Origin: a virus
Taxonomy: Duplodnaviria > Heunggongvirae > Uroviricota > Caudoviricetes
Strand: one strand, 5' to 3'
Virus record (IMG/VR): IMGVR_UViG_2541047595_000010
DNA: 7,207 nucleotides
In this document: piece by piece, positions 1 through 7,207 of the stretch
How the letters are laid out: the number at the start of each line of letters is the position of its first letter
How positions within the stretch are numbered: position 1 is the first letter of the stretch
The notes under the pieces: generated by a model
Databases searched by the model: none
Told to the model about the DNA's origin: nothing
The model's input: the letters and a program-made list of their open reading frames with translations, nothing else
Position numbers and translations under genes: made by a program

Positions 1-37
1 GACGGACTTCGGGGGAAAAACGAGTATTTTTAGTCAT
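1..37 (-). CDS. IS3-family transposase OrfA, first 12 codons only (MTKNTRFSPEVR...); rest lies outside the window
   Basis: ATG at 37..35 on the minus strand, preceded by SD AGAGG; the translated N-terminus matches my recollection of IS629/IS3411 OrfA. Confidence 0.65.
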   Translation of the reverse strand, partial: MTKNTRFSPEVR

Positions 38-91
38 CCTGTTTACCTCTTTCTCAGGAAGTTTAGTCTCCAGGATTCCCGGGGCGGTTCA
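1..91 (-). mobile_element. Terminal 91 bp of an IS3-family insertion sequence (IS629/IS3411-like), including the terminal inverted repeat; element continues left of the window
   Basis: Minus strand from position 91 reads TGAACCGCCCCGGGAATCCTGGAGACTAAACTTCCTGAGAAAGAGGTAAACAGG then ATG. IS3-family ends begin 5'-TG, and I recall this terminal sequence and the following N-terminus as IS629-group. Recall only, not searched. Confidence 0.7.
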
Positions 92-124
92 GTATGAGTA
101 ATTGCAGTAGTTAAAGAAAATTTC

Positions 125-235
125 TTATGCTCCGTCATGAATTTCCTCAGGTGTTGCGTCATCGTCCACTTCGAATACATCCTCAAAATCTCCACCAGCT
201 ATTCCCGTTTCAATAATAATTTTGAACTTTCGCAT
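125..235 (-). CDS. Hypothetical small acidic protein, 36 aa (MRKFKIIIETGIAGGDFEDVFEVDDDATPEEIHDGA)
   Basis: ATG at 235..233 and TAA at 127..125, below the ORF-track length cutoff. A GC hairpin (CCGCCC-TTTC-GGGCGG, 243-259) lies just upstream; the SD is weak. No homolog recognised. Confidence 0.25.
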   Translation of the reverse strand: MRKFKIIIETGIAGGDFEDVFEVDDDATPEEIHDGA

Positions 236-369
236 TTCACTACCGCCCTTTCGGGCGGCCTCCTGATGTTCTGAGGGTGCGGAAATCCATCCGGTTAAGG
301 ATTAAATTTTATTTACAGAACTGAATTTAATTATTCAGATATACGTATCTGTAGCCTTACGAATCTACT

Positions 370-419
370 CACTGGATGCCTCTTTCATAAAAATAATCCA
401 GTGGGTTTTATCGTTTTTT
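370..419. repeat. 8-bp perfect inverted repeat CACTGGAT / ATCCAGTG (370-377 and 396-403) with an 18-nt loop, followed by the T-rich tract GGTTTTATCGTTTTTT
   Basis: Read directly from the sequence; sits in an AT-rich non-coding spacer downstream of the methyltransferase ORF. Function unknown (weak terminator-like element or protein-binding site). Confidence 0.4.
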
Positions 420-497
420 CCCTGTTCGTTGACAGATAACAGGTTTTCTGTCTGTCAGTGCCAGAATCTGGCTTACCGGTATTTGCGTTTCATTCCA

Positions 498-854
498 TTA
501 AAAAATCAGAACGCCGTGCGGCCTCAACACCCGAAAGGCTTCTTTAAATCTCTGTCGCGAATCATCACGCCAGGCATCTTTATTCAGCCGTCCATATTTC
601 TTTCCCATCCAGGCGTTATCACCAACACTCTCAAGATGCGGAGGGTCTAATACAACCATCGAAAAAGATGCGTCTGCAAATGATAATGCACGAAAATCTG
701 CGATAATGTCAGGGCTGATAATCAAGCGTCTCCCATTGCGTAATGTGTATCCTTCTTTTCTGATATCGCTGAATATCGCCCGTTCGTCAGACTTATCGAA
801 CCAGAACATGCGGCTGCCACAGCACATATCAAGAATGGTTGCCGGTGCACTCAC
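498..854 (-). CDS. SAM-dependent methyltransferase (amino-methyltransferase type), probably 3'-truncated or unusually short (118 aa)
   Basis: Motif I-like ILDMCCGSR near the N-terminus and motif IV-like VVLDPPH (the D/N/S-P-P-Y/F/W/H family) after it. The ORF ends right after a motif-III-like LRPHGVLIF, with no C-terminal strands and no continuation in any frame. GTG start at 854..852 overlaps the upstream stop as GTGA. Confidence 0.6.
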   Translation of the reverse strand: MSAPATILDMCCGSRMFWFDKSDERAIFSDIRKEGYTLRNGRRLIISPDIIADFRALSFADASFSMVVLDPPHLESVGDNAWMGKKYGRLNKDAWRDDSRQRFKEAFRVLRPHGVLIF

Positions 855-1273
855 TGCGCCACGTCCTGAAAATTACCCTGATAGAAAGCCAGTATGCGCT
901 GCATAACTTCGCTCTTCCGGCACTCGCGACAGATTATGTTTAGGCGACTGTCGTAGCGACGTATTTCTCCGTCAGGTGATGACCAGATAAGGTCCGGATC
1001 AACCACAGCAGGTTTCTTCACCTTTGCCCTCGAGAGTTTTTTGCGGGCGTTTTGCCAGTCCTTACGCGCCTGTTCAGAGGGGAATAACCCGTAGCCGGAG
1101 TTGTATACATCGCCACTGGCTACCAGCTCTCTGGCAAGAACGCTCATCAGATATCTAGTCGCACCTGTTTTAGCTTCCAGTTGCCGTAACGTCTCACGGC
1201 CGCTCTGGCGCACGAGTTCCACCACCTGCCATTTAATTTTTTCCCGCTCTTCTTGTGTAAAAACTTTTGCCAC
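851..1273 (-). CDS. Hypothetical phage early protein, 140 aa, possible helix-turn-helix
   Basis: GTG start at 1273..1271 with a strong SD (AAGGGGGA) 4-5 nt upstream; sits between the replication initiator and the methyltransferase in one co-directional operon; stop overlaps the methyltransferase start. Confidence 0.6.
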   Translation of the reverse strand: MAKVFTQEEREKIKWQVVELVRQSGRETLRQLEAKTGATRYLMSVLARELVASGDVYNSGYGLFPSEQARKDWQNARKKLSRAKVKKPAVVDPDLIWSSPDGEIRRYDSRLNIICRECRKSEVMQRILAFYQGNFQDVAQ

Positions 1274-1313
1274 AAGTCCCCCTTAAAATTACCTCATGAC
1301 CTGAAATCAACAC

Positions 1314-2279
1314 TTATCCTCTGAAACCAGGCGGAATTTCTGTATCCGGTTCAGAAATATGATTAACACAACGCTGTACAGGTGAACGTCCCAGGCGGAT
1401 GACCAGTTCGTCCCATTTTTCGCGGAGCTTTGACGGGCTCATGATGTTTTTTACCCAGAATGGATCTCGCTGAACCCGACCAAACATTTCGCAAATTTGT
1501 CTGTGGCTTCTGCCATCCAGCATCCGCATTGTGCGCACGTCATTGGCCCAGGCAGTCCAGTTAGGCTCTTTTGGTCGCATGATCTCGCCATCATCACTGG
1601 CTGCCTGTTCGTAGAGACCCACGATCCGCCCCCAGATCCACTGCGCACACGCCAAATCCTCCCTGCTACCCCACTGGCGTTTTTTCGCACTAAACACAAC
1701 CGCGTCGGAGTTCCGGGTTAAAAAATCCTGTTCAGTCGTCTGCGGGTCCGGTTGCGAAGCTTCCGGACGAAAAGTGTTTTTATTCTCTGTAGTAATCTCT
1801 GTTGTATTCTCTGTAAGATCATCAGGCCATTTTGACCCGATGACATTGGGTCGTTTTGAACCAATGGAGCGTTTCATTTTGACCTCTTCCATCGTGTCAT
1901 TTTGACCTGATGGAGCGGCGCATTTTGAACCGATGGATTCGCTCAATTTGCCACCATCTAAAAGCTCGCTCCCATAGTTGATCGTGTAGAAATTGGTCAT
2001 ATCGCGCTTTGATTTATTGAGCTTTTCACAACGCAAAAGCCCCAGCGTTTTCAGACTTGCAAACGCGCGCTTTAACGTTGACTCTGACCAGAATGGGAAC
2101 TGTTCCAGCCATTGTTCCGTTGTGTTATAAATCCAGCGAACACCATCACATTCCATGCCGGAGTTGGTATCTCTCAACCAGTAGTGCAGTTGTTGCAAAA
2201 CAATGGCTTCGTTTAAGCCAATTTTCATTGCCAGCTGCGTGTTTATAACCAGTGGGCGTTCAGCAAAAAGAAGGCTCAT
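1314..2279 (-). CDS. Phage replication initiator / replisome organiser (lambda O-like role), with iterons embedded in the central part of the gene
   Basis: Long ORF in an operon with the cro-like gene. N-terminal region resembles phage replisome-organiser winged-helix domains (recall-based). Start is ambiguous: ATG at 2279..2277 (used here) or in-frame TTG at 2333 or 2321. Internal direct repeats encode repeated IGSK and TTEN peptide motifs, as in lambda O. Confidence 0.8.
   Translation of the reverse strand: MSLLFAERPLVINTQLAMKIGLNEAIVLQQLHYWLRDTNSGMECDGVRWIYNTTEQWLEQFPFWSESTLKRAFASLKTLGLLRCEKLNKSKRDMTNFYTINYGSELLDGGKLSESIGSKCAAPSGQNDTMEEVKMKRSIGSKRPNVIGSKWPDDLTENTTEITTENKNTFRPEASQPDPQTTEQDFLTRNSDAVVFSAKKRQWGSREDLACAQWIWGRIVGLYEQAASDDGEIMRPKEPNWTAWANDVRTMRMLDGRSHRQICEMFGRVQRDPFWVKNIMSPSKLREKWDELVIRLGRSPVQRCVNHISEPDTEIPPGFRG
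1781..1817. repeat. Three tandem 12-bp repeats, core ATTCTCTGT / AATCTCTGT / ATTCTCTGT, in an AT-rich patch
   Basis: Core starts at 1782, 1794 and 1806 (12-bp period), immediately beside the iteron array. Confidence 0.5.
1828..1945. repeat. Five direct iterons with 23-bp period, consensus about CATTTTGA(C/A)C(C/T)GATGGAGCG; putative origin of replication
   Basis: TTTTGA cores at 1830, 1854, 1877, 1900 and 1923 (spacings 24, 23, 23, 23), with conserved flanks and a divergent middle in repeat 3. The location inside the initiator gene parallels lambda ori within O. Confidence 0.7.
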
Positions 2280-2781
2280 AATTCCATCCAGCTTTTTGTT
2301 GGTATTGCTGTCGATACGCAAGTTTGAAAGCAATTGCTTTTTCTATAAGTTCGTCAGTTTCACGATCCACTACGGCAGGATCAGCAAAAAGCAGTCCGGA
2401 CTCCACCACATCGCCATATTCTTTGTTTAACCCGGCGATCATGCACGTGATGCTTTTTCCGTCAGTAATTTCACGATACAACCTGAAATCATTAATCCGG
2501 ATAGCCTCCATAATTGCAGGCACTAGCGCCGTGAACTTTTCACGCTTATCCCTGGTGTCGATAGCCTTCCAGCGTTCAAATATCTTCACTCGATTAACGC
2601 CAAGCGCTCGCTGATCAATCGCGCCACCTTCATATGTGACACGCTGAACATCGATGTTCGGGCGCTCTTTCAAAGCCCAGAATGCTTCAGTGATTAATAT
2701 CGTCGCCTGCTCCTGTGTCATTCCTGGTCGACATATCCAGGCATCCAGAGCCTCACGAGCCTGTTCAGGAGTGATTTTCAT
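2260..2781 (-). CDS. Hypothetical early regulator at the cII position (173 aa); possibly YdaT-like
   Basis: ATG at 2781..2779, overlapping the dicC stop by 17 nt and the downstream initiator start by about 20 nt (operon coupling). Family assignment is a guess from synteny, not from recognised motifs. Confidence 0.55.
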   Translation of the reverse strand: MKITPEQAREALDAWICRPGMTQEQATILITEAFWALKERPNIDVQRVTYEGGAIDQRALGVNRVKIFERWKAIDTRDKREKFTALVPAIMEAIRINDFRLYREITDGKSITCMIAGLNKEYGDVVESGLLFADPAVVDRETDELIEKAIAFKLAYRQQYQQKAGWNYEPSFC

Positions 2782-2995
2782 TGTTCAACCGCCCCGCCCG
2801 CTTCGTCTTACGATATTCATCATAAACTTTGGGATCATACTGAAGCTCCCCGCCAGATGCCTCCTGTAGACGCATCGCGCGACCTTCGGGAACTAAATCC
2901 CCTTTCCAGCTATAAAGCGAAGCCAAACGAATACCTGCTGCTTGTGCAAGTTTTGTTTTTGAACCGAAATACAAAAGAGCGTCAGTTTTAAGCAT
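2765..2995 (-). CDS. dicC: Cro-like transcriptional regulator DicC (76 aa)
   Basis: ATG at 2995..2993 with SD AAGGTG; divergent from dicA; length and position match my recollection of K-12 Qin DicC. Confidence 0.85.
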   Translation of the reverse strand: MLKTDALLYFGSKTKLAQAAGIRLASLYSWKGDLVPEGRAMRLQEASGGELQYDPKVYDEYRKTKRAGRLNNENHS

Positions 2996-3010
2996 TTAAA
3001 ACACCTTTAT

Positions 3011-3028
3011 TGTTAGTCATAACTAACA
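3011..3028. promoter_or_regulatory. Operator-like imperfect palindrome TGTTAGTCATAACTAACA (16 of 18 symmetric positions)
   Basis: Seen in the dicC-dicA intergenic region; overlaps the -10 and start region of the candidate dicC promoter; shares the 10-mer TGTTAGTCAT with the site at 3557-3572. Confidence 0.5.
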
Positions 3029-3056
3029 AGATAGATGTTAACAAAAACATAGTCAA
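3028..3056 (-). promoter_or_regulatory. Candidate sigma70 promoter for the dicC operon: -35 TTGACT, 17-nt spacer, -10 TATCTT (minus-strand reading)
   Basis: Hexamers read from the sequence (plus-strand agtcaa at 3051-3056 and aagata at 3028-3033); positioned about 35-60 nt upstream of the dicC start. Confidence 0.45.
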
Positions 3057-3062
3057 TACGAT

Positions 3063-3076
3063 TTAGCATTAGCTAA
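3063..3076. promoter_or_regulatory. Operator-like palindrome TTAGCATTAGCTAA abutting the dicA start codon
   Basis: Half-sites TTAGC / GCTAA with a 4-nt spacer, ending 2 nt before the dicA ATG. The dicA promoter itself could not be placed confidently; dicA may be leaderless or nearly so. Confidence 0.4.
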
Positions 3077-3078
3077 CT

Positions 3079-3486
3079 ATGGAAACAAAAAATTTAACTA
3101 TCGGCGAACGCATCAGGTATCGTCGGAAAAACCTCAAACACACCCAAAGGTCTCTTGCTAAAGCCCTGAAAATCTCCCATGTGTCTGTATCACAATGGGA
3201 ACGGGGTGATAGTGAACCTACAGGGAAGAACCTTTTTGCCCTCAGCAAAGTATTGCAATGCTCACCAACATGGATTCTATTTGGCGATGAAGACAAGCAA
3301 CCAACACCACCTGTTGAGAAGCCAGTTGCCTTATCCCCCAAAGAACTAGAGCTCCTTGAGCTGTTTAATGCACTGCCAGAATCAGAACAGGATACCCAGC
3401 TCGCCGAAATGCGAGCTCGAGTAAAAAACTTCAATAAACTCTTTGAAGAATTACTAAAAGCCCGTCAGCGGACAAATAAAAGATAA
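3079..3486 (+). CDS. dicA: HTH (XRE/cI-type) repressor DicA (135 aa)
   Basis: N-terminal HTH (RSLAKALKISHVSVSQWERG); METKNLTIGERIRYRRKNLKHTQ... matches my recollection of DicA; exact length match; divergent arrangement with the cro-like dicC. Confidence 0.9.
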   Translation: METKNLTIGERIRYRRKNLKHTQRSLAKALKISHVSVSQWERGDSEPTGKNLFALSKVLQCSPTWILFGDEDKQPTPPVEKPVALSPKELELLELFNALPESEQDTQLAEMRARVKNFNKLFEELLKARQRTNKR

Positions 3487-3521
3487 CATCATCAATGAGT
3501 TATCTTTTACTACATCAATCA

Positions 3522-3539
3522 TGTTAGCTATAGCATACA
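3522..3539. promoter_or_regulatory. Weaker operator-like imperfect palindrome TGTTAGCTATAGCATACA (14 of 18 symmetric)
   Basis: Located just upstream of the -35 of the candidate dicB-operon promoter. Confidence 0.3.
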
Positions 3540-3546
3540 AAATCAC

Positions 3547-3575
3547 TTGACCGATATGTTAGTCATGGCTAATCT
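3547..3575 (+). promoter_or_regulatory. Candidate repressible promoter of the ydfABC-dicF-dicB operon: -35 TTGACC (3547-3552), 17-nt spacer, -10 TAATCT (3570-3575), with operator TGTTAGTCATGGCTAA (3557-3572) across the spacer and -10
   Basis: Near-consensus hexamers with ideal spacing, about 80 nt upstream of ydfA; the embedded operator shares TGTTAGTCAT with the intergenic operator, consistent with DicA repression of the dicB operon (established for K-12). Confidence 0.5.
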
Positions 3576-3652
3576 TGTTTGCATCAACACACCGCACGGT
3601 GTTCTCAGCAAACAGTTCCGCTACCCCAGCGTTAAGGGGAAATGAGGTCAGC

Positions 3653-3808
3653 ATGGATACTATCGATCTTGGCAACAACGAATCTCTGGTGTACGGCGTG
3701 TTTCCAAACCAGGACGGCACGTTCACCGCAATGACGTATACCAAAAGCAAAACGTTTAAAACCGAAAATGGTGCCCGTCGCTGGCTGGAAAGAAACTCAG
3801 GTGAGTGA
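3653..3808 (+). CDS. ydfA: Small prophage protein YdfA (51 aa)
   Basis: ATG at 3653 with SD GAGG 5 nt upstream; the ORF-track entry 3575..3808 is the same frame with a spurious 5' extension. Length and position match K-12 ydfA. Confidence 0.8.
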   Translation: MDTIDLGNNESLVYGVFPNQDGTFTAMTYTKSKTFKTENGARRWLERNSGE

Positions 3809-3809
3809 T

Positions 3810-3938
3810 ATGGATTTCGACACAATCATGGAAAAGGCTTACGAAGAATACTTCGAAGGCCTTGCCGAAGGCGAAGAAGCTCTCAGCTTCAGTGAGTTTA
3901 AACAGGCGCTTTCCAGTTCGGCAAAATCTAACGGCTGA
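3810..3938 (+). CDS. ydfB: Small acidic prophage protein YdfB (42 aa; MDFDTIMEKAYEEYFEGLAEGEEALSFSEFKQALSSSAKSNG)
   Basis: ATG at 3810, one nt after the ydfA stop, SD GGTGAG; translated by hand; absent from the ORF track because it is short. Length and position match K-12 ydfB. Confidence 0.75.
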   Translation: MDFDTIMEKAYEEYFEGLAEGEEALSFSEFKQALSSSAKSNG

Positions 3939-3967
3939 TAAGCGAAACAGCACCGCGAGGAATCAGT

Positions 3968-4186
3968 ATGCAGAAACGAGAACCCGTCATCATCGCGCCA
4001 GACTATACCGATGATGAACTTTATGAGTGGATGCGCCAGAAAATTAATGCAGCGCAGGATCTGAAATGGGCTAATGAAGCCAGGGCTAAGCAGGCTGAAA
4101 ATCTGTCCGCTCTGGAGCAGGATATCACCAATCTGGAAAAAGCAGCGGCATTAAGCATTGCCAGAATGATTACATACCCGCGTTAG
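3968..4186 (+). CDS. ydfC: Small prophage protein YdfC (72 aa), C-terminal coiled-coil-like
   Basis: ORF-track entry with SD GAGGAA; length and position match K-12 ydfC. Confidence 0.8.
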   Translation: MQKREPVIIAPDYTDDELYEWMRQKINAAQDLKWANEARAKQAENLSALEQDITNLEKAAALSIARMITYPR

Positions 4187-4526
4187 TAGCTAATCAACAA
4201 AGCTAAGGTTAGTAATTAAGGAGTTCTCCACGGGTGAGGTGGAGTGCGTGCGCCGGACACGGGTGCGCATCCGGAACTGACAGTTTACTGAAAGGATATT
4301 TCCCTGAAAAGTCAGACCATAACGCGAAAGCGCACGGCGAGGTAGCTGGTTCATAGATAGCCTGTCGTTAAATTTTCGTCGACCGTGCGCTTCCGGTTGT
4401 GGCAACCCGCGAAATGGCGCGGCGGTAAGTATGGCGGGGTTATTCCTTCCCCGTTGAGGACACCGGGTTGTCAGGTTGACCATACGCTTAAGTGACAACC
4501 CCGCTGCAACGCCCTCTGTTATCAAT

Positions 4527-4585
4527 TTTCTGGTGACGTTTGGCGGTATCAGTTTTACTCCGTGACTGCTCTGCCGCCCTTTTTA
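4527..4585 (+). ncRNA. dicF: DicF small RNA (about 53 nt plus U tail), processed from the dicB-operon transcript
   Basis: TTTCTGGTGACGTTTGGCGGTATCAGTTTTACTCCGTGACTGCTCTGCCGCCC followed by TTTTT matches my recollection of DicF; it sits between ydfC and dicB as in K-12. Confidence 0.7.
4543..4585 (+). terminator. Intrinsic terminator-like element at the DicF 3' end (GC stem GGCGG...CCGCC followed by TTTTT)
   Basis: GGCGG at 4543-4547 can pair with CCGCC at 4574-4578; T5 at 4580-4584. The loop is large, so termination is probably partial, consistent with dicB being expressed downstream. Confidence 0.45.
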
Positions 4586-4753
4586 AAGTGAATTTTGTGA
4601 TGTGGTGAATGCGGCTGAGCGCACGCGGAACAGTTAAAACCAAAAACAGTGTTATGGGTGGATTCTCTGTATCCGGCGTTAATTGTTAACTGGTTAACGT
4701 CACCTGGAGGCACCAGGCACTGCATCACAAAATTCATTGTTGAGGACGCGATA

Positions 4754-4942
4754 ATGAAAACGTTATTACCAAACGTTAATACGTCTGAAGGTTGTTTTGA
4801 AATTGGTGTCACTATCAGTAACCCAGTATTTACTGAAGATGCCATTAACAAGAGAAAACAAGAACGGGAGCTATTAAATAAAATATGCATTGTTTCAATG
4901 CTGGCTCGTTTACGTCTGATGCCAAAAGGATGTGCACAATGA
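4754..4942 (+). CDS. dicB: Cell-division inhibitor DicB (62 aa)
   Basis: ATG at 4754 with SD GAGGA 7 nt upstream; MKTLLPNVNTSEGCFEIGV... matches my recollection of DicB; the ORF-track entry 4649..4942 is the same frame with a spurious extension. Confidence 0.85.
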   Translation: MKTLLPNVNTSEGCFEIGVTISNPVFTEDAINKRKQERELLNKICIVSMLARLRLMPKGCAQ

Positions 4943-5130
4943 ATTCAGCATTTGTGCTTGTTCTGACAGTTTTTCTTGTTTCCGGAGAGCCAGTTGATAT
5001 TGCAGTCAGTGTTCACAGGACAATGCAGGAGTGTATGACTGCAGCAACCGAACAGAAAATTCCCGGTAACTGTTACCCGGTCGATAAAGTTATTCACCAG
5101 GATAATATCGAAATCCCGGCAGGTCTTTAA
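4939..5130 (+). CDS. ydfD: Small membrane protein YdfD (63 aa), hydrophobic N-terminus MNSAFVLVLTVFLVSG
   Basis: ATG at 4939 overlaps the dicB stop as ATGA (translational coupling); length and position match K-12 ydfD. Confidence 0.8.
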   Translation: MNSAFVLVLTVFLVSGEPVDIAVSVHRTMQECMTAATEQKIPGNCYPVDKVIHQDNIEIPAGL

Positions 5131-5222
5131 AACAGTTCCGTAATAAATATCCGGTTTCATTCTTATATGCCAGCAATGGCAGGGATTTGTTCATCCTTAA
5201 ATCTGTCATGAGGTTAAAACAA

Positions 5223-7207
5223 ATGAGTAAAGTCTTTATTTGCGCCGCTATTCCTGACGAACTGGCAACAAGGGAAGAAGGCGCTGTGGCTGTAGCCACA
5301 GCCATTGAAGCTGGCGACGAACGCCGTGCTCGAGCAAAATTTCACTGGCAATTCCTGGAACATTATCCGGCTGCTCAGGACTGCGCTTATAAATTTATTG
5401 TCTGCGAGGATAAACCTGGCATACCCCGCCCTGCCCTCGATTCATGGGATGCTGAATATATGCAGGAAAACCGCTGGGATGAGGAGTCTGCTTCTTTTGT
5501 CCCGGTTGAGACTGAATCCGATCCGATGAACGTCACTTTTGACAAGCTGGCCCCTGAAGTACAGAACGCTGTCATGGTTAAGTTCGACACATGTGAAAAC
5601 ATCACCGTTGATATGGTTATTAGCGCACAGGAATTGTTGCAGGAAGACATGGCAACATTCGACGGACATATCGTTGAAGCGTTGATGAAAATGCCAGAAG
5701 TTAACGCCATGTATCCGGAGCTTAAGTTGCACGCCATTGGGTGGGTTAAGCATAAATGTATTCCTGGTGCTAAATGGCCCGAAATTCAGGCAGAGATGCG
5801 CATCTGGAAAAAACGTCGCGAAGGTGAACGCAAGGAAACCGGAAAATACACGTCTGTTGTTGATCTCGCCCGCGCCAGAGCCAATCAACAGTACACTGAA
5901 AATTCAACAGGAAAAATCAGCCCGGTCATTGCTGCCATTCATCGCGAATACAAGCAGACATGGAAAACACTGGATGACGAACTGGCCTACGCTCTCTGGC
6001 CTAGTGATGTGGATGCCGGAAACATTGACGGCAGCATCCATCGCTGGGCAAAAAAAGAAGTTATCGACAACGACCGCGAAGACTGGAAGCGTATCTCGGC
6101 ATCAATGCGCAAACAGCCTGATGCCCTTCGCTACGACCGCCAAACTATTTTTGGCCTTGTCCGTGAGCGTCCGATCGACATTCACAAAGATCCCGTAGCA
6201 CTGAACAAATATATCTGCGAATACCTGACGACAAAGGGCGTGTTTGAGAATGAAGAAACAGACCTGGGCACTGTTGATGTTCTCCAGTCATCAGAAACAC
6301 AAACTGATGCAGTGGAAACTGAGGTATCTGATATCCCAAAAAATGAAACCGCGCCGGAAGCTGAACCATCTGTAGAGCGTGAGGGGCCGTTCTATTTCCT
6401 CTTCGCAGATAAGGACGGAGAAAAATACGGTCGCGCAAACAAACTCTCTGGTCTGGATAAGGCACTGGCTGCTGGCGCCACTGAAATCACAAAAGAAGAA
6501 TATTTTGCCCGAAAAAATGGCACATACACGGGCTTACCGCAAAATGTAGATACCGCTGAAGATTCAGAACAACCAGAGCCGATAAAAGTTACCGCTGACG
6601 AAGTAAACAAAATTATGCAGGCAGCCAATATCAGCCAGCCTGACGCCGATAAGTTGCTTGCTGCATCACGTGGTGAATTTGTTGAAGGGATTAGTGACCC
6701 GAATGATCCGAAATGGGTTAAGGGGCTCCAGACCCGCGATTCTGTGAACCAGAACCAGCATGAATCGGAACGGAACTACCAAAAAGCGGAACAAAACAGT
6801 CCAAATGCGTTACAAAACGAGCCAGAAACGAAACAGCCTGAACCAGTAGCGCAACAGGAAGTGGAAAAAGTCTGCACCGCCTGCGGTCAGACCGGCGGCG
6901 GCAACTGCCCTGATTGTGGCGCGGTGATGGGCGACGCAACATACCAAGAAACATTCGATGAAGAGTATCAGGTTGAAGTTCAGGAAGATGATCCGGAGGA
7001 AATGGAAGGCGCTGAACATCCACACAAGGAGAACACTGGCGGCAATCAGCATCACAATAGCGATAATGAAACTGGCGAGACGGCAGATCACCCAATTAAG
7101 GTGAACGGTCATCACGAAATCACATCCACCAGCAGGACGTGTGACCATCTAATGATCGACCTTGAAACCATGGGAAAAAATCCTGATGCCCCGATCATCT
7201 CAATAGG
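5223..7207 (+). CDS. Large ydfE-like early protein, 3'-partial (at least 661 codons, runs off window end): Cys4 zinc ribbon, acidic low-complexity linkers, start of a DnaQ-like 3'-5' exonuclease domain
   Basis: ATG at 5223 with SD GAGG 9 nt upstream; hand translation of 661 codons shows no stop. Not in the ORF track because no stop lies in the window. C-x2-C-x9-C-x2-C at 6873-6917; MIDLETMGKNPDAPIISIG at 7152-7207 resembles the DEDD Exo I motif. Occupies the recE position of Rac-type prophages. Confidence 0.85.
   Translation, partial: MSKVFICAAIPDELATREEGAVAVATAIEAGDERRARAKFHWQFLEHYPAAQDCAYKFIVCEDKPGIPRPALDSWDAEYMQENRWDEESASFVPVETESDPMNVTFDKLAPEVQNAVMVKFDTCENITVDMVISAQELLQEDMATFDGHIVEALMKMPEVNAMYPELKLHAIGWVKHKCIPGAKWPEIQAEMRIWKKRREGERKETGKYTSVVDLARARANQQYTENSTGKISPVIAAIHREYKQTWKTLDDELAYALWPSDVDAGNIDGSIHRWAKKEVIDNDREDWKRISASMRKQPDALRYDRQTIFGLVRERPIDIHKDPVALNKYICEYLTTKGVFENEETDLGTVDVLQSSETQTDAVETEVSDIPKNETAPEAEPSVEREGPFYFLFADKDGEKYGRANKLSGLDKALAAGATEITKEEYFARKNGTYTGLPQNVDTAEDSEQPEPIKVTADEVNKIMQAANISQPDADKLLAASRGEFVEGISDPNDPKWVKGLQTRDSVNQNQHESERNYQKAEQNSPNALQNEPETKQPEPVAQQEVEKVCTACGQTGGGNCPDCGAVMGDATYQETFDEEYQVEVQEDDPEEMEGAEHPHKENTGGNQHHNSDNETGETADHPIKVNGHHEITSTSRTCDHLMIDLETMGKNPDAPIISI

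What the first reader, a model, noticed from the sequence alone, without database searches (positions are those of the whole stretch)
1781..1945. Origin-like iteron array inside the replication initiator gene
Five direct repeats with a strict 23-bp period, plus three adjacent 12-bp AT-rich repeats, lie in the middle of the initiator ORF. This is the lambda ori-in-O architecture. It suggests a functional origin, so the prophage replication module may still be active although the region is flanked by an IS and a truncated gene.
Basis: partly seen in the sequence, partly recalled or inferred. Interest (0 to 1): 0.5.

Follow-up and report, generated by a model that had tools for sequence, protein, structure and literature searches.

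The report
Prophage replication origin inside initiator gene
The repeats are real and are almost certainly the replication origin of a common E. coli lambda-like prophage, sitting inside the gene of the protein that binds it; this is a textbook layout in a version not yet described.

Summary
Observation confirmed. On the minus strand, inside a 321-codon initiator gene (1314-2279) of a Qin/mEp460-type lambdoid prophage, lie five clear copies and one degenerate copy of a 23-bp imperfect palindrome (consensus CATCnGGTCAAAATGACCnGATG; 1820-1958; spacing 23,23,23,23,24). Three 12-bp repeats follow (1781-1816) and form the least stable stretch of the gene. The periodicity beat all 2000 codon shuffles. 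The copies are read in all three frames, so the repeat is in the DNA, not the protein.

Across 45 distinct relatives of the N-terminal domain, from Enterobacterales to Firmicutes, a similar array follows that domain. The base flanking the constant CA...TG core tracks one residue (Ser67 here): S with T, K/R with A, D with G. This is strong indirect evidence that the domain reads the repeats. The 12-mers (nCAGAGAnTAC) are conserved at synonymous codon positions, so they too are a DNA element.

The lambda ori-in-O reading is largely right. However, only the C-terminal domain is lambda-O-like, the N-terminal domain is not in Pfam's O family, and no P-type helicase loader follows. Identical DNA occurs in the complete phage PhiR42_1, so the module is plausibly functional. 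New member of a known kind; modest interest.

The parts
1314..2279 (-). Initiator gene (321 aa, ATG at 2279, TAA stop at 1314-1316). The mechanical ORF extends to a TTG at 2333.
   Evidence: ORF list. PGAP annotates the identical protein WP_000054512.1 as 'phage replication protein O'. PHROG 391 'replication initiation O-like' at 1e-91. No Pfam family matched.
1959..2279 (-). N-terminal domain coding region (aa 1-107), the putative winged-helix domain that binds the iterons.
   Evidence: 72-75% identical to Klebsiella phage initiators, 49-56% to Hafnia phage yong2 and about 46% to Staphylococcus phage proteins. The AF2 model shows a helix/strand pattern at modest confidence (pLDDT 50-74). The best Foldseek matches are weak: RepA_N initiator N-terminal domains and wHTH regulators, E >= 0.02.
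2079..2081 (-). Codon of Ser67 (FWSE-S-TLKR, start of predicted helix 66-78), the candidate base-reading residue.
   Evidence: Normalised mutual information with the iteron arm base is 0.96; the next best column scores 0.62. S goes with T (17/21), K/R with A (8/8), D with G (12/13) and N/H with C (3/3). The pairings recur in unrelated hosts and switch within closely related Pantoea domains.
1936..1958 (-). Iteron 0, degenerate (GATGGTGGCAAATTGAGCGAATC in gene orientation).
   Evidence: It lies in register, 23 nt before the next copy. The homologous copy in Klebsiella, Citrobacter and Enterobacter is a good GGTCAAAGTGACC site.
1913..1935 (-). Iteron 1 (CATCGGTTCAAAATGCGCCGCTC).
1890..1912 (-). 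Iteron 2 (CATCAGGTCAAAATGACACGATG), a full palindrome.
   Evidence: Identical to the reference copy in the Klebsiella phages.
1867..1889 (-). Iteron 3 (GAAGAGGTCAAAATGAAACGCTC).
1844..1866 (-). Iteron 4 (CATTGGTTCAAAACGACCCAATG), a full palindrome.
1820..1842 (-). Iteron 5 (CATCGGGTCAAAATGGCCTGATG), a full palindrome and the copy nearest the AT-rich tract.
1781..1816 (-). Three 12-bp repeats (gene orientation TTACAGAGAATA / CAACAGAGATTA / CTACAGAGAATA). They are the candidate DNA-unwinding element and carry a family-wide motif, nCAGAGAnTAC.
   Evidence: GC minimum of the gene. Least stable 40-mer of the gene. A-rich on the coding strand. Runs of the motif occur in 54 of 73 related genes, with synonymous third positions fixed.
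1398..1703 (-). C-terminal domain coding region (aa 193-294), homologous to the C-terminal domain of lambda O.
   Evidence: tblastn 36% identity to lambda, 434, 21, H-19B and Stx phage O proteins. BLASTP 34% over 148 aa, E 1e-26 for the single comparison.
1317..1379 (-). C-terminal tail (aa 301-321, VQRCVNHISEPDTEIPPGFRG), nearly identical to the last 21 residues of E. coli DnaT.
   Evidence: PDB sequence hits 2ru8, 6aep and 9zbt_D. Weak NCBIfam DnaT hit. The motif is present on most Enterobacterales initiators scanned and on no Pseudomonas, Acinetobacter, Comamonas, Psychrobacter or Firmicute initiator.

Best explanation
The segment is the replication origin of a Qin/mEp460-type lambdoid (pro)phage. 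It is embedded in the part of the initiator gene that encodes a disordered inter-domain linker.

Proposed mechanism:
1. Dimers of the initiator's N-terminal winged-helix-like domain bind the five or six palindromic iterons. This is inferred from covariation.
2. The 23-bp spacing, about 2.2 helical turns, lets the bound dimers assemble into an O-some-like nucleoprotein. This is inferred by analogy with lambda.
3. The stress opens the adjacent AT-rich block of three 12-mers. Sequence conservation of these 12-mers suggests they are read specifically, probably as single strands. This is inferred.
4. The lambda-O-like C-terminal domain and the DnaT-like C-terminal tail bring in the host helicase-loading machinery, with no phage-encoded loader. 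This step is speculative.

In the lysogen the module would be kept silent by the DicA repressor, because the initiator gene lies downstream of dicC.
For: - The repeat is real, strongly non-random and periodic.
- The copies are read in phases 0, 2, 1, 0, 2, 2 and encode GGK, GSK, GQN, VKM, GSK and GSK. The constraint is therefore on the DNA.
- The gene is an initiator.
- Order and polarity match oriLambda: iterons, then an A-rich, AT-rich tract, in the direction of transcription (PMC7466680).
- Forty-six relatives of the N-domain (45 distinct sequences) carry 22-24-bp arrays directly after that domain. They come from Enterobacterales, Pseudomonas, Acinetobacter, Comamonas, Staphylococcus, Bacillus, Lactobacillaceae and Clostridia. 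The CA...TG core is constant and the arms vary.
- The arm base covaries with residue 67, and the pairings recur independently.
- Against a Klebsiella phage gene, nucleotide identity peaks over the iterons (0.85-0.92, against 0.53-0.80 in the N-domain coding region). It falls to about 0.4 just after the 12-mers, where a different C-domain (Pfam Phg_2220_C) begins. N-domain plus origin therefore travel as one unit.
- The 12-mers are conserved at the DNA level. In units defined from the peptide alone, third-position A is 87% against 27% elsewhere, G-ending Glu/Lys codons are 93% against 46%, and the third codon keeps its T while its amino acid varies among I, N, T and S (Fisher 3.5e-59 and 4e-39).
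- The origin-coding part coincides with the lowest-confidence, structure-free part of the model, aa 108-175.
- The DNA is identical in complete phage PhiR42_1. In mEp460_ev081 the origin is conserved more than its flanks (1/181 against 31/785 differences, Fisher p = 0.019).
- The 191-nt origin segment occurs in 1956 of 5426 complete E. coli genomes.
Against: - No binding, unwinding or replication assay is possible here. Initiator-iteron recognition rests on covariation, which shared ancestry can inflate.
- The structure model is of low confidence (mean pLDDT 54), and no fold match reaches E 0.001.
- No helicase loader or helicase gene accompanies the initiator, so how DnaB would be loaded is unknown.
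- I could not read the source paper showing that PhiR42_1 forms plaques. Its viability is inferred from the GenBank record, which gives a complete genome and host ECOR13, and from the use of sibling PhiR phages in plaque assays.
- Rare natural alleles lack four iterons, so the full array is not indispensable for keeping the reading frame open.
Confidence: 0.85

Rival explanations
1. It is a fossil origin. The sequence is that of an origin, but in this cryptic prophage it no longer fires, because the module lacks a helicase loader or the prophage is decaying.
For: An IS3-family end lies at 1-91 and pseudogenes lie nearby. Many E. coli copies sit in prophage remnants carrying IS elements. No P, DnaC or DnaB-like gene is present. 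Deletion alleles that lose four iterons exist.
Against: The initiator ORF is intact and identical to a very widespread protein. The whole 7.1 kb is 100.0% identical to complete phage PhiR42_1, which also has no loader gene. Phage genome records from Klebsiella, Hafnia and E. coli, among them mEp460_ev081, also show no loader next to the initiator. The origin is more conserved than its flanks.
Confidence: 0.1
2. The repeats serve a non-replicative role for the initiator or the host. They might be autoregulatory binding sites, or a retained decoy that titrates the initiator of superinfecting phages of the same origin type and so excludes them.
For: Ectopic copies of oriLambda are reported to inhibit lambda (titles and abstracts of PMC4488673 and PMC3349717). 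The origin segment is present in 36% of complete E. coli genomes, often in defective prophages.
Against: The same array is found in complete phage genomes, next to an AT-rich unwinding-type element and in the canonical origin position. A decoy role would be additional to the origin role, not an alternative to it. No test was made.
Confidence: 0.04
3. It is a coding or slippage artefact: a tandem duplication or a peptide repeat in a low-complexity linker, with no function at the DNA level.
For: The region encodes a disordered linker. The peptide IGSK recurs three times. The 12-mers are in frame. Recombination between copies does occur.
Against: A 23-nt period puts the copies in three different frames with different peptides. 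The array is conserved across phyla while its arms covary with residue 67. Synonymous positions of the 12-mers are fixed.
Confidence: 0.01

Closest known systems
oriLambda inside gene O of phage lambda, and the six-iteron origins of Stx phages
   Same: The origin lies in the middle of the initiator gene. The iterons are imperfect inverted repeats with an A-tract centre (lambda ATCCCTCAAAACGAGGGA; here GGGTCAAAATGACCC). Spacing is 20-24 bp. An AT-rich tract, A-rich on the coding strand, follows the iterons in the direction of transcription. The C-terminal domains of the two initiators are homologous (PMC7466680).
   Different: The N-terminal DNA-binding domain is not Pfam Phage_rep_O. There are five or six iterons rather than four. 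The AT-rich tract is built of three sequence-conserved 12-mers. No P gene follows. A DnaT-like tail is present.
SPP1 oriL inside gene 38 (origin-binding protein gp38/G38P) and similar origins inside replication genes of Firmicute phages
   Same: Direct repeats bound by the initiator, plus an AT-rich unwinding element, positioned within the initiator's own gene (PMC6316719). The N-domain family found here extends into Staphylococcus, Bacillus and Lactobacillaceae with the same layout.
   Different: SPP1 also encodes a helicase loader (gp39) and a helicase (gp40). No sequence match to Pfam Phage_rep_org_N was found for this protein.
RepA_N plasmid initiators (PDB 5kbj, 4pql, 4pt7)
   Same: These are the top, though weak, fold matches of the N-domain model. 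They are winged-helix N-terminal domains that bind iterons. As I recall, the RepA_N origin also lies within the rep gene; this was not checked here.
   Different: Foldseek E is only 0.02-0.1, on a low-confidence model. There is no detectable sequence similarity.
Iteron-plasmid origins with repeated 13-mers in the unwinding element (RK2 oriV/TrfA)
   Same: An iteron array lies next to an AT-rich element made of short repeats. In RK2 the Rep protein binds one strand of that element sequence-specifically, and all repeats are required (PMC4081077). This is a precedent for why the 12-mers are sequence-conserved.
   Different: Those origins lie outside the rep gene. To my knowledge (not checked here) they also use DnaA boxes. 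Here no DnaA box occurs near the array beyond chance. Binding of the 12-mers is untested.

Membership tests
Lambda-type origin (origin inside the initiator gene) | An array of at least three or four inverted-repeat iterons spaced about two helical turns apart | tested here: met
   Five good copies and one degenerate copy, spaced 23-24 bp. Three are full palindromes.
Lambda-type origin (origin inside the initiator gene) | Location within the central, linker-coding part of the initiator gene | tested here: met
   Codons 108-167 of 321. This coincides with the unstructured segment of the model, aa 108-175.
Lambda-type origin (origin inside the initiator gene) | An AT-rich unwinding tract directly after the iterons in the direction of initiator transcription | tested here: met
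   GC 0.28 at 1770-1819. Least stable 40-mer of the gene. A-rich on the coding strand, as in lambda.
Lambda-type origin (origin inside the initiator gene) | The iterons are bound by the N-terminal domain of the encoded initiator | not testable with these tools
   Indirect support only. Residue 67 covaries with the arm base across 45 distinct homologues, and N-domain and iterons are inherited together.
Lambda-type origin (origin inside the initiator gene) | The segment supports initiator-dependent autonomous replication | not testable with these tools
   Only indirect evidence: identical DNA in complete phage PhiR42_1, and a near-identical origin in mEp460_ev081.
Lambda-type replication module (O plus P) | A P-type, DnaC-type or DnaB-type helicase-loading gene immediately downstream of the initiator | tested here: not met
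   The next genes are DUF977/Ren-like and a SAM methyltransferase. The same holds in the related phages.
Lambda O protein family | N-terminal domain matches Pfam PF04492 (Phage_rep_O) | tested here: not met
   Lambda O scores 5.7e-36. This protein has no hit even at E up to 10.
Lambda O protein family | C-terminal domain homologous to that of lambda O | tested here: met
   34-36% identity over about 125-148 aa.
PHROG 391 'replication initiation O-like' | Full-length match to the family profile | tested here: met
   E 1.3e-91, protein residues 35-339 (numbering of the 339-aa ORF) against profile positions 11-298 of 298.
RepA_N / phage replisome-organizer initiators | N-terminal domain of that fold or family | tested here: inconclusive
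   No Pfam RepA_N or Phage_rep_org_N hit. Foldseek top hits are 5kbj and 4pql at E 0.02-0.04, from a low-confidence model.

The most novel reading that the evidence does not exclude
This may be a one-protein phage replication module of a kind found across phyla, with two features beyond the lambda paradigm.

1. The unwinding element would not be merely AT-rich. It would be a sequence-specific repeat (nCAGAGAnTAC) conserved from Enterobacterales to Firmicutes and read by the conserved N-domain or by conserved host machinery, probably as single-stranded DNA.
2. The initiator would dispense with a phage helicase loader because its C-terminus copies the last ~20 residues of the host restart protein DnaT. 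That would plug the origin into the host's PriA/DnaT/DnaC helicase-loading route.

The tail sits on three unrelated C-terminal backbones (the lambda-O-like domain here, the Phg_2220_C domain of the Klebsiella and Hafnia phages, and the phage Tritos initiator). In my sample it occurs only in phages of Enterobacterales hosts.
Probability: 0.3. Interest if true: 0.6.

Novelty: new member of a known kind. Interest (0 to 1): 0.33.

Why it matters
An origin inside the initiator gene is textbook for lambdoid phages, so the finding itself is ordinary. Its practical value is annotation. This origin segment is present in about a third of complete E. coli genomes, yet it sits inside genes labelled only 'hypothetical protein' or 'replication protein O'.

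If the module is active, derepression of the Qin-type prophage would cause local over-replication. The segment could also serve as a small one-gene replicon.

The family survey adds three testable leads:
- a single residue (67) that appears to set iteron specificity, which invites a specificity-swap experiment;
- a 12-mer unwinding-element motif conserved across phyla;
- a DnaT-tail mimic that could show what the unexplained C-terminal tail of DnaT binds, and how lambdoid phages without a P gene load DnaB.

Tried and rejected
- **Family searches on the initiator.** Pfam and NCBIfam gave nothing useful apart from the weak DnaT-tail hit.
- **Structure.** The AlphaFold2 model from an 11-sequence alignment has mean pLDDT 54. 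Foldseek against the PDB gave no match at E <= 0.001, so fold assignment of the N-domain stays tentative.
- **Tail search.** HMMER with the 30-residue tail against 1.8 billion representative proteins returned only 16 hits, mostly fragments, and was uninformative. I replaced it with a direct scan of the C-termini of the fetched homologues.
- **Reading-frame test on the 12-mers.** 149 of 156 motif copies are in the same codon phase, so frame cannot separate a DNA constraint from a peptide constraint. My first codon test was circular, because the search pattern fixed those positions. I replaced it with units defined from the peptide alone.
- **Polymorphism among close E. coli alleles.** There were too few differences to compare iteron core with outer positions. 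It showed only that variation rises after the origin.
- **DnaA boxes.** One match in the window, at 1254-1262, outside the origin and at chance level.
- **Literature.** No paper links the Qin prophage with iterons, and none mentions the PGFRG motif in this context. The DnaT review and the cryo-EM paper assign no role to the extreme C-terminal tail. The Brenes and Laub paper describing the PhiR phages is not held.
- **Peptide-repeat and slippage reading.** Considered and rejected.
Full report
**Where the window comes from.** The window is part of a lambdoid prophage of the Qin (dicA-dicC-dicB) type in E. coli. Megablast finds positions 92-7207 at 100% identity in many complete E. coli chromosomes. 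Transferred from two of those chromosomes, the annotated gene order is:
- minus strand: a small SAM methyltransferase (498-854), a DUF977 protein (851-1273), 'phage replication protein O' (1314-2279), a YdaT-family/CII-like protein (2260-2781) and dicC (2765-2995);
- plus strand: dicA (3079-3486), ydfA/B/C, dicB, ydfD and a RecE-like exonuclease.

Rfam finds DicF RNA at 4528-4579. Positions 1-91 are the end of an IS3-family element; the same sequence lies at the end of the IS3-family insertion annotated in strain RM14721. In the source genome the IS interrupts a DUF7167 pseudogene.

**The observation.**
- Tandem Repeats Finder and the repeat finder both recover a 23-nt periodic array and three 12-mers at the stated coordinates.
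- In gene orientation the 23-mers lie at window 1958-1936 (degenerate), 1935-1913, 1912-1890, 1889-1867, 1866-1844 and 1842-1820. Spacing is 23, 23, 23, 23, 24, so the period is nearly but not strictly 23.
- The consensus is CATCnGGTCAAAATGACCnGATG. Three copies are full imperfect palindromes; the others keep the core and one arm.
- The periodicity is far beyond chance: z = 8.0, against a mean of 3.4 and a maximum of 5.6 in 2000 codon-shuffled versions of the ORF. Four core matches within 100 bp never occurred in 5000 Markov simulations, where the maximum was two.
- The 12-mers (1781-1816) form the GC minimum of the gene (0.28-0.31 against 0.48). They are its least stable 40-nt stretch, three standard deviations from the gene mean.

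**DNA or protein?** The 23-nt period places successive copies in codon phases 0, 2, 1, 0, 2, 2. The same DNA core is translated as GGK, GSK, GQN, VKM, GSK and GSK. The constraint is therefore on the DNA.

The 12-mers are in frame (T-E-N/I-T repeats), so frame alone cannot decide for them. I defined the units from the peptide pattern only, across the non-identical related genes that carry it (64 peptide-defined runs), and then looked at codon choice:
- The first codon ends in A in 87% of units, against 27% elsewhere in the same genes.
- The Glu/Lys codon ends in G in 93%, against 46% elsewhere.
- The third codon keeps its final T (142 of 175) while its amino acid varies among I, N, T and S.
- Fisher tests give 3.5e-59 and 4e-39.

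Synonymous positions are better conserved than amino acids. The 12-mer, consensus nCAGAGAnTAC, is thus itself a DNA element.

**The gene.**
- Pfam and NCBIfam do not recognise the protein. PHROG 391 'replication initiation O-like' matches it end to end at 1e-91.
- tblastn against phages shows a two-part protein. [quoted passage not shown]
- Residues 1-155 match different proteins: Klebsiella phages (72%), Hafnia phage yong2 (49%) and Staphylococcus phages (about 46%).
- Lambda O's N-terminal domain is Pfam PF04492, and this protein has no such hit. It works like O but is not a member of the O N-terminal family.
- An AlphaFold2 model is of low confidence (pLDDT 54). It still shows an N-terminal helix/strand domain, an unstructured segment at 108-175, a helical C-domain and a floppy tail. 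The unstructured segment is exactly the part encoded by the iterons and 12-mers.
- Foldseek gives only weak matches, led by RepA_N plasmid initiator N-terminal domains and winged-helix regulators.

**Comparison with lambda.** In lambda, four 18-20-bp inverted-repeat iterons (ATCCCTCAAAACGAGGGA; spacing 20, 24, 23) lie at codons about 117-145 of O. An A-rich tract follows them. PMC7466680 describes this as the general lambdoid arrangement. Here the order, the polarity relative to transcription, the A-tract centre of each iteron, the spacing of about two turns and the strand bias of the AT-rich tract are all the same.

**Relatives.**
- The Klebsiella phage genes carry six GGTCAAAATGAC iterons at 23-nt spacing, followed by the same three 12-mers.
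- Hafnia yong2 carries GGGACAAATTGTCC iterons.
- A phage with a different N-terminal region (vB_EcoM-689R6) has 15-nt TCAAAATCTGACCCG repeats.
- Between the window and a Klebsiella phage gene, nucleotide identity is 0.53-0.80 over the N-domain and peaks at 0.85-0.92 over the iterons. It collapses to about 0.4 right after the 12-mers, where the Klebsiella protein continues with an unrelated C-domain, Pfam Phg_2220_C.

N-domain and origin are thus inherited as one specificity unit, and C-domains are exchanged behind it.

**Family-wide survey and covariation.** A scan of one genome per species with the N-domain alignment returned 80 loci. Forty-six of the loci analysed (45 distinct N-domains) have clear 22-24-nt arrays beginning at codons about 99-141, directly after the N-domain. 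They come from Enterobacterales, Pseudomonas, Acinetobacter, Comamonas, Psychrobacter, Staphylococcus, Bacillus, Lactobacillaceae and Clostridia.

The CA...TG core is constant. The base flanking it differs by lineage: GGTCA, GGACA, GGGCA/GTGCA, or CCCA. Among all N-domain alignment columns, one stands out. Residue 67 (Ser in FWSESTLKR, at the start of predicted helix 66-78) has normalised mutual information 0.96 with the arm base, against 0.62 for the next column. The pairings are:

| Residue 67 | Arm base | Count |
|---|---|---|
| S | T | 17 of 21 |
| K or R | A | 8 of 8 |
| D | G | 12 of 13 |
| N or H | C | 3 of 3 |

The pairings recur in unrelated hosts. S with T occurs in Enterobacterales, Staphylococcus, Bacillus and Cellulosilyticum. 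D with G occurs in Pantoea, Pseudomonas, Comamonas, Acinetobacter and Paenalcaligenes. They also switch between Pantoea domains that are otherwise 80-91% identical. One of those, L023, has mixed arms and is a marginal call. It is not a binding experiment, and shared ancestry inflates such statistics.

**Is the module alive?**
- Window 92-7207 is 100.0% identical to Escherichia phage PhiR42_1. This is a complete 48.7-kb genome with lambda-like head, tail and lysis genes and host ECOR13.
- Sibling PhiR phages from the same collection were used in plaque assays. I could not read the source paper.
- Phage mEp460_ev081 has the same 966-nt gene with 32 differences. One falls in the 181 nt of iterons plus 12-mers and 31 in the other 785 nt (Fisher p = 0.019).
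- The 191-nt origin segment occurs in 1956 of 5426 complete E. coli genomes.
- Rare alleles (290 aa) have lost 93 nt, exactly four iterons, by recombination between copies.
- The IS at the window's left end lies outside the module.

A functional origin is therefore plausible but unproven for this copy.

**What differs from lambda.** No P, DnaC or DnaB-like gene follows the initiator here, in PhiR42_1, in mEp460_ev081, or in the Klebsiella, Hafnia and vB_EcoM-689R6 phages.

The last 21 residues, VQRCVNHISEPDTEIPPGFRG, are almost identical to the C-terminus of E. coli DnaT, [21 protein letters not shown]. A similar ending (..DY..[IV]PxGFRG) closes most Enterobacterales initiators of this family, even those with an unrelated C-domain. 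It also closes the phage Tritos initiator, which has a different N-terminal part and its own iterons (GTCACG x5) and 12-mers (ACAGATAAAGAT x3). It is absent from the Pseudomonas, Acinetobacter, Comamonas, Psychrobacter and Firmicute members.

The literature I could reach gives no function for this DnaT tail. That the tail recruits host helicase-loading machinery is a hypothesis only.

**Verdict.**
- The architecture is textbook (lambda, Stx phages; SPP1 oriL in gene 38). This is a new, undescribed member of a known kind: no paper links Qin with iterons.
- Interest is modest. The side leads (a one-residue specificity code, a 12-mer conserved across phyla, the DnaT-tail mimic) are what could make it more than ordinary.

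Noticed in passing
window 1317-1379 (minus strand): The initiator ends in VQRCVNHISEPDTEIPPGFRG, nearly identical to the last 21 residues of E. coli DnaT (PDB 2ru8, 6aep, 9zbt_D). The motif also closes initiators with unrelated C-domains and phage Tritos' different initiator. In my sample it occurs only in Enterobacterales hosts. None of these modules has a helicase-loader gene. No function for the DnaT tail was found in the papers read.
   Followed up: partly
window 4528-4579 (+); surrounding ORF-poor stretch about 4190-4740: DicF antisense sRNA (Rfam RF00039, 76.7 bits) lies upstream of dicB (4754-4942), as expected for a Qin-type prophage.
   Followed up: no
window 1-91: This is the end of an IS3-family insertion sequence. 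In other genomes the sequence continues instead as a DUF7167 pseudogene (window about 53-235), so the IS interrupts that pseudogene. In strain RM14721 the same kind of IS sits inside the DUF977 gene.
   Followed up: partly
proteins P0016-P0021 (290 aa), corresponding to window about 1843-1935: Rare natural alleles of the initiator lack 31 codons (93 nt, four iterons). The deletion appears to come from recombination between the iteron at 1913-1935 and the one at 1820-1842. They leave only the degenerate copy and one hybrid iteron.
   Followed up: partly
L171 (phage Tritos) 1939-3009, minus strand of the locus: A different initiator type shows the same design inside its own gene: five GTCACG repeats at 10-11-nt spacing, followed by three ACAGATAAAGAT 12-mers. 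It ends with the identical DnaT-like tail.
   Followed up: partly
loci L050-L072 (Bacillus, Neobacillus, Staphylococcus, Lactobacillaceae homologues), C-termini: Firmicute members of the N-domain family end in acidic/aromatic tips (..EDFRFDDET, ..EPDFDF, ..KDDLPF, ..KELPW). These resemble the C-terminal tip of SSB. Initiator tails may be host-specific docking motifs.
   Followed up: no
window 2260-2279; proteins P0001, P0002, P0004 (448 aa): The YdaT/CII-like gene and the initiator gene overlap by 20 nt. In some genomes (P0001 is seen on 56 contigs) a 448-aa product carrying the YdaT Pfam domain plus the whole initiator is called, which suggests a fusion or frameshift variant.
   Followed up: no
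window 498-854 (minus strand): The SAM-dependent methyltransferase is only 118 aa and matches positions 52-165 of a 229-position PHROG DNA-methyltransferase profile. It may be a shortened form, although PGAP annotates it as complete.
   Followed up: no

Follow-up and report, generated by a model that had tools for sequence, protein, structure and literature searches.

A covarying, pseudoknotted RNA domain between ydfC and DicF and its exchangeable place in prophage leaders

Among bacterial sRNAs, DicF is one of those known longest, and the dicBF operon serves as a model of what cryptic prophages do to cell division, metabolism and EHEC virulence. In the phage DNA analysed here, a stretch of 7,207 nt (hereafter the window), a long gap separates DicF from the upstream gene ydfC, which raises the question of what this gap carries. 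The initial annotation had described it as an untranslated stretch of ~340 nt at 4187-4526. We found that the ydfC ORF, including its stop codon, ends at 4186 and that the Rfam match to DicF (RF00039, 76.7 bits) spans 4528-4579 only; the gap is real, but its end had been given one nucleotide short and lies at 4527 (341 nt). As had also been stated, its GC content exceeds that of the flanking genes, and the rise is modest (0.52-0.57, compared with ~0.43-0.53 for ydf and 0.32-0.47 for dicB). The gap had further been considered too long for a mere DicF processing substrate and a possible site of an extra structured element or a processing platform; both proved to be present, in the form of a long-range stem (P0) and a conserved 124-nt domain, and the processing-platform part is already known experimentally. 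Overall, the gap is a transcribed RNA built of modules, namely P0, the conserved domain, and a single-stranded seed with its intrinsic terminator (DicF), and it divides into a mosaic of hairpins, the P0 stem and the domain (Table 1).

Three ORFs are present in the gap, one of 111 aa on the antisense strand (4190-4525) and two of 40 aa and 36 aa on the sense strand. A decayed or unannotated protein gene, either the 111-aa or the 40-aa ORF, might be suggested by the antisense ORF covering the whole gap and by several phage records that automatically annotate a hypothetical protein there. However, none of the three ORFs has a Pfam match, relatives have lost the GTG with which the 40-aa ORF starts (it is GTC in L022 and L143), and the RefSeq annotation is blank here in thousands of genomes. 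Between homologous copies, one hairpin loop varies by indels of 1 and 4 nt, which break the frame among close relatives and are incompatible with coding on either strand, and the substitutions are compensatory in RNA helices. The gap is thus almost certainly not a gene for a protein, in agreement with the initial annotation, which saw no plausible ORF in it.

Structure of the gap and of long DicF

The 5' third of the gap is poorly conserved. An alignment of 62 distinct upstream variants revealed that its first hairpin is swapped for unrelated hairpins or deleted, whereas the CCGGA/UCCGG stem is unchanged and its loop alone varies; because this stem is invariant, it gives no covariation evidence. 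A CCUG..AAAAG.CAGG hairpin adjoining P0 recurs in Erwinia-type loci. We also observed an SD-like AAGGAG at 4218-4223 with no conserved ORF after it. Inspection of the sequence located the three hairpins named in the initial annotation (CCGGA/TCCGG, CGC-GAAA-GCG and CCGCG-AAATGG-CGCGG) where it had placed them. As parts of a structured element they fared differently: the last is helix P2 of the conserved domain, whereas the other two lie outside the domain.

Table 1. Positions of the features of the ydfC-dicF gap and of DicF in the window
Feature	Positions	Strand	Basis or remark
ydfC-dicF gap	4187-4527	+	non-coding, 341 nt
5' third, mosaic of poorly conserved local hairpins	4187-4316	+	sequence and upstream alignment
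CUCCAC/GUGGAG hairpin	4226-4244	+	within 5' third
CCGGA/UCCGG hairpin	4253-4274 (CCGGA 4253-4257, TCCGG 4270-4274)	+	within 5' third; 12-nt loop
CUGA-AAAG-UCAG hairpin, weak	4304-4315	+	directly 5' of P0
P0 5' strand, CCAUAAC-G-CG-A-AAGCGCACGG-CGA	4317-4340	+	MFE folds, covariation
CGC-GAAA-GCG hairpin, GNRA-type	4323-4332	+	within P0 5' strand
P0 apical region	4341-4378	+	length (17-121 nt) and sequence vary among prophage types
P0 3' strand, UCG-A-CCGUGCGCUU-C-CG-GUUGUGG	4379-4402	+	covariation; last 7 nt are also the P1 5' strand
Conserved domain, 124 nt, five helices and pseudoknot	4392-4515	+	covariance model R1, covariation
P1, closing helix	4396-4403/4503-4510	+	
P2 (CCGCG-AAATGG-CGCGG hairpin, 4407-4422)	4407-4411/4418-4422	+	
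P3	4423-4426/4462-4465	+	
P4, variable hairpin, C/U-rich loop	4435-4439/4449-4453	+	
P5, 19-nt loop	4466-4473/4493-4500	+	
Pseudoknot, GUAUGG (P3-P4 internal loop)/CCAUAC (P5 loop)	4429-4434/4480-4485	+	
Single-stranded linker, domain to DicF	4511-4527	+	DicF model start 4528
DicF (53 nt), intrinsic terminator and U tract	4528-4583	+	Rfam RF00039

P0 comprises 22 bp with small bulges, a mostly continuous double-stranded RNA that exceeds the length of at least 20 bp (about two turns) expected of an RNase III stem. The pairing was present in 91.9% of cells across 31 variants, a figure inflated by the choice of the 5' strands as best duplex partners, compared with 29-44% for slid controls. Column-wise compensatory changes are free of this inflation, and 9 pairs changed on both sides in the same 31 variants compared with 4.9 +/- 1.4 in shuffles. 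In particular, the Qin type carries GCGAAAGCGCACGG / CCGUGCGCUUCCGG, whereas the other types carry GAUGAGAGCAYU / AGUGCUCUCUUCG. The CGC-GAAA-GCG hairpin competes with P0 and is probably not the form used. In Erwinia-type loci, the P0 apical region contains two T-loop-like hairpins; a tRNA or tmRNA identity was rejected, since ARAGORN finds none in eight related loci despite the T-loop-like hairpins in the P0 inserts.

An rnc mutant lacks the 190-nt DicF, whose 5' end primer extension placed at +813/814 (PMC10448788). Counting back 190 nt from the 3' end of DicF (~4580-4583), we infer that this RNase III-dependent end lies at ~4391-4396 in the P0 3' strand. The published +813/814 agrees with this placement when counted from a predicted start ~7 nt past the TAATCT -10 hexamer (3570-3575). 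P0 is therefore very likely to be the RNase III site, and in Qin-type prophages the cut would fall 0-5 nt 5' of P1.

The covariance model of the conserved domain (R1) matched 4392-4515 with 148.3 bits (E = 3e-43), its sole real match in the window. The domain pairing was present in 96.2% of cells over 68 distinct copies, compared with 31-54% for slid controls, and 13 pairs changed on both sides compared with 4.0 +/- 1.4 in shuffles. The compensatory changes extended across Escherichia, Citrobacter, Serratia, Erwinia, Trabulsiella, Izhakiella and P1-type phages at 77-90% identity, and the G-U pairs were compatible with the + strand only. In the pseudoknot, whose isolated duplex amounts to ~ -5.9 kcal/mol, the one free position was U-A in 63 copies, C-G in 3 (P1-type phages, GCAUGG/CCAUGC) and U-G in 2; the other five pairs are uninformative because they are fixed by the retrieval pattern. 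Indels were confined to one hairpin loop and the unpaired stretches were the best-conserved parts, an apparent loop invariance that is partly circular because most copies were retrieved by a sequence pattern fixing 22-24 positions, the pattern-independent copies being only the BLAST matches and three protein-anchored loci. The P4 loop varied in length and sequence and was always pyrimidine-rich, with a UCCU or CUCC motif. An H-type second stem between this loop (UCCUU) and its flank (GAGGA) was rejected; it holds in the E. coli types and fails in the Erwinia, Serratia, Trabulsiella and P1 types.

The initial annotation had proposed a covariation analysis across prophages and an Rfam search as checks. 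The former revealed that the predicted structure is conserved in both elements (13 pairs in the domain and 9 in P0). The latter gave no family for the domain: a search of 4180-4600 found no match to it at E <= 10, and a search of the whole window at E <= 1 found only DicF and a sub-threshold STnc100 match downstream. The domain has never been described as an RNA family. By comparison, folding energy was weakly unusual (z = -2.3 for the + strand of 4187-4580, -2.2 for 4187-4317 and -2.0 for the 190-nt RNA), and this signal is not strand-specific because the - strand of 4187-4580 gave z = -2.8. The comparative evidence, that is, the covariation together with G-U pairs fitting the + strand only, is decisive for the structure.

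Long DicF (190 nt) corresponds to 4394-4527 followed by DicF at 4528-4583, and we hold with very high confidence that the domain has the structure given here and is the 5' body of this molecule. Species of 190 nt and 53 nt accumulate in stationary phase; the 190-nt form requires RNase III and increases on RNase E inactivation, whereas the 53-nt form requires RNase E, no internal promoter was found, and the published Qin-type data leave an RNase III requirement for the 53-nt form undemonstrated (PMC10448788). The DicF 5' end at 4527/4528 is RNase E-dependent (PMC10448788, PMC5069750). When the covariation fold was forced on 4394-4583, with the pseudoknot not yet added, its energy was -67.8 kcal/mol compared with -69.6 kcal/mol for the MFE fold. 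In the MFE fold of the precursor (4300-4515), P0 was formed and P1 was not.

Downstream of the domain, all 45 distinct variants examined contained a linker followed by a terminator hairpin with a U run. Both linker and terminator differ among prophage types, the downstream sequences being mutually unrelated (DicF, GGCGGUACCAG..., GGCGGGUAUCC... and, in phage P1, GCCCAUC-UUCG-GGUGGGC-U6), and the spacing between domain and terminator ranges from ~10 to 75 nt. The promoter and terminator scan misses the DicF terminator, whose loop exceeds 8 nt, and the Rfam structure was used instead.

Distribution of the domain and contents of its slot

The domain was found in 4326 of 5426 complete E. coli genomes (~80%), with up to 8 copies each, and also in P1-type phage-plasmids, Citrobacter, Serratia, Erwinia and related genera; many copies share more than 95% identity. 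Each locus contained a single copy (70 matches in 70 loci), always downstream of a repressor gene and on the strand of that gene, and in 76 domain-bearing loci a same-strand repressor gene preceded it by 0.36-3.0 kb. The domain of phage P1 begins ~20 nt past the position at which Pban, the C1-controlled ban promoter, is annotated to start; a canonical terminator (L001 3119-3138 + U6) comes next, and the annotated ban operon lies beyond. The cdtI/Stx2c phages show the order cI, terminator, an 11/12 promoter match, ~280 nt, domain, terminator and genes, and pPE4 has two tandem terminators 3' of the domain.

To describe the slot itself, we used 80 loci chosen by a neighbouring protein gene (the Erwinia protein first) and not by the RNA; an earlier protein-anchored search for divergent copies had given identical E. 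coli loci only. The 124-nt domain was present in 3 of the 80 loci, while 23 contained P0 and the GUUGUGG...CCACAAC helix enclosing other domains. The remaining 54 had no P0, and many of these retain a seed and terminator. Ten of the 23 loci with other domains match an STnc100-like motif, and the one that was checked against Rfam (L239) matched STnc100 with 34.4 bits. In this related prophage, the STnc100-like domain (3228-3346) occupies exactly the slot formed by P0 and GUUGUGG...CCACAAC; it has GUUGUGG/CCACAAC borders and lies after P0 and before a seed and terminator, as does the 124-nt domain in L254. The shared slot and closing helix of L239 and L254 are a positional analogy and not homology. 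In phiSTEC1589-Stx1c, P0, the linker and the terminator are kept and exactly P2-P5 are missing. The helix-bounded slot thus contains the 124-nt domain, STnc100-like domains, at least four others, or nothing, and the domain is accessory and exchangeable. At the RNA level, this represents a modularity in which one frame (RNase III stem, closing helix, seed and terminator) holds unrelated domains.

Possible roles of the domain

The best overall explanation of the locus is a modular RNA composed of an RNase III stem, the domain and DicF, which we hold at somewhat less than even confidence; for the domain itself, a post-transcriptional role as a carrier or accessory is put forward tentatively. RNase III would cleave P0 and thereby produce the 5' end of the 190-nt long DicF. 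P1 would form only after P0 is cut or opened, because it uses the same GUUGUGG as P0. The 5' ends converge, in that the domain stands close behind the RNase III cut in Qin-type prophages and close behind Pban in phage P1. The domain may then bury in a helix the 5'-monophosphate end left by RNase III, and may keep DicF as a stable pro-form that builds up in stationary phase. Cleavage by RNase E between domain and DicF would free the domain as a separate ~134-nt RNA once the 53-nt DicF is liberated. A phage sRNA of the Hfq type would carry the domain as a 'body' that is accessory, exchangeable and active after transcription, and the near-invariant unpaired nucleotides of the domain suggest that it may bind a conserved host partner. 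Part of the explanation is missing, because a stabilising cap needs no 124 nt, no near-invariant loops and no pseudoknot. A conserved domain with varying seeds is also the reverse of ordinary sRNA evolution, which counts against the accessory reading.

A weaker rival to the carrier or accessory role, and in our judgement an unlikely one, is control of terminator read-through in cis, with HK022 put and the EAR of Bacillus as models. By acting on RNA polymerase, through modification or binding, or by blocking the adjacent terminator in some other way, the nascent domain would let early-left transcription partly continue to dicB, kil and recE and, in phage P1, to the tRNA genes, tciABC and ban. 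The position of the domain is consistent with this, as it heads early operons directly 5' of an intrinsic terminator that needs passage (P1, cdtI/Stx2c and pPE4), with the repressor upstream in the 76 loci; the pseudoknot and near-invariant unpaired nucleotides would suit the binding of a conserved host machine, and terminated and read-through transcripts are both present in vivo (PMC10448788). In the same study, however, terminated species are major products, such that the DicF terminator functions just 3' of the domain (PMC10448788). A tblastn search with five queries, non-exhaustive given the diversity of N proteins, found no N or Nun homologue in 142 domain loci and 80 related loci. This absence from every fetched domain-bearing locus was rejected as support for antitermination: the correlation is empty because the 80 related loci, mostly without the domain, are equally without detectable N. 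Because such relatives, without the domain or without P0 and many of them retaining seed and terminator, also have no detectable N, there is no general requirement for the domain, nor does its presence go along with the absence of N. Further points against read-through control are that unrelated domains can occupy the slot, that there is one copy per locus and no left/right pair, and that the distance to the terminator varies as widely as described above. An unfiltered run of model R1 on HK022 22000-32000, the immunity region with putL and putR (including nun, located by a Nun match), gave a best E of 1.3 and no likeness to put. In addition, P0 sequesters the P1 strand in the precursor, while covariation shows that P1 forms at some stage, which argues for a role after processing. 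Far less probable is a ligand-sensing riboswitch in which the domain is the aptamer and the downstream terminator the expression platform. The multi-helix junction, the pseudoknot, the conserved junction nucleotides and the single length-variable peripheral hairpin resemble such an element, as does a leader position with an intrinsic terminator next to it. Yet there is no Rfam riboswitch match, terminator sequence and spacing vary freely, the slot is exchangeable or empty in relatives, and inspection of the variants by eye revealed no alternative pairing between domain and terminator that is conserved across terminator types. Two candidate pairings were found, one joining CUGUUAUC of the linker to GGUAUCAG and one joining GGCGGUA of the domain to the 3' strand of the terminator, and both are limited to the DicF type; the latter, considered as an antiterminator, is in the 190-nt MFE fold and was rejected, as it is absent from the P1 and L049 types.

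Just as unlikely as read-through control, in our estimate, is that the domain is an independent trans-acting RNA, with DicF and the other seeds as neighbours that merely share its transcript; one variant has it base-pair with host RNAs through the C/U-rich P4 loop or the CCACAAC strand. The domain would be cut out at both borders, by RNase III at ~4394 and by RNase E at 4527/4528. Its conservation exceeds that of the attached seeds, and its P4 loop stays pyrimidine-rich (UCCU/CUCC) despite changes. Outside the Qin type, the P1 3' strand and linker read CCACAACA(A/G)C, which matches the published GcvB R1 target consensus CACAACA, and the slot is also used by STnc100-like domains, STnc100 and PasD having been described as Hfq-bound sRNAs. 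On the other hand, P1 requires the CACAAC strand in any case, this strand is degenerate in the window (CUGCAAC), and the pairing of the P4 loop with its flank is unconserved outside the E. coli types. A search for complementary target sites of the domain found none. The identity of GUUGAGGAC at 4453-4461 to the dicB ribosome-binding region (4739-4747), considered as mimicry of this site, is unmatched in other variants; it was rejected as probably due to chance. Improbable, but less so than a riboswitch, is a passive structured spacer, a G-rich fold that merely keeps Rho off and whose conservation reflects the recent horizontal spread of one module. The gap and the dicB leader are untranslated over ~570 nt, the GC skew is positive (up to +0.31) over 4150-4450 and hence unfavourable for Rho loading, many copies are nearly identical, and the domain is dispensable in relatives. 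However, the compensatory changes maintain specific helices across genera and P1-type phages at 77-90% identity, indels occur in one hairpin loop only, and the best-conserved parts are unpaired and would not be needed for a mere spacer.

We also considered a joint reading, rather unlikely as a whole, in which the domain would represent an unrecognised class of phage RNA that binds a conserved host machine, with RNA polymerase (at the adjacent terminator), an RNase, Hfq or a ribosome component as candidates. In the same reading, the helix-bounded site next to P0 would serve N-less lambdoid prophages and phage P1 as a general 'RNA cargo slot' within the early-left leader. If this were true, early transcripts would carry swappable RNA modules, as late operons carry protein 'morons'.

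Relation to known RNA elements

The long DicF pathway (Faubladier et al. 1990; Ragunathan et al. 2023, PMC10448788) concerns the same molecule, at ~4394-4583. In the papers on it, the extra 137 nt figure as a precursor part or as 'a long untranslated region', and a conserved fold, covariation or a pseudoknot is unreported (PMC10448788), as is the presence of the domain on non-DicF seeds in phage P1, cdtI/Stx2c phages and other genera. The processing steps are thus known, whereas the domain and its family are new. These 137 nt, taken as precursor, form a specific covarying pseudoknotted fold, and the domain bears on dicB expression past the DicF terminator, on the long DicF of stationary phase and on the role of the long leader. 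Covariance model R1 could annotate thousands of blank intergenic regions.

STnc100/PasD (RF02076; Zhu, Shabalina and Storz 2026 preprint) shares several features with the domain. Both are structured prophage RNA domains of ~110-200 nt, and both have a closing helix of a G/U-rich and a C/A-rich strand, behind which (U)(G)AAU and then a GC-rich first hairpin are located. However, the internal helices of STnc100 are unrelated to those of the domain, as are the pseudoknot and conserved loops of the latter, and STnc100/PasD has been described near the Q antiterminator gene and not 3' of an RNase III stem. The STnc100 model gave no match in 4180-4600 at E <= 10; the STnc100-like copy in the window lies downstream of DicF (4577-4786) and is sub-threshold, with 34.4 bits compared with a gathering score of 47. 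An identity with AgvB was rejected, as AgvB sits at the PR' moron site and has only the CACAACA motif in common with the domain.

HK022 put suppresses downstream terminators in cis via the RNA polymerase beta' zinc-binding domain (PMC9378689). For a comparable action of the domain, the indirect evidence is mixed. The likeness lies in a structured phage RNA just past an early promoter (in P1 and the cdtI type), with terminators beyond and no detectable N. The elements themselves differ, as put has ~70 nt with two stem-loops and a triplex (PMC9378689), whereas the domain has 124 nt with five helices and a pseudoknot. Copies of put follow both PL and PR, in contrast to one domain per phage, in the left operon only.

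The EAR (eps-associated RNA) of Bacillus is an operon-internal pseudoknotted element of ~120 nt, located between genes and proposed to pass polymerase through downstream terminators. It differs from the domain in its host clade, and no Rfam match links the two. The leader of lambda N likewise contains a long hairpin, sensitive to RNase III, within the PL leader; by contrast, no N gene or nut site is detectable here. A lambda-type nut site was rejected on two grounds: boxA should precede boxB, whereas here the boxB-like CCCUGAAAAG comes before the boxA-like GUGCUCU, and the latter takes part in P0 pairing. The domain also resembles C4 of P1/P7 and CI of P4, which are regulatory RNAs carved from an early phage leader transcript by host RNases; C4 and isrK are present elsewhere in these prophages, upstream of the antirepressor.

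A conserved RNA domain between ydfC and DicF

The window belongs to a Qin-like lambdoid phage and corresponds to its immunity and early-left region. The 341-nt non-coding interval between ydfC and DicF (4187-4527, the gap) was 100% identical to Escherichia phage PhiR42_1 in a BLAST search against phages. A sequence check recovered the hairpins named in the initial annotation at their reported positions, and the raised GC content it described was present as a modest excess over the neighbours. It had also seen no plausible ORF. The gap contained one antisense ORF (111 aa) and two sense ORFs (40 and 36 aa) without a family match in Pfam; relatives did not keep the start of the 40-aa ORF, and their reading frames were disrupted by 1- and 4-nt indels. 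The folding energy relative to shuffled sequence was only mildly unusual (z of -2.0 to -2.8) and alike on both strands; thus, thermodynamics alone was insufficient to claim a structured RNA. BLAST against phages revealed that segments of the gap differ in phage distribution, which indicated that the gap is modular; its 5' part recurs in other combinations. Upstream, TTGACC and TAATCT with a 17-nt spacer (3547-3575) fit the dicB promoter and agree with the published +813/814 numbering, and were not reported by a consensus promoter scan.

Copies of a conserved 124-nt domain within the gap were collected by pattern scans of viral contigs (>120 hits) and of a single genome for each species, the latter matching Escherichia, Shigella, Citrobacter, Serratia symbiotica, Trabulsiella, Erwinia tracheiphila and Izhakiella, and from BLAST hits. 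The covariance model R1, built from an alignment of 32 representatives, matched the window at 4392-4515 with 148 bits. Among 68 distinct model-aligned copies, standard pairs occupied 96.2% of cells compared with 31-54% for slid partners, and 13 pairs were changed on both sides, compared with 4.0 ± 1.4 after shuffling (0 of 500 reached 13) and 1-5 for slid partners; a MAFFT alignment gave similar counts. In particular, GUUGUCA/UGACAAC was replaced by GUAACCA/UGGUUAC in Izhakiella and by GUUGCCA/UGGCAAC in phage P1, six differing stem sequences were found for P4, and the pseudoknot GUAUGG/CCAUAC became GCAUGG/CCAUGC in P1-type phages. Read from the opposite strand, the numerous G-U pairs would turn into A-C mismatches, so the domain is an RNA from the plus strand. 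The scan patterns fixed 22-24 nucleotides, so the constancy of those loop nucleotides, and of all but one of the six pseudoknot pairs, does not count as independent evidence; the pattern-independent copies were the BLAST-derived P1/P7 and three protein-anchored ones. The extra structured RNA element postulated initially is therefore real: its predicted structure is kept, with covariation, in homologous prophages.

We also observed that a 9-mer, GUUGAGGAC, occurs 3' of P4 (4453-4461) and at the dicB ribosome-binding site (4739-4747), and that both copies are potential pairing partners of the P4 loop; this repeat is probably due to chance, as it was absent from variants with other flanks. Additionally, in non-Qin variants (L003, L004 and L113 among the fetched comparison loci), the 3' strand of helix P1 and the linker read CCACAACA(A/G)C, which includes the published GcvB R1 target consensus CACAACA used by the anti-sRNA AgvB. 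This motif is degenerate in the window (4503-4515, CUGCAACG).

Features of the window and of the comparison loci (L001, phage P1; L004, pPE4)
Feature	Position	Remark
dicC	2765-2995 (-)	
dicA	3079-3486	
ydfA	about 3653-3808	Pfam DUF1391
ydfB	end at 3938	
ydfC	3968-4186	
P0	4317-4340 / 4379-4402	CCAUAAC.CG.AAGCGCACGGCGA with UCG.CCGUGCGCUU.CG.GUUGUGG
Helix P1	4396-4403 / 4503-4510	
P2	4407-4411 / 4418-4422	initially noted CCGCG-AAATGG-CGCGG
P3	4423-4426 / 4462-4465	
P4	4435-4439 / 4449-4453	loop pyrimidine-rich, length-variable
P5	4466-4473 / 4493-4500	19-nt loop
Pseudoknot	4429-4434 / 4480-4485	GUAUGG with CCAUAC
DicF	4528-4579	Rfam, 76.7 bits
dicB	4754-4942	
ydfD	after dicB	
recE-like gene	after ydfD	
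T-loop-like hairpin inserts	L140 about 4440-4540; L141 about 2290-2380; L254 3120-3215	
Natural deletion variants	L013 1632-1755; L056 5221-5344; L132 1454-1577	
Tandem duplicates	L004 2590-2770	seed and terminator module
AGGAG-AUG/GUG terminator hairpins	L140 about 4680-4760; L130, L138, L141, L049; L254 3370-3440	
Slot examples	L254, L239, L224, L259, L238, L286, L230	
C4 and isrK	L003 40-228 (-); L239 172-360 (-); L254 275-463 (-)	

Stem P0 and the 5' end of long DicF

DicF occurs as 53-nt and 190-nt species, both derived from the dicBp-started transcript; the 190-nt species (long DicF) requires RNase III and builds up upon RNase E inactivation, while the 53-nt species requires RNase E (PMC10448788; PMC5069750; PMC9438474). 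Measured 190 nt upstream from the 3' end of DicF, the RNase III-made 5' end falls at about 4391-4396, and the published +813/814 gives the same site if transcription starts ~7 nt past the TAATCT hexamer at 3570-3575. This end position bears out the RNase III/E processing platform suggested initially, a pathway that is already known.

A long-range duplex of the P0 type lies upstream of the domain in every lambdoid type, and the GUUGUGG of helix P1 forms the end of its 3' strand; in other types, ACACAACGAUGAGAGCAYU is paired with AGUGCUCUCUUCGUUGUGG. Across 31 variants, P0 pairing was found in 91.9% of cells versus 29-44% for slid partners, with 9 covarying pairs versus 4.9 ± 1.4. With its 22 bp, P0 resembles an RNase III substrate in form, and its 3' strand contains the mapped 5' end of the 190-nt species. 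GUUGUGG is contested between P0 and helix P1, and the precursor is predicted to fold P0. Helix P1 has a covarying pair of its own, C4403-G4503 (C-G, U-A or U-G across copies), which indicates that this helix does form at some point; prior cleavage of P0 by RNase III is the simplest route. Phage P1 lacks P0, and its transcript starts just 5' of the domain.

Prophages of the Erwinia, Izhakiella and L049 types have an insert at the apex of P0 with a pair of T-loop-like hairpins, CUGGUUCGAUUCCAG and GUCCGUUCAAUUCGGAC; ARAGORN called no tRNA or tmRNA in it. Deletion variants from CGCGAAA-repeat recombination (window 4323-4329 with 4408-4414) have lost the P0 3' and helix P1 5' strands and retain the remainder of the domain; in the Shigella flexneri copy (L132), the terminator has also decayed.

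Downstream unit and exchangeable slot

In 45 of 45 distinct downstream variants examined, the domain was followed by a single-stranded linker (the seed) and an intrinsic terminator, with about 10-75 nt between domain and terminator. The linker and terminator sequences differed between types, which included DicF, a second seed (CAUUGCUGUGUGUAG), the phage P1 hairpin GCCCAUC-UUCG-GGUGGGC with U6, and the tandem duplicates of pPE4. Because both elements always lie 3' of the domain, the conserved unit consists of domain, seed and terminator, arranged as in the 190-nt long DicF. In some loci, the terminator hairpin encloses AGGAG, 7-9 nt, AUG/GUG and then UUC U(A/G)C CG. The frame from this start gives a short, conserved-looking peptide (..FFTQQ.RASPDDGLIT) that is readable in cdtI-type phages too; the buried start could belong to a leader peptide or just be conserved RNA.

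To escape pattern bias, 80 viral loci were drawn via the neighbouring YfdQ-like protein gene and searched with R1. The domain was present in three, whereas 23 carried P0 and the GUUGUGG...CCACAAC helix around different sequences; 54 were without P0, many of them retaining seed and terminator. Ten of the 23 fillers matched an STnc100-like motif, one of which was checked in Rfam (L239 3228-3346, STnc100, 34.4 bits). Several of the 13 unclassified fillers likewise end in GGAGGCACC, and the slot (the site between P0 and the CCACAAC strand) holds at least four further, unrelated filler types. L230, one of the loci without P0, exemplifies an empty site, closed up at the CACAACG repeat with seed and terminator retained, and phiSTEC1589-Stx1c has P0, linker and terminator, with exactly P2-P5 missing. 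This polymorphism indicates that the domain is one of several alternative structured RNAs in a helix-bounded leader slot. Across L224-L303 (about 3050-3450 per locus), the slot held the domain, an STnc100-like sequence, one of at least four unrelated 95-128 nt sequences, or nothing; all fillers have (U)(G)AAU at their start and then a GC-rich hairpin.

The dicB leader just past DicF (4577-4786) matched STnc100 (RF02076) with 34.4 bits, below the gathering score of 47. This match is closed by UGUGAUGUGG / CUGCAUCACA, and similar ones were present in phage P1 (L001 4342-4461, before tciA) and pPE4 (L004 2758-2942, before kil); domain and STnc100-like leader thus co-occur ahead of cell-division inhibitor genes.

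Proposed function and distribution

The domain has a defined fold, adjoins an RNase III-type stem and is the 5' body of long DicF, which accumulates in vivo (PMC10448788). We tentatively infer that it acts post-transcriptionally, as the accessory body of a modular phage sRNA. Consistent with this, helix P1 forms only once P0 is opened, the Qin-type RNase III end and the phage P1 transcription start converge on one 5' boundary, RNase E cuts the other boundary, and close relatives may lack the domain or carry another in its place. A 5'-monophosphate end buried in helix P1 would slow 5'-end-dependent attack by RNase E, which could account for the stability of the 190-nt species. In addition, the near-invariant loops hint at a further, specific partner. 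The main rival is that the domain governs read-through of the adjoining terminator in the manner of put or EAR, which is favoured by its position at the head of early operons, directly 5' of a terminator that transcription has to pass. This rival is weakened, however, by four results: domain-less relatives are also without detectable N and yet keep the terminator, the slot accepts unrelated domains, R1 found no similarity to put in the HK022 immunity region, and the terminator works directly after the domain (PMC10448788). A riboswitch, a passive anti-Rho spacer or a coding gene is a less likely explanation.

The DicF papers examined refer to the region as precursor sequence, long untranslated region or 3' UTR (PMC10448788; PMC5069750; PMC9438474). 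No description of the fold was found in them or by full-text search. The apparent novelty lies in the conserved domain, the family it belongs to and the organization of the slot; the function is our proposal from comparative analysis.

BLAST revealed 77-90% identity to window about 4396-4518 in cdtI and Stx2c phages, P1/P7 and one Actinobacillus-labelled phage, pPE4, and the domain was found in ~500 phage-plasmid records, mostly of about 95 kb, with identity as for P1/P7. The gap sequence occurs in 4326 of 5426 complete E. coli genomes, in up to 8 copies, with no RefSeq annotation at these sites. The phage P1 copy lies ~20 nt beyond the point where the C1-controlled ban promoter is annotated to start and overlaps a feature labelled only 'dicF-like region' in the genome record. 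In cdtI-type and pPE4-type phages, the domain lies at the start of the early-left operon, after the repressor gene. The host label of pPE4 looks doubtful, since its flanks are nearly identical to E. coli prophage sequence. Additionally, C4 antisense RNA and isrK, above Rfam gathering scores, were present upstream of the antirepressor gene in cdtI-type prophages and form a second RNA-based control region, separate from the domain.

What the first reader, a model, noticed from the sequence alone, without database searches (positions are those of the whole stretch)
5223..7207. Intact, very large ydfE-like ORF at the recE position
In K-12 Qin the gene after ydfD (ydfE) is, to my recollection, a ~306-aa remnant cut by IS2, so its full-length form is essentially uncharacterised. 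Here one frame stays open for at least 661 codons with no IS. It has an ordered N-terminal region, long acidic low-complexity linkers, and a Cys4 zinc ribbon (CTACGQTGGGNCPDCG). Its position after the kil/division-inhibitor genes matches recE in Rac-type prophages, suggesting a recombination, nuclease or anti-defence role.
Basis: partly seen in the sequence, partly recalled or inferred. Interest (0 to 1): 0.7.

Follow-up and report, generated by a model that had tools for sequence, protein, structure and literature searches.

The report
RecE-like prophage protein, swapped nuclease
The open frame is real: it is the first 661 codons of a common, already annotated 823-residue prophage "exonuclease" (the intact form of K-12 ydfE), built like the recombination enzyme RecE but carrying a different nuclease of predicted opposite polarity, and nobody has tested what it does.

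Summary
Window 5223-7207 is open for 661 codons and continues to 823 aa in complete genomes (E. coli 042, WP_000048341.1, "exonuclease"). Residues 1-256 are identical to the K-12 YdfE remnant, which IS2 cuts at that point. The protein is not novel as a sequence. A full-length copy is present in 3,537 of 5,426 complete E. coli genomes, its 90% cluster has 23,183 members, and it has its own PHROG family.

It is a RecE-type scaffold with the nuclease exchanged. Residues 1-240 are remote homologues of RecE's N-terminus (hhalign 98.3%). Residues 262-627 align with RecE 278-592, including the Cys4 motif. Residues 642-813 are a DEDDh 3'-5' exonuclease related to T4 DexA, where RecE has a PD-(D/E)XK 5'-3' nuclease. 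All folded modules are under purifying selection (dN/dS 0.06-0.14). No annealase gene is adjacent.

Standalone copies of the DEDD domain lie between Erf/SSB and Abc2 in P22-like phages. The most likely role is therefore a P_L-type, DicA-repressed 3'-5' DNA exonuclease in phage DNA-end or recombination metabolism. This role is inferred, not shown. Interest is modest.

The parts
5210..5213 (+). Shine-Dalgarno-like GAGG, 9 nt before the start codon
   Evidence: Read from the sequence. The start agrees with the RefSeq CDS in strain 042 and with K-12 ydfE.
5223..7207 (+). First 661 codons of an 823-codon gene (full-length ydfE; RefSeq 'exonuclease' WP_000048341.1). The gene runs off the window end and would stop at window-equivalent 7694.
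   Evidence: There are no stops or indels in six alleles. Whole-gene dN/dS is 0.21.
5223..5507 (+). N1, residues 1-95: alpha/beta domain, remote homologue of the start of RecE (PF06630 region). Precomputed Pfam PF27430 probably lies here.
5508..5837 (+). N2, residues 96-205: helical domain, also homologous to the RecE N-terminal region
   Evidence: AF2 pLDDT 93-98. hhalign 98.3% over 229 columns. dN/dS 0.07.
5838..5957 (+). Flexible linker, residues 206-245. The K-12 IS2 insertion lies just after it, at codon 256.
   Evidence: pLDDT 48-72. dN/dS 0.34. K-12 identity ends at residue 256.
5958..6257 (+). 'mid', residues 246-345: helical domain and the most widely shared module of the family, equivalent to RecE about 278-355
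   Evidence: BLASTP against RecE. Present in most long relatives, whichever N-terminus or nuclease they carry. pLDDT 94-98. dN/dS 0.11.
6258..6368 (+). Acidic low-complexity linker, residues 346-382
   Evidence: dN/dS 0.77, with only 38-54% protein identity between alleles but no length change.
6369..6542 (+). Small conserved module, residues 383-440 (GPFYFLFADKDGEKYGRANKLSGLDKALAAGATEITKEEYFARKNG). It is absent from K-12 RecE and its function is unknown.
   Evidence: Lowest dN/dS of the protein, 0.057. Found in many YdfE-type relatives with other C-termini.
6642..7103 (+). Mosaic segment shared almost unchanged with recE (residues 474-627, equivalent to RecE about 450-592). It contains the LLAASRGEF..GISDPNDPKWVKG motif (residues 478-500) and an acidic tail.
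   Evidence: BLASTP. recE genes match nt 1420-1867 of this gene at 86% DNA identity (H103-H105). dN/dS of the motif block is 0.14.
6873..6917 (+). Cys4 motif CxxC-x7-CxxC (residues 551-565), a presumed zinc ribbon
   Evidence: Invariant cysteines in all E. coli alleles and in RecE 517-531, but absent from 64 of 64 distant long relatives. Metal binding was not tested.
7146..7207 (+). Start of the DEDDh 3'-5' exonuclease domain (residues 642-813 in the full protein). Only motif I (M644-IDLET, with D646 and E648) is inside the window.
   Evidence: Pfam PF16473 scores 19.3 bits on the window fragment and 223 bits (E = 2.9e-66) on the full protein. Motifs were located. Nearest solved relative is T4 DexA 8KEL. 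PADLOC generic DEDDh model, E = 7.8e-6.

Best explanation
What it is (shown). The window holds the 5' 80% of the intact ydfE gene of a Qin-type lambdoid prophage. The product is an 823-residue, six-module protein. Residues 1-627 are a RecE-family non-catalytic scaffold: N1, N2, mid, a small conserved module, the LLAAS motif and a Cys4 motif, joined by acidic linkers. Residues 642-813 are a DEDDh (DnaQ/DexA/Rv2179c-like) 3'-5' exonuclease domain, where RecE has its PD-(D/E)XK 5'-3' nuclease. The exchange junction lies at the domain boundary (this protein about 627, RecE about 592).

How it most likely works (inferred). The gene is the distal large gene of the P_L-like dicBF operon. DicA-type repressors keep it silent, and it is expressed on derepression together with DicB, YdfD, Xis and Int. 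The DEDDh domain would remove nucleotides from DNA 3' ends by two-metal catalysis, using D646, E648, D746, H796 and D801. The RecE-type scaffold would supply whatever targeting or assembly function it supplies in RecE, which published reviews still call unknown. The role would be processing of phage or host DNA ends during recombination or replication, for example trimming 3' tails or flaps. It would act with an annealase encoded elsewhere or with host RecA pathways, because no annealase is encoded next to it.
For: Identity
- 100% DNA identity to the annotated 'exonuclease' in many genomes.
- 256/256 identity to K-12 YdfE.
- Full-length hit to phrog_2082.
- The 90% cluster has 23,183 members.

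Architecture
- RecE alignment 262-627 against 278-592, E = 2e-61.
- Pfam PF16473, 223 bits, at residues 642-813. RecE instead has PF06630 and PF12684.
- N-terminal remote homology to RecE: hhalign 98.3%, E = 1.8e-14, against E = 0.1-0.7 for reversed and shuffled controls.
- All four combinations of YdfE-type or RecE-type N-terminus with DEDD or PD-(D/E)XK nuclease occur among relatives.

The protein is functional
- Six alleles of 87-100% nucleotide identity are all 2,472 nt, with no stop or indel.
- dN/dS is 0.06-0.14 on every folded module.
- The N-terminal model is confident, pLDDT 91.
- The catalytic motifs are conserved.
- A 99.9% identical copy is carried by the deposited phage genome PhiR42_1.

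DNA and recombination role
- The nearest solved relative is T4 DexA, a DNA 3'-5' exonuclease (PMC12153337).
- Standalone domains 56-58% identical lie between Erf-like annealase/SSB and Abc2 (anti-RecBCD) in the P_L operons of phages epsilon34 and CurroJimenez_Bas106.
- The gene occupies the recE slot before xis-int.

Regulation
- dicBp resembles lambda P_L, is repressed by DicA, and the operon is described as including ydfE (PMC10448788).
Against: - No biochemical or genetic data exist for this protein. Literature searches found only incidental mentions.
- No annealase (recT, bet or erf) is adjacent in any of eight contexts examined. A classical exonuclease-annealase recombination pair is therefore absent.
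- A 3'-5' exonuclease cannot make the 3' single-stranded tails that annealases use.
- The Pfam family is named for an exoribonuclease, so an RNA substrate is not excluded.
- In K-12, Northern blots did not detect a transcript long enough to include ydfE (PMC10448788).
Confidence: 0.55

Rival explanations
1. Prophage-encoded anti-phage defence. The DEDD domain would act like the reported E. coli DexA homologue EcD ('HREX') and degrade the modified (5hmC) DNA of invading T-even phages, so the gene would be kept because it protects the lysogen.
For: - EcD, a standalone E. coli DexA homologue, degraded T4 DNA in vitro and protected cells (PMC12153337).
- EcD begins at the position equivalent to M644 of this protein (primer MIDTET against MIDLET).
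- The gene is retained in 65% of complete E. coli genomes, often in cryptic prophages.
- DicB, in the same operon, is reported to protect against phages (PMC6832061, title and abstract).
- Weak hit to PADLOC's generic CRISPR-associated DEDDh model (E = 7.8e-6).
Against: - The gene lies in a repressor-controlled P_L-type operon, not in a constitutively expressed moron position.
- In the phmmer alignment, the residue whose loss defines EcD's dimer-only state (DexA D90 changed to Ala) is still Asp here, at D718.
- The domain is fused to a 630-residue RecE-type scaffold that a simple defence nuclease would not need.
- Its closest standalone relatives sit in recombination modules of functional phages.
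- K-12 tolerates its disruption.
- The EcD sequence could not be retrieved for direct comparison.
- The PADLOC hit is a generic fold match.
Confidence: 0.15
2. RNA-directed enzyme. As the Pfam name (Rv2179c-like 3'-5' exoribonuclease) and some RefSeq names suggest, it would trim or degrade RNA, for example processing the polycistronic dicBF transcript or host RNAs during lytic growth.
For: - The best Pfam family is PF16473, defined on an M. tuberculosis exoribonuclease.
- Several sources name it '3'-5' exoribonuclease'.
- The dicBF mRNA is heavily processed (PMC10448788).
Against: - That processing is attributed to RNase III and RNase E.
- The only solved relative found by sequence is a DNA exonuclease, T4 DexA.
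- The scaffold is shared with a DNA recombination enzyme, RecE.
- Standalone relatives are embedded between Erf/SSB and Abc2.
Confidence: 0.12
3. A true RecE (exodeoxyribonuclease VIII), that is a 5'-3' dsDNA exonuclease working with RecT, as many phage records annotate it.
For: - Annotated 'exodeoxyribonuclease VIII' in phage records PV340562 and ON470619.
- Homology to RecE over the scaffold.
Against: - There is no PD-(D/E)XK domain; RecE's PF12684 is replaced by PF16473.
- The NCBIfam exoVIII equivalog scores 281.6 against a cut-off of 1269 and covers only residues 246-623.
- No recT is adjacent.
Confidence: 0.02
4. A decaying remnant: several pseudogene fragments that happen to stay in frame in a cryptic prophage.
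For: - K-12 carries an IS2-disrupted copy. Another strain has an IS3 insertion (H1).
- Many database entries are partial, although most of those are cut at contig ends.
Against: - dN/dS is 0.06-0.14 on each folded module.
- Alleles down to 87% identity keep exactly 2,472 nt with no stops.
- The fold prediction is confident.
- The gene is present in a deposited phage genome.
Confidence: 0.01

Closest known systems
RecE (exodeoxyribonuclease VIII) of the Rac prophage, E. coli K-12 (b1350, 866 aa)
   Same: - Same genomic slot, as the large gene of the early-left operon upstream of xis-int.
- Homologous non-catalytic scaffold. The N-terminus matches by hhalign at 98.3%. The mid domain and residues 262-627 align with RecE 278-592.
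- Near-identical LLAAS motif, Cys4 motif and acidic tail.
   Different: - The catalytic domain is a DEDDh 3'-5' exonuclease (PF16473), not a PD-(D/E)XK 5'-3' exonuclease (PF12684).
- The N-terminus is too diverged to hit PF06630.
- It has an extra conserved module at residues 383-440.
- No recT partner gene follows it.
YdfE of K-12 Qin (b1577 pseudogene)
   Same: Identical over residues 1-256, with the same upstream genes dicB and ydfD.
   Different: K-12 has only the N1-N2 part, because IS2E interrupts the gene at codon 256. The copy here is intact.
T4 DexA (PDB 8KEL/8KEN) and the E. coli homologue EcD ('HREX', PMC12153337)
   Same: - Same DEDDh exonuclease superfamily. DexA is the best PDB match by sequence (E = 9.7e-6, residues 643-776).
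- EcD starts at the position equivalent to M644.
   Different: - DexA and EcD are standalone proteins of roughly 200 aa, whereas this domain is fused to a 630-residue scaffold.
- The DexA D90 equivalent is retained as Asp, unlike in EcD.
- Similarity to DexA is low, and the EcD sequence could not be compared directly.
Standalone DEDD exonucleases of P22-like phages (epsilon34 gp34, CurroJimenez_Bas106_0031)
   Same: 56-58% identical to residues 640-816. Encoded in the P_L operon of temperate enterobacterial phages.
   Different: They are single-domain proteins flanked by an Erf-like annealase, SSB and Abc2. The Qin-type protein has no such neighbours and carries the RecE scaffold instead.

Membership tests
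RecE / exodeoxyribonuclease VIII | C-terminal PD-(D/E)XK (RecB-like) 5'-3' nuclease domain (Pfam PF12684/DUF3799 in K-12 RecE) | tested here: not met
   Pfam scan of the 823-residue protein finds PF16473 and no PF12684. K-12 RecE scanned alongside gives PF12684 at E = 4.1e-28.
RecE / exodeoxyribonuclease VIII | Whole-protein score above the NCBIfam equivalog cut-off (NF007259, 1269 bits) | tested here: not met
   281.6 bits, covering only residues 246-623.
RecE / exodeoxyribonuclease VIII | N-terminal Exonuc_VIII domain (PF06630) | tested here: inconclusive
   There is no direct Pfam hit. However, profile-profile comparison shows remote homology (98.3%, E = 1.8e-14; controls E = 0.1-0.7).
RecE / exodeoxyribonuclease VIII | Shared central region (RecE 278-592), including the Cys4 motif | tested here: met
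   BLASTP E = 2e-61, 39% identity overall and near-identity from residue 474 onward. Cys4 is conserved.
RecE / exodeoxyribonuclease VIII | Adjacent recT annealase gene | tested here: not met
   Eight contexts show this gene followed directly by xis and int. In Rac, recE is followed by recT.
DEDDh (DnaQ-like) 3'-5' exonucleases, Rv2179c-like/DexA branch (PF16473) | Domain score above Pfam gathering threshold | tested here: met
   223 bits against a cut-off of 27, residues 642-813, profile 2-177 of 177. The window fragment alone scores 19.3 bits, below the cut-off, because only 20 residues are inside the window.
DEDDh (DnaQ-like) 3'-5' exonucleases, Rv2179c-like/DexA branch (PF16473) | Catalytic D-E-D-D plus His motifs | tested here: met
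   The motifs are M644-IDLET (D646, E648), NGANFD (D746) and HNALDDA (H796, D801), located. They are conserved in the alleles, apart from a D-to-E change at 746 in L007. The assignment of roles follows the established DEDDh motif pattern.
DEDDh (DnaQ-like) 3'-5' exonucleases, Rv2179c-like/DexA branch (PF16473) | Metal-dependent 3'-5' exonuclease activity and substrate (DNA or RNA) | not testable with these tools
   This needs biochemistry.
YdfE (K-12 b1577) | Sequence identity and synteny after dicB and ydfD | tested here: met
   256/256 identity and the same gene order.
PHROG phrog_2082 'exonuclease' | Full-length match to the family profile | tested here: met
   E = 0, 1824 bits, residues 1-822 against profile 1-822 of 823.
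HREX / EcD-type defence exonuclease (PMC12153337) | Loss of the tetramer-forming Asp (DexA D90 changed to Ala) | tested here: not met
   In the phmmer alignment to 8KEL, DexA D90 aligns with D718 of this protein. The alignment is of low identity, so the mapping is approximate.
HREX / EcD-type defence exonuclease (PMC12153337) | Standalone protein that protects cells from T4 | not testable with these tools
   This protein is a fusion, not standalone. The protection phenotype needs experiment. The EcD sequence was not retrievable.

The most novel reading that the evidence does not exclude
The RecE-type scaffold (N1, N2, mid and the small conserved motifs) may be an autonomous functional platform whose job does not depend on nuclease polarity. 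It could, for example, capture DNA ends, dock onto a host factor such as SSB or RecBCD, or itself promote strand pairing. Phages would then plug either a 5'-3' PD-(D/E)XK nuclease or a 3'-5' DEDDh nuclease into it. The Qin-type protein would be a self-sufficient, annealase-independent DNA-end processing or anti-RecBCD/anti-defence factor. It would also be a natural domain-swap experiment that explains the long-unknown role of RecE's N-terminal two-thirds.
Probability: 0.15. Interest if true: 0.6.

Novelty: already known. Interest (0 to 1): 0.32.

Why it matters
As a sequence this is ordinary. It is one of the commonest prophage genes in E. coli and is correctly annotated as a 3'-5' exonuclease.

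Its value is comparative. RecE is a workhorse of recombineering, yet a 2023 review still calls its N-terminal region 'of unknown function' (PMC11611040), although full-length RecE is reported there to improve linear-linear recombination.

This work shows that the same scaffold is under strong purifying selection when attached to a nuclease of the opposite predicted polarity and without a neighbouring annealase. It also shows that all four N-terminus and nuclease combinations exist in nature. The scaffold's function is therefore separable from 5'-3' resection and from RecT. Swapping nucleases or deleting the shared mid, LLAAS or Cys4 modules would make that question directly testable.

Tried and rejected

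2. A Rad52-like annealase in a sister class of relatives. Nineteen representatives (phrog_2489/7838) have C-termini with motifs resembling Rad52 signatures.
   - Pfam Rad52_Rad22 scored only E = 0.013, below its cut-off.
   - A profile search of the PDB found nothing.
   - The AF2 model was of moderate quality, pLDDT 69.
   - Foldseek gave no annealase hit.
   The idea was rejected as unsupported.

3. Direct comparison with EcD. Only its primers were available. They do not match any allele held here, and two viral-collection scans found nothing.

4. A RecT fusion. One of 54 relatives hit Pfam RecT, but phmmer with K-12 RecT against the representatives gave no hit. This was not pursued.

5. Literature on ydfE, Rv2179c with prophage, and RecE with DEDDh. 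No functional study of this protein was found.

6. Promoter and terminator scan around the gene. The counts were no higher than in shuffled sequence, so there is no evidence for a promoter of the gene's own.

7. The names of Pfam families PF27430 and PF27432, seen in precomputed annotations, could not be read because they are absent from the local Pfam copy.
Full report
**1. The observation**

Translating window 5223-7207 in frame 1 gives 661 sense codons with no stop. The ATG at 5223 is preceded by GAGG at 5210-5213. The nearest in-frame upstream stop is at 5103-5105, and an alternative in-frame ATG lies at 5208.

The same DNA is 100% identical to an annotated 'exonuclease' gene in many complete E. 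coli genomes. In strain 042 the gene continues to 2,472 nt, or 823 codons (WP_000048341.1). The window therefore carries the first 80% of the gene.

The surrounding window genes are, in order: methyltransferase, DUF977, a replication-like gene, ydaT-like gene and dicC on the minus strand, then dicA, ydfA, ydfB, ydfC, DicF RNA (Rfam hit at 4528-4579), dicB and ydfD on the plus strand. This is the Qin prophage early region.

ydfE there is a 921-nt pseudogene, identical to this protein for residues 1-256, and it then runs into IS2E.

**2. Anatomy**

| Region | Finding |
|---|---|
| Residues 642-813 | Pfam PF16473 (Rv2179c-like 3'-5' exonuclease, DEDDh), 223 bits. Only its first 20 residues, with motif I M644-IDLET, fall inside the window. 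|
| Residues 262-627 | Align with RecE 278-592 (E = 2e-61). Near-identical from residue 474 onward, including the LLAASRGEF..GISDPNDPKWVKG motif, the Cys4 motif and the acidic tail. |
| Residues 1-240 | No hit in the local Pfam copy. Remote homology to RecE-type N-termini: 98.3% probability, E = 1.8e-14 over 229 columns. |

K-12 RecE, scanned alongside, has PF06630 at its N-terminus and the PD-(D/E)XK domain PF12684 at its C-terminus.

At the DNA level, recE genes match nt 1420-1867 of this gene at about 86% identity. This is a typical lambdoid mosaic segment.

The N-terminal comparison used 13 YdfE-type N-termini against 18 RecE-type N-termini. The signal persists for the first 95 residues alone (93%, E = 3.5e-7). 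Reversed or column-shuffled controls give E = 0.1-0.7.

The whole non-catalytic part is therefore a RecE-type scaffold, and the nuclease has been exchanged at the domain boundary. The NCBIfam RecE equivalog scores far below its cut-off (281.6 against 1269) and covers only the middle of the protein.

**3. Structure**

AlphaFold2 on residues 1-345, with 34 diverse relatives, gives mean pLDDT 91.3. It predicts:
- an alpha/beta domain (residues 1-95)
- a helical domain (about 105-205)
- a disordered stretch (206-245)
- a helical 'mid' domain (246-340)

**4. Is it a working gene?**

Five further alleles, at 87-95% nucleotide identity and from different strains, are all exactly 2,472 nt with no stop or indel.

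Nei-Gojobori dN/dS by region:

| Region | dN/dS |
|---|---|
| N1 | 0.09 |
| N2 | 0.07 |
| mid | 0.11 |
| Module 383-440 | 0.06 |
| LLAAS block | 0.14 |
| DEDD domain | 0.14 |
| Linkers | 0.3-0.9 |

The Cys4 motif is invariant in the E. coli alleles and in RecE, but absent from all 64 long relatives below 50% identity. It is a clade feature, and metal binding is untested.

**5. Distribution and prior knowledge**

- A copy covering at least 80% of the gene is present in 3,537 of 5,426 complete E. coli genomes.
- The 90% identity cluster has 23,183 member sequences, and one UniProt name is D3GTE4_ECO44.
- PHROGs holds a full-length family, phrog_2082, 'exonuclease'.
- Precomputed annotations list two recent Pfam families on the N-terminal part, PF27430 and PF27432.
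- The deposited phage genome PhiR42_1 (host ECOR13) carries a 99.9% identical gene.
- The N-terminal region family is small, with 171 representatives among 1.84 billion 50%-clustered proteins.

Literature searches found no functional study. [quoted passage not shown]

**6. Modularity**

Mapping modules onto the long representatives shows all four combinations:
- YdfE-type N-terminus with DEDD (this protein, P0138)
- YdfE-type N-terminus with PD-(D/E)XK (P0142, P0238, P0244)
- RecE-type N-terminus with PD-(D/E)XK (RecE itself, P0200, P0260, P0270 and others)
- RecE-type N-terminus with DEDD (P0148, P0239, P0243, P0250, P0262, P0276)

The 'mid' domain is present in most of them. Two further C-terminal classes of unknown nature exist.

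**7. Context and mechanism**

The cassette dicB, ydfD-like gene, this gene, xis, int recurs next to rspB, potC and ompW. It occurs with DicA-, RacR- or LexA-like repressors and with different integrases, and never with an adjacent annealase. Rac has recE followed by recT.

Published work describes dicBp as P_L-like and DicA-repressed, and describes the operon as including ydfE. In K-12, however, no transcript long enough to include ydfE was detected (PMC10448788).

The nearest solved relative of the catalytic domain is T4 DexA, a DNA 3'-5' exonuclease (PMC12153337).

Standalone domains 56-58% identical to residues 640-816 lie within the P_L recombination modules of epsilon34 (kil, gp37, gp36 recombination protein, SSB, gp34, Abc2) and CurroJimenez_Bas106 (kil, recombinase, Erf-like annealase, SSB, endonuclease, exonuclease, abc2).

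From this I infer that the protein is a 3'-5' DNA exonuclease acting on DNA ends during lytic development, tethered by a RecE-type scaffold. This is inference, and the missing annealase and the wrong polarity for making 3' tails are real difficulties.

**8. Rivals**

- Defence (EcD/HREX-like). This is possible but disfavoured by the repressed operon position, the retained Asp at the DexA D90 equivalent, the large scaffold, and only a generic PADLOC DEDDh hit.
- RNA substrate. This cannot be excluded without biochemistry.
- True RecE, or a pseudogene. Both are refuted by sequence.

**9. Verdict**

The object is a known and correctly annotated but experimentally unstudied prophage gene.

The one moderately interesting point is that RecE's enigmatic scaffold is conserved on nucleases of opposite predicted polarity. 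That makes its function testable by natural and engineered domain swaps.

Noticed in passing
window 4528-4579 (+): DicF small RNA: full-length Rfam RF00039 match, 76.7 bits against a gathering score of 48. It lies between ydfC and dicB, as in K-12 Qin.
   Followed up: partly
relatives P0153, P0173, P0193, P0269 and others (19 representatives), C-terminal ~230 aa: A third C-terminal module is fused to the same YdfE/RecE-type scaffold (phrog_2489/7838, annotated 'exonuclease'). It matches neither nuclease. Its motifs TSINAEYM.MRATE.FGP.G.GWG and KKSLTDAIKKALS.LGFSAD look Rad52-like. However, Pfam gives E = 0.013, and the PDB profile search and Foldseek are negative. Its nature is unresolved.
   Followed up: yes
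relatives P0140, P0266 and others (10 representatives), C-terminal ~300 aa: A fourth C-terminal class on the same scaffold (phrog_26058, unknown function) has no Pfam hit.
   Followed up: partly
window 6258-6368 and 6543-6614 (residues 346-382 and 441-464): The acidic linkers evolve almost neutrally (dN/dS 0.77-0.87, 38-60% protein identity between alleles). Yet none of six alleles spanning 87-100% nucleotide identity has a single indel, so linker length appears to be constrained.
   Followed up: partly
L002 (K-12) 5844-6549; hit H1 (NZ_CP128581.1); H100-H102: The gene has been hit by IS elements at least twice independently: IS2 at codon 256 in K-12-like strains, and an IS3-family element in strain VG888-46E9.
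   Followed up: no
P0002 (527 aa), P0084 (392 aa): Shorter variants join the mid domain almost directly to the DEDD domain. They lack the 383-440 module, the LLAAS motif and the Cys4 motif. They could be natural deletion forms or assembly artefacts.
   Followed up: no
L006-L010 versus L001: The same cassette (dicB, ydfD-like gene, exonuclease, xis, int) sits at three different chromosomal sites (rspB, potC, ompW). It occurs with different repressors (DicA, RacR, LexA-like CI) and different integrases, so it moves as a module among lambdoid prophages.
   Followed up: partly
window 5208-5222: An in-frame ATG five codons upstream of the annotated start would add MRLKQ. It lacks an obvious ribosome-binding site.
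   Followed up: no

What the first reader, a model, noticed from the sequence alone, without database searches (positions are those of the whole stretch)
7152..7207. DnaQ-like (DEDD) Exo I motif at the C-terminal edge of the ydfE-like protein
The peptide LMIDLETMGKNPDAPIISIG closely parallels the DnaQ/RNase T Exo I block (for example IVLDTETTG ... IIEIGAV). That implies a 3'-5' exonuclease domain where Rac carries the 5'-3' PD-(D/E)xK nuclease of RecE. If true this is a nuclease swap in the early-left recombination slot. Only the first motif is inside the window.
Basis: inference. Interest (0 to 1): 0.6.

Follow-up and report, generated by a model that had tools for sequence, protein, structure and literature searches.

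The report
Prophage exonuclease with swapped nuclease domain
The window ends at the start of a real 3'-5' (DnaQ/DEDDh-type) exonuclease domain, which replaces the RecE nuclease and its RecT partner at the end of a large Qin-prophage protein; databases already annotate this domain, but nobody has tested what it does.

Summary
The peptide LMIDLETMGKNPDAPIISIG (window 7149-7207) is in frame with an ORF that starts at 5223 and runs off the window.

- **Full gene.** DNA identical or near-identical to the window occurs in thousands of E. coli genomes. There the ORF continues for 162 more codons, giving 823-825 aa.
- **Domain.** Those codons carry Exo II (WGNGANFD) and Exo III (H-x4-D). Pfam PF16473 (Rv2179c-like) matches end to end at E = 2e-67. 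An AlphaFold model matches T4 DexA best, then RNase T.
- **Mosaic gene.** It has three parts: an N-terminal module (YdfE_N), a hinge shared with Rac RecE (window 6647-7089), and a nuclease module from about 7090. All four combinations of N-terminus (YdfE_N or RecE_N) and nuclease (DEDD or PD-(D/E)XK) exist.
- **RecT.** In 73 DEDD loci RecT never follows; xis-int follow directly. In 9 PD-(D/E)XK loci RecT always follows. So this is not a RecET-type recombination pair.
- **Novelty.** RefSeq, Pfam and PHROGs already annotate the domain, and a 2025 paper reported DnaQ-like nucleases in lambdoid early-left operons.

Substrate and biological role are untested. The finding is solid, but interest is modest.

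The parts
5223..7207 (+). First 661 codons of the intact ydfE-type gene (823 aa in this allele). It is the last gene of the DicA-controlled early-left (dicBF) operon and runs off the window.
   Evidence: ORF and start codon. Full gene in L002 5018-7495, annotated 'exonuclease' WP_000048348.1. PHROG 2082 matches end to end.
5223..5989 (+). Part of the N-terminal module (Pfam YdfE_N) that survives as the K-12 MG1655 ydfE pseudogene. In K-12 the rest is cut off by IS2E.
   Evidence: K-12 Qin matches window 2502-5989 at 99.9%. The ydfE pseudogene and IS2E are annotated there.
6647..7089 (+). Hinge module shared by all RecE/YdfE-type proteins (part of Pfam YdfE_C). Both mosaic joints lie at its edges.
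   Evidence: blastn breakpoints: Rac recE 6647-7089 (78%); YdfE_N+PDDEXK chimeras stop at 7089 and 7086; the RecE_N+DEDD gene starts at 6669. Protein alignment to RecE.
6873..6917 (+). CxxC-x8-CxxC zinc-ribbon-like motif inside the hinge, conserved in Rac RecE.
   Evidence: Sequence and alignment to RecE. AlphaFold does not model it confidently.
7090..7207 (+). Start of the DEDDh exonuclease module. Similarity to PD-(D/E)XK-type genes ends at 7089.
7149..7207 (+). Exo I block LMIDLETMGKNPDAPIISIG. Catalytic Asp is at 7158-7160 and catalytic Glu at 7164-7166 (D646/E648 in 823-aa numbering; D648/E650 in the 825-aa L002 protein).
   Evidence: They align with D7/E9 of T4 DexA in the HMMER and MAFFT alignments.
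7126..7133 (-). Chi octamer (GCTGGTGG on the minus strand) at the start of the DEDD module, conserved in 88 of 89 DEDD loci. Its significance is unknown.
4528..4579 (+). DicF small RNA in the same operon. Listed as context only.
   Evidence: Rfam RF00039, 76.7 bits.

Best explanation
**What it is.** The window ends at the first motif of a DEDDh (DnaQ-fold) 3'-5' exonuclease domain of about 180 aa. The domain belongs to Pfam family PF16473 (Rv2179c-like), and T4 DexA is its closest solved relative. It forms the C-terminus of an ~823-aa protein of a Qin-type lambdoid prophage, the intact form of the K-12 pseudogene ydfE.

**How the gene is built.** It is a three-part mosaic:
- a variable N-terminal module (YdfE_N here; Exonuc_VIII in Rac);
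- a conserved acidic hinge with a zinc-ribbon-like motif, shared with RecE;
- an exchangeable right-hand module.

The right-hand module is either the PD-(D/E)XK 5'-3' nuclease followed by recT, or the DEDDh domain followed directly by xis-int. Exchange by recombination within the conserved hinge explains all four observed combinations.

**Inferred, not shown.**
- The domain removes nucleotides from 3' ends by two-metal-ion catalysis, using D646, E648, D746, H796 and D801.
- DNA is more likely than RNA as its substrate, because DexA is its closest characterised relative.
- It is made with the DicA-repressed early-left transcript, that is, on induction.
- Without a strand-annealing partner it does not work as a RecET/Red-type recombinase.
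For: **Domain**
- In-frame ORF and motif.
- Identical DNA elsewhere continues into Exo II and Exo III.
- Pfam PF16473 at E = 2.4e-67 over the full model.
- Catalytic residues conserved in 33 homologues.
- AlphaFold core pLDDT above 90; best Foldseek matches are DexA at E ~3e-12, then RNase T, a DnaQ domain, Orn/REXO2 and 3'hExo.
- phmmer against PDB finds DexA at E = 7e-8.

**Mosaic structure**
- RecE homology over aa 264-629.
- RecE C-terminus is PF12684.
- Proteins with 97%-identical N-termini carry the PD-(D/E)XK domain.
- RecE_N+DEDD proteins exist.
- DNA breakpoints lie at 6647/6669 and 7086/7089.

**Context**
- 73 DEDD loci in 6 different downstream contexts have no RecT; 9 PD-(D/E)XK loci in 3 contexts all have RecT (examples).
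- Escherichia phage PhiR42_1, a deposited complete phage genome, carries a C-terminal domain identical to the 191-aa query, inside a 2472-nt gene (823 codons), and has no annotated annealing protein or Gam.
- No sigma-70-like promoter was found on the + strand upstream of the gene.
Against: - No enzymatic or genetic data exist for this protein.
- The Pfam family is named after an exoribonuclease, so RNA may be the substrate.
- The window holds only Exo I. The rest is read from other genomes that are identical or nearly identical over the overlapping stretch, not from this molecule.
- The full-length model is poor (pLDDT 49), so nothing is known about how the N-terminus and hinge position the nuclease.
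- The loci in the RecT tally are not independent. They are mostly E. coli prophages and fall into only 9 downstream sequence clusters.
Confidence: 0.9

Rival explanations
1. The domain is an exoribonuclease, as the Pfam and RefSeq names say. It would trim or degrade RNA 3' ends, either host or phage transcripts, possibly including the processed dicBF operon RNA.
For: - The best Pfam family is named for the M. tuberculosis exoribonuclease Rv2179c.
- RefSeq names the protein '3'-5' exoribonuclease domain-containing protein'.
- RNase T, oligoribonuclease and REXO2 are good structural matches.
- The gene lies in an operon whose RNA carries DicF.
Against: - The closest relative by sequence and by fold with measured activity is T4 DexA, a DNA exonuclease (PMC12153337).
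- The domain sits on the scaffold of a DNA exonuclease, RecE.
- DEDDh enzymes often act on both DNA and RNA, so fold and family name do not decide the substrate.
Confidence: 0.3
2. It is a prophage-borne exclusion or defence nuclease like EcD ('HREX'). It would degrade the 5hmC-modified DNA of superinfecting T-even phages while sparing host DNA.
For: PMC12153337 reports that an E. coli DexA homologue, EcD, degrades T4 DNA and protects against T4. The domain here is in the same family as DexA.
Against: - EcD is a different protein. Its cloning primers encode MIDTET... and ...TIPETY*.
- The DexA residues proposed to read 5hmC are not conserved in the alignment: W152 aligns with Tyr and D169 with Ala. 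That part of the alignment is uncertain.
- The gene lies in the repressed early-left operon, and no promoter-like site was found on its strand in the 3400-5400 stretch scanned, so little expression is expected in a lysogen.
- PADLOC gives only a weak generic DEDDh match.
Confidence: 0.1
3. It is a recombination-initiating nuclease after all. It would trim 3' tails to give blunt ends on which host RecBCD can load, so the phage uses the host's Chi-dependent pathway in place of RecET.
For: - DEDD-type phages lack both an annealing protein and Gam.
- PhiR42_1 has 6 Chi sites against 1.5 expected.
- A conserved Chi lies inside the gene.
- Zheng et al. 2025 show that lambdoid phages without Rec modules rely on RecBCD and Chi.
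Against: - PhiR42_1 has only 4 Chi sites in the orientation I take to be active (top strand in the lambda gene-order convention), below the 8 or more typical of the Chi-rich class.
- The same paper notes that DnaQ-type 3'-5' nucleases usually inhibit homologous recombination, and does not count those next to int as Rec-module genes.
Confidence: 0.1
4. The resemblance is a chance match of a short acidic peptide, or the gene is a decaying pseudogene with no functional domain.
For: Only about 20 residues of the domain lie inside the window. The K-12 copy is a pseudogene.
Against: - The fragment inside the window alone gives E = 2.7e-5 against PF16473.
- The full-length ORF is intact in very many genomes; one 90%-identity cluster holds 23,183 member sequences.
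- Catalytic residues are invariant.
- The gene is present in a deposited complete phage genome.
Confidence: 0.01

Closest known systems
Bacteriophage T4 DexA (exonuclease A; PDB 8KEL/8KEN)
   Same: - DEDDh 3'-5' exonuclease fold.
- D, E, D, H and D align: DexA D7/E9/D119/H186/D191 with D648/E650/D748/H798/D803 in 825-aa numbering.
- It is the best match by sequence (E = 7e-8) and by structure (Foldseek E ~3e-12).
   Different: - Only about 21-28% identical.
- DexA is a free-standing 227-aa protein of a lytic phage and has extra loops.
- The domain here is fused to a ~640-aa RecE-like scaffold in a temperate phage.
- The proposed 5hmC-reading residues of DexA are not clearly conserved.
Rac prophage RecE (exonuclease VIII)
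   Same: [quoted passage not shown]
- Homologous central and hinge region: aa 264-629 against RecE 278-592, with a near-identical zinc-ribbon stretch.
- Natural chimeras join this protein's N-terminus to the RecE nuclease.
   Different: - RecE ends in a PD-(D/E)XK 5'-3' nuclease (PF12684) and is followed by recT.
- This protein ends in a DEDDh domain of predicted opposite (3'-5') polarity and has no recT.
- It scores 281.6 bits against the NCBIfam RecE equivalog, far below the 1269-bit cut-off.
- The N-terminal ~250 aa are unrelated: YdfE_N rather than Exonuc_VIII.
Pfam PF16473, Rv2179c-like 3'-5' exoribonuclease domain (M. tuberculosis Rv2179c)
   Same: Full-length match to the family model, 226.5 bits against a 27-bit cut-off.
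   Different: Rv2179c is a small free-standing bacterial protein described as an exoribonuclease. Substrate preference is untested for the phage fusion.
Free-standing 185-200-aa DEDDh exonucleases of enterobacterial temperate phages (for example PhiR55_1 and PhiR46_1)
   Same: 54-62% identical to the domain here, with the same motifs.
   Different: They are not fused to a RecE/YdfE scaffold, and they sit at other positions among early genes.
DnaQ-like nucleases of lambdoid early-left operons (Zheng, Casjens, Davidson, Amundsen and Smith 2025, PMC12315714)
   Same: The paper reports DnaQ-type 3'-5' nuclease genes in lambdoid phages. Some lie inside Rec modules; others are sporadic and sit next to int. 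The second description fits this gene's position.
   Different: The text I read does not describe fusion to a RecE-like scaffold, the hinge breakpoints, or the strict alternation with RecT.
EcD / HREX (E. coli DexA homologue, PMC12153337)
   Same: It is a member of the DexA family in E. coli with reported anti-T4 activity.
   Different: It is a different protein: its primers encode MIDTET.... It is free-standing, and no specificity for modified DNA can be inferred for the domain here.

Membership tests
DEDDh (DnaQ-like) 3'-5' exonuclease superfamily | Exo I motif D-x-E | tested here: met
   DLE at window 7158-7166. The Asp is invariant and the Glu at least 90% conserved in 33 homologues.
DEDDh (DnaQ-like) 3'-5' exonuclease superfamily | Exo II motif with a conserved Asp | tested here: met
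   WGNGANFD, with D748 in the 825-aa protein. It lies beyond the window and was read from L002, which is 99.9% identical to the window over the 7,002 nt they share. The Asp is invariant.
DEDDh (DnaQ-like) 3'-5' exonuclease superfamily | Exo III motif H-x4-D (the 'h' subtype) | tested here: met
   HNALDD, with H798 and D803. Both are invariant and align with DexA H186/D191.
DEDDh (DnaQ-like) 3'-5' exonuclease superfamily | RNase H-like alpha/beta fold | tested here: met
   AlphaFold model pLDDT 81. Foldseek probability is 1.00 to DexA, RNase T, a DnaQ domain, Orn, REXO2 and 3'hExo.
DEDDh (DnaQ-like) 3'-5' exonuclease superfamily | Mg-dependent 3'-5' exonuclease activity | not testable with these tools
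   This needs a nuclease assay.
Pfam PF16473 (Rv2179c-like) | Score above the family's gathering threshold | tested here: met
   226.5 bits against 27, covering profile positions 2-177 of 177. The fragment inside the window alone reaches 24.4 bits.
RecE / exodeoxyribonuclease VIII (NCBIfam NF007259 equivalog) | Score above the equivalog cut-off | tested here: not met
   281.6 bits against 1269. Only profile positions 271-600 match.
RecE / exodeoxyribonuclease VIII | C-terminal PD-(D/E)XK 5'-3' nuclease domain (PF12684) | tested here: not met
   There is no PF12684 hit. The C-terminus is PF16473 instead (compared).
RecE / exodeoxyribonuclease VIII | Adjacent recT gene, forming an exonuclease plus annealing-protein pair | tested here: not met
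   xis and int follow directly. None of 73 DEDD loci has RecT, while all 9 PD-(D/E)XK loci do.
RecE / exodeoxyribonuclease VIII | Central and hinge region with the zinc-ribbon-like motif | tested here: met
   BLASTP E = 2e-61 over aa 264-629. The DNA is 78% identical over window 6647-7089.
HREX / EcD-type 5hmC-specific defence exonuclease | Trp and Asp residues proposed to recognise 5hmC (DexA W152, D169) | tested here: inconclusive
   In the MAFFT alignment W152 aligns with Y768 and D169 with A782, but that loop region aligns poorly.
HREX / EcD-type 5hmC-specific defence exonuclease | Protection against T4 and selective cleavage of 5hmC DNA | not testable with these tools
   This needs plaque and nuclease assays.

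The most novel reading that the evidence does not exclude
The DEDDh module is a functional alternative to 'RecE nuclease + RecT', not a degenerate replacement. In this reading the RecE-type scaffold delivers a 3'-5' exonuclease to the same DNA ends. The result would be either to channel phage DNA into the host RecBCD/Chi pathway, or to destroy 3'-ended nucleic acids of host defences or of competing phages. The strict either/or pattern (DEDD, or PD-(D/E)XK with RecT) would then mark two different end-processing strategies exchanged as cassettes at a conserved hinge.
Probability: 0.15. Interest if true: 0.55.

Novelty: already known. Interest (0 to 1): 0.3.

Why it matters
[quoted passage not shown] Sequence related to its last 1 kb in the window occurs in 4737 of 5426 complete genomes, although that count includes RecE-type paralogues. 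It went unstudied because the K-12 copy lost the domain to an IS2 insertion.

The data here show that the RecE scaffold carries two nucleases, one of known 5'-3' polarity and one predicted to be 3'-5', and that the annealing protein RecT travels only with the first. This gives a clean natural experiment on what the long, uncharacterised RecE N-terminus and hinge do. It also warns that the label 'exodeoxyribonuclease VIII', which phage annotations give these genes, is wrong for the nuclease part.

The finding does not open a new class of system.

Tried and rejected
- **Literature.** Searches for ydfE with Qin and exonuclease found nothing, and ydfE alone found nothing on function. Rv2179c with phage gave nothing relevant. 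One search was wasted because 'RecE' matched 'receptor'.
- **Is EcD this protein?** No. The cloning primers in the supplement encode different termini.
- **Full-length AlphaFold model.** Mean pLDDT is 49. Only the DEDD domain and a small module at aa 388-432 are confident, so nothing can be said about the scaffold.
- **Chi enrichment as support for a RecBCD-feeding role.** PhiR42_1 has 6 sites against 1.5 expected, but only 4 on the strand I take to be active. That is below the class described in PMC12315714, so the support is weak.
- **PADLOC defence models.** Only a weak generic DEDDh hit.
- **Promoter scan.** No promoter-like site on the gene's strand upstream of it. This is a consensus scan and weak evidence.
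- **Supplement of PMC12315714.** It is not held, so I could not check whether its tables list this fusion.
- **Direct folding of the L002 protein.** Database proteins P0200 and P0001 were folded instead.
Full report
**1. The observation**

The last 59 bases of the window (7149-7207) translate to LMIDLETMGKNPDAPIISI plus a partial GG codon, which is Gly.

The peptide is in frame with a long ORF. The last upstream stop is at 5103-5105. The annotated start is the ATG at 5223, preceded by GAGG. The window therefore holds 661 codons of a gene that runs off its right edge.

The 20 residues inside the window already give a Pfam match to positions 1-21 of PF16473: E = 2.7e-5 and 24.4 bits, against a cut-off of 27. 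The resemblance is more than chance, but it could not be settled from the window alone.

**2. Where the window comes from**

The window is the immunity and early-left region of a Qin-type lambdoid prophage of E. coli. It contains:
- DicC (2765-2995, minus strand) and DicA (3079-3486);
- ydfA, ydfB and ydfC;
- DicF RNA (4528-4579; Rfam 76.7 bits);
- DicB (4754-4942) and YdfD (4939-5130);
- the large ORF.

Window 6200-7207 is 100% identical to many E. coli chromosomes. In total 4737 of 5426 complete genomes have a match of some kind, and 1574 records match at 99% identity or better.

In record NZ_CP026085.1 the gene is intact: 825 aa, 'exonuclease', WP_000048348.1. It is followed directly by excisionase and integrase, then the chromosomal rspB gene. 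The window matches that locus at 99.87%, with one 6-nt indel in an Ala-Arg repeat, so the window's allele encodes 823 aa.

In K-12 MG1655 the similarity stops at window 5989, where a fragment of IS2 has replaced the rest. This is why K-12 'ydfE' is a pseudogene without the domain.

**3. The domain is real**

The missing 162 codons encode ...GAIFFDPQTGDMGPEF...VWGNGANFDNTIL...ERHNALDDARYQAKYV...*. These contain Exo II (D748) and Exo III (H798-x4-D803), in 825-aa numbering.

- Pfam PF16473 (Rv2179c-like 3'-5' exoribonuclease domain) matches aa 644-815 over profile positions 2-177 of 177, at E = 2.4e-67. The general RNase_T model PF00929 matches weakly.
- In an alignment of 33 homologues, down to 55% identity, the Exo I Asp, Exo II Asp, Exo III His and Exo III Asp are invariant. 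The Exo I Glu is at least 90% conserved.
- An AlphaFold model of a 213-aa database fragment that is 98% identical to the C-terminal query has mean pLDDT 81, with the core mostly above 90.
- Its best matches among solved structures are T4 DexA (E about 3e-12), then RNase T, a DnaQ domain, oligoribonuclease/REXO2 and 3'hExo. All are DEDDh enzymes.
- By sequence, DexA is the only significant PDB hit (E = 7e-8).
- The domain is widespread in phages, with 1294 phage records matching. It also occurs as a free-standing 185-200-aa protein in other E. coli temperate phages.

**4. The swap is real, and the gene is a three-part mosaic**

Residues 264-629 align to Rac RecE 278-592 (E = 2e-61). The last ~170 residues are nearly identical and include a CxxC-x8-CxxC motif. 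RecE then continues into the PD-(D/E)XK domain PF12684.

The NCBIfam RecE equivalog matches only its positions 271-600, at 281.6 bits against a cut-off of 1269.

A search with the part of the protein encoded in the window found two kinds of relatives:
- 812-831-aa proteins with YdfE_N, YdfE_C and PF16473;
- 900-aa proteins that are 97% identical over 95% of the 661-aa query (about the first 630 residues) and then switch, right after EEMEGAEHPH, to the Rac RecE nuclease sequence.

The reverse chimera also exists: a RecE-type N-terminus (PF06630) with the DEDD domain. So do forms without any recognisable nuclease. All four combinations of N-terminus and nuclease therefore occur.

DNA comparison places the joints:

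| Compared with | Similar over window | Identity |
|---|---|---|
| Rac recE | 6647-7089 only | 78% |
| YdfE_N + PD-(D/E)XK genes | up to 7089 or 7086 | 97.7% and 94.2% |
| RecE_N + DEDD gene | from 6669 to the window end | 89.7% |

The hinge (6647-7089) is thus the shared segment at whose edges modules are exchanged. The DEDD module begins about 60 nt before the Exo I motif.

**5. Context: not a RecET-type pair**

In Rac and in both YdfE_N + PD-(D/E)XK loci examined, recT follows the nuclease gene. In the DEDD loci, xis and int follow directly. This holds at four or more different integration sites with different integrases, and on both N-terminal backgrounds.

I then fetched 94 further loci with the hinge as query, from IMG/VR and from GTDB species genomes. 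Together with 8 loci fetched earlier, these were scored by tblastn. Among loci with at least 1 kb after the nuclease domain:
- 73 DEDD loci, in 6 distinct downstream sequence clusters, have no RecT;
- 9 PD-(D/E)XK loci, in 3 clusters, all have RecT.

These loci are related to one another, so this is a consistent pattern and not a statistical test.

Escherichia phage PhiR42_1, a deposited complete phage genome whose listed host is ECOR13, carries a C-terminal domain identical to the 191-aa query, within a 2472-nt gene (823 codons). It has no annotated annealing protein or Gam. The right-hand module, meaning the nuclease domain with or without recT, moves as a unit.

**6. What it most likely does**

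*Shown:* a conserved, intact DEDDh domain with all catalytic residues, at the end of the DicA-controlled early-left operon.

*Inferred:*
- two-metal-ion hydrolysis from 3' ends;
- DNA as the more likely substrate, because DexA is the nearest characterised relative and the scaffold is that of a DNA exonuclease;
- expression with the early-left transcript, since no promoter-like site lies on its strand upstream (weak evidence);
- no Red/RecET-type function, for lack of an annealing partner.

Zheng et al. (PMC12315714) note that DnaQ-type 3'-5' nucleases usually inhibit homologous recombination. They do not count those next to int as Rec-module genes.

The alternative roles are ranked under rival explanations: an exoribonuclease, an EcD-like nuclease against 5hmC DNA, or trimming ends for RecBCD. 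None has direct support.
- EcD is a different protein.
- The DexA residues proposed to read 5hmC are not clearly conserved.
- PhiR42_1 has only a mild Chi excess: 6 sites against 1.5 expected, 4 of them on the strand I take to be active.
- PADLOC gives nothing specific.

**7. Comparison with what is known, and novelty**

The domain assignment is already public:
- RefSeq calls these proteins 'exonuclease', '3'-5' exonuclease' or '3'-5' exoribonuclease domain-containing protein'.
- Pfam has the families YdfE_N, YdfE_C and Rv2179c-like on them.
- PHROG 2082 is 'exonuclease'.
- A 2025 Genome Research paper reports DnaQ-like nucleases in lambdoid early-left operons, some of them next to int.

Some phage annotations still call the gene 'exodeoxyribonuclease VIII', which is wrong for the nuclease part.

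I did not find three things described in the papers I could read: the fusion to the RecE scaffold, the hinge breakpoints, and the strict alternation with RecT. These are modest additions, not a new kind of system.

Noticed in passing
window 7126-7133 (minus strand); also window 192-199 (minus strand): A Chi octamer (GCTGGTGG) lies 37 nt right of the mosaic breakpoint and 16 nt left of the Exo I block. It is conserved in 88 of 89 DEDD-type loci. In lambda map orientation it would be on the strand taken as 'active'. I have no explanation for it.
   Followed up: partly
window about 5860-5880: There is a 6-nt indel in an Ala-Arg repeat of the large ORF. The window reads ARARAN and L002 reads ARARARAN, giving 823-aa and 825-aa alleles.
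   Followed up: no
window 6873-6917: A CxxC-x8-CxxC zinc-ribbon-like motif lies in the hinge and is nearly identical in Rac RecE. AlphaFold does not model it confidently. Its role in RecE-type proteins is unknown.
   Followed up: no
window about 6384-6518 (aa 388-432): This small beta/alpha module is the only confidently modelled part of the protein outside the nuclease domain (pLDDT 73-81). It falls in the poorly conserved part of the RecE alignment.
   Followed up: no
window 4528-4579: DicF small RNA, a full-length Rfam match at 76.7 bits, in the same operon as the exonuclease gene.
   Followed up: yes
window 2502-5989 against K-12 MG1655 (L017): K-12 Qin matches only this stretch, at 99.9%. 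An IS2E fragment cuts the right side inside ydfE, and K-12 similarity also ends on the left at 2502. The window therefore represents a more intact Qin-type prophage than the K-12 one.
   Followed up: yes
proteins P0122, P0131, P0174, P0179 (not in the window): These RecE-N-terminus proteins of 646-775 aa contain the hinge but have no recognisable nuclease domain. They may be the 'RecE-2' class that PMC12315714 describes as lacking a nuclease.
   Followed up: no
L002 (NZ_CP026085.1): This record is labelled 'strain DH5alpha' yet carries an intact Qin-type exonuclease, xis and int. K-12 MG1655 lacks these. The strain label or the lineage may be worth checking.
   Followed up: no
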